From the NCBI GenBank assembly GCA_963752595.1, contig CAVVYZ010000009.1, positions 32,001 through 96,000 on the forward strand: a stretch of 64,000 nt of DNA, given 5' to 3'. Position 1 is the first letter of the stretch. Every line of letters starts with the position of its first letter. The notes below the pieces were generated by a model. The model was not told the origin of the DNA. It saw nothing but the letters and a program-made list of their open reading frames with translations, and made no database searches. The translations under genes were made by a program, and so were the position numbers. This DNA comes from an uncultured delta proteobacterium. GTDB taxonomy: Bacteria; Desulfobacterota; Desulfomonilia; UBA1062. Positions 1 through 64,000 of this stretch are shown piece after piece.

Positions 1-569
1 GGCAGGGGAAGGTAAAATAAGAACCTGCTCAGAATGGCACGGCCGTCCTGGAGAAAGAAAAACATCGTATAGAGGAATACGAAAAAGAGAAAAATGGAAT
101 ACAATGTCGTGATGGTAATGGATGAAATGCTGTTGAACAGAAACGTGCTCATGCCCCCGATGAACTGTCCTGCCCTCTGCAGGATGACATTCTGATATTC
201 AATCAGGTACTCATGGAAAGGCACATGCATGAGCACACTATTGAAAGATGAGGGCTCGTTTATCCAATGCTGTACCCACGGCATAACGGACTGGCTGATG
301 CTGATCGCCTGTCCGGCAACGATGCCCAGCAACCCTGCCAGCGGCAGGAAGATCATGAGGAAGATAATGAGCAGGGTGATCAGCGAGGCAAGGCTTTTCC
401 TGCCGTGGAACCATCTTTCAAACGTATGGAAAAGCGGCTGGGCCATGGAGGAGAAGATCCCTGCCAGCAGTATGACCATCAAGAACTGGCGGATCATGGA
501 TAAAAAAATGGCAGATACGAGCAGTATGATAATCAGTATCGTAATCTTATTCACCAAGGTACGATCCAT
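1..569 (-). CDS. AI-2E family transporter (runs off left edge of window)
   Basis: Manual translation from ATG at 569 (SD GGAGGG upstream): MDRTLVNKITILIIILLVSAIFLSMIRQFLMVILLAGIFSSMAQPLF...RKSLASLITLL...YTMFFFLQDG; multi-TM with AI-2E-like FFFLxDG motif; not in ORF track because it is partial. Confidence 0.8.
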   Translation of the reverse strand, partial: MDRTLVNKITILIIILLVSAIFLSMIRQFLMVILLAGIFSSMAQPLFHTFERWFHGRKSLASLITLLIIFLMIFLPLAGLLGIVAGQAISISQSVMPWVQHWINEPSSFNSVLMHVPFHEYLIEYQNVILQRAGQFIGGMSTFLFNSISSITITTLYSIFLFFVFLYTMFFFLQDGRAILSRFLFYLPL

Positions 570-769
570 ATCACCCTCCGGTTCACCGTCAATGAGCCTT
601 TCTCAATGAAGACAGCCCTGTAGGACCTGTATATCCCACAGTCTGCCGTGTAGAAAAAAACCCTTCCCTAACATTAATGAGCTTGAAGCATCATATCAAT
701 ATTCCATCTTATTCCCAATATCGAAACATGGGAATAAGATGGAATGCTATTCTTTGTTTTGAATTGCCC

Positions 770-1897
770 TTACGGATTTACCGGGGTTTTAACCGGGGCG
801 GGATCGCTGATCACCGGAAGGGAGGTTTTACTGGTATCCGGGGCTTTGTCCGCAGGAATGACGCCCTTGTTTGCCGCCTTATCAGCCGGGGCAGCGGTAC
901 GGTCCGGTTCAGTACGTCCGGCCGCACCGGTGTTGTCCTGAGCCTGTCCGCCTTCTCCCTTGTACTTTTCGCCCTCGATGATGAGGTTGTTGTAGATCAT
1001 CAATATGGTGTTCACGTAAATATCATGATGGTTATAGATCCAGATCGCCTGGCGCCTGCGTTTCAGGTCGGCATCCTCTTTCCAGCCGGCCAGCTTCATG
1101 TAGTTGGCGATACTCGCTATGCAGTCATTCATGCTGAAAGGATCCCGCTTCCCGTCATTGTCGCCGTCAGCACCGTATTTGACAAAGGAAGAAGGAATGA
1201 ACTGGGCCGGACCCAGCGCGCCCGCAAAAGAGCCCTTGATACCGATGGGATCTATCCCGAGGCCGTCTGTCAGCTGAAGGAAAGCCGAGAGCTCTTCGAG
1301 GCCCCACTTGCCCTTTGCCCGGGCGGTCTTGAGCGCCTCATCGTTGAGCTTGTATGTACCTCCCTTTGACTGGAGCACCGATTCGAGGTACTCGGCATCG
1401 AGGAGCGTGGTCAGTGCGGCATACACTTGGAATACGTTGTATCTCATGGGGTAGTTGCCGAGCCTTGTCTCCAGGATCAGGATAGCGGTAATGAGCTCCG
1501 GAGAAATCTCATACTTCTCCCATGCAACTTTAAAAGCTTCATGGTTCTCTTCTATGAAGGCCACTCCCCTGGGATAGAACTTCGGGTCTACCTCCATGAC
1601 CTCAGGATTCTTGGCAGATGCTTTCGGCGTTGAGTCGAACAGATTCTTGGTGATGATCCCCGTATTGACGGCAAACCGCGGATCATTGAGCAAGCTGCGG
1701 ACACGCATTCTCTTATGTCCCTTGCTCACGAGCATATTCTCCACGAACACTTTGGGGTCTGCCTTGACGGCTTCCTCCTTGGGTTGAACGGGCTGAGGCA
1801 CAGGGACCGCAACTTTGGTGTGGGAACAGGATGCCAGGATACATACCGTGAAAATGACAATGGGTAAAAAAAATCGAGTTTTGCCGTCTGTCTTCAT
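770..1897 (-). CDS. Lytic murein transglycosylase, MltB/Slt35 family lipoprotein
   Basis: Lipobox LASC; AILILETRLG, GSFAGALGPAQFIPSS and DGDNDGKRD motifs; Pro/Ala-rich C-terminal tail. Confidence 0.85.
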   Translation of the reverse strand: MKTDGKTRFFLPIVIFTVCILASCSHTKVAVPVPQPVQPKEEAVKADPKVFVENMLVSKGHKRMRVRSLLNDPRFAVNTGIITKNLFDSTPKASAKNPEVMEVDPKFYPRGVAFIEENHEAFKVAWEKYEISPELITAILILETRLGNYPMRYNVFQVYAALTTLLDAEYLESVLQSKGGTYKLNDEALKTARAKGKWGLEELSAFLQLTDGLGIDPIGIKGSFAGALGPAQFIPSSFVKYGADGDNDGKRDPFSMNDCIASIANYMKLAGWKEDADLKRRRQAIWIYNHHDIYVNTILMIYNNLIIEGEKYKGEGGQAQDNTGAAGRTEPDRTAAPADKAANKGVIPADKAPDTSKTSLPVISDPAPVKTPVNP

Positions 1898-2042
1898 GTC
1901 GTCTACTTTCTTTTTAGAGATAATCCTAAAACCTTTGTGCCTGCGATCCTAGCGGATTTCCAGGCCGAGCACAAGGGCTGATCGATACCCGCCCGTGAAG
2001 ACATCCTGTTGCCCGATATCCTTTGTCTTTACGGCGGCGCCC

Positions 2043-2071
2043 TTGAAAGGGGCGAGGCCAAGTCATATATT
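2043..2071 (+). promoter_or_regulatory. Putative sigma70 promoter
   Basis: TTGAAA-N17-TATATT about 30 bp upstream of ATG 2101. Confidence 0.45.
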
Positions 2072-2100
2072 TAAGGAAAACAGACCCAGGAGGATTACCC

Positions 2101-2622
2101 ATGATAAAACGAAAACCTATGGCACTTCTTATCGCGGGCATGCTCATGCTGATGATCGCTTCTCCCGCACTGGCCCAGGCCCAGCATGGGCGCGGTATGG
2201 GGTTAGGCCGGGGTCCGGGAAATGCCGGCATGTTCACCCAGCTCACCCCCCAGCAGCAGCAGACTTTGCAGAAGATCCATGACGCACATCAGAATGCCTT
2301 TACAGACATCAGCCGGAAGCTGTGGGCAAAGCAGATTCAGCTCCAGGCTGCGTTTACCGAGGACAAGATAGATGACGGCAAGGTGAAATCCCTGACGAAC
2401 GATATCAACAGGCTCCGTTCGAACCTGTTCGATGAGCAGGTGAAAATGCAGGTGGAGCTCTCCAAGGCAGGCCTTGCCTATTACACCATGAAGGGCGGGA
2501 CGATGGGCCATGGCATAGGGCCGGGCATGATGGGATCAGGCATGATGGGCGGGATGGCAGGCTGTCCGATGATGGGCACTGATGGAGCCGATCCCGGAAC
2601 GGGAAGCACCCCGGCCCAGTAG
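2101..2622 (+). CDS. Spy/CpxP/ZraP-family periplasmic protein (heavy-metal resistance-associated)
   Basis: Signal peptide, LTPQQQ (LTxxQ) motif, helical core, Gly/Met-rich termini (GMMGSGMMGGMAGCPMMG); SD AGGAGG. Confidence 0.8.
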   Translation: MIKRKPMALLIAGMLMLMIASPALAQAQHGRGMGLGRGPGNAGMFTQLTPQQQQTLQKIHDAHQNAFTDISRKLWAKQIQLQAAFTEDKIDDGKVKSLTNDINRLRSNLFDEQVKMQVELSKAGLAYYTMKGGTMGHGIGPGMMGSGMMGGMAGCPMMGTDGADPGTGSTPAQ

Positions 2623-2637
2623 AGATCGGCATCGTAT

Positions 2638-2784
2638 AGTGAAGTACCCCTTAAGCCAAGCTGCCGGATTACCCGTTCTTCCTCTCCCGGGGCACCCGCA
2701 TAGCGGGTCTTGAAGAGGATACAGGGGGGGTAAAATAAAAATGCTTTTTGATACCCCGTCTCTTGGCTTAAGGGGTACCTCACT
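2638..2784. repeat. 147-bp element bounded by 23-bp inverted repeats (MITE-like or structured RNA)
   Basis: agtgaagtaccccttaagccaag (2638-2660) vs cttggcttaaggggtacctcact (2762-2784): one mismatch, 17-bp perfect core; two internal hairpins. Confidence 0.75.
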
Positions 2785-2808
2785 GCAGTCCGTTTCCCGA
2801 AGCTTCCC

Positions 2809-4104
2809 TCACAGGATGTTCTTCCCTTGCATAAGCCTGATCAGCGTTTCCAGATATCTTGATTTCACCTGCCGGCCCGCAAGTGCCTGTTTGATGGGAG
2901 GAATCTTCAGGATGACACCCAAGACACCCGCAAGAGCCCGGTGGCTCCACAGCACCTGGTTGTCGAAGATCAGGTTCTGCAGCTTGCCCCGCTCTATGGC
3001 CATCACCACCGCACGGTGGGCTCCGTTCAAAGGAGTAAGAACCCTCTTGTCCCGAGGCTTCAGAAGGATCAGGCCCTTTGCGCAGGAGCGGACGCACAGC
3101 CCGCATCCAAGGCAGCGGTCTTCATCCGGCTCAGCCTTCTTCGTGCTCTTGTACGCAGAGGCTGCGGAAGGAACGAGCATCATTGCTTCCACAGGACAGG
3201 CCTGAACGCACTTTCCGCATCCGCTGCAGTCCTGCTCCTCGATCCGGGGGATGAAGTTGGTGGTATGGATAGAAACCTCCCCGGCAAATCTCCGTGCGGC
3301 GATGAGGCCCTCGCAACAGCATCTGCAGCAGTTGCAGATAAAATTGACACCCTCTCTTACATTTTCGCCGAACTGGACCAGACCGTGCTCATAGGCAACG
3401 TGCAGCAGGTCGAGGCCTTCGGCTGCATCCACCTCCCGGGCGAATCCGTGCTTGATGAGCGACTCCGCAGGGGAGCTGAAGGTCATGCAGATATCGAGCG
3501 GGGCACCGCAGGCACGGCCGAGATGGTGCATCTTGTGACGACAGTAACAGAGGCTGACAGCCCTTCGGGATGCGCCTTTAATGACCTCTGTGGCGCGTTC
3601 ATAATCCAGGACGTGCAGGCCGTCGGCACCGGATAATGCCGGCTCATGGACAAAGGTGCGGCCAAGCTGGGTTTCTCCCTGTATAAACAGATCCCTGATA
3701 AAGGCCTCTTCCACGTTCAGATACTGATAAAACAGCTCGCTCAGCATCCTCTGGTCGATATCATCCCGGACGCGCATAAGGGAGAATTCAAAAAATCCCG
3801 CCATGGGCGGAGGCAGTGCATACACGGACTGTCCGTCATGGTCGATGTCTACCAGGACTGCCCTTCCCGCCAGTCCGTCCAGGACCTTCTGAGCGCTTGC
3901 CTGGTCCATCTTCCATGCCCGGGCCGCTTTTTCCACGGTGAACGGCCTGATGGGCAGGAGAGATACAAGACCGGCTTCTTTCTCGCTGAAAAGAATTTTC
4001 AGAATCCTGAACAGGAGATCAGAGGGCGGTGCGCCCTGGGGGAAACGATTCAACCGGTCTGCCAAGCGGGAGTATCCTGACGGAGTAGTGTTATGATGGG
4101 CCAT
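2809..4104 (-). CDS. 4Fe-4S dicluster domain-containing protein
   Basis: CSGCGKCVQAC and CLGCGLCVRSC ferredoxin motifs plus CYCR...C...C and CNCCRCCC clusters. Confidence 0.85.
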   Translation of the reverse strand: MAHHNTTPSGYSRLADRLNRFPQGAPPSDLLFRILKILFSEKEAGLVSLLPIRPFTVEKAARAWKMDQASAQKVLDGLAGRAVLVDIDHDGQSVYALPPPMAGFFEFSLMRVRDDIDQRMLSELFYQYLNVEEAFIRDLFIQGETQLGRTFVHEPALSGADGLHVLDYERATEVIKGASRRAVSLCYCRHKMHHLGRACGAPLDICMTFSSPAESLIKHGFAREVDAAEGLDLLHVAYEHGLVQFGENVREGVNFICNCCRCCCEGLIAARRFAGEVSIHTTNFIPRIEEQDCSGCGKCVQACPVEAMMLVPSAASAYKSTKKAEPDEDRCLGCGLCVRSCAKGLILLKPRDKRVLTPLNGAHRAVVMAIERGKLQNLIFDNQVLWSHRALAGVLGVILKIPPIKQALAGRQVKSRYLETLIRLMQGKNIL

Positions 4105-4191
4105 AGTAAAAACTATCTCGATCTTTCGATGGGTCCGCGTGCCATCGTGGGATCGCGCCGCTCCTGTTGTTCCTGCTCCGCATGTACCGGC

Positions 4192-4572
4192 CTAATCCTT
4201 TGCATTCCCTGTTTCATCAGGTACTGCCACGATCCCCCATACCCCGAAGCAGACCATGCCGACCGTGATCCCTTTGAATGCCCAGAAGCAGCAGAACGTG
4301 ACTGAGCCCATGGAATAGAGCTCTTCAGCCTGGGGGATGGTTATGACACCCTGATAGAGCAGGATGCCCAGCAGAAGGCCGAGAATGCTTCCGATACACA
4401 CCCCTGCAGCAAGCCGATGGAAAAGTATCCGGGGGAATACGGCCTCCGGTTTGTAACGGGCACCCGGCATCGGGTCTCTGTGATGGCGCATCATCTCTTC
4501 AGCGAGACCCGTCATGCCTCCCAGGGGGGGATAAGGGACCAGTGCTTCCTGTCCGTCCGGCGTGTTATTCAT
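4192..4572 (-). CDS. Small hypothetical membrane protein (2 TM), third gene of the CWB2-like operon
   Basis: ATG overlaps the upstream gene's stop (ATGA); two hydrophobic segments; Met/His-rich N-terminus. Confidence 0.6.
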   Translation of the reverse strand: MNNTPDGQEALVPYPPLGGMTGLAEEMMRHHRDPMPGARYKPEAVFPRILFHRLAAGVCIGSILGLLLGILLYQGVITIPQAEELYSMGSVTFCCFWAFKGITVGMVCFGVWGIVAVPDETGNAKD

Positions 4573-5840
4573 TTTATCTTCTCCTTGCTTTTCAGCTCCT
4601 GCTCTGTTTCGGTCCGATTTTCTCTGCTTTCGAGCAGCTGGTCGAGCCCGGCCTGGATTCTCCAGCTGATGGTGCCATCTCCACCGACGATCCAGCCGTG
4701 GTTCAGGCGCTGCTGTCCCGGGAGAGCGGGATAAGGCCTGATGACCCGTAAAAAGTCCGCAACCGGCACAGGGATATCATCGCGGTCTACCACCAGCACT
4801 GCCGCATGCTTCCCCATATGGCTCAAGGTTGCTGCAGGCAGCACGTTCTGCCAGCCTCCCGGGCCGTTTGGGTTCACACAAATGACATTATGCCCAGCTT
4901 CGTTCATATCCCAGCCGAAAGACCTGGCGCCTTCCCATATCCATGCACCCCAATCCCGGCCTGTGTCGTGAAAGCCTGCAAAGCGGGCACTGATCTCCGG
5001 GAGGGAACCGCCCGGTATCCTGATCAAATGGCCATACGATCCGAGCTCATGGGCGACATGTTCCGGGATCACCGTCCCATCCCCGAAAAGGTAGAGCCAC
5101 GGTCCGTTCATACGCCGTTTCAGGATTCTCTTCGTCTCCTCCGGGATTTCCCCGTTCGTTACAAAGGCGAGCCCGTCACCCATGTGGGCATTCCAGAAAA
5201 CACCCGGTAAGGAGGGCATCAGGTTGTCGAGATTGGCTATGACGACCCCATTCCTGTGGTCGCCGTGCATGGTCGAGGTCCAGTTATCCAGCTTTTCCGA
5301 AAGCGCTGCGGCATCGGGCGCCTTCAGCACCCTTATATTAAGCCCAAGGCTTCGAACCTCTTTACGCACTTCATCCCCGATGGTCCCCACCAGGTAGGCC
5401 TGCGTATTCCCGTCCATCATCACCCCTTCCGGCTTGAGGCGTATGATCTCCGAGCGGGTCAGGGCCGGGATGACATCCTCTTCCACATAGAGAAGCGGGG
5501 CATTGAGGGGAAAGTGCTGCACCCTGCTCGCGGCGAGCATTGCCTCGGCAAGGTTGTTCCGGTTCACCAGCACCACAGCACCTGGTGAGTTCGCCTCTTC
5601 GTTTGCCGGGTACATGAGCTGTGAAACGGCAACTGCCGTTTCAACCGGATCATCCGATCCGATGCGGCCCGTATTCACCGTGACAAGCCCCTGATCGACC
5701 GGGAGCGGCATGGAGGCACCCAGCTCCTGTTCAGGCTTCAGGACGGCCTTCTCATAGGAGATTATGCCTGCGAGGATTGCCATCGAGGCCAATGCTGTGC
5801 CGGACAGAATCAGGAGAGTCGATGTGTATCGCCAATGCAT
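4569..5840 (-). CDS. Membrane-anchored protein with cell wall-binding repeat 2 (CWB2)-like repeats
   Basis: Probable start MHWRYTST at 5840 (the ORF-track extension overlaps the upstream gene); N-terminal TM; repeats such as GRIGSDDPVETAVAVSQ...VVLVN...LNAPLLYV. Confidence 0.65.
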   Translation of the reverse strand: MHWRYTSTLLILSGTALASMAILAGIISYEKAVLKPEQELGASMPLPVDQGLVTVNTGRIGSDDPVETAVAVSQLMYPANEEANSPGAVVLVNRNNLAEAMLAASRVQHFPLNAPLLYVEEDVIPALTRSEIIRLKPEGVMMDGNTQAYLVGTIGDEVRKEVRSLGLNIRVLKAPDAAALSEKLDNWTSTMHGDHRNGVVIANLDNLMPSLPGVFWNAHMGDGLAFVTNGEIPEETKRILKRRMNGPWLYLFGDGTVIPEHVAHELGSYGHLIRIPGGSLPEISARFAGFHDTGRDWGAWIWEGARSFGWDMNEAGHNVICVNPNGPGGWQNVLPAATLSHMGKHAAVLVVDRDDIPVPVADFLRVIRPYPALPGQQRLNHGWIVGGDGTISWRIQAGLDQLLESRENRTETEQELKSKEKIK

Positions 5841-5851
5841 CTTTAATCTTC

Positions 5852-7609
5852 CTATATGAGCCCTGACTTGCGGCGGCTGCGGACCATAAGGCAATTGAAG
5901 GGCCATGCAACGAGAAACGCAAGAAAGACGGTGAAGAACATGACGCCGAACCAGAGAATGTTTTTCTCCCGGGGCATCATGGGGAGATTCCACATCATGA
6001 GCCACCACATGGCAGGAAACATGGCAAGCGATGCGGCAGCCATGGAAACAAGGATGACGGGCAACGCCCTGGTAAGCGCCTGTGCATACGTCTGCCCCTG
6101 GAACATGGAGAGCATGGGGGTCTGGTAGAGGGGCCATGCAATGAGCACCGCGACGACGAAATTTGCTCCCATGACGAGCACCATCGGCGACCCAAGCCAG
6201 AAGAACGGGCCCCGGCCGATTACCATGGGCAATCCGAAGAATGAGAGCACGAACCCAGTTGCCACCATGATCTGGGCCCCTATGCCGACGCTTCCGGCCG
6301 CAGCAGCCATCCCCTGGAGCCATAATGGCCTGTCCCATGCCGCCATTCCGTTGTGGTCGATTACGGGAACCCGGTATGCCAGCCGGTAGAAGAAGATCCC
6401 GAACGGCCCCAAGGCTATGGTGAGGAGCGGCCAAGACAACCTCATAACCCAGTGCATCCCGGGCAGGAACCTGGCGGCATGGAAGATGATCCACAGACTT
6501 GAGGCAAACCCCAGGGCGATCCAGGCAGAGGCGAGCATGTCCATGCCCGAAACTCCGGGGCCTTTCATCCGGTAAGGCCCGATTTCGACGGCATAGTCGG
6601 CCTGGCTCTGTGCCGTAAACGAGACCGCAGCCTCGTCACCGAGTATCCAGATATGATGGAAGGGCCCTTCCGACGGAGTCGTCCAGAAGGCCGGCCGCTG
6701 GCTCCAGAGATAGTTGTTTACAACCTGCGGGAGCTCGTGCTCATCTGTCCAGAGCAGAGGCCCGGGTTTTCCCCTCCGTGCGAGATTCGCGCTCAGGAGT
6801 GCGGTCGCAGGGTCGTTTGCCCTCGCAAGGGTAAATCCCCGGTAGCCGGTGAGCGTGCCGGAGTTGAAATCCCAACCGAAAAGGTCGTCGGGATTAAAGA
6901 ACCCGGCAAAAGCAATTGATGCCTGGGCCGGGGTTTTTCCGGATATGTGCTTCATCCCTTTTACACGCACATCCCCGAGGGCGTACAAAGGGATTTCCTG
7001 GGGAGCCTGCTTCGAATCGAACACGATAAGGTCTCCGCTGTACGCAGCCCAAGGCGCAGCAAGAAGTGCCGTAGCCGGCTCACGCTCATCCACCATGAGG
7101 GCATGGAGAGGGGGTGCATTCGCTTTTTCCAGGATGGGAAGGATATCATCCGGTCCGATATGGAGTGCACTTTGCTTTGCAAAGGCTTTATTAACCGCCA
7201 GAACCTTTTTCCCGCCAAGAAAGCGGCTGCCGCCTGGTTTGAGGCGATCAATCTCTTCCTGCACATTACCGGCTGAGGGGAGCAGAACTGCATTCAGCGG
7301 CCTCAGAAGGCTCGCTGCAGCCAGTCCTCCCTGCCAGTCTTCAGGTGCATAGAGAATGACAAGATCCGGGGTATTCGCCGGCTCGGTGGCAGGATAGACT
7401 GCGCGGCTCACTGCAGCTGCAACCTCGCCAAGATCCTTTCCGGTGAACCTGGTGGTATTCTTGGTGTTCAAGTGCATCCTCTCCTGGCCGGAGCCTTCCG
7501 GATGGATGATGTTTCTGTACGGCACGGCCAGTATTCCGGCCGTCAGGATCGCCGCAACGAGTACGGCAACGGTTGTTCCGGTGATTTTTACCCATAAAGG
7601 ATCTTTCAT
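5852..7609 (-). CDS. CWB2-like repeat protein fused to C-terminal DUF4396-like multi-TM domain
   Basis: N-terminal TM; TTRFTGKDLGEVAAAVS...LNAVLL repeats; Met/Trp-rich C-terminal helices ending FLVAWPFNCLMVRSRRKSGLI. Confidence 0.7.
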   Translation of the reverse strand: MKDPLWVKITGTTVAVLVAAILTAGILAVPYRNIIHPEGSGQERMHLNTKNTTRFTGKDLGEVAAAVSRAVYPATEPANTPDLVILYAPEDWQGGLAAASLLRPLNAVLLPSAGNVQEEIDRLKPGGSRFLGGKKVLAVNKAFAKQSALHIGPDDILPILEKANAPPLHALMVDEREPATALLAAPWAAYSGDLIVFDSKQAPQEIPLYALGDVRVKGMKHISGKTPAQASIAFAGFFNPDDLFGWDFNSGTLTGYRGFTLARANDPATALLSANLARRGKPGPLLWTDEHELPQVVNNYLWSQRPAFWTTPSEGPFHHIWILGDEAAVSFTAQSQADYAVEIGPYRMKGPGVSGMDMLASAWIALGFASSLWIIFHAARFLPGMHWVMRLSWPLLTIALGPFGIFFYRLAYRVPVIDHNGMAAWDRPLWLQGMAAAAGSVGIGAQIMVATGFVLSFFGLPMVIGRGPFFWLGSPMVLVMGANFVVAVLIAWPLYQTPMLSMFQGQTYAQALTRALPVILVSMAAASLAMFPAMWWLMMWNLPMMPREKNILWFGVMFFTVFLAFLVAWPFNCLMVRSRRKSGLI

Positions 7610-7734
7610 TCTAAGCGCCCTGCCGAACAATCATATACCCCGGAATCCCGGGGAGTTCATTTCCGGGTGAAGAGATCCGCCCGTTACCCGGAGCCCGGTT
7701 CAAAGAAAAGAGAGCAGTCTTGCTCGCTACCCCT

Positions 7735-8499
7735 TCATGGTTGGAAAAAATTCTGGGCCAGGGTGACGGCGATGTCGGACAGGAGGGTCTTCAGTGCCTC
7801 CGAGATGACAGGAATCTGTTCTTCGTTGCCGCAGGAGGCGTCAATCGACCTCTGAAACTTCTCCTGGTTATTCCCTGCCCTCCAGATGATGCGGTTGGTA
7901 CGCGTGTCTATCAGCTCCGCACGTGCCTGGGCTACAACGGCCATATGATCGTTGTAGGCATAGATATAGTGGCAGTATGGGCCGTAGCGCACGAGCCGTA
8001 TCACCACGAGATAGTCCGCTCCGTAGGCCCTGCCCAGTCCCCTGTAGTCCGCTGTTGCATAGAGGTATTCCACCAGCCCGCCGCTGAACGGGGGGAGGCT
8101 CCTTTCCGCTATATACTCATCTACTTTGAAAGATGAGAATCCCCTTTTCTTAAGCCCTGATACGAAAAGGTCCTGCACACGGGAAAATTCCCGTGCATCG
8201 AGCTCCAGTATCTCCATCTGCAGCGGCTTCATCTCTGCAATCCGCAGAGGCTGGTATTCGGCATCATCCATCCAGGGCCCCTCCGTGAAGCCGAACTGAT
8301 CCGAAACCTTCACCACGCGGGTGTTGGTCACCCCTTCCGTGATCGCCGCCGGGGGCAATGTCAGCAATATCACACCTACTCTCTTCCCTTGCTGCTGTAT
8401 CCAGAACTGGGGATCGAGATGTATGGGCCTGCCTGAGGAGCATCCTACCAGGAATAGCAACAGGAGCATCAGAGGACCTACGACAATCCTTGTCTTCAT
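7735..8499 (-). CDS. Hypothetical lipoprotein
   Basis: Start MKTRIVVG with SD AGGAGG; lipobox LVGC. Confidence 0.65.
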   Translation of the reverse strand: MKTRIVVGPLMLLLLFLVGCSSGRPIHLDPQFWIQQQGKRVGVILLTLPPAAITEGVTNTRVVKVSDQFGFTEGPWMDDAEYQPLRIAEMKPLQMEILELDAREFSRVQDLFVSGLKKRGFSSFKVDEYIAERSLPPFSGGLVEYLYATADYRGLGRAYGADYLVVIRLVRYGPYCHYIYAYNDHMAVVAQARAELIDTRTNRIIWRAGNNQEKFQRSIDASCGNEEQIPVISEALKTLLSDIAVTLAQNFFQP

Positions 8500-8752
8500 A
8501 CCGGTCCACCTCCTTGTCGAGGCTCTACACATGAATAGTAATCTCTCTAAGGTTCCGGCTCAATGGTACAATGGGATTCAGGGGAAAATCGAGGATCAAT
8601 TGTTATGGTTATTCAATCGGTTACAGGGTTATGAATGTGTCCGGGATGCGGGACTTGGGGGGGGTGCTCTATTTTCTCAGAGAGTTGGTCTACTTTTTCA
8701 TAAAATGACCTCAGCAACGACATCATTCGGAAATACCATTTTTCCTCACCTA

Positions 8753-8780
8753 TTGACTTCTACATTATAAAAATTATTAT
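8753..8780 (+). promoter_or_regulatory. Putative sigma70 promoter in a very AT-rich intergenic tract
   Basis: TTGACT-N16-TATTAT; AT-rich tract about 8750-8870. Confidence 0.4.
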
Positions 8781-8893
8781 ACATATTATTGTTATGGTAT
8801 AATTTAACATTAATATTCTAAAATATAATTATGTCTCTATCAATGGATGATTTCGTATCACAAAATATACGTTAGGCATTGAGGAGGGAAATC

Positions 8894-10165
8894 ATGAGGA
8901 AAACCTTTTTCAGAAATGTAGGTACGTTCTTTCTCGTTATTATCACCCTGTTCGCAAGTTCAGCCTATACTTATGCGGCGACAGGGCGCCAGTTGGCAGA
9001 GAGCGCAATAGCGGCATTAAAGGCATCAGCACCCACGACTACGACACGGAATGTCCCGACGTTCAACTGGTCGTGGTTTGAGCTCAACTACTCCGACGAG
9101 ACATACCCCCTGACCGTTGATTTTGTCGGCAGCAACTTCCAGTGTGCCCAGAAGGTCGTCTACCTGCTGCCGGGAGGCGGGGTGAATTTCAGGTCGAGCT
9201 TCTTCACGCCGGTCGATGACAACCTTGCCCAATTCTTCCGCAAGGCAGGATATCTCGTTATAGGAATAACCCCCAGGGAAGACAATGTACCATCAGCGCC
9301 TTCCTATGGCTGCATGGCTGATTGGGGCCTGCATAAACATACGAGCGATATCAGGAAGATTATCGGGATAGTCCAGGCAAAGCTCCGTCTGCCTTACAGG
9401 GTAGTCGGCCACTCATTCGGCGCAGCCTATGCCATCGATTATGCAGGATATCCTGTATGCGGCCTCGAAAAGATAATCGCGCTCGACATCTACAGCTTCT
9501 CACCCGATGATGCCGAGGATATCGATAATTCAGACATTTCCTATACTGCCTTCCTGGACCTGATGGGACAGGGCGAATATGCGGATTCCTCCTATTCGGA
9601 TATCAAATCCCTGATGCTCATATCCATGCTCTTCCCGGACATCGATTCCGGGGAATCCCGTGAAGGCCTCGGCTTGCCCGGCAATTTCACCTTCGAGGGA
9701 CTGCTGTACTTCTCCATGATTTTCAGTGCAGACCTCCCGGGCATCCATACCCCGCTCACCGGTCTTGCAGGTGACTGGCCGCTCGTACAGAGCTATGCAG
9801 CAGGCGAATACGCCTTTGCGGAAAACCCGCAGAATGACCAGTACCGCTTAACCTGTTCCCGCATGTCCACCTTAAGGGAAGCAAGCTTCAAGGTCGGAAG
9901 CGGCCTGGTTCCCAGTGCCCTGTACCGGGATTTCTTTGCTGTGAATGCCAATAACGGTGAATGCTCTATCAACTGGGCAGGGATCAATAAGCCGGTCTTA
10001 TGGGTGAATACTGAGCTCGGATACGGCAGCAACATGTACGGTGCAACCTTGATCCAGAATTCCGGGAACAGCAATGTACTCGTCGCGGTTGTACCGGGAT
10101 ACGGCCATCTGGACATCCTTTCGGGCAGGAATGCAAAGGCGGATGTCTGGGGTTGGTTTCTTTAA
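8894..10165 (+). CDS. Secreted alpha/beta hydrolase
   Basis: Signal peptide, GHSFG nucleophile elbow, C-terminal GYGHLD His; SD GAGGAGG. Confidence 0.75.
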   Translation: MRKTFFRNVGTFFLVIITLFASSAYTYAATGRQLAESAIAALKASAPTTTTRNVPTFNWSWFELNYSDETYPLTVDFVGSNFQCAQKVVYLLPGGGVNFRSSFFTPVDDNLAQFFRKAGYLVIGITPREDNVPSAPSYGCMADWGLHKHTSDIRKIIGIVQAKLRLPYRVVGHSFGAAYAIDYAGYPVCGLEKIIALDIYSFSPDDAEDIDNSDISYTAFLDLMGQGEYADSSYSDIKSLMLISMLFPDIDSGESREGLGLPGNFTFEGLLYFSMIFSADLPGIHTPLTGLAGDWPLVQSYAAGEYAFAENPQNDQYRLTCSRMSTLREASFKVGSGLVPSALYRDFFAVNANNGECSINWAGINKPVLWVNTELGYGSNMYGATLIQNSGNSNVLVAVVPGYGHLDILSGRNAKADVWGWFL

Positions 10166-10302
10166 TAACGAATCCAAGCCCCGTATATTGAAACAACCTT
10201 AAAGGATGGATGAACGTCAGGCAGATGGTGTCTGCCTGTTATCTGCCTCCTGCCTGTGCTTTCCTTTTGGTTTCGGCAGCAGATCGGATATCCCAAAAAT
10301 CC

Positions 10303-12288
10303 TCAGGAAACCTTGAAGCGGTCCACACCGCCGGCAAGCCGGCCTGCGGCTGAAAGCATGTTGTCGGCGCTGCCGGCCAGATCCTCGATGGTAGCGACAT
10401 TCCTCTGCGTGACGCTGTCTATCTGGAAGACTGCTTTGTTCAGGTCATCCACACTCCCGGACTGATGCGAGGACACGGCAGCGAACTCTTCTATAGTCCC
10501 GGAGATATCATTGATCTCGCTGATGATGCCCGCAATGGATTCGCTGGTGCTCTTTGCCATCTGGTCGCCGGTCCTGATTTTTTTCACCGTGTCTTCGATA
10601 AGCTGCCGTATTTCGAGCGAAGCTGTCGAAGAGCGCCGTGCCAGTGACCGGACCTCTTCGGCCACGATAGCAAAGCCTTTCCCGTGCTCTCCTGCCCGTG
10701 CTGCTTCGACTGCGGCATTGAGAGCGAGGAGATTGGTCTGGAATGCCACCTCGTTCACCGTCGAGATGATATCGCCGATCTTCTTCGAAGACCGGGAGAT
10801 ATCTTCCATGGCGCTCACCAGAGAGCGCATGGATTCTTCGCTGCTGTCTGCCATTTTCACCATGCTCCTGGTTCTGTCCCTTCCGTGTTCTGCCGATGCG
10901 GCGCTATGCTTGATGGATGTTGTCATGCTCTGTATGGCCTGGGCAACCATCTCAACAGCGGAAGTCATCTCCTGAAGGGAGAACATAAGGCTGTCCGCAT
11001 TGGACGAGACCTCGTGGGAAGACTTGTCTACGTCCCCGGCTGCTTTCTTCACATCAGTGACGATCTCATCGAGCCTGCCGACGAATGCATTGAACCTGCT
11101 CGCAAGTTCTCCCATCTCATCGTTGCTGTGTACGACGAGCCTGGCAGTGAGGTCGCCCTCCCCCGATGAGAGATCATCAAGATTCTCGACAGTCCTGCAT
11201 ACCGGGTTGACAAAGATCATCAGCAAGGCAAATACGGCAAACCCCACGGTACCGAATACGAAGAGGGAAAGCAGGCCGGTTACGAGGTAGAACTGACTGA
11301 ATCTCGGAAGCCTCGAACCGAGATCCGAAGCGATCCCGATCGTGAGATTGCTGCCGGCCGGAATGAAGCAGAGCGACCTTTCATGTATATTCTCATACAT
11401 CGTCTGCGGGTTGCCGCTGCGTACAGCATCACGAATGGATCGATCGATATCCTCCCAGCTCCCGGTGAATACATCGACCCGGGAGGGATTATAGAGCTGC
11501 TCTCCCATGCTGCTCATGAGGAAAGGTTTTCCTATGCCGCTGGAGGCAATCCTGTCGATTACGGGTTTGAGTTCTTCGGCCGTTACCGCATTGCCCATGG
11601 GAGCTATCTCATGCGACACATAGCGTTCAAAGGCGAGCATGTTTTCCTGCATTTCCTCCCTGATACGGGACAGACCCTCATAGAATCCGATCATGGCCAT
11701 CCAGATGATGACGCCGATGCACACGATACAGAAGAGGCAGACGATCTTGGTGCCAAGACGCAAATCATCATGACTGAAGGGGAGTGAGCGAATCTGGAAT
11801 TCGCGGTAAATACTGTTGAACACAGGGTATGTGACGATGCTGAGCCCGCTGTAAAGACAGACCGGAAGCCCCAGGTCTGCAACAATACTGGTCATCCATA
11901 ATCCGGAGGAAGCAATGGGACCGATGTGGTATTCCCGGTAAAAGACATATACGCCGGCATCGAAGAGTATGATCAGACCGACCAGGACCATGCTGAGATA
12001 GTAAGGCAGACGTCTGTTTCTCACACTGACGAACTCCAGATCCCTGTCTTCGAGGGTGCCCTCTTCCATTTTCCTCAGAGCATCATGCACGGGATACGTG
12101 AGAAATGCGGTACACGCCAGGCCGATGGCGAGACACCCGAGCCATATCAGGAATCCCTGGATGGAAAATACCTTCGTCTGGACCGGGGAATTTGACATGA
12201 GATAGAAGCCCGAGATAATCCATCCAAAGTTCACGATGGAATATACTCCTGTAAAGATAAAAAGGACCTTCTGCAGATATCCTTTCAT
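10303..12288 (-). CDS. Methyl-accepting chemotaxis protein
   Basis: QTNLLALNAAVEAARAGEHGKGFAIVAEEVR hairpin tip, HAMP (GDLT...DEMGELA), several N-terminal TMs plus an extracytoplasmic sensor region. Confidence 0.93.
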   Translation of the reverse strand: MKGYLQKVLFIFTGVYSIVNFGWIISGFYLMSNSPVQTKVFSIQGFLIWLGCLAIGLACTAFLTYPVHDALRKMEEGTLEDRDLEFVSVRNRRLPYYLSMVLVGLIILFDAGVYVFYREYHIGPIASSGLWMTSIVADLGLPVCLYSGLSIVTYPVFNSIYREFQIRSLPFSHDDLRLGTKIVCLFCIVCIGVIIWMAMIGFYEGLSRIREEMQENMLAFERYVSHEIAPMGNAVTAEELKPVIDRIASSGIGKPFLMSSMGEQLYNPSRVDVFTGSWEDIDRSIRDAVRSGNPQTMYENIHERSLCFIPAGSNLTIGIASDLGSRLPRFSQFYLVTGLLSLFVFGTVGFAVFALLMIFVNPVCRTVENLDDLSSGEGDLTARLVVHSNDEMGELASRFNAFVGRLDEIVTDVKKAAGDVDKSSHEVSSNADSLMFSLQEMTSAVEMVAQAIQSMTTSIKHSAASAEHGRDRTRSMVKMADSSEESMRSLVSAMEDISRSSKKIGDIISTVNEVAFQTNLLALNAAVEAARAGEHGKGFAIVAEEVRSLARRSSTASLEIRQLIEDTVKKIRTGDQMAKSTSESIAGIISEINDISGTIEEFAAVSSHQSGSVDDLNKAVFQIDSVTQRNVATIEDLAGSADNMLSAAGRLAGGVDRFKVS

Positions 12289-12401
12289 AGAGCAACCCCT
12301 TAAGACCATGGCTTCACATAATAATGTTCCCTGCAGGCAATCTCTGACAGGCAACTAAGTAAAAATCAGTAATTCATTTTTTATACTTTAATTTAAAACT
12401 A

Positions 12402-12426
12402 TTATCGGCACTGACAAATCTCTTCA
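12402..12426 (-). promoter_or_regulatory. Putative sigma28 (FliA) promoter of the MCP gene
   Basis: Perfect GCCGATAA -10 box on the minus strand (12409-12402); degenerate TGAAG -35 with slightly short spacing. Confidence 0.45.
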
Positions 12427-12450
12427 GCATATCACTCTCGAAGACCTTCT

Positions 12451-13443
12451 TCAGGCATGCCCGTGCTCCCGGAACCACTGGATGGAATCCCTGATGGAAT
12501 CCTCGACCGGCCGGAACTCCATTCCGAGCTCCTGCCTTGCTTTCTCATTGTCGAAGTACAGGTATTGGGAAGCATATCTGATCTCTGCAGGCGTGGACAT
12601 GGGCGGGCTGTTGGTGGCATGATCCGAGAGCCATTTCAAAAACAAGGTACCTGCCTTCATGGCCGGAAGCGGGAGCTTGAAGAGCATTCTGCCTTCGAAA
12701 CCGGCTTCCCTGCATACGAGCCGCATGAGATCCTCCGTAGATATGTTGCGGTTGCCGAGGATGTAGAGATTGCCCTGCTTTCCCTTCCTCGCAGCAAGTA
12801 CATGACCCTTTGCCACGTCGCGCACATCAACGATATTGATCCCGCCATTGAAGTATGTCCGGTTGAGGCCCTTGAGAATGTCCACAATGATCTGTCCGGT
12901 CGGAGTCGGCATAATGTCATTCGGCCCGAACGGGAAACACGGGTTCACCACCACGAGATCAAGGCCGTTTGCCGCAAAGCCCAAGGCCTCCTGCTGGGAG
13001 AGATACTTGGTGAGCACATAGTGATTGCCGAGTGTATACTGGTTGAAGGGTGTCTGCTCATTGCCGAGCATCGTGCCCGGCGCAATCCCTATTGCCGCAA
13101 TGGAGCTCGTATACACGACCCGGCCTGTCCCTGCCCGCAAAGAAGCCCACAGGACATTGCGCGAGCCCTGGAGATTCACCTCGTAGATCCTGCGCCAGTC
13201 TTTCATCCAGATAGAGTAGATAGCCGCAAGGTGGAAAATGGTATCTGCATCCTGCACAGCCCTCCAAACTGCAGTGATATCCAGCATATCTCCTTCCATA
13301 ATCTCAACGTCGAGACCGTTGAGATTCGTAATATCTTCACCCGGCCGGGTAAGACACCTTACCTCGACATTCTCAGCCAGGAGCTCTCTGACGACGTTGG
13401 AACCGATGAACCCGGCAGCACCGGTCACTAGGGCCTTTTTCAT
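12451..13443 (-). CDS. Extended SDR NAD-dependent epimerase/dehydratase (dihydroflavonol reductase/HpnA-like)
   Basis: VTGAAGFIG, FHLAA, YTSS and YVLTK motifs. Confidence 0.85.
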   Translation of the reverse strand: MKKALVTGAAGFIGSNVVRELLAENVEVRCLTRPGEDITNLNGLDVEIMEGDMLDITAVWRAVQDADTIFHLAAIYSIWMKDWRRIYEVNLQGSRNVLWASLRAGTGRVVYTSSIAAIGIAPGTMLGNEQTPFNQYTLGNHYVLTKYLSQQEALGFAANGLDLVVVNPCFPFGPNDIMPTPTGQIIVDILKGLNRTYFNGGINIVDVRDVAKGHVLAARKGKQGNLYILGNRNISTEDLMRLVCREAGFEGRMLFKLPLPAMKAGTLFLKWLSDHATNSPPMSTPAEIRYASQYLYFDNEKARQELGMEFRPVEDSIRDSIQWFREHGHA

Positions 13444-13623
13444 GAAAACCTCCCCTTTTGAGCTATGAACGTTTTTGTATTGCAATATTATCATAATACT
13501 TTTTCACCTTTCCGAGTCAATATGTTCAGGGATTGAACCGGGCAATAAGGAACATCGGGGACGACACAGGAAGACCCCCTCTGCACTATCTTAATGCCTG
13601 ACAAGGTATTCATGCGTAATGGA

Positions 13624-13651
13624 TTGACAAAGAAACCGATCTCTTTATATT
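13624..13651 (+). promoter_or_regulatory. Putative sigma70 promoter
   Basis: TTGACA-N16-TATATT 50 bp upstream of ATG 13701. Confidence 0.5.
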
Positions 13652-13700
13652 TGAGAAAAATCGTATTTCCCCTGTTCTCAAGGGGAGATGATGAGGTGAT

Positions 13701-14609
13701 ATGAAAAAAACCATTTGTTGCGTACTCGCATTCCTTTGTCTTTTTCTCTGCTCACCCTTAGCGCAGGCCGAAGGCCTGGTCAAAATTACGGACCGCATCT
13801 ACTCTTATGCCGATACGAAGAACCCCTGCCCTGCCAACAGCTTCGGGGCCAATGCCGGGATCATTATAGGGGATAAGGGCATCCTCGTGGTCGATGCCCT
13901 CGCCTCGGCACAGGAAGCGCAGCGATTCATCAGCGACATCAGGAAGGTATCGGACAAGCCCATCCGCTATGTGGTGGATACGCACAGCCATTTCGACCAT
14001 ACCTTCGGCAATGCCGAGTTTGCTGCACTGGGTGCCGTGATCGTTGCCCAGGACAACTGCACCGAGAACCTGCGGATTTCCTCCCAACAGGTGATCGAGA
14101 AGGCCAAAGACTACGGCATGAGCGATGAAGAAGCAAAAGCCGTAAAAATTGCATACCCCAATGTCACCTTTGCAGGCAAAACACACATCGGCCTGGGAGG
14201 GGTGAACGTGGACCTCCTGTTCATCGCACCTTCCCACACAGGCGACAGCCTCATGGTCTCTGTGCCTGAGGAAAAAGTGGTCTTTGCAGGCGACATCCTC
14301 TTCACGGATTTCTATCCCTACATGGGAGACGGCGATATCCAGGGCTGGATAAAGACCCTTGACCACCTCATGACCCTGGATGCGGACAGAATCATCCCGG
14401 GGCACGGCCCTATCTCAACGAAAAAAGATGTCGCCGGCATGAAGGAATATCTCCTGTCCTTCGACAAGAAGGCTGCAGAACTGTGCGCCAAGTCCGGCGA
14501 TCTCCAGTATATTGCAGCCGAGATCAAAAAATCCATGCCCTTGCGGAGTCAGGGCGATTTCCTTATCATGGGAAGCATCCAGGCAAAGTACCTGAAGGCC
14601 GGGAACTGA
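13701..14609 (+). CDS. Periplasmic MBL-fold metallo-hydrolase (cyclase-like)
   Basis: Signal peptide; THSHFDH, SHT, FAGD and IPGHG motifs. Confidence 0.88.
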   Translation: MKKTICCVLAFLCLFLCSPLAQAEGLVKITDRIYSYADTKNPCPANSFGANAGIIIGDKGILVVDALASAQEAQRFISDIRKVSDKPIRYVVDTHSHFDHTFGNAEFAALGAVIVAQDNCTENLRISSQQVIEKAKDYGMSDEEAKAVKIAYPNVTFAGKTHIGLGGVNVDLLFIAPSHTGDSLMVSVPEEKVVFAGDILFTDFYPYMGDGDIQGWIKTLDHLMTLDADRIIPGHGPISTKKDVAGMKEYLLSFDKKAAELCAKSGDLQYIAAEIKKSMPLRSQGDFLIMGSIQAKYLKAGN

Positions 14610-14623
14610 CGGCAAAGATCTTT

Positions 14624-15244
14624 TCAGCTCACGGGGAAGAACACAAAGATGAGCACATCCCACAGGGAGTGGGAGATGATCAGGGGGATGAGGCTCTGCT
14701 CGTGAAGATAGAGGAGCCCCCAGAAGATGCCGCAGACAAACGCTGCGAGAATGAGCATGAGGTTCAGCGAAAACGCATGGATGAGCGTGTATATGAGAGC
14801 GGTGAAGAGGACTCCCTTTAAAGATCCCAGCTCAACGGAAAGTATCCTCTGAACAAACCCGTGCCAGTATATCTCTTCAGCCGGGCCCATGACAAAAAAC
14901 AGGAGCAGACCGATCATTGACGTGCTGAGCTGCACCTTATTGCTGTAGACCCCTTCGATCTGCCCGGATGCAAAGGGAAGCAGCATGGTGGAGACTTCCC
15001 TCCCCACCCGGAAGATCCCGTACAGGAGAAGCGCCGACCCGATGCCGACGAGGAGATGGCGGGCTTTGAAGGTGAAGAGAGCGGATAGGGCATTCCTGCT
15101 GCAGAACAGGCCGATAGCCGCCAGCGTTGATGCCGAAAACGTCAGCTTATACCAGAAATTGCCTGCAGGAACTGCAAATATGAAAAACCAAAAGCCGAAC
15201 GCAAGCGGTACTGTCAGGAAGATGGGGCGAAGGTTCTCTCTCAT
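14624..15244 (-). CDS. CPBP (CAAX/Abi) family intramembrane glutamic endopeptidase
   Basis: AEEIYWHG, YTLIH and SHSLWD motifs; multi-TM. Confidence 0.85.
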   Translation of the reverse strand: MRENLRPIFLTVPLAFGFWFFIFAVPAGNFWYKLTFSASTLAAIGLFCSRNALSALFTFKARHLLVGIGSALLLYGIFRVGREVSTMLLPFASGQIEGVYSNKVQLSTSMIGLLLFFVMGPAEEIYWHGFVQRILSVELGSLKGVLFTALIYTLIHAFSLNLMLILAAFVCGIFWGLLYLHEQSLIPLIISHSLWDVLIFVFFPVS

Positions 15245-15268
15245 GCAACGAACCAGGCGACCGTTCTC

Positions 15269-16480
15269 TTACGCCGCAGATGCCGCCTTTCTGTTCCTCG
15301 GACCGCGCCTGCCTCTTTGCCCCCTGCCGGAGCTCCCCTTGCGCAGGCTCTTGTCTTTGACAAACAGCGCTTCTTCGGGCCACACCACGGGTATCTTCAT
15401 GCCGAGGTACTTTTCGATGGACTCCAGGCAATAGATGTAGTCCTCGCATGCAAGCGATATGGCCTTTCCATCCTTGCCTGCCCTGGCGGTACGGCCGATG
15501 CGGTGGACATAGTCCTCGCAATCCTCCGGCAGATCGTAGTTGATCACGAGATCGAGATTGTCCACATGCAGGCCCCGGGAAGCCACGTTCGTTGCCACGA
15601 GAATGGGTATATGGCCGTGCTTGATGCCCTCGATGAGCCGGCTCCTCTCCTTCTGCTGGAGATCGCCGGTGATGAATTCGCACGTGATCCCGTTCATACT
15701 GAGGCGCCGTGAGACATTCTCGGCGGTCTGTTTCATATTGGTGAAGACCAGGCAGTTCTTCGGGTTTTCCTTGGCCAGGATCCCCAGGAGGAGGCTCATC
15801 TTTTCCTCATTGCCCACATGGTAGAGCTCCTGGGTGACGGTTTCCACAGTCAGCTTCTGCGGGGCGATCTCGACCTCCATGGGGTCGTTCATGAAGCGCC
15901 AGGCGAGCTCCTTTACCAGGAAACTCAGCGTTGCGCTGAAGAGCATGGTCTGCCTCTTATCGGCAGGCTGCATGGCCTTGAGCATCCTTTTCAGATCGGG
16001 TATGAAGCCCATATCGAAAAGGCGGTCCGCCTCATCAATGACGAGGATGTCTATGTCACGGAAGCTGAGTTTGCGCGACTGGTGGAAGTCCAGCAGCCTG
16101 CCCGGGGTGCCGACGATGATATCCGCCCCCTGCTTGAGCTGCCGCTCCTGAAGGTTGTACCCCACCCCTCCGTAAATGCACGCGACCTTAAAGTCAAGGT
16201 GAGCGCCCAGGAGCTGTGCGTCCGTCTCCACCTGGAGAGCGAGCTCCCGGGTAGGGACGATAATCAAAGCCCTCTTTCCCTTGTTATTCAGGAGATTCTG
16301 GAAGATGGTGACGAGAAATGCTGCGGTCTTGCCCGTACCCGTCTGTGACTGGGCGCATACATCCTTGCCTTTCAGGCTGTGTGCAAATGTTGCTGCCTGG
16401 ACCGATGTACATTCTGAGAAACCCGCATCATTGATGCCGAGCATAATGCGCTCGTCTAGCTGCAATTCAGTAAAAAGCAT
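15269..16480 (-). CDS. DEAD-box RNA helicase (RhlB/RhlE-like)
   Basis: SQTGTGKT, PTRELA, TPGRL, DEAD, SAT, HRIGRTAR; basic C-tail. Confidence 0.95.
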   Translation of the reverse strand: MLFTELQLDERIMLGINDAGFSECTSVQAATFAHSLKGKDVCAQSQTGTGKTAAFLVTIFQNLLNNKGKRALIIVPTRELALQVETDAQLLGAHLDFKVACIYGGVGYNLQERQLKQGADIIVGTPGRLLDFHQSRKLSFRDIDILVIDEADRLFDMGFIPDLKRMLKAMQPADKRQTMLFSATLSFLVKELAWRFMNDPMEVEIAPQKLTVETVTQELYHVGNEEKMSLLLGILAKENPKNCLVFTNMKQTAENVSRRLSMNGITCEFITGDLQQKERSRLIEGIKHGHIPILVATNVASRGLHVDNLDLVINYDLPEDCEDYVHRIGRTARAGKDGKAISLACEDYIYCLESIEKYLGMKIPVVWPEEALFVKDKSLRKGSSGRGQRGRRGPRNRKAASAA

Positions 16481-16832
16481 TGTTACTCCTTGGTAGGTTC
16501 ATTGGTATAGTTATCGACAATGTAAGCCTGATTTCATGAATTATTTATCTTTCTCACCTGTAATAATAGTGTATCTATTCGAAAAGTCAAGAATAAAAGC
16601 ATATTATCGTTATCAGGTATTCCTTCACACCTCCTATTGAGATTCAAAATATGAAATAAGGATTCAAAAAAAGTCAGGTCATGATGCCGGTAGTGAAACA
16701 GGAATTTATCCGGAATGCCCCGGCACTGCCGGCTGGGAAACGGTAAGACGGCGTGCGTTCCTTTTTTCTCCTTTACGGATATCGACAACTCCTTATACTC
16801 ATAACATAATATTTCTCAATTACAATTTCATT

Positions 16833-17918
16833 GCGTATCCGGCGCTTCCGCCGAGAACAGCGACAGAGGGGTTTACGCAAATCTGTTTTTCGGCGGGTTA
16901 CTTCTGGACAACAACCTGGACTATGACCACGATGCCATTGCCGGACTGGGGCTCGGATACAGCTTCACCAAAAACCTCGCTGCAGAGCTTTCCTTCGGGC
17001 AGATGAATACCGAAGAAGACGGCACAGGGGTCGATGAGGATGCATTCGCAAAATTATACCGCCTTGAAGCGCTTTATCATTTAACCTGGCTTGCCCCTTC
17101 ATCCAGGTTTGTTCCGTTCATCGCTGCAGGCCCCGTTGCCTTGAGGCTTCACAGTGATGCAACAGGCAGCACGACCGATTTCGGTGTAGACTACGGCCTG
17201 GGCCTCAAGTATCTATTGAATCCCTCCGTGGATCTGCGGGCTGATGTCCGTCATGTCATAACCTTCAATGAAGACGTAGACACCTGCAGCAGCCTGCTCT
17301 ACACCCTGGGATTCAACTTCCGGTTCGGCTGCAAGGAAAAAGCTGAGAAGGCAGCAGGCGCTGCGCCCGTGAAAGAGGAAGCTCCCGTGAAGACAGCCGA
17401 GCCTGTCGAGGCCGATGGCGACCGTGACGGCGTACTCGACAAGAACGATGCATGCCCGGGTACGCCTTCAGGTTTGCTGTTGACGCAAAAGGCTGTCCGA
17501 AGGACAGTGACGGCGATGGAGTTGCCGATTACCTTGACAAATGCCCGCAGACCCCGAAGGGAACCAAGGTAGAAGCAAATGGATGCCCGGCCCCGAAGGC
17601 TGAAGTCACGAAGCAGGGTACGTACAATTTCGGGAACATCTATTTTGACACAAACAAGGCCATAATCAAGAAGGAGAGTTATCCGGTGCTTCAGGATGTC
17701 ACCACATACATGAACGGCAACCCTGATGTGAAGCTTGAGGTCCAGGGTTATACCGACAACCTCGGATCGAAAGCGCGGTCAAGAACTATCTTGTCGTCAA
17801 AGGCATTGCCGCAGACAGGCTTACTGCAAAAGGATACGGCATGTCGAATCCTGCTGCAACAAATGCAACGAAAGAAGGAAGGGCAAAGAACAGGAGAATC
17901 GATTTCAAGCCTATCTAG
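16833..17918 (+). pseudogene. OmpA/OprF-family protein (beta-barrel + Ca-binding DxDxDG repeats + OmpA C-terminal domain), disrupted
   Basis: Only the end of the signal peptide remains (CVSGASA-E) with no start codon; 1-nt frameshift at ~17472; internal deletion at ~17775 joins DNLGSKA to out-of-frame AVKNYL...GRAKNRRIDF. Confidence 0.8.
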
Positions 17919-17944
17919 CAGCATTACGTAACCCAAACGAAATA

Positions 17945-17993
17945 AGGGGGAGGTTCGGAAGATACTAATCCAAACTTCCCCCTTTGCTTTTTA
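17945..17993 (+). terminator. Probable intrinsic terminator
   Basis: aagggggaggtt...aaacttccccctt stem followed by a T-rich tract. Confidence 0.55.
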
Positions 17994-18015
17994 TCCCAGC
18001 GCTAGCTCTTGAAGG

Positions 18016-19497
18016 CTAAAAAGGCGGCATCCCGGTGACCGAGAAGGAAAATGAAACCGTCAGAGTCGATCCCGGCGCGCAATCCAGGTCCCATGCAAGG
18101 ATGCCTTCATCGTTCGGCTTGGCTGAAGGAGTTGATCCAAGGAGGTCCACCTTGATCGCCTCGTCCTGCGAAAGGGGGATCTGGTCCTTCAACGTGACGC
18201 GAGCCGGCGTTTTCCTGTTGTTCTTGATGGTTATCGTATAGGCATAGGTTGTCCTGTCCTTGCCGGTCAGGGTTTTGTCATGCAAAACCTTTTCCTTCCG
18301 TTCCGCTTTGACCCCTTCGTCCCTTCCCAGGTCCACGGTGATCGCTTCTCCCGGCTGGGCCTGCTTGAGAGAGCCTCTGCCCATGAACTCGCCGTCTACA
18401 AACGCACTGTAGTCCCCCGGCAGAACCGGCGCATTGGCGTTCCACACGGTTTCAGCACGCAGGAACACGCCGTTGCCGGCACGCGGCGCGGTCATCCGCA
18501 GGATTTTCACCGCCTGGGTCTTTTTCTGCAGCATGACCGATCTCTCCGTACCGTCGCCCGGCAGGGTGACGGCCCTGGCAGCACCGATAACATACGAAGC
18601 CGCCGTCTCCTTGACCTGCGCTTCCATGTCCTCGTCCATTGCTTCTTCCCTGGGAGCAGCCGACATCATCGCCTTCGCCGCGAACGCATCCCGGCTGTAT
18701 CGCCTGGGCATGCCGATATTCCACGGAATAAGCTCGGGCGCCTGTACGCCGAAGCCCGGCCTGCCCGTGGCGACTGAAAGCTCCTCTGCCTGCCAGTCAA
18801 TACCGGTTGCCTGCCGTATGACCGCGGTTGTCTCGATCTTCATTTCGCCTTTGGCAGGGTTTGCATACACGGCATATTCCGGCCTCCAGGAACCGTTGGA
18901 TACTGCATAGGATACCTGCACGGTACGGCCTGCATCCGTTTCCACCGCGATCTCGAATCCCTGTTTCCGGGAAATGTTGCCCAGAAGATCCTCGAGATCC
19001 TTTACCTGGAGGGCCAGGGTATCGATCTCGGAACCGAGCGCAATATGCTTCTGATTAAGGCCGCTCACCCGTTCATCGATGAACGATAGGGCTTCGGCCA
19101 GGCGGGCCCGGGAAAAGGCTGCTTCCTTATCCTTTGCTTTCGCAGAGTCGAAGATGATTTCTATCTCCCTCTCCAGTGTCTTCTGCAGGCGTTTTTTTCC
19201 CTCGAGCTCGGCCTTCTTCGAGTTGAGCTGCTCTTTGATCTGTTTCGCCTTGCCGCTCATGAGACGCTTCGGCTCGATGCCCATGGACTTCACCGCGCCC
19301 CCCTGTACGGGCACGACGCTTACGGAGTCACGGATGAGCTCAGGTGGGGCCTCGACAATAATCCTTCCATCGGAAGCCGTCTTCTCGACAGTCAGATATG
19401 CCATATCCCGGTACAGCACGACACGCTTGAAGCTCTCTGCCGAGGCTGATCCTGTCAGGACAAGCAGGATAACGAGCAGTAGAAAGGTCCTCTTCAT
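18016..19497 (-). CDS. MuiA/DUF4139-family protein
   Basis: Signal peptide, VVLYRDMA N-terminal motif, coiled coil, SWRPEY, QATGIDW, LKDQIPLS. Confidence 0.85.
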   Translation of the reverse strand: MKRTFLLLVILLVLTGSASAESFKRVVLYRDMAYLTVEKTASDGRIIVEAPPELIRDSVSVVPVQGGAVKSMGIEPKRLMSGKAKQIKEQLNSKKAELEGKKRLQKTLEREIEIIFDSAKAKDKEAAFSRARLAEALSFIDERVSGLNQKHIALGSEIDTLALQVKDLEDLLGNISRKQGFEIAVETDAGRTVQVSYAVSNGSWRPEYAVYANPAKGEMKIETTAVIRQATGIDWQAEELSVATGRPGFGVQAPELIPWNIGMPRRYSRDAFAAKAMMSAAPREEAMDEDMEAQVKETAASYVIGAARAVTLPGDGTERSVMLQKKTQAVKILRMTAPRAGNGVFLRAETVWNANAPVLPGDYSAFVDGEFMGRGSLKQAQPGEAITVDLGRDEGVKAERKEKVLHDKTLTGKDRTTYAYTITIKNNRKTPARVTLKDQIPLSQDEAIKVDLLGSTPSAKPNDEGILAWDLDCAPGSTLTVSFSFSVTGMPPF

Positions 19498-19587
19498 AAT
19501 ACATCCTCCTCTAAGAAGTTAGCTTGTACGAATGATTGTACCCTAAAAGACCTTTCTTCAATACAAAAAAGACCGGCTTTCCATTAT

Positions 19588-20020
19588 TCAGAAATCGAGA
19601 AAGAATCCGGTATTGAATACGAACTGGGTAAAAGCATCGGATTTGATCCGGATGGAAAGGCCCTGATCGTTGCTGAAAACGGTACCGCTGCTGTTGACCA
19701 GCGTAGCGAATCCGCGGCCTTCGATGCGGATGCCGAGATGGCTGACGAGCGGGATCAATGCGCCGATGCCGAACCCCAGGGAGGGGCGGGTCAGCGGGTC
19801 GAACCCCGATGAACGGGGGTTGAAGTGGGTTATTCCTATTGTTCCCACGATAAAGGGCCGGGCGAAATGCTGTTTTTCGCTCAACATGACGGTGCCTCCG
19901 ATCTGGACGTAATGTACATCGAGGTCAAAGAGCACATCATCGGACAATATACCTTTATCAACCTTCAGCTCGGTGGGCTGCCGGCTGCAGTAAAACTCAA
20001 TCTGTGTATCCTTTTCGTAC
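19588..20020 (-). pseudogene. Outer-membrane beta-barrel protein, 5'-truncated fragment
   Basis: Frame open upstream to ~20020 (DTQIEFYCSRQPTELKV...) with no start codon or signal peptide; amphipathic strands and terminal Phe. Confidence 0.6.
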
Positions 20021-20057
20021 CCCTATCTTTACCTTAAGGGTATGCGAAAGGGTTCCT

Positions 20058-20363
20058 ATGTCATTTGTACGGATGAAGGGCGTCGAGGGGTTATTATATG
20101 TCCCCGATGAGCGCGGCGGGGAAAAGCACCCTTGCAGGGACTGCTGCCACTGTCAGTGGTGCAGCGATAACAGGTGCTCGCTGTGTCTCGGCAATCAATC
20201 CTGTTCCAATGATACATGCCGGAGCAGAAAACCTGCTGCCGGGTGCAGGAAAGATACTCAAAAAAAACAGGCCTGTCCCCTTGAAAAACACTCCCGGGCA
20301 CTGATGGTATGGCCCGACACGCCCGCAGCGACAAGAGCGGGGGGGCAATCAGGATTGAAATAG
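20058..20363 (+). CDS. Small cysteine-rich protein
   Basis: MSFVRMKGVEGLLYVPDERGGEKHPCRDCCHCQWCSDNRCSLC...; 11 Cys in about 48 residues. Confidence 0.55.
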   Translation: MSFVRMKGVEGLLYVPDERGGEKHPCRDCCHCQWCSDNRCSLCLGNQSCSNDTCRSRKPAAGCRKDTQKKQACPLEKHSRALMVWPDTPAATRAGGQSGLK

Positions 20364-20755
20364 GGAAAGATCTCGAGACAGCCCTTTCTCCTGAAATAAA
20401 TGCCGGCCAGGCTCAGGTTCAGAAATTGCCCGATAATGCCGTCGAAGTGTCCATGACCCCTCAGACTGCATTTGATACGGGTTCAACGGAGGTCAACCCG
20501 AACTTTGCCCCAACGCTCCGGAAGATTGCAAATATCGTGAAGACCTACGGCAAATCCACGGTCTCGGTTATCGGCTATCCGGATGCCGCAGGCGGAGCAG
20601 CCGATCAGGCAACACTTGCAGACCAGCGGGCAGAAGCAGTGAGAGACATGCTTATCAGCATGGGGATCAAGCCTGTTTTAATAACCGCATCCGGGAATCC
20701 GAAAGCCTCGGGCAATGCAGAGGTTATCATACAGCCTCTGGTTGAACGTTCATGA
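20340..20755 (+). pseudogene. OmpA-domain lipoprotein fragment, N-terminus missing
   Basis: AFDTGSTEVNPNF...VIGYPD...LADQRAEAVRD degenerate OmpA domain; no signal peptide. Confidence 0.6.
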
Positions 20756-20805
20756 GCAGCGCCTTTTAGGCTCCTGCTCCAGACGGTCCGAACCCGGTGC
20801 ATGCG

Positions 20806-21357
20806 TTAATCAATGTGGATGGATGTGAGGACATCCTTGAATTCTTTTTCGCAGCAGAATTCTCCTTCGATCGGCCCGGACATCTCTATGGAAAGTACAT
20901 GGTCCCCGGCAAAGATCAGGTAGCAGCGGGACAGGCACTCCAGCTCGTTTCCATTCTGGTTATAGACCGTGAAGGTTGATTTGATGATGTTGGCCGGCCT
21001 TTTCGATATAAGCCCGTCCGAGGTCGATTCCAGGAGGCAGAAGTCGCGAAATACCGCTTCCAGCTGGATTATCTGCATCTTGAGGAAAGTGGGCCTGTCT
21101 ATGGAGCCTACGCCGATCATCATGCGATGCATTGCCTGCACCGTAGGGAGGACCTGGTCCGAAAACCTGTGATCGTAATGAAAGTATACAAGGGGCTCCT
21201 GGGCATATTTGATCAATTCGTCATTTCCTTCCGAGGGAGGATCGGCTCTGTTTATGAGCAGATTTACCGCCCATTGCTGCGATATGAATATCCAATCTTC
21301 AGGTTTTTCTATGGAGAATCCCAATTCATTGTTTCTGTAGATGTTTCTGTCTTTCAT
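20806..21357 (-). CDS. Hypothetical protein (possible PsbP/Mog1-like fold)
   Basis: YRNNELGFSIEKPEDW start and FKDVLTSIHID end fit this fold; SD GGTAGG. Confidence 0.55.
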   Translation of the reverse strand: MKDRNIYRNNELGFSIEKPEDWIFISQQWAVNLLINRADPPSEGNDELIKYAQEPLVYFHYDHRFSDQVLPTVQAMHRMMIGVGSIDRPTFLKMQIIQLEAVFRDFCLLESTSDGLISKRPANIIKSTFTVYNQNGNELECLSRCYLIFAGDHVLSIEMSGPIEGEFCCEKEFKDVLTSIHID

Positions 21358-21630
21358 GGTCTACCTACGATCCAACGGAGCTCATTAGACGTATACCCCC
21401 GTATCCAGCTTGAAACCTTTATTCTTTCAAAGAAACATAGCCTAATGGGGACCGTTGATTTTGGTATGCAGGGGCATATTTAAACATATAGTGGAGAACT
21501 GCAGACAATCCGGATCAGGCTGCAGCAATCTTATCGATCACCGGAGACCGAAATTCAGTAAATGAAAGCCCGGCTTTGATCCGGTCATACTGTTTCCATG
21601 CGCCCGGGCTTATCATCACATGAAATCTTC

Positions 21631-21647
21631 GTATCAATCTTTGATAC
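21631..21647. promoter_or_regulatory. Palindromic candidate operator upstream of the GAPDH gene
   Basis: GTATCAA-TCT-TTGATAC perfect 7-bp inverted repeat. Confidence 0.35.
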
Positions 21648-21710
21648 CGGCTAGGGCACAGGGAAAATATCTATGGCAAATAATATGTCCTAAAAAAACA
21701 GGAGAGAAAA

Positions 21711-22904
21711 ATGAATAGAGGAAGTATGCCCCGAGTGGCAGTGAACGGATATGGCGTTATCGGCAAACGGGTGGCTGACGCAATAGCGCTTCAGGACGAC
21801 ATGGAGCTCGCAGGGGTAGCCGATGTGTCGAGCGATTACCGCATCCGGGTAGCAGTGGAGCGGGGATACCCGGTATATGCGTCAACCCCTGAGAAACGCC
21901 CGGAGATGGAAGAGGCAAACATACCGGTCGAAGGAACGCTCGATGACCTCCTGAAACAAGCGGATATCGTTGTGGACTGCACCCCCAAGGGGATCGGGGC
22001 GCGGAACAAGGACAAGTACAAGGAGGCGGGAGTAAAAGCCATATTCCAGGGTGGAGAAAAACACTCCCTCGCCGGATATTCGTTCGTTGCACAGGTTAAT
22101 TATGCGGGTGCACTGAACAGGGATTTCGCACGGGTCGTATCATGCAATACAACCGCACTCTGCAGGATTTCCCATGCGCTTCACAAGAAGGGATGGGTCT
22201 ACCGGGTCCGGGCAGTACTCCTCCGCCGGGCGACCGACCCATGGGAATCCCACGATAACGGAATGATCAACACGGCGATTCCCGAGACCAAAGTCCCGAG
22301 CCACCAGGGGCCTGATGCAAAGACGGTCATCCCGGATCTCGATATCACCACAATGGCGGGAGCGGGCCCGTACAACTTGAGCCACCTCCATTATGCCATG
22401 GTCGAAACGAAAAAGAACATTACCATTGAAGAGCTGCGCCATGCCCTCTGGGAAGAGCCGAGGATCGCCTTTGTCAGTTCAGGCAACGGCCTCGTTGCCC
22501 TGAATGCGGTCATCGAGCTCATGCGAGACATGAGGCGTCCGCGGAACGACATGTGGGAAGTGGCGGTCTGGGAAGATGCCCTGTCATCGGATAACCGCGA
22601 AGTGTACATGACGTTCCAGGTCCATAACGAAGCTATCGTTGTTCCCGAGAGTGTCGATGCCGTCCGGTCGCTCACCGGCATCGAGAAAGATTGGCAGACA
22701 TCGGTGGAAAAAACGAACCTGGCCCTGGGCGTAACGAAGAGCTTTTTCCCCCATACCATCCCCGAGGAAGCGATCCATGCAGAGATGGGCAGAAGGCTCA
22801 GGAAAGGAGAACGGGGCCATCAGAAAGAAGGCTTCAAGGGAGCAGAAGAGCCGACCGGACACGTGTTTTCCAAAGAGCAGCGAAATTACTGGGTGGGCAG
22901 ATAG
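21711..22904 (+). CDS. gap: Type II (archaeal-type) phosphorylating glyceraldehyde-3-phosphate dehydrogenase
   Basis: VAVNGYGVIGKRVADA, VVDCTPKGIG, FQGGEK, catalytic VVSCNTT, PSHQGPD, VHNEAIVVPE. Confidence 0.92.
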   Translation: MNRGSMPRVAVNGYGVIGKRVADAIALQDDMELAGVADVSSDYRIRVAVERGYPVYASTPEKRPEMEEANIPVEGTLDDLLKQADIVVDCTPKGIGARNKDKYKEAGVKAIFQGGEKHSLAGYSFVAQVNYAGALNRDFARVVSCNTTALCRISHALHKKGWVYRVRAVLLRRATDPWESHDNGMINTAIPETKVPSHQGPDAKTVIPDLDITTMAGAGPYNLSHLHYAMVETKKNITIEELRHALWEEPRIAFVSSGNGLVALNAVIELMRDMRRPRNDMWEVAVWEDALSSDNREVYMTFQVHNEAIVVPESVDAVRSLTGIEKDWQTSVEKTNLALGVTKSFFPHTIPEEAIHAEMGRRLRKGERGHQKEGFKGAEEPTGHVFSKEQRNYWVGR

Positions 22905-22971
22905 AAACCATCATTTTCCTTCTCGAATAGATACTCCGGCCGAACGGGATCTGCCCTGTTAAAGGCCTGAC

Positions 22972-23010
22972 AGCGGGGACATCTTTTTCTTCAGGAAAGA
23001 TGTCCCCGCT
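22972..23010. terminator. Long hairpin between convergent genes
   Basis: agcggggacatcttt / aaagatgtccccgct 15-bp perfect stem. Confidence 0.65.
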
Positions 23011-23021
23011 CGTATTCTCCC

Positions 23022-23795
23022 CTACAGCTTATAATCCTTGATAAGCTTGCGTTCCATCTCGCCCGTGATCGTTGCCTGGATTTCGACATAATCCTTGATC
23101 GAAGAGTTCTGGAGCTTATTGCGGAGAAGCTCATCGACCTGGAATATGCCTGCCGAGTTTGCCAAGGCTATCACCAGCTTGACCGGCCGCTCCTCTCCCT
23201 CCTCGATATCGACCCTGTCGACTGCCTGGGCAGAAATCGAATGGATATTGACCTTCCCTGCCTCGAAGGGGATGCGGGACCTTCCCTGGCTCATGTCCAG
23301 TGCATCGGCGACCTTCAGGACACCGGCCTCAATGGTGAGGCAGGTTTCCCTTGCATTATGAGCAACGATGTCGTGCATCACCTCACAGATCACGATCGTC
23401 AGGGCAGGCTCTTCATAGATGCCCGCCAGCAGTTCCCGGGATTTCGGATAAGCGAAAAGCAGGCTGTACTGCTCGTGATTATGCCGGTGGACTGCAATCC
23501 CCACATCGTGAAGAAATGATGCCAGGACGACGATCAATTCGGCGTCTTCCACGCCCAGTCCATAGTTCTTCACAACGCTGGGCTCGACTCCTCCCTTGAT
23601 CAGGAGGCGCAGTATCTTCAAAGCCGCGTTGGATACAATCCGGATATGGATTTCGCCGTGATCGTTTATCCCACTGCGGTCGACCGCGTTCATATTGGCG
23701 CATTTCCACAGCTGATGGAGCTCTTCATCCTCGTAGATCCGTTTGAGAAGCTTCTCCAGCTTGGTATTGCCCCTTGCAGGTATCCGAAAATTCAT
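23022..23795 (-). CDS. HD-domain metal-dependent phosphohydrolase (COG3294-like)
   Basis: NDHGEIH, LHDVG, KVADALDMSQGRSR, NIHSIS and SAGIFQVD motifs. Confidence 0.85.
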   Translation of the reverse strand: MNFRIPARGNTKLEKLLKRIYEDEELHQLWKCANMNAVDRSGINDHGEIHIRIVSNAALKILRLLIKGGVEPSVVKNYGLGVEDAELIVVLASFLHDVGIAVHRHNHEQYSLLFAYPKSRELLAGIYEEPALTIVICEVMHDIVAHNARETCLTIEAGVLKVADALDMSQGRSRIPFEAGKVNIHSISAQAVDRVDIEEGEERPVKLVIALANSAGIFQVDELLRNKLQNSSIKDYVEIQATITGEMERKLIKDYKL

Positions 23796-24050
23796 ATTCC
23801 CCCCGATGCTTTCGTTATCCGGCATGCAAGACAGCCATCTTTCTTTTATAGGGGATTCCTGTGCACATGACCAGTTTCTTCAGAAATTTTCACTGCCGGG
23901 CGGACGTTTGCCGATCAGGGGATTTATCAATATTGTATGGCGCCCATGGGTATTGTATGGTCCGTTTTGTACAAACCGCACCAAGGGGATGCAGCCGGAA
24001 GATAATGCCCTAATGTGCAGATATGCATTGACAACGGGATACGCTCCATA

Positions 24051-24989
24051 ATGGATTTGAAGAGAAAACTTGCACTCATAACAGTAGTACTGTCGTTCTC
24101 CTTGGCGGGATATCCAGCTGCCGCCGGCGCAGACACTGATGCCCAAACCGGCCGTACGACGGCCGTCCTTCCTCACGCCGGAAAGAAAGTACTCATCGTC
24201 AGCAGCGATCATGCTTACCCCCCTTACGTGTTCATGAAAGACGGGACACCGACCGGCTTCAATATCGAGCTTATCCGGGCAGTGGCAGAGGTCATGGATA
24301 TCCCCATACGGATCGTACTCGGCCCATGGAGCCTGGTCAGGCACAAGCTGGAGAGCAGGAAAGTGGACGTGCCGGCAGGCATGTATTATTCGAAGGAAAG
24401 GGACCTGCTCGCCGACTTTTCCGTTCCCAACACGCTGGTGACTTCAGGACTGTTCGTGCGCAAAGGCTCATCCATCCGATCCCTGGAAGGGATTCGCGAC
24501 CATGTCACCATTTACAGCCGGCCCGGCATCGGATCCATCTTCAAGGTTTTTTTCCCGGCTTCCACAGCCGAGGCTTCCCAGGCTCCGCCGATCACTGAGG
24601 ATGGGGACATTCCCGGAGGGAGCGAAACGGTTCTTTTATGCGAGGATGACGAAAGCGTGCGGCAGCTCAGCATGAGCATTCTCTCCTCCAACGGCTATCA
24701 CGTCATCTCTGCCTGCAGCGGCATGGATGCGCTCGAGCTGGCAGGAAGGGGCGGCTCCATAGACCTTCTCTTAGCCGATGTCATCATGCCGGGGATGAAC
24801 GGCAAGATGCTCGCCGAGCGCCTCAAAAAAAATATCCCGAACCTTAAGATCATGTTCATCTCCGGCTACACGGACGATGTCATCATTCATCAAGGCATCC
24901 TCGAGCCCGGATTCGAGCTGCTCATGAAGCCTTTTACCAGCGCAGATCTCCTGTGCAGCATCCGCCGAGTGATCGACGGGGCTGCATAA
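24051..24989 (+). pseudogene. Hybrid sensor kinase remnant: periplasmic substrate-binding domain fused in frame to HATPase tail + receiver
   Basis: Signal peptide + PBP (YPPY, GFNIEL) breaks at ~24500 into HVTIYSRPGIGSIFKVFFP, then REC (EDD, DVIMP, KPF); no TM or His-kinase core. Confidence 0.75.
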
Positions 24990-25022
24990 TCCGAACAGCA
25001 AAGGCATCGAGAGGGTCATCCT

Positions 25023-26057
25023 GTGGCTGCCTGCAAAACAGTATCACCGGATACGATACAGAACGGTTTTTCCAACATCCCTTCAAGACACGGCAAAGAA
25101 ATCCCGAAAGATTTCTCCATGCATGCAAGAATGAGAAGACCCGGCGCGCAGAGCTTCTCCGGATCAATCGCTCTGGCGCTGTCGATCGCCGTCATTTTCA
25201 TCTTCATGTCCGGTGCGTACTGGAAGCAGCCCCGCCCGTGCGAGGAGCCGGTAACATACCGCATCGGCCATGTCGATCCACGGTTCGGGTTGAGCCGCAA
25301 AGAAGTTACCGGGGCAATAGACGATGCGGCCTCCATATGGGAAAAAACAACCCGTCTTGACCTTTTCCAGCAAGAGCAGAAAGGGGCTGTCGAGATCATT
25401 TTTGTATACGATTACCGCCAGGAAGCGGCAGACAAGCTTAAAGGCATAAGCGGCAGCATCGATAACACAAAAAGCTCTTATGATGACCTGAAAGCCCGGT
25501 ATGAAAGCCTGAAGGAAGAGTACGAGCAGAAAGAGACCGCATTGACGAGCGATATCGATTCTTACAATGTGCGGATGCATGCATTGAAGGCGGAAAACGA
25601 TGCCGCTTCACAACAGGGAGGGGCCCCTGAGGACGTCTATAAAAAGCTCCTGGCGGAAAAAGAGTTCCTCGACTCCCTGCACGACGCTCTGGAAACCCGC
25701 CGCATCGAGCTGAACAATATCGTCGAGACCCTCAACAGACTGGCTGAAGCCATCAACGAGATTGCAAACAACCTGAATCTCGAAGTGGTGAACTACAACC
25801 GCACAGGCAAGCAGCTGCGGGAGGAATTCAGCCAAGGACTGTATGAAAAGAGAAACGGCCGTCAGACCATCACGGTCTTCCATTTCAATAACCGCGACAG
25901 GCTTGTGCGGGTATTGGCCCACGAACTCGGTCATGCCCTGGGATTAAGCCACAACAACAACCCCAAGGCTCTCATGTACCGGCTGAACCAGACCGACTCC
26001 CTCGAACTCACCGCGGAAGATATCTCCGCACTGCAGAGACGCTGCACAGGCGGCTGA
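25023..26057 (+). CDS. Matrixin (M10)-family metalloprotease with coiled-coil insert; true start probably ~25119-25131
   Basis: HELGHALGLSH zinc motif and ALMY Met-turn; N-terminal TM. Confidence 0.85.
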   Translation: MAACKTVSPDTIQNGFSNIPSRHGKEIPKDFSMHARMRRPGAQSFSGSIALALSIAVIFIFMSGAYWKQPRPCEEPVTYRIGHVDPRFGLSRKEVTGAIDDAASIWEKTTRLDLFQQEQKGAVEIIFVYDYRQEAADKLKGISGSIDNTKSSYDDLKARYESLKEEYEQKETALTSDIDSYNVRMHALKAENDAASQQGGAPEDVYKKLLAEKEFLDSLHDALETRRIELNNIVETLNRLAEAINEIANNLNLEVVNYNRTGKQLREEFSQGLYEKRNGRQTITVFHFNNRDRLVRVLAHELGHALGLSHNNNPKALMYRLNQTDSLELTAEDISALQRRCTGG

Positions 26058-26146
26058 GGAAACACCTTCCCTTTTCCTGCCGGAGCCTTAACCTTATTGC
26101 AAACATATAGACATAACCTCTTTCCCTTGTTAATGATGAAAGGGCT

Positions 26147-27663
26147 ATGAAGAGATCATTTATCCAGCCCCCTTCACCCGAGACGCACCCGTATGTAAGG
26201 CTGCTTGCCGAACAGGCATTCTCACGTGCAGCAGGCGCACCGCTCATTCCGGGAAACAGTGTCCGCCTCCTCAAAGATGCCGGCGAGAATTACCCTGCAT
26301 GGCTCGATGCAATGCGCTCCGCAAAGAAGAGCATCCACTTCGAAAGCTACATCATTTATGACGACGAGATCGGCGAGATGTTTGCCGAGGTGATGACTGC
26401 CAAGGCACAGCAAGGAGTGAAGGTCAGGCTGATCTACGACTGGCTGGGCGCGCTGGGAAGACTTCCCGCCGTTTCTGGAAAGAACTCATCGATGCAGGCG
26501 TGGACGTGCGCTGCTTCAATCCGCCCCATATCGGCCACCCTCTGAGCTGGCTGAGCAGAGACCACCGCAAGATGATTGCAGTCGACGGCAAAGTCGGTTT
26601 TGTCACGGGTCTGTGCGTCGGCAGAATGTGGGCGGGTGGTCCGGAGCCGGCAATCGAGCCGTGGCGCGATACGGGCATCAGGGTGGAAGGACCGGCAGTA
26701 GCCGATATCGAACACTCCTTTGCCGACGTGTGGTCTACTATGGGGCCTCCCCTTCCGGAGGAAGAGATCCCTGCCCTGAGCACCTTACATCCGGCAGGCG
26801 ACATAACCTTACGGGTAGTGGCCAGCATCCCGAATACCGCAGGGCTCTTCCGCCTGGACCAGCTCATCGCTGCAGTGGCCCGCCAGTCTCTCTGGCTCAC
26901 GGATGCATATTTCCTCGGGCTGACCCCGTATGTACAGGCGCTCAGGGCTGCTGCGAGAGACGGCGTCGATGTCAGGCTTCTCGTTCCCGGGACGACCGAC
27001 ATCCCGGTCTTAAGAGCGGTTTCCCGGGCCGGATTCCAGCCCCTTCTGGAAGCCGGGGTCAGGATCTTCGAATGGAACGGCCCCATGCTCCACGCAAAGA
27101 CTGCGGTGGCCGACAGCCGGTGGGCCAGGATCGGATCCAGCAATCTGAATATCTCCAGCTGGCTCGGCAATTACGAGCTCGATATTGCCGTGGAGGATGA
27201 GGGATTCGCCCGGGCCATGGAAAGAATGTACCTCGAAGACCTGGCACATTCGACGGAGATCGTGCTGAGCAGTCGCCATGTCGTATGCCCTGCACAGAGC
27301 CGCCCAAAGGTGTCCCGCAGGATGAAAGACAGGAGAAAAGGAAGCATCGGGCGGGCCGGAGCCGGGTTCATCAGGGCAGGAAGGGTCGTGGAGGCAGCCA
27401 TAAGCAACCGCCGGACTCTGGGTCCTGCCGAGGCGAAAATCATGCTCATCGCAAGCATGGTTCTCCTGTTCTTTGCCGGCATAGCACTGCTCTTGCCGAG
27501 GCTGCTCTCTGTCCCGTTCGCAATTTTCAGCGGCTGGCTTGCCATAGCACTGCTCATCAAGGCATACCGGACACGGTCGCGAGGGGAAAAGGCACCCGGC
27601 ACGAAACGGGATGCCGTGAAAAACTCATCTGCCGACTGTACCCCTTCCAGCCCCTTAAAATGA
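26147..27663 (+). CDS. cls: Cardiolipin synthase (phospholipase D family), one frameshift at ~26460
   Basis: Two HKD motifs ([16 protein letters not shown]); ORFs 26147-26545 and 26500-27663 join if one A is restored. Confidence 0.88.
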
Positions 27664-27708
27664 ATTAGGTATTGTCACCGCGCACCCGCTTATACTACAT
27701 GACCTGAC

Positions 27709-29532
27709 ATGACACGCATTGAACTCCTTGCCCCTGCCAAAGACCTTGAGTGCGGGAAAGCTGCCATAGACCACGGTGCAGATTCGGTCTACATCGGAGG
27801 CCCGTCGTTCGGCGCCAGGGCGGCTGCCGGCAACGGGGTGGCAGATGTCGAGAAGCTCGCCCGCTATGCCCATCGCTATCACGCAAAGGTATACCTGACG
27901 CTGAACACCATCCTCTTCGACGGCGAGCTGGATGAGGCGCTGATTATCGCCCGCCAGGCCTGGGAAGCAGGGGCGGATGCCCTGATCATCCAGGATGCGG
28001 GGCTGCTCGAACTCGGTCTGCCCCCGATACCCCTGATTGCCAGCACCCAGATGAACAATGCGGATGTCTCACACATCCGTTTCCTGGAGCAGGCCGGATT
28101 CCAGCGTGCCATCCTTGCGCGGGAGCTTTCCCTGGAACAGATTCACGAGATACGCCGCAATACCACGATCGAGCTGGAAGCATTTGTCCACGGAGCGCTG
28201 TGCGTAAGCTACAGCGGCCGGTGCTACCTGAGTGCGGCCCTGGGAGGCCGAAGCGCCAACCGCGGTTCCTGCGGGCAGCCCTGCCGCCTTCCCTGGAGCC
28301 TCATCGATGCGGACGGCCGCTTGCTCGATCAGAACCGCCACTGCTTAAGCCTCAAGGATATGGACCGGAGCGATTTCCTGGCCGACCTCATCGCTTCGGG
28401 CGTCACTGCGTTCAAGATCGAGGGCCGTCTCAAAGACATGGCATACGTCAAGAACGTCACCGCTTACTACCGCACCCGGATCGACTCCCTGCTCGAGTCC
28501 CGGCCCGATCTTTGCCGGGCTTCAAGCGGACGCACCGAGTTCTCCTTCATACCCAACCCCCGCAAAACCTTCTGCCGGGGGGCAACCGCTTATTTTCTCC
28601 AGGGGCAATCCGACGACATCCGGTCGCCCGACACCCCGAAGTCAACCGGCGAAGAGATCGGCCATGTCACCCAGTGCGGCCAGAACTGGTTCTGCCTGGA
28701 CGAAGGAGCCGATGCGATCAATGCCGGAGACGGCCTGTGCTTCTTTGACCGGGAGAGAGAGCTCCAGGGCCTGCAGGTGGTCAAGGTTATAAACAGTCGG
28801 GTCCAGGCTCACATGCCGATTCCCGGGCTCAAGCGAGGCATGAAGATCATGCGCAACCGCGACCACCAGTTTCTGAAAACCCTCTCGGGCGAGACGGCTC
28901 ATCGGAAAATAGCCCTGAACCTTACCTTCCGGGAGACAGCGGAAGGCTTTTCCCTTGAGGGAAGCGATGAAGACGGCATTGCTGCAACTACTGTCCTCAC
29001 GGCCGGAAAAGAGCCTGCGGAGAAACCCGAGGCGGCCATGGATACCATCCGGAAACAGCTCTCCCGGGTAAATGACAGCATCTTCACTCTTGTCTCACTG
29101 ACCCTGGATACGAGCCCTTATTTTCTCCGCACATCCGAGCTCAACGGCCTGAGACGAGAGCTTATCGCCTCGCTGGAAGCAAAACGCTCGGAATCGTATC
29201 CCCATCCCGTACAGCGGCCGGTGCCGGAAGCAGCTGCCACCTACCCTGAGCCGGAGCTCGATTATCGCTATAACGTCAGCAATAGAGCCGCCCGCGAGTT
29301 CTACCGGAAGCATGGAGCAGCCGTCATCGAGCCTGCTTTCGAAGTGCAGCCCCCTGCACCGGGGGCTTCCCTCATGACCACCAGGCACTGCCTGCGCCGG
29401 TGTCTGGAAGCGTGTCCGAAACAGAAGCCCCACAACTCCCTTGCGGAGCCTCTCTTCATCGAGCATGCAGGCCGCCGCTTCCGCCTTGCATTTGACTGTG
29501 CCGACTGCCGGATGCACATAGTCATGGACTGA
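27709..29532 (+). CDS. rlhA: Peptidase U32-family protein, long RlhA type (23S rRNA hydroxylation)
   Basis: ELLAPA, LARELS, FVHGALCVSYSGRC, NRGSCGQPCR, KIEGR plus DUF3656-like C-terminal region. Confidence 0.8.
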   Translation: MTRIELLAPAKDLECGKAAIDHGADSVYIGGPSFGARAAAGNGVADVEKLARYAHRYHAKVYLTLNTILFDGELDEALIIARQAWEAGADALIIQDAGLLELGLPPIPLIASTQMNNADVSHIRFLEQAGFQRAILARELSLEQIHEIRRNTTIELEAFVHGALCVSYSGRCYLSAALGGRSANRGSCGQPCRLPWSLIDADGRLLDQNRHCLSLKDMDRSDFLADLIASGVTAFKIEGRLKDMAYVKNVTAYYRTRIDSLLESRPDLCRASSGRTEFSFIPNPRKTFCRGATAYFLQGQSDDIRSPDTPKSTGEEIGHVTQCGQNWFCLDEGADAINAGDGLCFFDRERELQGLQVVKVINSRVQAHMPIPGLKRGMKIMRNRDHQFLKTLSGETAHRKIALNLTFRETAEGFSLEGSDEDGIAATTVLTAGKEPAEKPEAAMDTIRKQLSRVNDSIFTLVSLTLDTSPYFLRTSELNGLRRELIASLEAKRSESYPHPVQRPVPEAAATYPEPELDYRYNVSNRAAREFYRKHGAAVIEPAFEVQPPAPGASLMTTRHCLRRCLEACPKQKPHNSLAEPLFIEHAGRRFRLAFDCADCRMHIVMD

Positions 29533-29693
29533 GCTTCGCTTAAAGGGGCTGTTCAGAAAGAGCGACAGTAATCCTCTGAAAAAGCCGGACGAGTGTAAAC
29601 CAGAAAGTAAGAACCCTTGGTTTATGCCTTACAAAAAGAGCTCGGTCCTGATACAGAGAACATGAATACGTATTATATCTTGAGGAGTGATCA

Positions 29694-30611
29694 ATGCAGG
29701 GACATCGGAATGAGTTACGGCCAAAAGCAATGAAGCAGACGTTCCTGAAAGTAACCGAGCCTGCCGAGCTGATGCAGTTTCTGATTGCCCGGATGCCGGA
29801 CAAGAGCCGCAGCACCATCAAGTCTCTCCTTGCCCATCACCAGGTTCTGGTCGACGATAAGGCGATCACTCAGTTCAATCACCGACTGAAGCCCGGCCAG
29901 CAGGTCACGATAACATGGACCAAGGTGCTGCAGAGAGATAGGCAGAAAGGCCTGAAAATCGTTTTTGAGGACCCCTACATCATCGTAATCGAGAAGCAGC
30001 CCGGCCTGCTCTCCATTGCAACGGAGAAAGAAAATGAACGCACAGCCTACAGGATGCTGAGCGACCAGGTAAAACGGATAGACCCGAAGAACCGGATATT
30101 CGTGGTGCATCGGCTCGACCGGGAGGCTTCGGGCCTCATGATGTTTGCCAAGAACAAAGAGATACAGCGCCTGCTGCAGGATGCATGGCAGACAGACATC
30201 CTCGAACGAAGCTATGCGGTGGTGGTGGAAGGCCGCATCCAAAAGGAGCAGGACACGATCACTTCATGGCTGAAGCAGAACAAAGCCCATGTCATGTACT
30301 CGACCCAGACCCCCCGAGACGGCCGGAAAGCCGTGACCCGCTACAGGATGCTGATGTGTAATGACAACTACTCACTGCTGGAAGTGAAGGTCGAGACAGG
30401 CAGAAAGAACCAGATCCGCATTCATATGAAAGACCTCGGCCACAGCATCGTCGGCGATAAGAAATACGGATCAACGGAGAAGCCCATCGGCCGCCTCGGC
30501 CTTCACGCCCGTGTCCTAGCCTTCCGGCATCCGGTGACCGGCAAGGAGCTCCGTTTTGAAACCCCGATCCCCAAGGAGTTCCTGCGCCTGTTCGGCGAAA
30601 AGCGGGTATAA
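29694..30611 (+). CDS. RluA-family pseudouridine synthase with S4-like N-terminus
   Basis: KQPGLLS, VHRLDRE, TGRKNQIR, GDKKYG, LHA. Confidence 0.93.
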   Translation: MQGHRNELRPKAMKQTFLKVTEPAELMQFLIARMPDKSRSTIKSLLAHHQVLVDDKAITQFNHRLKPGQQVTITWTKVLQRDRQKGLKIVFEDPYIIVIEKQPGLLSIATEKENERTAYRMLSDQVKRIDPKNRIFVVHRLDREASGLMMFAKNKEIQRLLQDAWQTDILERSYAVVVEGRIQKEQDTITSWLKQNKAHVMYSTQTPRDGRKAVTRYRMLMCNDNYSLLEVKVETGRKNQIRIHMKDLGHSIVGDKKYGSTEKPIGRLGLHARVLAFRHPVTGKELRFETPIPKEFLRLFGEKRV

Positions 30612-30679
30612 AAAGCCGTATCCCTTTGCCTTTACAGGCGGACATGTGTGTGGTCCGGCCTTCCGGTACGATATTCATA

Positions 30680-30726
30680 TTGAATTCTGCAGGCTCATCG
30701 CGTATATTAACTGGTAATACCACCAG
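30680..30726 (+). promoter_or_regulatory. Sigma70 promoter with FadR-type operator over the start site
   Basis: TTGAAT-N17-TATATT followed by TGGTAATACCA (30712-30722), matching the TGGT-N3-ACCA FadR-subfamily consensus. Confidence 0.65.
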
Positions 30727-30742
30727 CCATATGGAGACGATC

Positions 30743-31461
30743 ATGAACAGCATGCTGAAACCGCTCAAAGCAGAGAGTCTCAAGGAAGTATTCATCTCGC
30801 GGTTTGAAGACCTGATACTTACCGGAAAGCTCGCCATCGGCCAGAGGCTCCCGCCAGAGCGGGAGCTGGCGGTCCAGCTCGGGGTGAGCAGGCCCGTGGT
30901 GCACGAAGGGCTTCTTGACCTGTCAGTTAAGGGCCTCGTTACCATGAAGCCCAGGGCGGGAACCGTGGTGAACGACTACCGCAAGGAAGGTTCACTCTTC
31001 ATGCTGGAATCCATCTTCAATTTCCGGCGGGGGAACCTCGATCCGGAGCTCATGCGGAGCCTTCTCGAGGTGAGACTGCTCATGGAGGTCGAAACCGCGC
31101 GGCTCGCATCCCGGCACCGCAGCAAGGAACAGGTGAGTGCTTTCCAGGACATTCTCGCACAGGGAAGAAGTAACCGGCAGGCATGATATCGACGGCCTTT
31201 CGGGTCTGGATTTCGAGCTTCACCAGCTGATCGCGCTGGCTTCGGGCAATCTCGTCTATCCGTTGCTTATCAACTCGTTCAAGCCGGTATACACGACCAT
31301 GACCTCAACCTTCTTTTCCGACGCTGCCGTGGTGCCCGAACGTGCATTCTTTCCATAAAAAGCTGGTCGCCGCGATCGAGAGCAAGGATGAGAAAAAGGC
31401 GGCTCGGATAATGACTGAACTGCTTGCCCACGGCGAGCAGCACCTGGTAAGACTGATATGA
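30743..31461 (+). CDS. GntR/FadR-family transcriptional regulator (frameshifts at ~31165 and ~31345)
   Basis: RLPPERELAVQLGVSRPVVHEGL HTH; FCD domain (EVRLLME, DFELH, HKKLVAAI) spread over three frames. Confidence 0.88.
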
Positions 31462-31481
31462 GAGGAAAGAGGAGGTAGGCC

Positions 31482-34003
31482 ATGAGCACGGCCGGATGCA
31501 TTGCAGGAGAAACATTCGGTCAAGGAACCCAAGAACCTCTCGCCGCGCATACAGTGGCTGAGGGATTATTATTTCAAGGGCACCCAGAGGGCGTGGAACA
31601 ACGAGTTCACGGCCTGGAGCACGGGTACGGACTGGGATATCCTCTTCGATGAGATGACCTTCTACATCGTTCCCGAAACATATGCCTTCCTCCAGACCTT
31701 CCGATCCTCCATGCAGCAGGCTGCCCGGAATGTCCAGCTCCACAACGAATTCTGGAAGTGGAGCCTGCCCGAGAGAAAGGCATGGTTCATCAAAGAGGTC
31801 GATGCTGAACTGCGTCCCGCAGGAGATCCTTCCCGGCGACCTCATTGCGGGCGGCCGGTTCAATGTCCAGACTTCCAAATGCTGGACAAAGAAAGAGGCC
31901 GATACGCGCGACAAGCTCATCTACGGCAAAAACGGCGCGCGCGCAGCCATGAAATGGTTCCACGACCACGGCTACGGCAATTCGGGCGCAACCTCGGGGC
32001 ACCTCATCCCCGGCTATGAGCGGGTATTGAAGATCGGATGGAAAGGGATCTACGAGGACATCAGGTCGCATTACGAATCCATGGACACAAAAGGCAAGAA
32101 GGGGCCCAAAGGCGGCCAGCTCCGGGCCATGATGACCGCTGCAACCATGGCCAAGGACCTCGCCTGGAGGTATGCAAGGCTCTGCGAGCGGCTCGGCCAG
32201 GACGAATGGGACGATGTCCGCAAGGACGAGCTCAGCCGGATGGCGAAAAACCTCAAGAGAGTCCCGTGGGAGCCTGCCCGGACGTTCTGGGAGGCGGTGC
32301 AGTCGCTGTGGATCACCCACATGCTCGTCATGAGCGACGAGAATTATCCCGGCCCGGGGGTATCCTTCGGCCGGATCGACCAGTATCTCCTGCCCTACTG
32401 GGAACTTTCGATCTCCGAAGGCATGGACAGGGACTTCGGAAAAGAAATCCTGAAATGTTTCTGGCTCCACGCCAACACGGCCTATGACGCCATGATTCGC
32501 ATCGGCGGAAACCAGGGCATCACGGCCGGCTACGGCCAGCTGGTTACTTTTTCGGGTATGGGTGCGGGCGGCCGCGACATGACCGGCGATCTCACATACG
32601 CCATGCTGGAGGTCGTGGACGAGCTCTCGCCCATCCTGGAGCCCAAACCCAATGTCAGACTCCACAGGGGAAGTCCCGAGAAGCTCATGGACAAGGTAGT
32701 GGACATGATCTCGACGAGCCAGGGATCGCCCTTCCTCCTCAACTTCGACGAGCGGTCCATGGCCGGCATGATGGTGGAGGCAAGAAAGGCCAAGGTGGAG
32801 CATCTCATCCACGAAGACACCGTATTCGACTACGCACCCGTGGGCTGCCTGGAGAATACCATGGCAGGCAACGACCGCTCCGGCACGGTGGACAACAACC
32901 TCAACCTGCTCAAGGCAGTCGAGCTTGCCCTGAATGACGGGAGGGATTTCCACGATTTCCTTGACCCCATCACCGGCAAGCTGGAAAAGGTCAGGCAAGC
33001 CGGGCCTTCTACCGGAAACGCCGCACGGTTCAGGATCTGGGATGATTTCTGGAAAGCCTATGTCCAGCAGACAAGGTTCATCATCAAGCGGTGCGTGGAG
33101 CTCTATGAGAAATCCGAGTCCATCCGGGCGAGATTCTGCCCCACGCCGTACGTCTCCTGCCTTGTCAAGGGATGCGCCGAAAAAGGCATCGATGTAACCC
33201 AGGGTGGCGCAGAGCTCAACTTCACCACGCTCGAGGCCGTGACCTTTGCCACGACCGTGGACAGCCTGCTCGCCATAAAAAGCCTCGTCTACGAAAGGAA
33301 AGAGTGCACGATGAAAAAATTCATCCAGGCACTGAAGGCAAACTGGCAGGGGCATGAGGCATTGCGGGCAAAAGCTACCTTCAGGGCCCCCAAGTACGGC
33401 CGGGACGATGACGAGGCCGACGAGATGGCGCATATGGTCATGAAGCTCTGGTGCGAGGAGACCTGGAAGCACAAGACCTCATCCACGCTCCGGCAGTTCA
33501 GGCCGGGCATGCTCAGCTGGAATTACTGGGTAGGCGACGGGTTTATCCTGCCGGCAAGCCCGGACGGACGGCCCAAGGGAAGGTTCCTGTCAAATGCCAT
33601 CTGCCCGGTGAGCGGTGCGGACATCAACGGCCCCACGGCAAACATGAATTCCGTCGGCAAGGCCCTCGGCGGAAAGGCTGCAAACGGCAAGGGCGACTGG
33701 AAAGAGTTCCTCAACTGCCTCCCGAACGGGGCGAGCCACACCATCTCCATCAACCCGTCCATGCTGAAGAGCAGGGAGCAGAAGGAAAAGTTCAAAGCCT
33801 TCATCAGGGGCTGCATCGAAAACGGCGGAACGTCGCTGCAGATCAACATGGTGGATGCGGCCATGCTCAAAGATGCGCAAGAGAGGCCCGAGGAATACCG
33901 TTCGCTCCTGGTGCGGATCACCGGATACAACGCCTACTTCACGAGCATCGGCCATGAGCTCCAGAACGAGGTTATCGCGAGGATCAGCCATGAATCGTGC
34001 TAA
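31482..34003 (+). CDS. Glycyl radical enzyme of unknown function (frameshifts at ~31495 and ~31800)
   Basis: PARTFWEAVQ, SFGRIDQYL, single-Cys loop VGCLE, PKYG, C-terminal LLVRITGYNAYF glycyl radical motif; SD GGAGGT. Confidence 0.92.
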
Positions 34004-35021
34004 AGGCGACCGCACCGTGAAAAGCGAGGGAGGGACTTTCCCGAGAGGGACGATCTTGAGGATTCAGCGGATGTCCATGGAAGACGGCCCCGGCATCAGG
34101 AGCACGGTCTTTTTCAAAGGCTGTCCATTACGGTGCGTGTGGTGCCACAACCCGGAGAGCATCTCTGTCTCCCCGGAGATTCACTGGGAGGGGCAGAAGT
34201 GCACGGGATGCCTGGGATGCCTGCAGGCCTGCCCCGAACACGCCCTTTCCTCCGGTGAAAACGGCATTGCCGTAGAACGGTCGAAATGCACGGGCTGTCT
34301 CGCCTGCACCGAGGCCTGCCCCGCTACGGCCCTGGAGGCTTATGGGAATACCATGACCACGTCCGGGATCATACGGGAGGTCGTGAAGGACAGGGTGTAC
34401 TATGAGAAGTCCGGCGGCGGGGTAACCCTTTCCGGGGGAGAGCCTTCGCTGCAGCCGGCATTTGCCCGGGCTCTCCTGAAGGAGCTCAAGGAGCAGGGCA
34501 TTCACACGGCGCTCGATACCTGCGGCCAGTGCCGGTGGGATACCCTGGAGCATCTCCTGCCGTATACGGATCTCGTGCTTTTTGACGTCAAGATGATCGC
34601 CCCTGAGCCCCATAAGGAATATACCGGCGTCACGAGCACCCTGATCCTGGAAAACCTGCTCAAGCTCTCCGAGTTCATGGAGAACACCGGCATGCCGGCA
34701 AATCTCTGGATCCGCACCCCGGTCATCCCGAACCATACGGCGAATCCGGCAAACATCCGGGCCATCGGAACCTTCATCAGGGAAAAGCTCATCGGTCAGA
34801 TCGCCAGGTGGGACCTCTGTGCATTCAACAGGCTGTGCACCCACAAGTACGAGGGGCTCGGGATCGAATGGGCCTGCAGGGATCTGGAGCTCGTTGCAGA
34901 AGACGAGATGGAGCGACTCGCCGGCGTTGCGCGCAAGGTCCTGGGGAAAGCGGACATCGTCTTTACGAGCGGCCAGTTACAGAAGCCGCGCTTAAGCCTG
35001 ATCACCGGGGGCAAGGGCTGA
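33990..35021 (+). CDS. Glycyl-radical enzyme activating enzyme (radical SAM with ferredoxin insert)
   Basis: DGPGIRSTVFFKGCPLRCVWCHNPE, two CxxCxxCxxxC motifs, GGVTLSGGEP. Confidence 0.95.
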   Translation: MNRAKGDRTVKSEGGTFPRGTILRIQRMSMEDGPGIRSTVFFKGCPLRCVWCHNPESISVSPEIHWEGQKCTGCLGCLQACPEHALSSGENGIAVERSKCTGCLACTEACPATALEAYGNTMTTSGIIREVVKDRVYYEKSGGGVTLSGGEPSLQPAFARALLKELKEQGIHTALDTCGQCRWDTLEHLLPYTDLVLFDVKMIAPEPHKEYTGVTSTLILENLLKLSEFMENTGMPANLWIRTPVIPNHTANPANIRAIGTFIREKLIGQIARWDLCAFNRLCTHKYEGLGIEWACRDLELVAEDEMERLAGVARKVLGKADIVFTSGQLQKPRLSLITGGKG

Positions 35022-35050
35022 CAGATAACGGGAGGTATTCTTTGGCAAGG

Positions 35051-35899
35051 ATGAAAAAAACAGTGACCAGGTTCGATGAAAAGGACCTGCCGGAATTCGA
35101 GCCCGAGGCCAAGGTGGGCCTCATCGCCACGGTAAGCCCAGACGGCCTTCCTCACATCACACTGATCACGGCGCTGCAGGCAAAGACACCCGAAACGCTC
35201 ATCTGGGGGCAGTTCTCCGAGGGCTTGAGCAAGCAGAACGTGAGAACGAACCCCAAGACGGGCTTCCTCATCATGACGCTGTCCCGGAGCCTCTGGCGCG
35301 GAAAGGCGCTGTGGACCAACTGCGAGACGCACGGTACGGATTACATGATGTTCAATACCAAGCCCATGTTCCGCTACAACGCATATTTCGGGATACACAC
35401 CGTGCACTACATGAACCTTATCGAAACCTATGGAAGGGAAAGCCTGCCCATAGGGAAAATCGTCCTCTCCACACTGCTGACCAGGATGGCGAAATCGCCT
35501 GCACGATCCACGAAAGAAAAGCGTATCCTGAAACCATGGGCTGAAAGATTGTTCAACCGGCTCGACAGCCTGAAATTCCTCTCCATGGTCGATGCCGGCG
35601 GGTTCCCGATCATCATCCCCCTCATCCAGTGCCAGGCCCCGGACAGCACGAGGCTCGCCTTTTCGCCGCGGGCGTACAGGGAGGAGTTCGGGATTCTGAA
35701 ACCCGGTACGAGCGTCGCCGTATTCGGCCTCACCCTGGACATGGAGGATGTACTCGTCCGGGGAATCTTCCGCGGGTTTGAGACATACCGGAATACGAAA
35801 CTGGGCATCATAGACATCGACTGGGTGTACAATTCCATGCCGCCCAAGCACGGCCGGATCTATCCGGAGATTGAGCTTACACCCGTTACCGAGTTCTGA
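35051..35899 (+). CDS. Pyridoxamine 5'-phosphate oxidase-like (split-barrel flavin-binding) protein, two tandem domains
   Basis: LIATVSPDGLPH...SKQNVRTNPK, and a second degenerate repeat FLSMVDAGGFP. Confidence 0.7.
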   Translation: MKKTVTRFDEKDLPEFEPEAKVGLIATVSPDGLPHITLITALQAKTPETLIWGQFSEGLSKQNVRTNPKTGFLIMTLSRSLWRGKALWTNCETHGTDYMMFNTKPMFRYNAYFGIHTVHYMNLIETYGRESLPIGKIVLSTLLTRMAKSPARSTKEKRILKPWAERLFNRLDSLKFLSMVDAGGFPIIIPLIQCQAPDSTRLAFSPRAYREEFGILKPGTSVAVFGLTLDMEDVLVRGIFRGFETYRNTKLGIIDIDWVYNSMPPKHGRIYPEIELTPVTEF

Positions 35900-35989
35900 G
35901 GAACGCACGGCCTTGATATCTTCCGAGAGGGCCTTCCCCGGAAGGGGAAGAAAAGGTCCCGTTCGTCCCTCATCCTCTTAAAGCCGTTC

Positions 35990-37001
35990 CTACCGGATGA
36001 CTTCACCATATGCTTTTGAAAAGGGCTTGAGCTCCTGAAAATCCATGACGGTCGACATTGCCAGATTCTCGGCGCCGAACCCCAGCTCACGGGCGGATGC
36101 CACCGGGTTGAGCCCTCCGAACAGGATCATGCCCACCTTGTTGACATCCACCGGCACCTGGCATACGGGTTCGCCTATCCTGCCCACGGACAGCACGCCC
36201 CGGATTCCCACATCCGAGAGCATATCCACGATCTCGATGGCGCTCTCCCGGCAGATGCCCGTCACTTCGCGGAAATTTGCGAGTATTTTCCCTTCACCCC
36301 TTGTGATGACATCGCTCACAGAGGTCATTTTCGCGCTGATAAAGGCCTCGGAAGGGTCAAGGGACGTGCCGGAATAGTGTATGAGCTCCACGAACCGTAC
36401 CGGCTTCTTGTCCTGCATCTGGAGGATGCCGCCGAACTTCGAGTCCATCGGTATTCCCCGTTTCAGCAGCACGCCGTTGAGAACGATGCTGCAGATCGTC
36501 GCAAACCCGACCTGACCTTCGGGCACGTTCATATCCCCCATGAAATTACCTGCACGGGAGATGCACACGAGGTCGCTGATGCAGAGCCCTGCTTCAAATG
36601 CCTGCTTCATGGCATCAAGGGCATCCGGAAATATCGTTTCCGGGAAAAAAAGAAATATTGACCGGGACCAGACCTTTCCGGCTCTCGAGGTCAAACGTGG
36701 TACGGTATGAGAGCACCTCGATGCGGGAGATGGCATAACCGACCTTGTCCTGCACCCGGGCGTTCCGCAGCTCTTCGATGCCTTTATCGGTGATGACCCT
36801 GCCGTCCCGCCTCCCCACGAGCTCGGTAAGGAGGAGCTCATCCATGTACTGCAGGTGGTAGCGTACAGCGCGCTCGCTCAGGCTGATCCCGTAATCCTTC
36901 ATCTTCCGGGCGATTATCCGCGCGCCGAGAGGCTGCCCGGCCTGATTCAGGACCCTTAAGATGACCATGCTCTTTCTCTCGATATCCTCATGGGAGAACA
37001 T
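35990..37001 (-). CDS. nrpR: NrpR-family (DUF128) transcriptional repressor, frameshift in a T-run at ~36645
   Basis: wHTH PLGARIIA...LSERAVRYHL...ITDKG; NRD domain ATICSIVLNGVLLKRGIP, GTSLDPSE, LANFRE, GGLNPV. Confidence 0.85.
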
Positions 37002-37329
37002 ACACATTCCTTTAAGCGTTGTTTTTTTATAGTACCGTTTCTTCAAAAAGCCATACGTTTCCTTTGTTCTCTCTGTCAATGGAAAGGAACTGTTGCCTCA
37101 AACGGGCTTGCGAAAGGCTCAACCCTTCGGTTTACAAAAAGTGCCTGATCTTACTCCCATGGCATCTTTCAAGGGCTTCACACAGGTTTTGCACATGATT
37201 TGTGGTTGTTTGACACATGCATGCATACGAATTGTGCTACGTTTTTCCCATTACTGTGCGGGTTTTATTGAAACCGGGTTCTGCTGAAATATTGTTTTAT
37301 ATAGACTGATTTTAAAATAGGGGGACGGC

Positions 37330-38889
37330 ATGAGGCTGTTGTTCGTGTATCCGGAGATCCCGGATACTTTCTGGAGCTTCAAGCACGCATTGCGCTTCGT
37401 ATCGAAAAAGGCGGCTTTCCCACCCTTGGGCCTCCTCACTGTCGCCTCCTCTGCACCACGGGGATGGGAGAAACGCCTTATCGATATGAATGTACGGAAG
37501 CTTCGGGATTCGGACCTCCTGTGGGCGGATTATGTCTGCATCAGCGCCATGCTTGTCCAGAAGGATTCCGTTCTGAAGTTGATCGCCAGGTGCAGGCGCT
37601 TAGGCGTAAAAACGATTGCCGGGGGCCCCTATTTCACCACATCCGAAGACAGCGGTGCGGATGTGGACCATCTGGTCCTGGGGGAATCAGAGGTCATCCT
37701 GCCGGAACTGTTCAGCGATATCGCACACGGATCGCAAAAGCACGTGTATGCAACCCTGGATCATCCCGACCTTTCGCTGACGCCTGTCCCGCAGTGGGAT
37801 CTTATCGATTTCCGCGACTATGACTCCATGCTCGTTCAATTTTCCCGCGGCTGTCCCTTTGATTGCGAATTCTGCGATATCGTCATCCTGAACGGAAGAA
37901 GGCAGCGGACGAAATCCCCGGAGCAGTTCATCGGCGAGATCGACTCCCTGTACCGGAAGGGATGGCGGGGGTCGGTTTTCATCGTGGACGATAATTTCAT
38001 CGGTTCCAAGGTCAGGGTCAAGGAGATGCTCCGCTCGCTGGAAATCTGGATGGAAACACATGGGCGGCCCTTCCACTTCTTTACCGAGGCATCCATCAAC
38101 CTTGCCGAAGACGAGGAGCTCATGTCTCTGATGGCCCGTGCAGGCTTCAACAAGGTATTTGTCGGCATCGAGACACCCAACGTGGAGAGCCTGAAAGAGA
38201 CGAATAAATACCAGAATACCAAGCACGACCTTCTCCAGGCGGTGAAGACCATCCAGCAAAACGGGATGGAGGTCATGGGAGGGTTCATCCTGGGTTTTGA
38301 CAACGATCCCGAGACCATCTTTCAAAGCCAGATCGATTTCATCCAGTCAAGCGGGATAACAATGGCCATGGTGGGCATCCTCAACGCACTGCCCGGCACG
38401 AAGCTGTGGAAGCGCCTGAGTACCGAGGGCAGGCTCATCATGGAGAGTACGGGCAACAACACCGCGTTCTCGATCAACTACATCCCGAAAATGGACATCA
38501 AAAAGCTCGCCGAGGGCTACCGCCAGGTCGTGGATACGATTTACTCCCCAGAAGGATATTACCGGAGGTGCCTGACTTTTCTGAAAGCCTATCACCAGAG
38601 AACGGTCTCAACCATCCATATGTCCGGGATCATGGCCTTTTTCAAGAGCTTCTGGAGCCTGGGCATCAGAAATGAAGAAGGTTTCCGGATATACTTCTGG
38701 AAGCTGCTCATCAAGAGCCTTTTCATCAACCCTAAAACCTTCGGTGAGGCTGTGCGCCTCATGATCGTAGGCATCCACTTCCGCAAATCGCTGTGCATGC
38801 CCCGGGGTGCCGGCCCGGAATGGTTCCTGCCTCTGGATGAATCGGGCATCCGGGATCGTTCCCGCCCGTCCTCTCGTTCTCCCTGCTGA
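37330..38889 (+). CDS. B12-binding radical SAM protein with DUF4070 C-terminus
   Basis: PPLGLLTVA, IAGGP, SRGCPFDCEFC, DDNF, GIET, GFD. Confidence 0.9.
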   Translation: MRLLFVYPEIPDTFWSFKHALRFVSKKAAFPPLGLLTVASSAPRGWEKRLIDMNVRKLRDSDLLWADYVCISAMLVQKDSVLKLIARCRRLGVKTIAGGPYFTTSEDSGADVDHLVLGESEVILPELFSDIAHGSQKHVYATLDHPDLSLTPVPQWDLIDFRDYDSMLVQFSRGCPFDCEFCDIVILNGRRQRTKSPEQFIGEIDSLYRKGWRGSVFIVDDNFIGSKVRVKEMLRSLEIWMETHGRPFHFFTEASINLAEDEELMSLMARAGFNKVFVGIETPNVESLKETNKYQNTKHDLLQAVKTIQQNGMEVMGGFILGFDNDPETIFQSQIDFIQSSGITMAMVGILNALPGTKLWKRLSTEGRLIMESTGNNTAFSINYIPKMDIKKLAEGYRQVVDTIYSPEGYYRRCLTFLKAYHQRTVSTIHMSGIMAFFKSFWSLGIRNEEGFRIYFWKLLIKSLFINPKTFGEAVRLMIVGIHFRKSLCMPRGAGPEWFLPLDESGIRDRSRPSSRSPC

Positions 38890-39123
38890 TTTTGCAGTAC
38901 TGGCGGTTACCTGCGGGTACTTCCCTTCCTGCCGGACTTGAAAGTGGTACTTTAGGCTTTCCGCCTTATGGCAATTATTATATATTCTTATGATATTCAT
39001 CTTGGCTTGAGAGGATATCCTTTCCTGCCCCTTAAAAAGGCAGCCGGTTTGAAAGGGGAATACGGGAGCGATCTATGGCAGGGATATCCGATTTCTATGA
39101 TGCTTAAGAAAGGGGGGGAGGAT

Positions 39124-39978
39124 ATGATGCAGTATCGTGAACAGGTGACGGATCTCATCAGGCGGAGGAGATCCTGGAGAAGCTATTCCACCGAGGCCGT
39201 TTCCGCCGAGCAGGTAGGTCAGATCAACAGCTTCATCGAATCACTGGGCCCTCCTCCGTTCGGGACGGCCTTGCGCTTTGCTCTCGTGGATGCCCATGTG
39301 CCGGATAAAAAAAGGATGCCCGGCACCTATGGAATCATCAAAGGGGCCGGGAACATCCTCGTAGGTGCATTGAAACATTCACCCATGGATTTTGAAGATT
39401 ATGGATATTCCTTTGAATCCATCATCCTGTTCTGTACCCAGCTGGGTCTCGGAACATGCTGGATGGGCGGGACCTTCAACCGTTCCCTCTTCGGCCTCAA
39501 AATAGGCCTTGCCTCAGACGAGATCATCCCTGCCGTAAGCCCGGTGGGCAAGCCTCTGGCTGCACGGTCCATCCTTGATTCCCTCTTTGCCCTGAGCGCA
39601 GGATCCAAAGACAGGAAAGCCTTTGGCGAGCGTTTCTTCGCAAATAACCTCTTATCCCCTCTGGATGGAGAGCAGGCAGGCAAGTATCGTGAAGCCCTTG
39701 AGATGGTGCGCCTCGCACCGTCAGCCATGAACAAGCAGCCCTGGCGGGTCGTGTTCAAAGACGGATACTTCCACTTTTTTCTGGCCCGCACGTCGGGATA
39801 CAGTAAAATCTTCTCCGAAGTGGATCTCCAGCGCATCGACTTAGGCATCGCCATGTTCCATTTCGAATCCACAGCCCGGCAATTGCACCTTCCCGGGGCC
39901 TGGCAGAAAATGGATGACTCCCACGGGATCTTCTGCCCCCGCGGTGTGGAATACCTGGTAAGCTGGGTTTTACAGTAG
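39124..39978 (+). CDS. Nitroreductase-family protein (two-domain)
   Basis: RRRSWRSY, LGLGTCWMGG, LAPSAMNKQPW, IDLGIAMFHF. Confidence 0.88.
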   Translation: MMQYREQVTDLIRRRRSWRSYSTEAVSAEQVGQINSFIESLGPPPFGTALRFALVDAHVPDKKRMPGTYGIIKGAGNILVGALKHSPMDFEDYGYSFESIILFCTQLGLGTCWMGGTFNRSLFGLKIGLASDEIIPAVSPVGKPLAARSILDSLFALSAGSKDRKAFGERFFANNLLSPLDGEQAGKYREALEMVRLAPSAMNKQPWRVVFKDGYFHFFLARTSGYSKIFSEVDLQRIDLGIAMFHFESTARQLHLPGAWQKMDDSHGIFCPRGVEYLVSWVLQ

Positions 39979-40062
39979 GGGAATCAATAAAATCTTGGGG
40001 CTGGAATACTGATTCTTTAAGTTCTTTAGGAGCTGTATTTCCCGGATGCCAGGAGGAGAAAA

Positions 40063-40116
40063 ATGAGATACAATGCAAAAATATCAAAAGAGATCCTCTT
40101 TGCACAGAGGGGGTAA
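40063..40116 (+). other. Candidate 17-aa leader peptide ORF upstream of rlmB
   Basis: Strong SD AGGAGGAG, then MRYNAKISKEILFAQRG-stop, overlapping alternative hairpins. Confidence 0.4.
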
Positions 40117-40150
40117 CCTCTTTTCCCAAGCCCTTTAAAGGAGGAAAACG

Positions 40151-40849
40151 TTGGAAATAATCTACGGGAAGAATTCGGTCATGGAAGCCCTCCTTTCGGG
40201 TAGAAGGACTATTTATGAGATCATGACCGCGCGGCAGAATTATGACGACATAGCCGGTGCTGCCGGGAAAGTCCCCGTTCAGACCCTGTCCAGGAAAGAG
40301 CTGGATAAGTTCTCCAAGACGGAGTTTCACCAGGGAATCATTGCAAAGGTATCTCCTTACCAGTATGTCCCGCTTGCCGAGCTCATGGAGAAGCATGTCG
40401 TGGTTCTCCTCGATTCGATCGAGGACCCCCAGAATACAGGCTCCATCATACGAACCGCCTACGGCCTCGCCGATGCAGGAATCGTTATCCCTGAAGACAG
40501 GTCTGCCCAGGTTTCCCCTGCGGTGGTCAAGGCCTCGTCCGGGGCAACCGAGCATGCACTGATCGCACGGGTGAAAAACTTAAGGATGGCGTGCAAGGAA
40601 TTGAAAAAGAATGGATTCTGGATTATCGGCCTGGATGCCCAAGGCCCGATTCCCATAAGCGAAGTGCCGGCATACGACAAAATTGCCCTCATGCTTGGAG
40701 GAGAGAACAGCGGGATCCGGCACGGTCTGGGAAAAGAGGTTGATATCATGGCCCATATCCCCATGAAGGGGTCTTTCAATTCCCTCAATGTTTCGCAGAG
40801 CGCTACCATCGGGCTCTATGAGCTTGCGGTCAGGAGAGCGGCTTCATAA
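40151..40849 (+). CDS. rlmB: 23S rRNA (guanosine-2251-2'-O)-methyltransferase (SPOUT)
   Basis: IYGKNSVMEAL, HQGII, IEDPQNTGSIIRTA, GGENSGI, SLNVS; TTG start with SD AGGAGG. Confidence 0.9.
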   Translation: MEIIYGKNSVMEALLSGRRTIYEIMTARQNYDDIAGAAGKVPVQTLSRKELDKFSKTEFHQGIIAKVSPYQYVPLAELMEKHVVVLLDSIEDPQNTGSIIRTAYGLADAGIVIPEDRSAQVSPAVVKASSGATEHALIARVKNLRMACKELKKNGFWIIGLDAQGPIPISEVPAYDKIALMLGGENSGIRHGLGKEVDIMAHIPMKGSFNSLNVSQSATIGLYELAVRRAAS

Positions 40850-40896
40850 ACATGGAGGGTTGAGCAATCGATTTATACAAAAAATGGAGCATTCCC

Positions 40897-41652
40897 ATGA
40901 ACGGAGAAGAATTACCGGACAATTCGCTTGATGCAGTACGCTGCCTGGCTTTCTCAGATGGCCGCTCCGGTGAGGAGAACGAAGAGGTATGCACCGAGGA
41001 GGTCGTGGTGATCTGCCTGAACGACCGGCCGATTATCACCCAGGTGGCTACTCCTATCCAGCTCAAGGAGCTGGGGGCAGGGTTCGTGGTCAGCCAGGGC
41101 CTCGTGCGGACGGTCGAAGGCGTCGAGGTAGAGGGACTGACGATCAAGGTCCGGGCTCCGCAGAGCGTAGAGACTGTCAACTCCGTTATGGAATCCTGCG
41201 GAGGAGCCATGAGCGATACGTTCCTATCGAGGGTGGAAAGCTCGCTCGTAATCGAAAAGGAGTTCATCTTCACGGTGATAGACCATATCGTATCCGGTCT
41301 GTGGGAGAGGACCGGCGGCGCCCATTGCTCTGTCCTGTTTTCCGAAGGCAGGCTTGTCGCGAAGAGCAGCGACATCGGCAGGCACAATACCGTCGATAAG
41401 GTAATCGGATACGCGGTGCTCAATGGGGTGGACCTCTCCCGGTGCGTTCTCGGGTGCACCGGCAGGCAGCCCCTGGGGATGATAACCAAGGCGGCCAATG
41501 CCGGCATCCCCATTGTGATCAGCAAGGCGGCAACCACAACAAAGGGGATCGGCCAGGCCGCGAAGGCAGGGATCACCCTCGTTGGCCGCGTCAAAAAGGG
41601 CAGCTTCCGCTTGTACTCCCATCCACAGCGCATTGCAGGGCTGGCCGAATAG
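40897..41652 (+). CDS. fdhD: Formate dehydrogenase accessory sulfurtransferase
   Basis: ELGAGF, SCG, TGGAH, DIGRHNTVDKVIG, YSHPQRI. Confidence 0.9.
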   Translation: MNGEELPDNSLDAVRCLAFSDGRSGEENEEVCTEEVVVICLNDRPIITQVATPIQLKELGAGFVVSQGLVRTVEGVEVEGLTIKVRAPQSVETVNSVMESCGGAMSDTFLSRVESSLVIEKEFIFTVIDHIVSGLWERTGGAHCSVLFSEGRLVAKSSDIGRHNTVDKVIGYAVLNGVDLSRCVLGCTGRQPLGMITKAANAGIPIVISKAATTTKGIGQAAKAGITLVGRVKKGSFRLYSHPQRIAGLAE

Positions 41653-41673
41653 ACGATAAAGGAAAAGCAACAG

Positions 41674-42090
41674 ATGAAAGAGAAGGGCGTCGGCATAGAA
41701 TTCCTGAAGAGCTACTTCGCAAAGGACGCCTTTGCAGAGCTCTGCGGCATAGAGCTCATCGAGGCATCGGACGGGCATGCCGTTGCCGTTGTCCGGATCG
41801 AGGACAAGCATTTGAACGGGATAGGGCTTGTTCACGGGGGCCTCCTGTGCACGTTGGCCGACCTGGCCTTTGCCGCCGCAGCTCATACCAGGGGCAAGGT
41901 GGCGGTCTCCATCAGCAATACCATCTCCTATATAAAGCCTGCACAAGGAATCTTGCTACGGGCAGAGGCTGTGGAGGTATCCAGAAACCCGCGTCTCGGA
42001 ACCTATGCGGTCAATGTCCTGGATGAAAGCCGGGAGGTCATAGCCGCCTTCCAGGGTCTGGCGTATATAAAGAATCAAAACCTCTTGTGA
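41674..42090 (+). CDS. PaaI-family hotdog thioesterase
   Basis: HLNGIGLVHGGLLCTLADLAF. Confidence 0.9.
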   Translation: MKEKGVGIEFLKSYFAKDAFAELCGIELIEASDGHAVAVVRIEDKHLNGIGLVHGGLLCTLADLAFAAAAHTRGKVAVSISNTISYIKPAQGILLRAEAVEVSRNPRLGTYAVNVLDESREVIAAFQGLAYIKNQNLL

Positions 42091-42122
42091 CTTTTTGAAT
42101 CGAATTTTCCTAAGTAAAGAAA

Positions 42123-44535
42123 ATGACGACACGATTCCGTTTATCCGGCAGAGTCTTCATTCTTGCCGTATGCCTGCTCTTCGTAACCTTCTGCAAGGCC
42201 TCCGCACTGGAGCACCTGGAATGCGGCGGTATCTCCATCTACTACTCGGACGGCGAGGAAGAGATCGGCCTCCGGCTTCAGCAGAAGACGCCCGAGATCC
42301 TCTCCTACCTGGAAGAACGGGGGATTGTGCTCTCGTTTCCCCTCCATGTGATCGGGCCTGCCATCGGTTGCCCATCGCTTTTTCGGCGAGGCGGTCTCCC
42401 CGAATATTCTCCTGCCGCCCTGGATAACCGAGGGTGTATGCAGGATCCTCTGGGCCGGATATTCCGGATCGCCGATCGATGACCCGTTCAGCCGGGCACT
42501 GTTTTGCACCTCTATGCCTAAGGATATCTCGGATGTGAGCAATCACCCCGGCAAGTGGCCCGGATACTACAGCTACCGGATATACGGCATCCCTTTTGTC
42601 TCGTGGCTGGATTCCCGCTACGGCTGGGGGAAAATCATGGAATTCTTCACTCTCCATGGAAGAGGCATCCTTCCCATCGAGATCGACACCAAGGCAAAGA
42701 AGGCCTTCGGAAAGACATGGCCCGGCCTCTGGGCTGATTGCATCCAAGGGATGCCTTCCTCCTGGGACAGCAGCCCGGGCAAGGTTGATGAAAATCCCTG
42801 CCGCAAGCAGAAGGAAACCCCACAACAGGCTGCGGAGAATTTTCTGATTGAAGGCTACTGGCCCGATCCTTTTATCTACTGGAATTCATATGGGATATAT
42901 CCCGGCAGGATGAGCTTTCAGGGGCACGGCAGGTATGGGTTCGTGGACCCGGATGGTATCTTGTGGCTTTCCGAATACTTCGGTGAAGAGTCATTACATG
43001 TCACGGGCCATTGGAAAGGAATTGCGATCAACCCAAGCAAAAGCCACGTCTGGGACCCCGCTCCGGGCGGTATTGCCGTGAGCCGCGAGGGGTCAAGGCC
43101 CTGCCTGGTTTTTCTTTGTGCGGAAGAGAAACCCCCTCTTACCAGGATAACAGCCGGTCGCATTATCCCTGCTCCGCCAGAAGCTCTCCAGCTGTCGGGC
43201 CCGGTCGTGGACAGTAAAGGCCGGATAGCAGTATCTGCAAACGTGGGCGGGAACTGGGATATCTGGATGTATGACACCGGGTGGAAGAGGATCACCGCTT
43301 CTCCCAGCATTGAGATGGACCCCTGGTGGATCGGCAGGAGTCTTGTTTTTGCATCCAATATTTCAGGCATATTCCAGATACATAACGCTGACATGTCGCA
43401 AGTGACCAAATCCGAGCTAGGGGCCATGCTGCCCAGGAACGGCACATACCTTAGCCTGAAGAATTCCGGGTGGGCCGTAGAACGCTTTCAGGAGCAGTTG
43501 CCTTATGTGAGTCTTCCCGAGGTCGGAGCAACCGGCAGCGAGGTACTGCACACTCGATCGGATGCGCAGCCGTATTCTCCCTGGCCGAGCATCCTGCCTG
43601 ATTTCATGGCCCCCGACCTCTACTTGGGCCCCTCCGATCTCCAGGCAGGCCTTGTCACCTGGGGCAGGGATGTGAGTGATGATTACTCCATGAGGGCCGG
43701 GTTCCGGTATTCCTTTGCTCTTGATTATCTCTCATTCCAGGCAAGTACCTGCATCAAGGGTATCGGTCCGGCTTATACCCGGTACCCCCTTTCCTATGAT
43801 CCTGAAAACTCACCGGAGACGGAAGAATCGAGAAATGAGGCATCCATCTCTTACAGCCCATCCTGGCTCGGCGGCCTCACCCTAGCTCTCAACAGGCTTT
43901 CTTACGAGCCCCTTGAATCCGGAGGGCCTACCGACAGTGAGTCGTGGGGCGGCATCACCTTCAGCAAGCAGTTCTCCTCCATCAGCCCGAGCCTTACTGC
44001 CGAGGTCTTTTCCGGAGGTCGCACGTCCCTATTCAGCGCTTTCCGCTTCGTCTACGGGTCCGGCGTTATTTTCACCTCCGATATCCAGGCAGGCAAGACC
44101 TGGGGAGACACCGTGCCGGGGCATGGGACATTCCGGGTGGGCGGGGATACCGGTGAAGGATACTTCACCCGGCGGGCCTCACGGCTCTTCCCTTTACGTG
44201 GATTCGCACCGAATATCCTTGAAGCGGATCAGGCTTTCACCACAAGCCTTGAAATGTATTATCCGCTCGCAGATCTCCAGATGGGTCACAAGACATTGCC
44301 GCTTTTCTTCCACACGCTCTCTCTCGGGACTTTTATCGATGCAGGAGTCTGCTCTGAAAAGATAACCGGGGATCAATTCATGGCGGGAGCCGGGTTCGAG
44401 CTCATCACCTCGATGGAAATCGCCTGGGGCACCTTTTCGGCATTCAAGATGGGCATTGCCTGGCCTGTGGCACAGCCGGATTACCTTGATGAAAGAGGCC
44501 CTGTCCTCGTGCTCCAGATCGGAAGGCCTCTGTAA
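42123..44535 (+). pseudogene. Large envelope protein (peptidase-like N-terminus, TolB/PD40-like propeller, C-terminal beta-barrel), disrupted at ~42353
   Basis: Signal peptide ORF 42123 shifts frame after PLHVI into GLPSVAHRFFG...PPWITEG; GNWDIW/EMDPWW propeller motifs; FPLRGF and FIDAG barrel motifs. Confidence 0.55.
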
Positions 44536-44550
44536 TAGAGGATTACGGAT

Positions 44551-44586
44551 AAAAAAAAGCCGGCAGTCCCGACTGCCGGCTTTTTT
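44551..44586. terminator. Bidirectional intrinsic terminator
   Basis: aaaaaaaa-gccggcagtc-cc-gactgccggc-tttttt between convergent genes. Confidence 0.9.
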
Positions 44587-44603
44587 ATGCAAAACTAAAT
44601 TGA

Positions 44604-45278
44604 TTAATCTTTTTTCCTGCGGAAACCGGCAAGCCCGAGACCGGCATATGTAAAGGTCTGTGCCCCTACCACGGGAGAGAAATATGGGGTGATGGCTGCC
44701 GAATAATTCAGAGTCCCTGAAGCGAGACCGCTGTTCACGTCATAGCGGACCGGATGGTCGTCCCTGATATCCCATGTACCTGCATATGGAGCAGTCCAGA
44801 CACCCTGGTAGTTCGGCCCGTTCAAAGAATAATTGTCCCGGGCGCCGGAGAGAACATATCCCTGCTTGGTACCGGCATAATTTGAACCTATGGAGTTGGA
44901 ACCGAGGACAAATGTCCCAGGGGCAAAGGAATAAATAGTCCTTGAGCTGGTATCCACAACATAATCCCAAAAACCATCGGCCTTCAGATCGATACATAGG
45001 TCACCCGGGGTAATGGGGCCGTAATCAGCCGAATTAATATAATTGAAGGTAACGCTGTTCAGTACGCCCTCATTAACATTGACCGATCCTCCCAGGAGGT
45101 TCGGGGTACCTATAGTATCTCTTGAATTATCTGTTGTCCCCTGCGCCCAGGTACACACCCCACCGCCCCAGCCGGTCCAGTTTCCGGTGGTATCTCCGAA
45201 CCGGATTTCCAGGGAATGGGCATTGAATGCAAATAAAGCTAGAAAAACGACTGCTTGGGTAAATGTTCTCATCTTCAT
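44604..45278 (-). CDS. PEP-CTERM-type surface protein lacking the PEP motif and most of the TM helix
   Basis: Signal peptide, Thr/Asn/Gly-rich body, ends GLGLAGFRRKKD; divergent from prsK/prsR. Confidence 0.7.
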   Translation of the reverse strand: MKMRTFTQAVVFLALFAFNAHSLEIRFGDTTGNWTGWGGGVCTWAQGTTDNSRDTIGTPNLLGGSVNVNEGVLNSVTFNYINSADYGPITPGDLCIDLKADGFWDYVVDTSSRTIYSFAPGTFVLGSNSIGSNYAGTKQGYVLSGARDNYSLNGPNYQGVWTAPYAGTWDIRDDHPVRYDVNSGLASGTLNYSAAITPYFSPVVGAQTFTYAGLGLAGFRRKKD

Positions 45279-45311
45279 GTTGCGCTACTATGTAAAAGTA
45301 TTATCAATATA

Positions 45312-45550
45312 AGCAACAGATATACTATCTTACTTTCCATTTTGATTTCAATTAGTTATGAGTATCAATGACCGGAAACGTCGGTATTATTAACAAAATC
45401 GATCCAATATCTCTGGGGAGTGGATATTATTGTGGGTTTTCTCCCTTACGGGAATATTTTGTAAATGTAATTATCTTTATGATTTTCCTTTCTTTTTCCG
45501 ATACAACATGTGATTCATGCGAATCGGAGGCCCTGTAAAGTATCTCGACA
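45312..45550 (-). promoter_or_regulatory. Degenerate sigma54 promoter with candidate enhancer sites for the PEP-CTERM gene
   Basis: Minus strand TAGTAT-N5-TTGCT (45327-45312; -24 GG reads AG); IHF-like tttcaattagtta ~45346-45358; CGT-N11-ACA (45379-45395) and TGT-N11-ACA (45534-45550). Confidence 0.4.
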
Positions 45551-45596
45551 GCACGCCTCATAAATGATATAAAAATTAAAATAAAACGGCTTCTTT

Positions 45597-47672
45597 ATGG
45601 AATTATTGATATTCTCGGTGCCTGCACTGATAAGCCTTTTGGGGGGCGTGATCATTCTTGCCAGGAGTGGGGCAAGGTATGGGCGCACTATTGCGATCGG
45701 CCTCCTGTTCCTTTCTTTTACTGAAACCGCCTATGCCCTCTTTTCTCTCACAGACAGTCTGGCATTTCTGCGGATTGCATCGTTCTTCGAGGCTTCCAGC
45801 ACCGCTGCATTCCTCCTTTCAGTGACACTCATGGAAAAAGGGCTTTCCAAAAACAGAGCCCTCATAAAATGGGAGCAGTATCTGCTTTCCATTTTCTGCA
45901 TCCTGTATGGGGCTCTGGTTCTTTATCTGCCTGAACATGCGCTTTCATGGGGAATCGAGGGCGCTATCCACCTTGGGTGGATCACGAAGGTACAGTCAGT
46001 GTTTATCCTCATCAATGCGGTAATCTTCATATGGATCATGGAAAACATCCTGCGCTCCAGTACGGATGAGCAGAGACGCATCCTCAAGTATCCTGCTTTG
46101 GGCATCATTGCATTGGGGATAGCTTTTATGCTCATGGCTGTTCGCCGTCTCAGCACAATGATAGCAAGTGAAGAGATGCTCATCCTCTATTCCCTGATTT
46201 TTCTGGTGGGCATGGTCTTTGTCATCTTCTTTTCCATCCGATTCAAGCTCTTTGAGATGGATATCTTCGTGTCACGGTACATTGTCTATCACTCGCATCA
46301 CATTCCTCAGCATCGGCTCATACCTCTTGCATGGGCCTCATTATCCTCTGGATACAAAGCCTCGGCATGAGGCTTTCTTTCGTAGTGACGGGTTCTTGGT
46401 ATTCATTGCGCTTATTCTCTATCCATCCTTGTTCTTTCACCCGAGAGATGCAAAGGCGCGGCTGAAGTTCTTCATCAACACCCATTTCTTCTCCAACAAA
46501 TATGATTATCGCAAGGAATGGGGCGAGCTGAGCGGCTACCTCTCTATCGCATTCAATGAGAACCAGATCATCCATCTCACGTCTCAGGTGATCCTGGACA
46601 GCATGTACATCAACGAGCTCTCCATATGGCTGCATGGATGGCGCCTGTTTCAGCGAGCTGTTATGCATTTCCCGCATAACTCCGGCGATAAACAGATGAT
46701 CTCATGAAGAACCACTTCAGAATATTAGCTGAAGAACAATCCTTATTTCCTGCAGCAAAACTCCCAGGGCTCCCGGAGACCACCTTTGGGAAACGGTTAC
46801 AAACGGTCAGAGCCATTTTTAGATAAAAACAAGATCGAGCTCGCCGTATCCATGATGGCGGAGAATAAATGATAGGTTTTATTGCAGTGGGAAAGGAAAA
46901 TCCTGGAACACCGTATGGCCGCGACGACATCGACCTTCTCACGGCAATTGCCTCTCAGTCCAGTGCAGCCCTGATGAGCGCCCGCTATGCCCAGGAGCTG
47001 GCAGCGAACAAGGAGCTCGATGCCTATACCCGCATGTCCTCGTACGTACTCCATGACCTGAAAAATGCTGCAGGAAACCTCTCCCTGATACTTCAGAATG
47101 CGCCGAACCATATGGACAATAAGGATTTCCGCGAAGACATGCTGGATACCATTTCGCAGACTTTGAAGCGCATCGACAAGGTCATGTTCAGACTCGGCGC
47201 TATCCGCACAGAAAGCGAGCTTCCAAGAGGGTATCCACTGGAAGCATTCATTGACGGATTGCTTGCCAAGCTTTCATCCCGCCTTCAGGGTGTCTCTGTA
47301 GAAAAGTCGATCGAGACGGGGCTGGAAATAAAGACAGACATGGAAATGTTGGAGCGGGTATTGGAAAACATCATCATCAATGCCACGGAGTCGGTTTCCC
47401 ATAACGGGAAGATTCATATTCGTGCAGGCAGGAACGGACAGAAATCCTATATATCCATCATGGATGACGGAACAGGAATGACTGAGGAATTCTTGCGGGA
47501 AAAAATGTTCAAACCCTTCCAGACAACCAAGAAGAACGGTACGGGCCTTGGTCTCTGGCAGGTAAAAAACATCGTGGATCAGCTGGGCGGAACGATCAAT
47601 GTCGAGAGCAACATCGGCCAAGGCTCCCTTTTCACTATTCTTTTTCCTGATGAGTCATATTTTTTCCGATAA
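45597..47672 (+). CDS. prsK: PEP-CTERM system histidine kinase (multiple frameshifts at 46.3-46.9 kb)
   Basis: Multi-TM N-terminus, IFVSRYIVY, FINTHFFSNKYDYRKEW, GAF region, SSYVLHDLKN, FKPFQTTK, GTGLGLWQ. Confidence 0.85.
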
Positions 47673-47725
47673 AGACGGGTGTCTCGGACGATAAACAAGA
47701 TTGCAAAACCATTGAGGAACTTAAG

Positions 47726-49080
47726 ATGAGCAAGAAGCGATATACTGATCGTGGAAGATGAATCGAGCATGGCAAAACAGCTGAAATGGGGACTTGCCGA
47801 TGCCTATGACATATCCTTGCAGCAACCGCCCCCGATGCGCTTGGACTTATCCCGAAAATCCCCCCTTGTCGTCCTGCTGGACCTGGGCCTCCCCCCGACC
47901 CGGACAGGGCAACGGAAGGGACTCAATCTCCTCAAAGAGATCGTTCATATGCCTGAAAATATTAAAGTGATCGTCATTACCGGAAACACGCGAGAAGGAT
48001 GTCGCTGCCAAGGCAGTGTGGCTCGGGCGCATATGATTATCATCAGAAGCCCGTAAATATTGAAGAGCTCAAGATCGTCCTGAAACGGGCCTGCTACCTG
48101 TCCGACCTCGAACAGCACATTACCGAACTCAGGGAGGTTATATCGGAAAAAACCCAGTTCGAGGGAATGGTCGCCATTTCCCGCTCGATGATGGACCTCT
48201 TTGAAAGGGCCAAGAGTGTTGCACGCACCGATTATCCGATCCTTATCCAGGGCCAGAGCGGAACAGGAAAGGAGCGACTTGCGCAGGCTATCCACGCCCT
48301 AAGCGACCGGGCGGAAAAGCCCTTTATCATCGTCGATTGCGGGGCAATCCCTGAAAACCTGCTGGAGAGCGAGCTCTTCGGACATGAAAAAGGCTCGTTC
48401 ACAGGCGCACACGCCCGGCAGATCGGCAAGCTGGAAAGGGCGCAACAGGGAACCGTCGTCCTGGATGAGATCGGAGAGCTGCCCGCTCCTTCTCCAGGTA
48501 AAACTCCTGAGATTCCTCCAGGAGGGGACCATCGAACGGATCGGCGGCAAGGAGCCTATCAGCGTGGATGCTCGGGTCATCGCGATCACCAATGTCGACT
48601 CTCGCGGGCGGTCAAAGAGAATCTTTTCCGGGAAGATCTTTACTACCGGCTCAACGTTGTCCCGCTGATGGTACCGACACTGAAAGAACGTCCGGAAGAT
48701 ATTCCGGTCCTGGCGAAGTATTTCCTCGAGACCTATTCGCAGGAGATCGGTCCGAAATTCAAAGGCTTCAGCCCAGAGGCCATGGATGCGATGACAAGCT
48801 ATGACTGGCCGGGAAATGTCCGCGAGATGCAGAACAGGATACGCCGCGGCGTGGTCATGGCGGAAGGGGATTTTATCGAGCCGAGCGATATCGACCTGCA
48901 GGCATCCGGCCAGGAGATCAAGACTCTCAAACAGTTACGGGATGAAGCGGAGATAAAAGCGATCAGCAGGCCCTTGCCCGGAACAATTACAACATCACGC
49001 GTGCTGCGCACGAGCTGGATATCAGCAGGCCGACCCTGCACGATCTCCTGAAAAAACACGACATCCAGATTCAGAAATGA
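47726..49080 (+). CDS. prsR: PEP-CTERM-box sigma54-dependent response regulator (multiple frameshifts)
   Basis: [57 protein letters not shown] across frames. Confidence 0.85.
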
Positions 49081-49111
49081 CGTTCCGCCGGGGATAAAGC
49101 CTGTCGCCGCT

Positions 49112-49351
49112 TTATGGCCGGTCAGACATAAGGGTGAGCAGATCCTCCTTCAGCGACTTGATCTGCCGGTGCTTCTCCAGATATATCTGCTCAAACCGGT
49201 CAAACCTCCTAGTGAGCTCTATAATCTCATTCTCCAGAGTCTTGATCCTCTCGGACAACGACGCGAGCCCTGACTTGGCATCGACGTCGGATGAGATATC
49301 CTCCATAAGATCGAGGAGGTCGCTCACCTTTTTCGAGGTATCAGGATCCAT
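49112..49351 (-). CDS. Small coiled-coil protein (79 aa), last gene of the pom-like operon
   Basis: Start overlaps the upstream gene's end; SD GAGGT; heptad pattern LSERIKTLENEIIELTRRFDRFE. Confidence 0.6.
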   Translation of the reverse strand: MDPDTSKKVSDLLDLMEDISSDVDAKSGLASLSERIKTLENEIIELTRRFDRFEQIYLEKHRQIKSLKEDLLTLMSDRP

Positions 49352-50291
49352 ACACCTCTCGTTTGGCTTTCAGTCGGATATGGGCAAGAGAGGAATATAC
49401 CCGGTCGAGGGCATTCTTGAGCTCCATCGATTTCCTGCTCGAGGGGCTCACGCTTCTGATATTCCTCATCCAGCTTTGACTCCAGCTCAAAAACCCTGCT
49501 GTTGCTGATGGAGAGATCCCGCTCGAGGATGGATACCTTGACATCCATCTTCGCCTTTTCATGGATTTCTTTATTGAGCTTGCTGAACCGGCATTCCACG
49601 TCTGTGCGCCGGGCAGTTTCCTGCTCTATGGTAATTGTCTTTTCTTCGAGAAGGCCGACCATGTTCTGGATGTAGAGGTCGGCGTCTTCGAGCTGCTCAT
49701 TCAGAAAATCGATCTCCCTCTCGATCAAGGTGTTGTCGAGGGTGCCCTTTTCGATCTCGGCCTGATGCTTGCTTTGAGCCGTGCGTTTTCCCGCGCAACC
49801 TCTTCGACGGCGGATGAGCTCTTCTCCAGCTGCTGCTGGATCGCCTTTTTTTCAAAGATCATCTGGGTGAAATCAGAGTTGATATCCTTGATGGTCTCCA
49901 CAGCCTTTACGATGCTCTCGTTCTTCTGAAGAACAGCGCTCTGCAAAACAGGCTCGGCTTTGACCTCTCTCCGGAGTTCAATCCTGGCCGCAGGTGTGAT
50001 CTTCTGCTTATTATCAGGCCGGTCTCGATAGTGATCTCCTGCTTCTCTTCAGCAAGGGCTTCAGCCACGATTTTCGGTTTTTCTTTCCCTTTGGATTCCA
50101 CAACGATTTCCCGGGCCTCTTCGGCAGCAGGAGCTGCCGCCTCTCTCCCGGTGTTTAAGGTCTCCCGGGTTCGGCTTTTCCTCTTCCTGGGCCTTCAGCA
50201 GGACGGGATCAACATTCCATGGCCTGTTAGGCCTTTTCTTCTGTATTTTGGGCATCTTTTCAGCAACACTTCTATCGAAACCGTCTTTCAT
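49341..50291 (-). CDS. PomX-like protein: basic N-terminal peptide, disordered linker, C-terminal coiled coil (several frameshifts)
   Basis: Fragments 50061-50297, 49907-50101, 49725-49946, 49324-49728 and 49341-49562 tile one gene; N-terminus MKDGFDRSVAEKMPKIQKKR. Confidence 0.6.
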
Positions 50292-50387
50292 ACACATTTT
50301 CTCCTCAGGTCATTATAGCCGCATCTTTAACGGTCATTTCCATTATGGTCATTACGTGGTGGAATGATAAATAAATCATAAATCTCC

Positions 50388-51346
50388 TTAAAAGGCAATC
50401 GGCAGGTTGGGATAAATTTCTTTGATGAACGAATTGATGTCCACGGCACCGCGGTTGTTCGGCGCATACTGGTGGATGGGCATTCCCATGCTCGCCGCCT
50501 CGGCAATCTTTGTATCCTGCCTGATGATGGTCTTCATGAGATATCCACTGTAGTGCTTCTCCAGAGCATCCTTTGACCTCAGGCAGATATTGTGGGATGC
50601 ATTGAAATGGTTCAGGAAGATATAGATGTTATCCAGCAGAAAGTCGAAGTCCTCTTCTATGGTGGTGAGGGTCTCGAAGAGGATCTTGAGCCCATGGTAG
50701 GAGAGAAAGTCCGCCAGGACAGGGACGAAGAGTTCATTGCTCGCCAGGATGCCGTTCAGGTTCAGGAGCCCTATGGAGGGAGAAGCATCCATGATGATGA
50801 TGTCATAATCGTCCTGGATGAGCGCCAGACCTTTCTTCAGCCGCAGCTCGCGGGCATTCATGGAGGTCAGGGACAGCTCGACGGGAGAGAGATCAAGGTT
50901 CGCGGGGATGAGCTTGAGGTTCTTCATCTTGGTATTGAGATCACATCATGGATATCCATCCGCTCGATGAGGACATTGTAGAGCGTGGCATCAAACGAGC
51001 TGTGGTCGATCCCGAGGCACTGGGTGAGATGTCCCTGGGGGTCGAGGTCGATCATGAGTACATTCATGCCGAGCTGGGCGAGCCGGAAGGCGTAAAATGC
51101 CGAAACACTCGTCTTCCCTGTTCCCCCTTTGAAATTCAGGAAGATCTGCCTGCGCTTGGTGGAAACAAGCGGCGGCTTCCCGAGGGCATGCAGGTACGCA
51201 GGATTTCATGGGGTGCATACACCCGTATTCCGTCAGCCATCTGGGGTTGCGGCAGCGTTCCTTCTGTCTCCATCTTGAGCAGCGCAGCCTTTGAGATCCC
51301 GAGCAGAGAGGCAAATTCTTTGGCTGTATACAGCTGGCTGCTCCAT
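50388..51346 (-). CDS. pomZ: ParA/MinD-family ATPase with N-terminal HTH-like extension, PomZ-like (frameshifted)
   Basis: YTAKEFASLLGISK; RRQIFLNFKGGTGKTS; IDLDPQGH; FVPVLADFLSYHGLKILFET; TIIRQDTKIAEA. Confidence 0.75.
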
Positions 51347-51347
51347 C

Positions 51348-52021
51348 TTATATCCTTTCTCTCATGAGTTCCCACCAGCCTTGCCACTTTGCAATGATCC
51401 ATTCGAATTCGTCATCCGAAGCGCCGCATCGGCTCGCCGAAATCCTCTCCGGTGAGCCTCTTCAATGTCCTGATTGCCTGCATCCTGACATCGAACGTGC
51501 TGTCCTCCAGCGCCTTGATCACATGCTGGATCTTCTTCCTTACTACCCCATATCCCCACCAGCCGCAGACGCATCCTTTCTCACCATGGGATCAGGATCC
51601 TCAAGGGCGAGTACGGACTACGGCCTCCAGAGCTGATTTGTCATTGATCCAGAAGAGATAGCTGATGACCCTCCTGCGGACATACGGATCGCTGTCGCCA
51701 AGCCATCGTGATGCCGTCTTCAATGGTAAATGCCCCTCCTGAACAGATAGCGGATGGCCGAGCCGCCTCACCTTGGGGTCGGGAGCTTTCGGATGCGGCA
51801 CGGAAAACGGATGAGAAATCGTTTTCGTCATCGAACAGGATGTCATAGAGACCGTAGCCGTCGGCCTTGTCGGCATCTTTCAGAATGGATGCAATGAGCT
51901 CACCGGAACAGGAAGCGTCCTTGAGGAGCGCCTTGGCTGCCAATTTCTTGATTTCAGGGTCGCTGTCTTTCAGATCAACTGAGATCTGGTCCAAACCTAC
52001 CCGTTTCAAGAACCCCTCCAT
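51348..52021 (-). CDS. HEAT-repeat protein (PomY position), frameshifted
   Basis: LKDSDPEIKKLAAKAL, DPKVRR, LGDSDPYVRRRVI, ALEDSTFDVRMQAIRTL; stop TAA 1 nt before the ParA ATG. Confidence 0.7.
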
Positions 52022-52119
52022 TTTCTTTGAGTGGCAAGTATAAAGGGTAATGGAAGCGGGAGTCAAGAGTATCTAAAAAACTGTTTAACCTTTGTTCCAA
52101 TAATGCTAGCTTCACCCCC

Positions 52120-54272
52120 ATGAACAAGATTCGAACAGCTGAAATTGCAGTCATGGCGGGCATTCCCATGGTGCTCACCTATTCGGTACCCGACGGGATG
52201 TCCGTCGTAAACGGCTCACGGGTCGTCGTCCCCTTACGGCAGGCCGAGAAAGTCGGGGTGATTATATCATCAAAAGAAAGGCGGAAGAAATCCCCGGTCT
52301 CAAACCTATTATAAGCATTCTTGACGAAAAGCCTCTGATCCTTCAGGAGCTCCTGGATCTGCTCCTGTGGACATCCCGCTACTACCATTCACGCCCCGGC
52401 GCGACCATATCGCTTGCGTTTCCGCCATATCTCCGCCAGGCACGGGCAGGGATTTTTCCCGACGAATTCAGGATATTCAGGACAGGTACCGGCAAAGGTG
52501 TTGTGGGGAAGAAGCAGCACGAGATACTGGAATCCGTTCCCGAACAGGGTATTTCTACCGAAAGGTTCAGGGAGATGTTTCCCGGCAACACGTCATCGCT
52601 CAATGCACTCATCAAGAGGGGATTTCTGGAGCGGAAGCCGTTCATCCCCGCTCAGTCCGCACCAATCATAAGAAATGCCGCCGCCGTTCAATATACGGCC
52701 GAGCAGAAAGCTGCCATCAGAGAGATCACGGGCACCCTTGAGGAGAAGAAGTTCAAGACCTTCCTTCTCCACGGCATCACGGGCTCCGGAAAGACCGAGG
52801 TATATCTCGCCTGCGCCATGAAGACCCTCGAAATGGGCCGCTCCGTACTTTATCTGGTCCCCGAGATCGCACTTACTCCCCAGACCATATCCATGATCCA
52901 GAAGCGAATCCCCTGCGACATGGCAGTATTCCATTCCGGGCTCCCGTCTGCTGCCAGGGCACGGGAATTCTTAAAAGCCTCCCGCTCGCAGGCAAGCTTT
53001 GTCCTCGGCACGAGGTCGGCGATATTTTCGCCCTTGAAAAACCTCGGCCTGATCATCGTCGATGAAGAGCACGACCACAGCTATAAACAGGAGGAGGGAA
53101 TCCCGTATAATGCAAGGGATTTGAGCATCCTCAGGGCAAAGAATAACCAGGCTGTGGTTATTCTGGGCTCTGCAACCCCGAGCATGGATGCATATATCAA
53201 ATCAGCACACGGAGGCGTGAATCTTATCACGATGTCTTCACGGATCGGCAACGCGAGCCTCCCGGATATCGATGTCGTTGACATGAGAGGAGTCGACAGC
53301 CCAGTGTCCGACCAGCTCTTTGACGCCATACGCGCTACACTAGCCAGGAATGAGCAGGCGCTTCTTTTCATCAACAGGCGAGGGTTCTCTTCGGCACTGG
53401 TCTGCCCCGGGTGCGGGACAACGTTGAAGTGCATCCGGTGCGACAGGAGCCTTACCTATCACCGGGCCAAAGGTATCGGCCTGTGCCATTACTGCGGATA
53501 CTCCCTGGCACTGCCCGAGATCTGTCCGAAATGCGGCTGTCTCGATATGAGGCGGATGGGCATGGGCACGGAGAAGATCATGCATACGGTAAGCGAGCTC
53601 TTCCCAGAAGCCAGGATCTTGAGGATGGATTCCGACGAGATCACCACCACGAAAAAATTGACCAATGCCCTTGACGCCATCAGAAGCAGAGATGTGGATA
53701 TCATCGTCGGAACCCAGATGATCTCGAAAGGCCATGACTTTCCCCACCTCACCCTTGTGGGGGTCATGCACGCGGAACAGCTTCTCTACATGCCCGATTT
53801 CAGAGCTGGAGAGCGCACGTTCCAGCACGTGGTGCAGGTGGCCGGCCGGGCAGGCCGACGCGCAGCCGATACCAAGGTCATCATCCAGACCCTTATCCCC
53901 GATCACCCGCTGATACAGTCGATTTCCGAGTATGACTACAAGGGCATGATCACTTCCGAACAGGAGGTCAGGAAGGCCTCCGGGTTCCCGCCTTTCAGCC
54001 ACATGGCGCGGTGCATCTTCTCTTCGACGAGCAACGAGCTTGCCATGAAGACGATCAACGAGGTGGCGGCCAGACTGAACCCCCGGGAAATCACGCTCAT
54101 GGGCCCGGCCCCTGCGCCCATTTCGCTGCTGCGGAATACTTACCGGTGGCATGTGATCCTCACATCCAAAGACCGGGGCAAGCTCCACGCAGCGCTTGAC
54201 CGCCTCGAGCGCATGCAAACCCCGTCCGGTGTTCGGGTGAAGATCGATGTAGATCCGTATACGATGCTCTAA
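52120..54272 (+). CDS. priA: Primosomal protein N' (5' part frameshifted)
   Basis: LTYSVP...RVVVP; LHGITGSGKTEVY, PEIALTPQ, DEEH, four CxxC, GTQMISKGHDFP, QVAGRAGR, DVDP. Confidence 0.95.
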
Positions 54273-54351
54273 TACTCCTTATTGATGCAGGAGTATGAGC
54301 CTCTGGACGAGCCGCGCCCGTTCTTTGAGCTTCAGGCTCATGAAGTAAACA

Positions 54352-54444
54352 TGGCGGAGAGAGAGGGATTCGAACCCTCGGTAGAGCTTATGACCCTACA
54401 TTCGCTTAGCAGGCGAACGCCTTCGTCCACTCGGCCATCTCTCC
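54352..54444 (-). tRNA. tRNA-Ser(GCT)
   Basis: GGAGAGATGGCCGAGTGG...CTGCTAA...long variable arm...GTTCGAATCC...CTCCGCCA; CCA encoded. Confidence 0.95.
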
Positions 54445-54450
54445 AGCCCT

Positions 54451-54538
54451 TGGCGGAGGGAGCAGGATTCGAACCCGCGGTACCTTACGGTACAACGGTT
54501 TTCAAGACCGCCGCCTTCAACCACTCGGCCATCCCTCC
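54451..54538 (-). tRNA. tRNA-Ser(TGA)
   Basis: GGAGGGATGGCCGAGTGG...CTTGAAA...GTTCGAATCC...CTCCGCCA; CCA encoded. Confidence 0.95.
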
Positions 54539-54553
54539 GGTGCGACTATCTCA

Positions 54554-55828
54554 TTAACTGATTGGTGTAATGAGGTCAAGCCTCATGTAAGGCTTCAAAA
54601 CCTCCGGCACCATAACGGTCCCGTCCTCTTTCTGATAGTTCTCGAGGATTGCAGCCAGGGTCCTGCCCACGGCGAGGCCGCTACCGTTTAAGGTATGGCA
54701 GAGCTCTGTCTTCTTTGCCTGTTTCGATTTGTAGCGGATCTGGCCCCTGCGTGCCTGGAAGTCTTCGAAATTGCTGCAGGAAGAGATCTCCCGGTAGACC
54801 CCCTGGGCGGGCATCCAGACCTCCAGGTCATAGGTCTTAGAGGAAGAGAATCCGAGATCGCCCGTGCACAGGCACACGACCCGGTAATGGAGCCCAAGCT
54901 TCTTGAGAATGTCCTCGGCTTCGTTCGTGAGCTCTTCCAGGTCCGTGTACGACCTGTCGGGATGCGCAAACCTCACGAGTTCCACCTTGTTGAACTGGTG
55001 AAGCCTGATGAGACCCCTTGTGTCCTTGCCGTAGGAGCCGGCCTCCCTCCTGAAGCAGGGGGTATAGGATACGAGCTTTACGGGCAGATCTTCTTCATTG
55101 AGGGTTTCGGACCGGTAGAGATTGGTTACCGGTACCTCGGCAGTGGGCACCAGGAAATAGTCGTTGTTGGTCGCGAAGAGTTCCTCTTCGAACTTCGGGA
55201 GCTGTCCCGTTGCGGTCATACTCTCCCGGTTCACCATGAAAGGAGTCAGAACCTCTTTGCAGCCGTGCTCTCTGGTGTGGACATCGAGCATCAGATTAAT
55301 GATAGCCCTTTCCATAAGAGCCCCCGTGCCCCAGTTGATAGCAAAGCGTGCCCCGGTGATCTTTGCTGCGCGTTTGAAATCGAGAATACCGAGCCCTTCT
55401 CCGATATCCCAGTGATCCTTGGGGGTAAAGGAAAACTCCGGCTTCACGCCCCACGATCGAACTATCGCATTATCACTCGAATCCCTGCCCACCGGGACGC
55501 TTTCATGGGGAATGTTGGGAATCTCCATGATGAACCGGTTCATGGCCTCTTCCACTCCCCTGATCTCGCCGTCAATGGATTTGATCCTTTCGGACATCGA
55601 GCGCATCTCGTTCTTTTCCGCTTCGAGACCCGTGCCGGAAGATTTCTCCTTGGCGATGCGGGAAGAGAACTGGTTCCGTTTTGCCTTGAGGTCGTCGGCC
55701 TCCTGGATGAGAGCCCTCCTTTTTGTGTCCTGATCGAGGAGAAAATCAAGCCCCAGACTCGAACCGCGATTCTCAAGCGCCCTTTTTACCAAGTTGATGT
55801 TTTGCCTGATGGTTTTTATGTCTAGCAT
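54554..55828 (-). CDS. serS: Serine--tRNA ligase
   Basis: [54 protein letters not shown]. Confidence 0.98.
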
Positions 55829-56075
55829 AAAAAAGATACTATCATCTTAACTGCTGTCCGGTCAAGCTGTCACTCTGCGTGAAATTGCAGTGGCGTACGA
55901 TTTCCGGAATAAGCAAAAGACCTATCAGGTGATGAAAATCTCTCATACCCGAGCATCCAATGGTCACGCCGGCCCCACCAACGCTTATTCAAGTGCCCTA
56001 TTTCTCCATTACAAAACACTGTGCTTTGTGTTAATAGGCTTCGGTAATGCTCGCTTCCTTTTCCCGGATGAGATA

Positions 56076-59000
56076 ATGAAGGCCTCGAAAAAAATAGCCA
56101 TAGCAATTGTGCTGAGCGTGCTTATCGTTCTCGGCAGCCTTTCCGTGTACCTTGCGGTCAGAAACATACTCCCCACGATGCTCTCTGCAAATCTGGAAGA
56201 GATCCTTGCGGAAGCCTTGCGCCAACCTGTATCGATCGGCAAAAGCGCTGTGCGGATCTTCCCAGGCGCTGCGATCAACCTTTCGAATATCTCAATCGGC
56301 CGGCCTTCAAAACCGCTCATCACGGCAGAAAAGATCACGGTCCGGCTGTCTCTCTGGGAGGCCCTGTTCGGCCGCATTCATCTTTCACAGGTTGAATTTG
56401 AGAAGCCCATCATCTCAATGGATTATGAAGCGTTCAAAAAGCTTGATCTGAAAGCGGGAGAAGGCGGTTCGCCGTCTATCAAGATACATGACGGGAAACT
56501 GAAGCTCTCCGGCCGGGACTCACGGACCGTCATCGACAATATAAACGGAACCATAGAACCGGACAATGTGGATCTCGATGCCCTGGTTCTCGGGGGCAAG
56601 GCCAGACTGAAGGCCCATGACACCAGTGGTTGGGAGGGCAAGCTCACGTCCGATGCCATGGATCTCTCCCATATCTCAAAAGATATGAGTGGAACCCTTG
56701 GAGTAAATGCGGATTTCAACTTCTCGGACAAGAAGGCCTCATCGAAAGTGAAAGCAACCGGAGAACGGCTGCGCTTCCCCTGGTCTGAAAAAGAAATCCC
56801 TACATTCAGCATCGATCTTGAGGCCCTGGGCGATGAGAATACCCTGACACTCGGCAAGATCGCGATAACAACTCCTCTGGTCCAGGTGAACGGCTCCGGA
56901 CGGATCAAGGACCTTTCCAAGGGCACCGGGGCAACAGTGAATCTTGATATGAATTCAGGCACATTCGTATATGAGCAGATAGTAGACATGCTTCCTGCAC
57001 ATGATTTCGAACCGTGGCTTTCCGACCTTCTCCTTTCCCAGATTCGAGGAGGATTATCCAGCTTCTCCGTCGCACGCTATGAAGGTTCCGCCAATGACCT
57101 CATCACCTTCAATAATTTCATCGACCACATCTACGTCGTGGAAGAGATCATGGGTCAGAGCTTCGGGGCCGGTTTCGGGCCGGAGAGGGTAACCGGTATC
57201 ACAGGCCAGGTGATATACGACCACGGGGACATCTTCATCAGGAACCTGCACGGCAGGATGCATAATTCCACAATCGAGAAAGTCAATCTTTCCTTTCCCG
57301 GGATCATCCGTCCGTATTGGAGGATCGGAGCAGATGTCAAAGTTGACATGGCTGCCCACGACTTCCTCGATACCTGGAATGCCGCAGGTGCCCCCCAGTA
57401 TGTGTTTGACCTGTTCTCCGGCATCTCCGATGTGAAAGGGGGAAGGATTGCAGGAGATACGCGTTTCTGGTGGGACGAGGCCTCGGGCAAACCTCTGCAG
57501 GCTCAAGGAGGGGTAGGCATGAAGGACTGCACCTACACGTGGGGATCGCAGAGCATCGAGAAGTTAAGCGGGTCGGCCGTTGCAGAAAAATTCGGCTCGC
57601 CACTGAGAATATCCTCACAGCTGACGGTCGGCGACCGACATATACGATCCTTGGATCTCCTACTCACCGATCCGTTCGGAGACAATATGCGCTCTTCCTT
57701 TGAAGCATCAATGGATGGGCTGGTATCAACCGAGAGCTTCCGCCTGGGAAAAGGGACGACAGTTCTGGTCAAGGGAACAGGATCGGGTCCGGATATCTCT
57801 GCATCGGCAGAAATGAGCTCGGATAATTTCACCCTGTTCGATACCGCGTATAAAGTCAAAGGCAAGCCTGTCCGGGCAAGGACGAATATGAAAGGCAAGC
57901 TCTGGCCAAGATTGTCCCTGGCCCTTCAGGGAGAAGCCTATCCACCTTCTACAGGGAAGCTTTCCATCTCGGGAAATATCGACGGGCGGGCGGGAAAAAT
58001 CCGGATAAAAGGGCCCATTGACCTGGGCCGGTTCGAGACCATGCAGACGACAGGAGGAGGCAAAGAGCTTTCAGGGAATCTGCGGGGCGACATGAGCATA
58101 AGCTGGGGCAAAGACGTTTACGTCAGCGGCCTCCTTAAGTGCAAGCAAGCTGCCCTTCCCATAAAAGGCGCTTTCCTTGTCCTGGACGGCCCCATCAATA
58201 TTGCCGGCACAACGCTTTCGGGCAAGAACCTCAAGGTGACTCACGAGGATCTGAAGATGAATCTCTCGGACTGGTCTCTTGCCGTAACGGATAAACCGGC
58301 ATTCAAGGGGGATGTCACTATGAGCGGCCTGACGCTTCCACTCCCGGGCAAGGCAAGCAGCACCCCCCGGGATATAAAATCTTATACGGCCCAGGGACAC
58401 CTCAAAATTTCGGATCTTGATTTCTACGGCATCCCGGTGGAAGAAGCAAATGCCGAAGTGTTTTTGAAGGACGGGGTGCTCAATCTCACGGAGATGCGCA
58501 TGCGGGGGGCATCCGTTTCCGCCCAGGGTGCGGCGTCAGCCGATGCATCAGGGCTCCGCTCTTTCGACACCACGTTTACGATCAAGAATGTCAGCATACT
58601 CAGGTTCACCAATACGTTTTCAGCCGAACAGGACTGGATCCGGGGGGATATGAACCTTGACGGACATCTCTCGGGAAGGCCGGATTCCGTCAACGGCACC
58701 ATCAACCTTGTCGCGAAAGAGGGAAGGCTGAAGAAATATGCTTTGTTTTCAAGAATATTTGCCCTGCTCAATTTTTACAAGATCGTCCAGAGCCGCGATC
58801 TGGAACTTACCAGCAAGAACTTCCCCTATAATGTAATCACCTCTACCTTTACCATCAGGGACAGCCTTATGCATTTCGATGATTTCCACCTCGACAGCAA
58901 CTCGCTTCAGTTCTCCGCCGTAGGAAACTATTCCCTCAAGAGCAGGGAGATCGATGCGGTCCTCGGTGTCCAGCCCTTCGAAACCATCGACAAGGCAATC

Positions 59001-59219
59001 CATGCGATTCCATTGGTCGGATGGGTCCTTACCGGGGATAGAGGCAGGCTCCTTGTAGTCAGTATGAAGATTACAGGGAATATTGATGACCCGTCAGTAA
59101 AGTTCGCGCCGATAACGACTGTATCAGACCCGGTAATGAAATCCCTTATAAGAGCTCTGAGGTTACCGTCCGAGCTCCTGGAAAAATCACGCAGGCTTCT
59201 GCCGAGTAAAAAGAAATGA
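56076..59219 (+). CDS. AsmA/YhdP-like (bridge-like lipid transfer) protein
   Basis: N-terminal TM anchor, about 1047 aa beta-rich, C-terminal AsmA-like region (QPFETIDKAIHAIPLVGWVL...ITGNIDDPSV). Confidence 0.8.
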   Translation: MKASKKIAIAIVLSVLIVLGSLSVYLAVRNILPTMLSANLEEILAEALRQPVSIGKSAVRIFPGAAINLSNISIGRPSKPLITAEKITVRLSLWEALFGRIHLSQVEFEKPIISMDYEAFKKLDLKAGEGGSPSIKIHDGKLKLSGRDSRTVIDNINGTIEPDNVDLDALVLGGKARLKAHDTSGWEGKLTSDAMDLSHISKDMSGTLGVNADFNFSDKKASSKVKATGERLRFPWSEKEIPTFSIDLEALGDENTLTLGKIAITTPLVQVNGSGRIKDLSKGTGATVNLDMNSGTFVYEQIVDMLPAHDFEPWLSDLLLSQIRGGLSSFSVARYEGSANDLITFNNFIDHIYVVEEIMGQSFGAGFGPERVTGITGQVIYDHGDIFIRNLHGRMHNSTIEKVNLSFPGIIRPYWRIGADVKVDMAAHDFLDTWNAAGAPQYVFDLFSGISDVKGGRIAGDTRFWWDEASGKPLQAQGGVGMKDCTYTWGSQSIEKLSGSAVAEKFGSPLRISSQLTVGDRHIRSLDLLLTDPFGDNMRSSFEASMDGLVSTESFRLGKGTTVLVKGTGSGPDISASAEMSSDNFTLFDTAYKVKGKPVRARTNMKGKLWPRLSLALQGEAYPPSTGKLSISGNIDGRAGKIRIKGPIDLGRFETMQTTGGGKELSGNLRGDMSISWGKDVYVSGLLKCKQAALPIKGAFLVLDGPINIAGTTLSGKNLKVTHEDLKMNLSDWSLAVTDKPAFKGDVTMSGLTLPLPGKASSTPRDIKSYTAQGHLKISDLDFYGIPVEEANAEVFLKDGVLNLTEMRMRGASVSAQGAASADASGLRSFDTTFTIKNVSILRFTNTFSAEQDWIRGDMNLDGHLSGRPDSVNGTINLVAKEGRLKKYALFSRIFALLNFYKIVQSRDLELTSKNFPYNVITSTFTIRDSLMHFDDFHLDSNSLQFSAVGNYSLKSREIDAVLGVQPFETIDKAIHAIPLVGWVLTGDRGRLLVVSMKITGNIDDPSVKFAPITTVSDPVMKSLIRALRLPSELLEKSRRLLPSKKK

Positions 59220-60857
59220 TTATGCCTTAGAAGGAATACGGAGAAAGAACGCTTCCATCTTTTCAATCAAAGGGGACAAGGTGGAGCGGTCAAGAGCGGA
59301 AATTGCCACGCCCCCGTAGCGGTGCGCAACGGCCTCTGCAAAATCGGGATCGCACTTGTCCGCCTTGTTGAACACATTCAGCCTCGGCTTGCTTTCGACG
59401 TTCAGGGCTTTCAGGATATCATCTACCGCCTTCATCCTGTACTCCATATCGGGATCGGCGAGGTCGATCACCTCCAGGAGGAGGTTTGCATCCTCAAGTT
59501 CTTCGAGGGTCGCCATGAAGGCAGCCCGTAAATCATCGGGCAGGTCCCTGATGAATCCGACTGTATCCGTTATGATCACCTCGATGTCCTTAGGAAACCT
59601 GAGGCGCTTGCTTGAAGGGTCGAGGGTGGCAAAAGGCATATCTGCAGTCAGCACCTTGCTTTTCGTCAGAGTATTCAGCAACGTCGACTTGCCGGTATTG
59701 GTGTACCCGATAATGGAGATCACCGGCACCTCTGACCTGCTTCTCCGCAACCGGGTAAGCTTCCGTTTCCTGCCGATCGCGTCCGCCTCCTTCTCGAGCC
59801 GGGTCATCCGGGTCTTTGCCTTTCTCCTGTCGATCTCCAGCTTGCTCTCTCCCGGTCCCCTGGTACCGATACCTCCTGCGAGACGGCTGAGCGATGGATT
59901 CCGGCCTACGAGCCGCGGCATATAATAGCGAAGCTGTGCCAGCTCTACCTGGATCTTCCCTTCCCTGGTCCTTGCCCGCTGTGCAAAGATATCCAGGATG
60001 AGCTGAGTCCGGTCGATGACCCGCATATCGACGACATCCGAAATGGAACGGGCCTGAGAAGGTGAGAGTTCATGATCGAAGATGAGCAGGTTCGCATCAA
60101 CGGCCAGTGCCTTGACATAGATATCCATTACCTTGCCCTTGCCCACAACGTACTTGGGATCGGGCTTCGGGCGCCTTTGGATCACTGTGTCCAGGACGGT
60201 GATTCCGGCTGCACTTGCCAGAGACCGGAATTCTGATATGGCGATCTTCGCATCCTCCGATAAAGACGGCACGACCGCCACGAGAATGGCGCGGTCTGCA
60301 TTCGCACCGGCGCTTAGGGCTGTCTGGCTCCCGGTTATGTCTCCTTCGAGATCTGCTATGAATTTATCAAAAGGAATATCGATGCGATAGGTCGGGGTCG
60401 GCTTTAAAGTTGTCCAGACGGCTCTGTCACCATTTGCAGGCACGAGATGAGCGCCGTAGGCAAGCCCCGGATCTCCATTTTCTTTGACCCCAATGGCATA
60501 GATCATGTCGAGCCGCAGCTTGGCAAGATCGGTAAAGTCTTCGAATGTCAGCCCTTCTCCCGAGAGGTGCGTATGGATCAGCCTCAGTCCCTGCAGACGC
60601 CCGGGATGCGTCCGCCTCCTCTGGAGTTCCGGGATCGAGATGCCCCCGGCTGTCCCTGCGATAACGTATTCTACGGATCCCCGGCGGCTTATGAGCAGCC
60701 CTACCTGGATACCGATCTCGCGGGATAGTCTGGCTAATTCCAGGCTTAAGTCTTGCGAAATGACGGCATCAGTCGGGACCTTTCTCCGGTACAGACGTTC
60801 CAGGGATTTGAGCTCCGATGATTTAAGGGACTTTGCATTGCCGTAGATACTTTGTAT
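59220..60857 (-). CDS. hflX: GTPase HflX, long form; probable ATA start
   Basis: DRTQLILDIFAQRA, GTRGPGE, GYTNTGKSTL, FATLDP, DTVGFI, NKAD; frame open 117 codons upstream of the ORF-track ATG, encoding IYGN...LERLYRRKVP...LRLIHTH. Confidence 0.93.
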   Translation of the reverse strand: MQSIYGNAKSLKSSELKSLERLYRRKVPTDAVISQDLSLELARLSREIGIQVGLLISRRGSVEYVIAGTAGGISIPELQRRRTHPGRLQGLRLIHTHLSGEGLTFEDFTDLAKLRLDMIYAIGVKENGDPGLAYGAHLVPANGDRAVWTTLKPTPTYRIDIPFDKFIADLEGDITGSQTALSAGANADRAILVAVVPSLSEDAKIAISEFRSLASAAGITVLDTVIQRRPKPDPKYVVGKGKVMDIYVKALAVDANLLIFDHELSPSQARSISDVVDMRVIDRTQLILDIFAQRARTREGKIQVELAQLRYYMPRLVGRNPSLSRLAGGIGTRGPGESKLEIDRRKAKTRMTRLEKEADAIGRKRKLTRLRRSRSEVPVISIIGYTNTGKSTLLNTLTKSKVLTADMPFATLDPSSKRLRFPKDIEVIITDTVGFIRDLPDDLRAAFMATLEELEDANLLLEVIDLADPDMEYRMKAVDDILKALNVESKPRLNVFNKADKCDPDFAEAVAHRYGGVAISALDRSTLSPLIEKMEAFFLRIPSKA

Positions 60858-60876
60858 GAGACCCTCCTTGGGCGCC

Positions 60877-61377
60877 TCATGCCTTTTCGATAAGGGAAGA
60901 GTGCATGACCACCTTGGCCCTGTTGTTCACCATCTCGATGAGGATTCGAACCCTGCCTTCATCGGAGCCCCAGGCCTCGAAAACACCGTAGAGATCCTTC
61001 ATGGGACCGGACTTGACCCTCACTACGTCTCCGGGTTCGAAGGTTACCGGCTTCTTGATGGTGCCTGACGTTTTGTCTTCCAGGGTGCACAGGCCTGCTA
61101 TGAAGTCATCGTCAATGGGTATGGGCTGGTAATTATCCAGGAGTATCCTTCTTACACCTCTGCACCATCGGATCTTGTGCAGCTCCTCCTCAACAGCTGA
61201 GATGTTGGCGAACAGGTAATTGGGGAACAGCGGATATTTTTTCAGGATCTTCTTCCTGGCATGGAAAATGTACTTTTCCATAAAGGGCTGATAAATCAAT
61301 ATCCCCTGCTGCCGGAGGACGAGGCAGGCTACATCTTCCTCTTTCGGGTTTGTCTGGATTACATACCACTGCTTCAT
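60877..61377 (-). CDS. NusG-paralog transcription antiterminator (RfaH/UpxY-like)
   Basis: WYVIQTNPKEE, PLFPNYLF (NGN); FEPGDVVRVKSGPMKDLYG (KOW). Confidence 0.88.
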   Translation of the reverse strand: MKQWYVIQTNPKEEDVACLVLRQQGILIYQPFMEKYIFHARKKILKKYPLFPNYLFANISAVEEELHKIRWCRGVRRILLDNYQPIPIDDDFIAGLCTLEDKTSGTIKKPVTFEPGDVVRVKSGPMKDLYGVFEAWGSDEGRVRILIEMVNNRAKVVMHSSLIEKA

Positions 61378-61397
61378 ACAAGACGCTCCATGATTAG

Positions 61398-61426
61398 TGT
61401 ATAGTCGAAAGAACTTACTGAGTCAA
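61398..61426 (-). promoter_or_regulatory. Putative sigma70 promoter for the RfaH-like/hflX transcript
   Basis: Minus strand TTGACT-N17-TATACA. Confidence 0.45.
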
Positions 61427-61452
61427 TCCGTGCAAAGGCTACTTTCGTTTAC

Positions 61453-62526
61453 TCATTGGCTTCTTCCCGATGTATCCATCAAGGCGGATATTCTCACGAC
61501 CTCCACCCCGAGGCTCTTGAGCCTGGGGATTTCCTTCTTGAGAACAGCAATGGTCTCAGGGTGGGGATGGCATATGGCTACTACATTCGAGTGCTTTAAC
61601 GCTAACTTGGCTAACTGATCGATCTGAGAGCTGATATAGGCAGGACGCAGCTCGTTATCAAGGAAGACATCCCTGGCTATAATCGGGACGCCGAGATCAT
61701 GCGCAACAGTGCCGCAAACGGACTTGTTTGTCGTCAGGCTGTCCACGAAAAAGAGCTTCCGCTCCTTCACTTCACTCAGGATGAGGCGCATGATGGCTTC
61801 ATCCGTGGTTATGAGCGAGCCCATATGGTTGTTCACCCCTGATATGGAGGGGATGGTTTCCAGGTCCCGCTTCACGATCGCTCGGATCCGGGACGGCGGC
61901 ATATCCTGATAGATAGCCCCGGGGCCGGGATCCTTTCCATTGCCCTGCATGGGCAGATGGAGCAGGATCTCCCTGCCTTTGGCGTGAAGGTACCGGGCAA
62001 CGGATTGTGAATCGGGATTGTCGGGAAGAATGGCAAAGGTGATATCCGCTTTTATGCTGCCAAGCTCTTCGGCAGGCTTCATGTCCAGACCCATGTCATC
62101 GACGATGATCGCACACCTGGCCACTTTACCCGGTACCACTGCCTTAAAAAAGATATCCCAGATCTCCTTATTGATCACCACCCGGAGATGACTTGCATTC
62201 TCGATATGAACCTCGCCCACTTTTCTCATGGGCTTGAAAGCCTTGAAAATCTGATCTTTCGTCAGTGACCTCCGCAGGGAAATATTGACCGTCTTCCCCG
62301 CGAAATGCACATATTCTTTGGAGATCCCGAGATCAAAGAGGCACCCTCTGATCAGGAGCTCGGGAAATGCATACAGAACGACCTGAGGATGCACATCGGG
62401 CTTTGTCGGGGGTGTTTCCGGCCGCTCCTTTTCCTTCTCCTGGATTACGACTGCTATCCCCACCAGAACAGCCAGAACGATAATTATGACCAGTACGATG
62501 TTCTGCCTTGGATCTGTTTTTCTCAT
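61453..62526 (-). CDS. Divergent polysaccharide deacetylase (YibQ-like)
   Basis: AIIVDDMG, LLHLPMQ, GVNNHMGS, FFVDSLT, RDVFLDN, AICHP; ATGA overlap with the S41 protease stop. Confidence 0.92.
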   Translation of the reverse strand: MRKTDPRQNIVLVIIIVLAVLVGIAVVIQEKEKERPETPPTKPDVHPQVVLYAFPELLIRGCLFDLGISKEYVHFAGKTVNISLRRSLTKDQIFKAFKPMRKVGEVHIENASHLRVVINKEIWDIFFKAVVPGKVARCAIIVDDMGLDMKPAEELGSIKADITFAILPDNPDSQSVARYLHAKGREILLHLPMQGNGKDPGPGAIYQDMPPSRIRAIVKRDLETIPSISGVNNHMGSLITTDEAIMRLILSEVKERKLFFVDSLTTNKSVCGTVAHDLGVPIIARDVFLDNELRPAYISSQIDQLAKLALKHSNVVAICHPHPETIAVLKKEIPRLKSLGVEVVRISALMDTSGRSQ

Positions 62527-63830
62527 GCTGCCTTTCTGACCCAGTGAAATACCTGCCACGACTTGAGGAGATCGAGCCCGTATTTCAGCTGGAAATCATC
62601 CTGGAGAAGCTTGTTCGAAGGCGATTCGTCTATCTTTTTCGTTGGATTTACGGTCTTCGTTTTGACCTTGCCCTGTGGTTCAAGGTGGTCCTTGAGATCC
62701 TTTTCCCGGATAAAGGTCTGGGCCTTCGCATCTTCGGCCTCCGGAACTTTTTGATCCACCCAGATATCGGGCTCGATGCCTGTTGCCTGAATGGATCTCC
62801 CCGAAGGTGTATAGTAGCGGGCAACCGTAAGCTTGAGGGCCGATCCGTCGTTCAGAGGCCGGATGGTCTGGACCGATGCCTTGCCGAAGCTCTTTACCCC
62901 GACCACGACAGCACGCTTGTTGTCCTGCAGTGCGCCTGCCACGATCTCCGCGGCGCTCGCGCTGCCGCCGTTAATGAGAACGACCATGGGAAAATCATCG
63001 AAAGAGCCGTCCTTCCGGGCGCGGTATTCCGTTTTCTCTTCCGGTTTTCTCCCGTCGGTATAGACGATCATCCCGTCGCTCAGGAAGATATCGCTCACTG
63101 CCACGGCCTGATCGAGGAGTCCGCCCGGATTGTACCTCAAGTCGAGAACCAGACCTTTGATCTGACCTATCTTCTCGATCCCCTTCCGGATGTCGTCGGC
63201 AGTATCTACCTGGAAATTCCTTACCTTGATGTATCCATAGCCGGGTTCCAGAATCTCTCCCTTGACGCTTTCAATATGGATCAATGCCCGTGTCAGGGTC
63301 AGATCCAGGGGGCTTTCCAGCTTTTCTCTGAGGATAGTTATCGTCACGTTCGTGCCTTTGGGCCCCCGCAGGAGGTTGACTGCCTCTTCAAGGCCCATAT
63401 CCACTGTTGATTTCCCGTCTATCTTGACGATTTTGTCGCCCGGGATGATTCCTGCATTGAATGCCGGTGTTCCCTCAATGGGTGAGATCACCATCAGGAG
63501 ATTCTCGCGCACTCCGATCTCTATGCCCAGCCCCCCGAACGATCCTGTGGTGCTGATTTGCATCTCTTTGTATCCTTCCTTGGTAAGATAGGAAGAATGT
63601 GGATCGAGGACCGATACCATCCCCTTGATAGCCCCTTCGATGAGCTTCTCCGGAGGAACTTCTTCGACGTAATTTTTTTCAATAATGTTGAGGCAATCGG
63701 TAAATTTCTCGAGCTCGGGGTATATGCCCGAGGCATTCGCGCTCAAGCCCATTGTATAGTTTACTCCCACAATGGCGAGGAAAACCAGTACAACAACCCC
63801 GCCAAGCAAGATGACCTTCTGGATTCTCAT
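62523..63830 (-). CDS. ctpA: Carboxy-terminal processing protease, S41 family
   Basis: LDPHS, PDZ (FGGLGI), DLRYNPGG, SASAAEIVAGALQD, FGKASVQ. Confidence 0.95.
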   Translation of the reverse strand: MRIQKVILLGGVVVLVFLAIVGVNYTMGLSANASGIYPELEKFTDCLNIIEKNYVEEVPPEKLIEGAIKGMVSVLDPHSSYLTKEGYKEMQISTTGSFGGLGIEIGVRENLLMVISPIEGTPAFNAGIIPGDKIVKIDGKSTVDMGLEEAVNLLRGPKGTNVTITILREKLESPLDLTLTRALIHIESVKGEILEPGYGYIKVRNFQVDTADDIRKGIEKIGQIKGLVLDLRYNPGGLLDQAVAVSDIFLSDGMIVYTDGRKPEEKTEYRARKDGSFDDFPMVVLINGGSASAAEIVAGALQDNKRAVVVGVKSFGKASVQTIRPLNDGSALKLTVARYYTPSGRSIQATGIEPDIWVDQKVPEAEDAKAQTFIREKDLKDHLEPQGKVKTKTVNPTKKIDESPSNKLLQDDFQLKYGLDLLKSWQVFHWVRKAA

Positions 63831-63905
63831 ACATTCTCCTGTAGAATTATTCGATACACCCTATGTATCGCCTATATCATAGATAAACTTATGATAAAAT
63901 ATCTA

Positions 63906-64000
63906 CTATTCCTGAATCAGCCAAAGCATGGGGTCCAGAGCCTTCTGGTGAAACCGTACTTCGAAATGGAGTGTGGGTTTGAGAACGCTCCCGCTCTGCC
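63906..64000 (-). CDS. C-terminal end of an M23-family peptidase / EnvC-like murein hydrolase activator (partial)
   Basis: GQSGSVLKPTLHFEVRFHQKALDPMLWL-IQE-stop; usual envC-ctpA-yibQ order. Confidence 0.75.
   Translation of the reverse strand, partial: QSGSVLKPTLHFEVRFHQKALDPMLWLIQE

Follow-up and report, generated by a model that had tools for sequence, protein, structure and literature searches.

A glycyl radical enzyme operon and its integrity

Within the window (the whole analysed stretch of 64,000 nucleotides), an operator, a FadR-type regulator, an 839-aa glycyl radical enzyme (GRE), an activase and a tandem split-barrel protein (SB) follow one another on the + strand. GRE residue numbers are those of the intact relative P0001.

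30680..30708, + strand: match to a sigma-70-like promoter (TTGAAT-17-TATATT), by itself within chance expectation
30712..30722, + strand: FadR-type operator TGGT-AAT-ACCA, just 3' of the -10 box
30743..31461, + strand: GntR/FadR-subfamily regulator, ~240 aa, with extra bases in the assembly near 31160 and 31340
31482..34003, + strand: GRE, 839 aa (ATG 31482, TAA 34003), with extra bases near 31498 and 31800
31554..31800, + strand: aromatic-rich N-terminal extension of the GRE, about residues 25–105
32000–32002, 32846–32848, 32891–32893, 33518–33520 and 33923–33925, + strand: GRE key residues His173, Cys455 (GCLE), Asp470, Trp679 and Gly814 (RITGY), respectively
33990..35021, + strand: activase of the GRE, a radical-SAM enzyme whose ferredoxin insert holds two clusters (TIGR02494 above cut-off; Pfam)
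35042..35899, + strand: SB, a tandem FMN-binding-type split-barrel (PNPOx_N) protein of 282–285 aa (TTG 35042 or ATG 35051), obligate partner of the GRE

The initial annotation had described a regulator, a GRE of ~840 aa, a ferredoxin-insert activase and a tandem split-barrel protein in this order, and all four are found where it placed them, the activase scoring 328 bits with TIGR02494 (cut-off 174). Its promoter/operator fared unevenly. The operator stands, as TGGT-N3-ACCA is kept in 30 of 41 regions upstream of regulators versus 1.2% of control windows, and the extended motif has its single genome-wide match at 30712..30722; the sigma-70-like promoter pattern, found once with 2.2 matches expected, is at chance level when taken alone. 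Given its position right after the -10 box, TGGT-AAT-ACCA is likely an autoregulated repressor site. Comparison of neighbourhoods across loci revealed no conserved transporter, aldolase, kinase or reductase in the cassette, and genes for microcompartment, dehydrogenase, P5C-reductase or small Fe-S subunit partners are absent, as initially noted. The flanking genes (RluA pseudouridine synthase, U32 peptidase, nrpR, B12 radical SAM and nitroreductase) are kept only in close kin and lie outside the unit.

Extra bases interrupt the regulator (near 31160 and 31340) and the GRE (31498 and about 31800); the GRE gene of 2,522 bases, its two extra bases included, encodes 839 aa, the same length as the 93%-identical P0001. 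These frameshifts are very probably assembly errors, because contigs from other samples that are 97–100% identical to the window lack the extra bases at 31160, 31498 and 31799, and because 8 of the 29 gene bins tested in the source assembly are frameshifted, compared with 27/616 in other genomes. Those affected in the source assembly include nrpR, cardiolipin synthase and glpK. Real frameshifts and an operon dead in this strain, an outcome the initial annotation had considered, are extremely improbable: four unpaired extra bases do fall inside 700 bp of regulator and GRE, with 31340 outside the coverage of the near-identical contigs, but the GRE protein remains 92–94% identical to an intact relative despite them.

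Clade, fold and active site of the GRE

The GRE matches PF02901 and PF01228 (Pfam), placing it among the PFL-like GREs, with their 10-stranded barrel, Cys loop, C-terminal Gly loop and own radical-SAM activase, and its predicted model (pLDDT 91.7) reaches fold-match Z scores of 39.9, with PFL2, glycerol dehydratase, HypD and propanediol dehydratase at the top (Z 39–40). Sequence comparison and a FastTree phylogeny resolve a separate clade, with 531 matches among GTDB genomes and ~30% identity to every solved GRE. The best sequence and fold match, Archaeoglobus fulgidus PFL2 (2F3O; E 4e-88, Z 39.9), is 30% identical, and its function is debated (PMC13450708, cited throughout from its accessible sections). 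Members of the clade occur in 22/24 genomes of the host's family and in 0/16 of the other family in its class. The initial annotation had pointed out the aromatic-rich N-terminal extension, and indeed Phe, Trp and Tyr make up 23% of it versus 9% of the remaining GRE; it is common to the whole clade, including a 42%-identical sister group. The single-Cys GCLE loop and the motifs RITGY, SDENYPGPG, NQGITAGYGQ and SWNYW are present as described. An inactive paralogue matched PFL-like clusters in the ESM Atlas.

No high-identity characterised relative was found, and the GRE scores far below every NCBIfam equivalog cut-off; judged by sequence, it is an uncharacterised enzyme outside the characterised classes, in agreement with the earlier description. 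It shares the eliminase-type CxE loop with HypD, CutC and the C–S lyases IslA/IseG/HpsG/HpfG, whose NCBIfam models match at E < 1e-90 but with only 309–369 bits against cut-offs of 1000–1100: HypD (NF043068) gives 334–335 bits versus 1100, CutC (TIGR04394) 309–316 versus 1050, and the C–S lyases 349–369 versus 1000. The beta-1 site is His and not the Asp of CutC (PMC8473560), and the sulfonate anchor of the C–S lyases, two Arg and a Gln (PMC8473560), reads Ala169, His173 and Gly675, with Ala and Gly at the two Arg sites. Pyruvate formate-lyase was rejected on the single Cys in place of a Cys-Cys pair and on TIGR01255 (83 bits versus 994), and the X-succinate synthases BSS and MASS on the absence of small-subunit genes and on the BssD-type activase model TIGR04003 (211 bits versus 496).

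Of the eliminase- or decarboxylase-type chemistry initially proposed, we favour the former. A decarboxylase function is unlikely, and an arylacetate-type decarboxylase in particular highly improbable. GCLE has the Cys/Glu spacing of HPAD (Cys503/Glu505, PMC13450708), and aromatic residues lie near the active site; however, HPAD/IAD models give the lowest scores among the non-PFL GRE families (166–230 bits versus 1100–1150), HPAD falls behind in the fold comparison (Z 33 versus 39.6 for glycerol dehydratase), no small Fe-S subunit gene is conserved beside the GRE, and the His and Asp of the dehydratases are retained.

We mapped the active site by aligning the sister protein P0244 to glycerol dehydratase (1r8w) and transferring the positions to the window GRE. 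The 1r8w residues His164, Cys433, Glu435 and Asp447 correspond to His173, Cys455, Glu457 and Asp470, all invariant in 66/66 relatives, while His281, Ser282, Tyr640 and Ser642 are replaced by Pro291, Gly292, Leu677 and Trp679. We take His281, Ser282 and Tyr640 to be glycerol ligands in glycerol dehydratase, and Asp447 is presumably a catalytic-site residue of the glycerol and propanediol dehydratases. His164 is described as the acid and Glu435 as the base (PMC13450708), and the invariant Cys and Glu of the GCLE loop match the CxE pattern of the GRE 1,2-eliminase/isomerase class (PMC13450708). Also invariant among the 66 relatives are Glu286, Tyr288, Gly290, Gly292, Gly350 and the Ser, Trp, Asn and Tyr of SWNY, a Trp/Tyr cluster adjoining the active-site strand, as are Asn458, Arg465, Glu584 and Asn680; Pro291 is kept in 61/66 and position 349 varies between Tyr and Phe.

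The glycerol (1R8W/1R9D) and 1,2-propanediol (5I2A/5I2G, 9RCO) dehydratases resemble the GRE in fold, at Z 39.6 and 39.0 respectively, and have in common with it the CxE loop with a single Cys, the beta-1 His, the beta-6 Asp and a ferredoxin-insert activase. In contrast, identity is 27–28%, the four replaced sites differ, and the window system has a rebuilt aromatic N-terminus, an obligate SB and a FadR-type regulator. YbiW, PflD (8ID7, 8ID0) and HplG share the CxE loop and beta-1 His and offer a precedent for radical C–O–C cleavage beside a carbinol, YbiW and PflD cleaving a ring C–O bond by the same acid/base chemistry (PMC13450708). They are 25–27% identical and occupy a separate branch of the tree; the window locus has neither PTS nor aldolase genes, and its His281 site is Pro.

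The split-barrel partner and the regulator

SB is encoded 3' of the clade GRE in 96/96 loci with room for it and in 0/69 other GRE loci. It stays beside the GRE where the activase gene has moved away (7 loci in one count, more in another set), and stand-alone cognate-type activases are found apart from the cassette. SB is therefore the defining, obligate partner of the GRE, linked to it more tightly than the activase. The two halves of SB are mutually homologous (hhalign 96%, E 2e-9), making it a true tandem; PF01243 matches at E 2e-5, just below the gathering score. The split-barrel fold is assigned at Z 14 for the first half (residues 6–137 well covered) and by hhalign only for the second. 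Its closest folds are HupZ, Swol_0183 (3IN6; Z 14.1), LDB0262 (2HTD) and the Desulfovibrio FMN-binding protein (Z 11.6), with Z 11.6–14.1 and rmsd 2.5–4.2 over 113–129 residues, whereas SB carries two barrels in one chain, is 10–18% identical to them and has no S-K motif in its second half. The first half alone retains, in part, a G-x-S-K motif, presumably the phosphate-type motif of flavin-binding split barrels. ESM Atlas matches of SB were confined to unnamed or PNPOx clusters, and a search of plasmids gave no match.

Travelling with a dedicated extra protein is a trait shared with the multisubunit GREs (HPAD, BSS, MASS, limonenylsuccinate synthase), but the accessory subunits in the accessible sections of PMC13450708 are small Fe proteins of the HiPIP-like or rubredoxin-like kind, none of them a 280-aa tandem split barrel. 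The lss operon encodes an unexplained PNPOx-like protein, LssP, according to the accessible part of PMC12583861, in whose supplements a search for LssP gave no match. Our literature search, with subscription papers largely outside its reach, found no paper on the clade or on any GRE paired with a tandem split barrel. The initial annotation had overlooked SB as an obligate partner, together with the pointers to a glycerolipid-derived substrate.

The effector domain of the regulator, taken alone, has acyl-CoA-binding FadR as its best solved match (E 5e-8, versus E 0.38 for PdhR). With the equivalog model of acyl-CoA-responsive FadR the score is 66–92 bits, below the cut-off of 189. In NCBIfam, NanR scores slightly above FadR for 5/5 regulators tested, all far below cut-off. 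The closest host paralogue of the regulator heads a glpD-like > alkyl-DHAP-synthase-like operon.

Glycerolipid context and candidate reactions

In one sample from the host's phylum (161 genomes), in which kin are not independent, glycerol kinase occurs in 18/19 other SB carriers versus 26/141 non-carriers, and an alkyl-DHAP-synthase homolog in 11/20 versus 3/141. The latter is also more frequent in carriers among Chloroflexota (4/8 versus 2/193), but the link was not replicated in a Bacillota class (1/30 carriers, counted as clade-type matches with one partial, versus 8/119). Glycerol kinase in that class (25/30 versus 46/119) carries little weight, as it is widespread in the lineage to which most carriers belong. 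The generic lipid marker SCP2 is enriched too (15/20 versus 40/141), and a lipid-scavenging lifestyle may therefore be all that the co-occurrence reflects. The glycerol facilitator shows no enrichment (3/20 versus 18/141), a weak test since glycerol diffuses. Most neighbourhoods are unrelated, with an FGGY-family kinase within 8 kb in only 7/80 GTDB loci. The gene glpK adjoins the cassette in unrelated lineages (L053–L058, L087–L089/L240, L096), as do an FGGY kinase with an alkyl-DHAP-synthase homolog (L070), a lysophospholipase-like hydrolase (L089) and fatty-acyl ligases (L041, L047, L223, L224).

Predicting the substrate of a GRE from its sequence is difficult (PMC8473560); the one we infer here is a vicinal diol derived from a lipid, with the glycerol backbone of an ether lipid as the most likely case, on which GRE, activase and SB would together act as a C–O lyase. 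We give this reading a probability of roughly 0.4. Lyase chemistry is suggested by the invariant dehydratase His/Cys/Glu/Asp set and by the top fold matches. The lipid is suggested by the FadR-like effector domain and the operon of the closest paralogue, by the enrichment of glycerol kinase and the alkyl-DHAP-synthase homolog in carriers, and by the glycerol and lipid genes found next to the cassette in unrelated lineages. Glycerol itself is not a product of the proposed reactions, so that glycerol kinase serves as an indirect clue. The activase would install the radical on Gly814, and the thiyl radical of Cys455 would take a hydrogen from a carbinol carbon of the glycerol unit while Glu457 deprotonates its hydroxyl. 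His173, with Asp470, would protonate the neighbouring oxygen, which would leave as water or a fatty alcohol, giving either an aldehyde (3-alkoxypropanal) or a ketone (hydroxyacetone, together with alcohol). SB may bind to the GRE and hand it the hydrophobic substrate or, if it carries FMN, reduce a reactive enal product, and the regulator would de-repress the operon as a long-chain acyl-CoA-like ligand builds up. In a more specific and rather doubtful version, GRE and SB would be the two components of a radical etherase, releasing fatty alcohols anaerobically from glycerol ether lipids. Were the substrate a dialkyl glycerol ether of bacterial or archaeal type, the hydrogen would be taken from its free CH2OH group and the sn-2 alkoxide lost, exactly in the regiochemistry of the diol dehydratases; the 3-alkoxypropanal may then shed its second alcohol to give acrolein, which the flavin partner would reduce.

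Other chemistries fit part of these data. A divergent B12-independent dehydratase could convert free glycerol to 3-hydroxypropanal, as a reductive branch beside glpK/glpD, with the partner reducing or detoxifying the aldehyde or acrolein. Glycerol dehydratase is the best solved relative of the sister protein (E 1e-128), the His/Cys/Glu/Asp set is kept, glycerol kinase co-occurs and adjoins in several lineages, and some loci carry aldehyde:ferredoxin oxidoreductase and Fe-alcohol dehydrogenase downstream (L012, L033, L036) or a lactate-type MFS transporter (L053, L056–L058). We nonetheless regard it as unlikely, since identity is just 27%, the sites of all three presumed glycerol ligands are non-polar, the glycerol facilitator is not enriched, and the glycerol dehydratases in the accessible sections of PMC13450708 need no split-barrel partner. 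The 1,2-eliminase/isomerase could instead serve a small polar molecule of another kind: an amino-diol, with C–N cleavage, is one candidate, and a sphingoid base, an anhydro-polyol and a head group or osmolyte linked to glycerol are others. Regulators of the NanR/PdhR type respond to small carboxylates, and the invariant Glu286, Asn458, Arg465, Glu584 and Asn680 could bind polar groups; the CxE loop and beta-1 His are common to HypD, HplG and YbiW-type enzymes (PMC13450708). However, their beta-2 His or Asp is Pro in the GRE, the cassette has no conserved transporter, aldolase, kinase or reductase, and the lipid-leaning regulator and co-occurrence would be left without explanation, making such a substrate somewhat less plausible still.

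A redox-coupled GRE is improbable. Here a flavin partner would exchange electrons with a radical intermediate, in reductive dehydroxylation or in oxidative ether cleavage to aldehyde and glycerol, or SB would be the electron donor of the activase. The likeness of SB to Swol_0183 and the Desulfovibrio protein, its G-x-S-K motif and the Trp/Tyr cluster beside the active-site strand are consistent with electron transfer, and glycerol as product would account for glpK directly. Yet the GRE has no second catalytic Cys, oxidation of the substrate radical would use up the glycyl radical, and the retention of SB where the activase gene has moved argues against an activase-specific donor; moreover, the closest folds include the non-flavin HupZ, and a split-barrel fold is no proof of FMN binding (PMC11602992).

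The operon defines a large, widespread and tightly conserved clade of oxygen-sensitive GREs with a partner of a type absent from the GRE accessory proteins in the accessible sections of a 2026 review. Hundreds of clade proteins are labelled pyruvate formate-lyase or hydroxyproline dehydratase in databases, labels that the cut-offs do not support, even if the substrate should be free glycerol. If the C–O lyase does act on lipids, it would be a concrete enzyme for O2-free attack on glycerolipid backbones, including those of ether lipids used as geochemical biomarkers; and if it is a radical etherase, it would fill a gap among the enzymes that recycle ether membrane lipids anaerobically in sediments and digesters.

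Operon structure and reading frames

The window carries, on the forward strand, the gene order that the initial annotation had read from sequence alone (promoter/operator, regulator, glycyl radical enzyme (GRE), activase, split-barrel protein), and the motifs cited there are all present in the GRE:

30680-35899, +, operon span from sequence scanning, opening with a promoter-like match followed by the operator
30743-31461, +, GntR/FadR regulator
31482-34003, +, GRE
33990-35021, +, radical-SAM activase
ending at 35899, +, tandem split-barrel protein (SB; 282-285 aa, PNPOx_N match)

The promoter match is not above chance expectation, whereas the operator, TGGT-N3-ACCA, precedes the regulator in 30/41 regions compared with 1.2% of control windows, and the whole genome holds a single copy of its extended form. 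Because the operator sits immediately past the -10 box, its placement suggests repression.

Alignment to L005, a relative with intact genes, leaves extra bases of the window unpaired near 31160, 31340, 31498 and 31800. Those at 31160, 31498 and 31799 are absent from contigs 97-100% identical to the window, which come from four runs of one study and have 31340 outside their coverage. Frameshifted gene bins were found for 8 of the 29 tested in the window's assembly versus 27/616 in loci of other genomes, and once its two extra bases are removed the GRE runs to 839 codons, as long as P0001, a relative of 93% identity. On the evidence of other samples' contigs and of relatives, the GRE gene is very probably intact, and the operon is real and probably intact. 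That the frameshifts are real and the operon dead, the outcome that would have undone the initial annotation, is highly improbable given near-identical contigs free of three of the extra bases.

Elsewhere in the window, nrpR (35990-37079) and a cardiolipin synthase gene (26147-27663) are both interrupted, each by one single-base indel that L005 lacks, and these breaks are part of assembly-wide indel noise. A divergent GAPDH-like protein is encoded at 21711-22901 (weak Gp_dh_C and DapB_N matches), and the long open reading frames at 4572-6494, 8879-10162 and 42514-44532 (641, 428 and 673 aa) gave no Pfam match at E 1e-5.

A distinct GRE clade and its active site

A relative of the GRE is encoded in 531 stretches of GTDB genomes, the 80 returned belonging to Desulfobacterota, Spirochaetota, Chloroflexota, Bacillota and others; the best 120 relatives listed are 70-93% identical, with lengths nearly all of 834-842 aa. 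Clustering at 50% gave one main cluster and a few sisters at 33-50%, followed by a fall to ~30%. In a midpoint-rooted FastTree of 51 sequences, where E. coli YbiW and PflD were the only characterised GREs, a long branch with full support separated the family, its sister group and inactive derivatives from the rest. Five full-length members (P0242, P0245, P0247, P0253 and P0260), at three separate tree positions, retain the N-terminal extension although their catalytic Cys loop, their Gly loop or both are gone; they are possible pseudo-enzymes.

The description of the GRE as uncharacterised held: all equivalog models scored far under cut-off, and the top fold matches of its model (pLDDT 91.7), namely PFL2, glycerol dehydratase, HypD and propanediol dehydratase (Z 39-40), are just 26-30% identical, far from the high identity to a characterised GRE that would have spoken against it. 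The enzyme lies outside every named GRE family tested (glycerol/propanediol dehydratases, HypD, CutC, the C-S lyases, HPAD/IAD, pyruvate formate-lyase and the X-succinate synthases), and no description of the clade was found in the literature searched (mostly titles and listings).

Active-site residues were mapped through P0244, a sister-group protein with glycerol dehydratase as its top relative among solved structures. His173, Cys455, Glu457 and Asp470 (P0001 numbering) are invariant in 66/66 relatives and correspond to His164, Cys433, Glu435 and Asp447 of glycerol dehydratase. While this His/Cys/Glu/Asp set is common to both enzymes, His281, Ser282, Tyr640 and Ser642 of the dehydratase are replaced in the clade by Pro, Gly, Leu and Trp, respectively; His281, Ser282 and Tyr640 are substrate contacts of glycerol dehydratase, in which Asp447 has a role too. 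From the alignment we infer that the clade pocket would keep a diol-binding acid/base set and be otherwise less polar. Glu435 is the base and His164 the acid of glycerol dehydratase, and YbiW and PflD each cleave a ring C-O bond, according to an excerpt of PMC13450708. At the strand sites for GRE comparison in part of PMC8473560, the positions of IslA Arg189 and Arg678 are Ala and Gly in the window GRE, and that of Phe682 is Trp679. The window GRE is a PFL-like GRE, probably working like a C-O eliminase.

The split-barrel partner

The GRE is present in 105/107 loci examined, with the SB downstream in 96 of these 105, and in each of the remaining nine the sequence stops no more than 1,521 bases from the GRE. 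The SB was found in 11/11 sister-clade loci versus 0/69 loci of other GREs, in 18 of the 19 loci inspected from a further set of 20 (the exception stops at a contig edge), and in 22/24 genomes of the host's family versus 0/16 of the class's other family. By gene neighbourhood, the SB is an obligate partner of the GRE. At seven loci, and three more in the further set, the SB directly follows the GRE with no activase between (this order is seen at L006, L008, L060, L067, L200-L202 and L234-L236). Loci lacking an adjacent activase had cognate-type activases elsewhere: 4/5 genomes checked carry a stand-alone activase 51-61% identical to those of sister cassettes, with no GRE match in the flanks fetched from four genomes. 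Since the SB stays adjacent where the activase is gone, it is linked to the GRE and not to the activase.

The two halves of the SB are homologous to each other, and in a fold search the SB model (pLDDT 91) matched Swol_0183, HupZ, LDB0262 and a Desulfovibrio FMN-binding protein over its first half. Accessory GRE subunits described in the excerpt of PMC13450708 are small Fe-S or rubredoxin-like only. The limonenylsuccinate synthase operon likewise encodes an unexplained PNPOx-like protein, LssP, according to part of PMC12583861, whose supplements gave no match for LssP, and this precedent limits the novelty of the SB as a GRE partner.

A second, unrelated GRE (789-814 aa), without its own activase, lies directly beside the cassette at L001:12473-14842, L004, L007, L021, L023, L025, L042 and L043, and also at L188, L225 and L240; it may share the cassette activase. 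The host carries three further uncharacterised GREs (C1:74082-77057, C13:95470-97944 and C15:~159400-163300), two with an extra N-terminal domain; the C15 copy is frameshifted.

Substrate clues and candidate reactions

The regulator's effector domain is best matched among solved structures by acyl-CoA-binding FadR; in NCBIfam, NanR scores slightly above FadR, all scores being under cut-off. Its closest host paralogue precedes glpD-like and alkyl-DHAP-synthase-like genes. Among 161 genomes of the host's phylum, 20 carry the SB, and the clade's GRE adjoins it in 14 of the 16 carriers fetched, the other two stopping at contig edges. Glycerol kinase occurs in 18/19 other carriers versus 26/141 non-carriers (the host's own copy is frameshifted) and an alkyl-DHAP-synthase homolog in 11/20 versus 3/141, though SCP2, a control for lipid lifestyle, is likewise enriched (15/20 versus 40/141); these counts include kin, and the genomes are not independent. 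The alkyl-DHAP-synthase homolog occurs in 4/8 carriers versus 2/193 in Chloroflexota and, with no enrichment, in 1/30 versus 8/119 in a Bacillota class. Several unrelated lineages have glycerol or lipid genes next to the cassette, while most cassette neighbourhoods are unrelated. After the sister-clade cassette of L096, whose contig neighbours give an archaeal impression, come a geranylgeranyl-reductase-family gene and a glycerol kinase.

Beyond the genes, radical machinery, clade, obligate partner and operator, which are established directly, we tentatively favour a C-O lyase acting on a glycerol carbinol with the SB assisting (probability about 0.42). The thiyl radical would take H from the carbinol, Glu would deprotonate, and His would help the neighbouring oxygen leave as water or fatty alcohol; the SB might bring the lipid to the GRE or reduce an enal.

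A dehydratase of free glycerol would fit the four shared catalytic residues, yet the glycerol facilitator is not enriched in SB carriers of the phylum sample, and we think this unlikely. CxE marks GRE eliminases and isomerases alike (excerpt of PMC13450708), and some other polar eliminase or isomerase is slightly less likely again. A redox-coupled GRE, or an SB donating electrons, would suit the FMN-binding protein among the SB's fold matches; a split-barrel fold does not prove FMN binding (part of PMC11602992), and we hold this improbable. Of the proposal that the enzyme is eliminase- or decarboxylase-type, the eliminase half survives, with C-O elimination probable; decarboxylases, together with succinate synthases, match the fold less well (Z 31-36 versus 39-40), and a decarboxylase is very unlikely.

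A glpD-like dehydrogenase and an alkyl-DHAP-synthase homolog (matching 2UUU at E 7e-70), in many cases joined by an FGGY kinase, recur as a set, sometimes under a FadR paralogue, at L181:3937-8148 (C1 of the host's own genome), L256:7512-12473, L257, L258, L261 and L185; the set resembles a bacterial pathway for salvaging or catabolising alkylglycerols. The clade might conceivably, though we would not expect it, provide a radical etherase that acts on glycerol ether lipids without oxygen.

Follow-up and report, generated by a model that had tools for sequence, protein, structure and literature searches.

A four-gene operon with a PomZ-like ATPase in a Desulfomonilia-class bacterium, a candidate reduced Pom system

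The operon, its host and its distribution

The window, a 64,000-nucleotide stretch of DNA from an uncultured delta proteobacterium, carries four co-oriented genes on the minus strand at 52009–49112, seen in a three-frame translation of positions 49000–52150 in the order HEAT-repeat protein, ATPase, gene 3 and gene 4 (Table 1). This order, as well as two ATPase segments and the gene 3 start quoted in a first-pass annotation, was seen directly in the translation. One base lies between genes 1 and 2, and genes 3 and 4 overlap by 11 bases. The probable start of gene 1 is a TTG at 52009 preceded by GGAGG; the ATG at 52021, from which the locus had previously been drawn, overlaps the GGAGG site and is mostly missing from the relatives compared, and was dropped as the start. 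Three promoter-type sites were found, against 2.3 expected in shuffles. The promoter pattern, drawn after the site had been seen, precedes gene 1 in 41 of 46 relatives, as compared with 13 matches in 4,834 background windows.

Table 1 Features of the operon, with positions in the window
Feature	Position	Strand	Remarks
Candidate sigma-70 operon promoter	52037..52066	-	-35 and -10 boxes, 18-base spacer, 10/12 consensus matches
Gene 1, HEAT-repeat-only protein, ~218 aa, in the place of pomY	51348..52009	-	Frameshifted in assembly; Pfam HEAT_2
Gene 2, PomZ-like ParA/MinD ATPase, 319 aa, with N-terminal MerR/Xis-like helix-turn-helix	50388..51346	-	Frameshifted in assembly; reciprocal best hit, trees, labels, model
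Gene 3, PomX-like: N-terminal peptide, variable linker, ~190-residue conserved coiled-coil-like C terminus	49341..50291	-	Frameshifted in assembly
Gene 4, 79-aa acidic single-helix protein, N-terminal 24 residues conserved	49112..49351	-	Intact

Frameshifts had been said to hide the genes, and genes 1–3 indeed carry many non-triplet indels relative to the related locus L002, with 61 non-triplet gaps in 8,907 aligned columns over 45466–54340, neighbouring genes included. The operon indels are probably assembly errors, because the neighbouring genes, which we take to be prsK/prsR-like, have an indel density equal to that of the operon genes and because at three places in gene 1 the extra base is missing from a short-read contig of a related strain; such contigs, from two DNA runs, cover about 12 of 30 bins. 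Protein analyses were done on intact relatives, chiefly those of locus L001 (P0001–P0004), and the window's ATPase is 92–95% identical to P0001 over residues 49–319. Among intact relatives the products measure 218–221 (gene 1), 319 (gene 2), 250–354 (gene 3) and 76–86 residues (gene 4).

A scan of GTDB genomes, of which the best 80 of 101 relatives were kept, returned records titled Desulfomonilia, Syntrophaceae, Thermodesulfobacteriota and unclassified Deltaproteobacteria, with some Bacteriovoracaceae. Myxococcota labels given to some "Deltaproteobacteria bacterium" records were not relied on, NCBI taxonomy keeping Deltaproteobacteria outside Myxococcota. The host is placed as a Desulfomonilia-class bacterium, outside the myxobacteria as first supposed, because the cluster of P0001 is labelled Desulfomonilia, P0001 is encoded at 100% in a genome of the window's genus, and the ATPase of a same-phylum genome is that of a record titled Syntrophaceae.

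The neighbours proved syntenic: of the 47 closest loci (L001–L047), 41 have the complete four-gene series in this arrangement and the other six are cut by a contig or locus end, which is more than chance. The gene priA adjoins 40 of the 47. In the Syntrophaceae-type loci (L048–L080) the HEAT gene and the ATPase gene are followed by a gene for a 110-residue peptide-bearing protein (31/33) and, after it, a gene 3 homologue, without gene 4; one of them, L067, has neither gene 4 nor the 110-residue protein. In the host family, 51 of 52 genomes, including all 34 of high quality, gave a single match each to the ATPase; none was found in 70 genomes of the class's other (sister) family. Across the phylum sample it occurs in 19 of 401 genomes, from four families. 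No cell division gene was seen beside the operon.

Kinship of the ATPase with PomZ

In its accessible text, a recent preprint (10.1101/2025.12.01.691545) names 24 PomZ residues. The proteins P0353 (labelled Myxococcaceae) and P0398 (Archangium violaceum) match 24 and 23 of these with the same numbering, and for that reason served as stand-ins for Myxococcus xanthus PomZ in all PomZ comparisons. When the genome was searched with these two proteins, the best match was the gene 2 locus (E 1.6e-71 for P0398; 48–57% identity), ahead of the genome's own Soj on contig C17 (E 1e-33; 30% identity). Gene 2 is also the reciprocal best hit of the myxobacterial PomZ-like proteins, above Soj. P0001 is 43–51% identical to 15 myxobacterial-type proteins as compared to 32% for the Soj of the window's genome. 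The PomZ residues G62, D90 and K268 correspond to G74, D102 and K280 in P0001 at a constant offset of 12, a correspondence which is weakly diagnostic because these residues are also kept in generic ParA. A further 21 pocket residues are modelled and described as PomZ-specific in the accessible part of the preprint (10.1101/2025.12.01.691545). Of these, 11–12 are identical in 11 Desulfomonilia proteins, with most others similar, and 10–12 in 10 Syntrophaceae-type proteins, versus 16–21 in 15 myxobacterial-type proteins, 2–7 in 22 generic ParA proteins and 4 in the Soj of the genome; among 17 further PomZ-like representatives of unspecified context the count varies from 3 to 16. The Desulfomonilia ATPases are thus intermediate in this score between myxobacterial PomZ-like proteins and generic ParA, and share with PomZ the catalytic and DNA-binding residues and about half of the pocket.

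A quick tree of 90 rows split PomZ-like from Soj proteins at 96 SH-aLRT, and in a tree of 45 of these rows, with the longest branches left out, a 100/100 branch separates 32 PomZ-like from 13 Soj-like rows. In the latter, the 10 rows from Desulfobacterota cluster together (90/85) and fall outside the cluster of myxobacterial and Longimicrobiales-type proteins (100/99), sharing a polytomy with several PomZ-like representatives of unspecified context. AU tests rejected neither a tree with this group as sister to the myxobacterial clade (p 0.45) nor one with the group in a basal position (p 0.31). With the trees, the reciprocal best hits and a best plasmid match of only 37% identity (36% for phage), the ATPase branches with PomZ, as had been anticipated, and not with Soj or plasmid ParA. 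Its nearest Atlas clusters are named PomZ (0.98–0.99), by automatic label; P0001 is likewise entered in UniRef as "Cell division protein PomZ", also automatically, and to that extent a PomZ label on a relative's ATPase is already known. Judged by sequence, the ATPase is closely related to PomZ.

The predicted structure of the ATPase has a Soj-like fold, and PDB sequence and fold searches returned ParA/Soj entries, none named PomZ. With chromosomal Soj of ParA-ParB systems it shares the fold (TM 0.9 over the target), the deviant Walker A motif and the basic DNA-binding position; it differs in its approximately 32% identity, its separate clade and the lack of a ParB partner, the genome having its own Soj-ParB. 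The N-terminal extension, described at the outset as helix-turn-helix-like, is predicted to form a helix-helix-hairpin-helix (pLDDT at least 90) and gives sub-threshold MerR/HTH_17 Pfam matches, in agreement with that description. In one alternative reading, the operon would aid ParABS in organising or segregating the chromosome, with a scaffold on the nucleoid and the N-terminal helix-turn-helix binding specific DNA. The ParA fold nearest to Soj structures and an N-terminal helix-turn-helix like that of plasmid RepA/type Ia ParA agree with such a role, as does an RHH gene that precedes the operon in a Syntrophaceae-type locus. We consider this role improbable: a canonical Soj-ParB pair is encoded elsewhere in the genome, none of the four proteins matches a ParB-type family, myxobacterial PomZ has a similar, shorter N terminus and acts in division, and the RHH gene was not found in the window's genome with a Syntrophaceae-type query.

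The resemblance to plasmid type Ia ParA/RepA comprises a helix-turn-helix before the ATPase domain and a match to the RepA model at E 2e-34. That match scores 119 bits against a cut-off of 348, and the operon differs further from plasmid systems in its chromosomal core locus, the lack of ParB/RepB and the low identity of the best plasmid match. Weak similarity to plasmid RepA models, the many frameshifts in the assembly and the patchy distribution in the phylum (19 genomes, four families) could together be explained by a mobile-element partition cassette or a decaying remnant whose frameshifts are real. This explanation is largely refuted, and we give it hardly any weight, as relatives are intact and 74–95% identical, neighbouring genes are equally frameshifted, priA adjoins most of the closest loci, and the best plasmid and phage matches are distant.

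The partner proteins compared with PomX and PomY

The order of the first three genes is that of pomY-pomZ-pomX, as originally proposed: HEAT protein, ATPase, and a protein composed of a peptide, a linker and a coiled coil. The same order (HEAT, ATPase, X) is also found in the myxobacterial-type locus L101. Unlike the M. xanthus system, the operon has an extra 79-aa gene, a longer N-terminal helix-turn-helix on its ATPase and a host outside Myxococcota.

For PomX, the accessible text of PMC7993993 prints a 22-residue activator peptide in which Lys13 and Arg15 are essential, and the PomX peptide given in the first-pass annotation is the one printed. The gene 3 N terminus aligns with it in register, as was claimed. 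When all 145,159 peptides that begin at start codons in the genome were scored, that of gene 3 ranked second with the published peptide alone, second with three myxobacterial-type peptides and first with the pooled sets. In 43 of 43 relatives the gene 3 peptide has F5, P14 and basic residues at 12 and 15, while position 13, equivalent to PomX Lys13, is Met in all 43, with a basic residue one place earlier. One of 12 PomX-type peptides of three-gene loci also lacks a basic residue at 13. The conservation profile, which speaks to architecture only, shows a variable linker followed by a conserved C terminus (lengths 236–354), and the product is acidic like PomX (pI 5.2, versus 4.9 reported for PomX). 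The gene 3 coiled coil gives a 97% profile match to Syntrophaceae-type homologues versus 1–2% (hhalign) to a PomX-type profile that is shallow, mostly non-myxobacterial and without full-length myxobacterial PomX. Gene 3 therefore differs from PomX in having Met for Lys13 and a coiled coil without detectable homology, and because the coiled coil does not match the PomX-type profile, its kinship with PomX rests on the peptide, the architecture and the position.

PomY, as described in the accessible text of the preprint, consists of a coiled coil, seven HEAT repeats, a disordered region with helix alpha5 and a terminal domain, with the activator function mapping to residues 496–682 (10.1101/2025.12.01.691545). 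According to the accessible part of PMC10307791, condensates require the coiled coil, which is also sufficient for them, and PomY deprived of it does not co-localise with constrictions. Gene 1, studied through its intact relative P0002, matches Pfam HEAT_2 (E 2e-20) and gives profile matches of 97.4% to the PomY HEAT region and 99.3% to Syntrophaceae-type HEAT proteins. It gives no profile match to the PomY coiled coil or terminal domain, and no protein of the operon matches the C-terminal region of PomY (alpha5 and globular domain, the second activator). When the genome was searched with the PomY HEAT profile, a HEAT protein at C9:106130 (E 6e-25) scored above gene 1 (E 1e-10), which is accordingly not PomY's reciprocal best hit. 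As compared with PomY (682 aa, pI 9.3), gene 1 encodes an acidic protein of approximately 218 aa (pI 5.4) without coiled coil, disordered tail, alpha5 or terminal domain. Gene 1 as a full PomY was rejected, being a bare HEAT protein without these parts and outscored by an unrelated HEAT protein. Of the initial equation of the HEAT gene with PomY, the HEAT array and the place in the gene order stand; the coiled coil and the C-terminal activator region are missing and the reciprocal best hit falls elsewhere. A three-gene locus in a record labelled Longimicrobiales (L106) encodes a PomY-like protein with both coiled coil and HEAT repeats.

Gene 4 is predicted to form one helix (residues 3–74, pLDDT 91). 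It gave a strong match in 49 of 52 host-family genomes and was not found in 12 other PomZ-positive genomes, and is family-specific. No known family was found for it in Pfam, NCBIfam or Atlas, the best Atlas match (0.88) being unnamed. Two candidate origins among the missing parts of PomY were considered. A detached alpha5 was rejected on sequence: gene 4 shares the V, L, M spacing in residues 9–16, but its mean score of 6.0 is below the best chance matches in other operon proteins (8–12); against the PomY coiled coil, gene 4 gave a profile match of 4.9%, by which no homology was shown.

Cellular role of the operon

The Pom system is stated to be conserved in myxobacteria in the accessible text of the preprint (10.1101/2025.12.01.691545) and placed in Cystobacterineae in that of PMC7993993; in the accessible text of PMC3910319, PMC4429545, PMC11407121, PMC11725790, PMC4672049 and PMC12288465 it is mentioned only for M. 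xanthus. No report of a Pom system outside the myxobacteria was found in the literature covered. The sequences support kinship of the ATPase with PomZ, conserved catalytic and DNA-binding positions, a PomX-type peptide, the gene order and a core, single-copy presence in the family. We somewhat favor the view that this four-gene operon with a PomZ-relative ATPase is a reduced Pom system which positions the FtsZ ring at midcell. Such a system would likely mark the division site with a simpler machine, without the droplet-forming and activating parts of PomY. More speculatively, gene 4, translationally coupled to gene 3, might act in trans as the self-associating helix that in PomY is present in cis, and the ATPase, again speculatively, would then have one activator and not two. 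Against a division role of this kind stand the failure to find either a homologue of the PomY coiled coil or the activator region in the operon, the loss of Lys13, the unrelated HEAT protein that outscores gene 1, a gene 3 coiled coil without a PomX match, the polytomy that the ATPase shares with other PomZ-like proteins, and the fact that no cell division gene was seen beside the operon. Because two defining tests for PomY gave negative results, we count the system as a variant rather than a full Pom member.

FtsZ was found in all 26 genomes searched (19 carriers of the ATPase and seven non-carriers), whereas MinE was found in none of the 26 and MinC in none of the 19 carriers, which bears out the suggestion to look for missing minCDE as far as minC and minE are concerned. 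The lack of Min is weak evidence, since no more than 30 of 401 phylum genomes have a MinC above cut-off and the 70 sister-family genomes divide without the ATPase. The genome has, separately, a Soj-ParB pair and MreB.

The same PomZ-PomX motor could instead carry another nucleoid cargo, such as a protein assembly, a polar landmark or a secretion or motility complex, with the HEAT protein and gene 4 as adaptors and FtsZ coupling having come with the long myxobacterial PomY. The parts of PomY tied to FtsZ recruitment are missing here, and the partners vary by lineage, with gene 4 in the host family, the 110-residue peptide-bearing protein in most Syntrophaceae-type loci and neither in L067. Activator peptides are also known to be grafted on varied cargo domains, according to the accessible text of PMC7993993. 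In McdAB and other organelle-positioning pairs, too, a ParA-type ATPase binds the nucleoid and its coiled-coil partner carries a basic peptide at the N terminus; McdA itself is a distant match (E 1e-13), and no BMC shell gene was found in the 52 host-family genomes, the control being found in 2 of 14. CheA is present in 42 of the 52 and was not found in any of four genomes of one genus (g259; 93–97% complete), all of which keep the ATPase and gene 4. Microcompartments and chemotaxis thus fit poorly as cargo; these results weigh against the known alternative cargoes, and do not thereby demonstrate FtsZ as the cargo. With no candidate that tracks the operon, a near-universal single-copy presence that suits a housekeeping role, and a reported interaction of PomZ itself with FtsZ (in the accessible text of PMC7993993), another cargo seems rather unlikely.

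As regards the reduced Pom system that we favor, it may tentatively be taken further, to a step we rate as doubtful though conceivable: that the operon encodes a Pom machine of minimal, possibly ancestral form, which positions and triggers the Z-ring with a single activator and no condensate-forming PomY. A bare HEAT protein and a separate 79-residue helix would share the jobs of PomY between them, and the condensate with two activators would have arisen later in the myxobacteria. At stake are two published claims, namely that FtsZ recruitment depends on phase separation of PomY, and efficient positioning on two activators. The operon would represent a natural Pom version, fixed in a family of anaerobes, without exactly those parts of PomY, and offers small, probably tractable proteins for testing both claims. 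If the minimal-machine reading is true, part swaps with the myxobacterial system could probe the need of phase separation for positive control of the Z-ring. For lineages of Desulfobacterota, most of them without a detected MinC, the operon provides a candidate mechanism of division-site placement.

Genes flanking the operon and its Syntrophaceae-type relatives

The histidine kinase and sigma-54 response regulator encoded convergently with the operon resemble a PrsK/PrsR pair; both they and the gene with the PEP-CTERM-like tail are, like the operon, frameshifted. When the ribbon-helix-helix (RHH) gene of the Syntrophaceae-type locus L057 was used as a query, no match was found in the window's genome. 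M. xanthus also has an RHH nucleoid protein, CdbA, of which the L057 gene is a possible relative.

Coordinates of operon neighbours and of features in related loci
Feature	Location	Remarks
Gene ending in a PEP-CTERM-like tail; histidine kinase/sigma-54 response regulator pair	window:44604-49080	convergent with operon
priA and serS	window:52120-55828	priA divergent from operon; confirmed by Pfam
Pom-like three-gene locus with PomY-like protein	L106:1016-5301	
Tandem pair with PomX-type peptide (example)	L057:6536-6868 and L057:6931-7746	
Small RHH gene	L057:4558-4722	upstream of HEAT gene; Pfam RHH_3, E 2e-17

Three-gene loci and other PomZ-like ATPases

Three-gene Pom-like loci of one type occur at L106, the proteins of which are labelled Longimicrobiales, and at L107-L112 and L114. 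Their PomY-like protein comprises a coiled coil, a long acidic linker and few HEAT repeats, and no terminal domain was seen in it. A second three-gene form (L067 and L119, genome G007) consists of HEAT protein, ATPase and gene 3 homologue, without the small partner; ruvA-like and ruvB-like genes, judged by eye, lie upstream.

In three further PomZ-like ATPases (P0130, P0133 and P0138) the same chain also contains a disordered region rich in lysine and a short coiled coil, an architecture resembling a scaffold-ATPase fusion. The branch of another, P0126 (labelled Candidatus Riflebacteria), adjoins the myxobacterial clade.

Tandem peptide-bearing proteins

In Syntrophaceae-type loci (L048-L080), two tandem proteins carry the PomX-type N-terminal peptide. 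Position 15 of this peptide is basic in none of 29 examples of the 110-amino acid protein, which may be a regulator or decoy.
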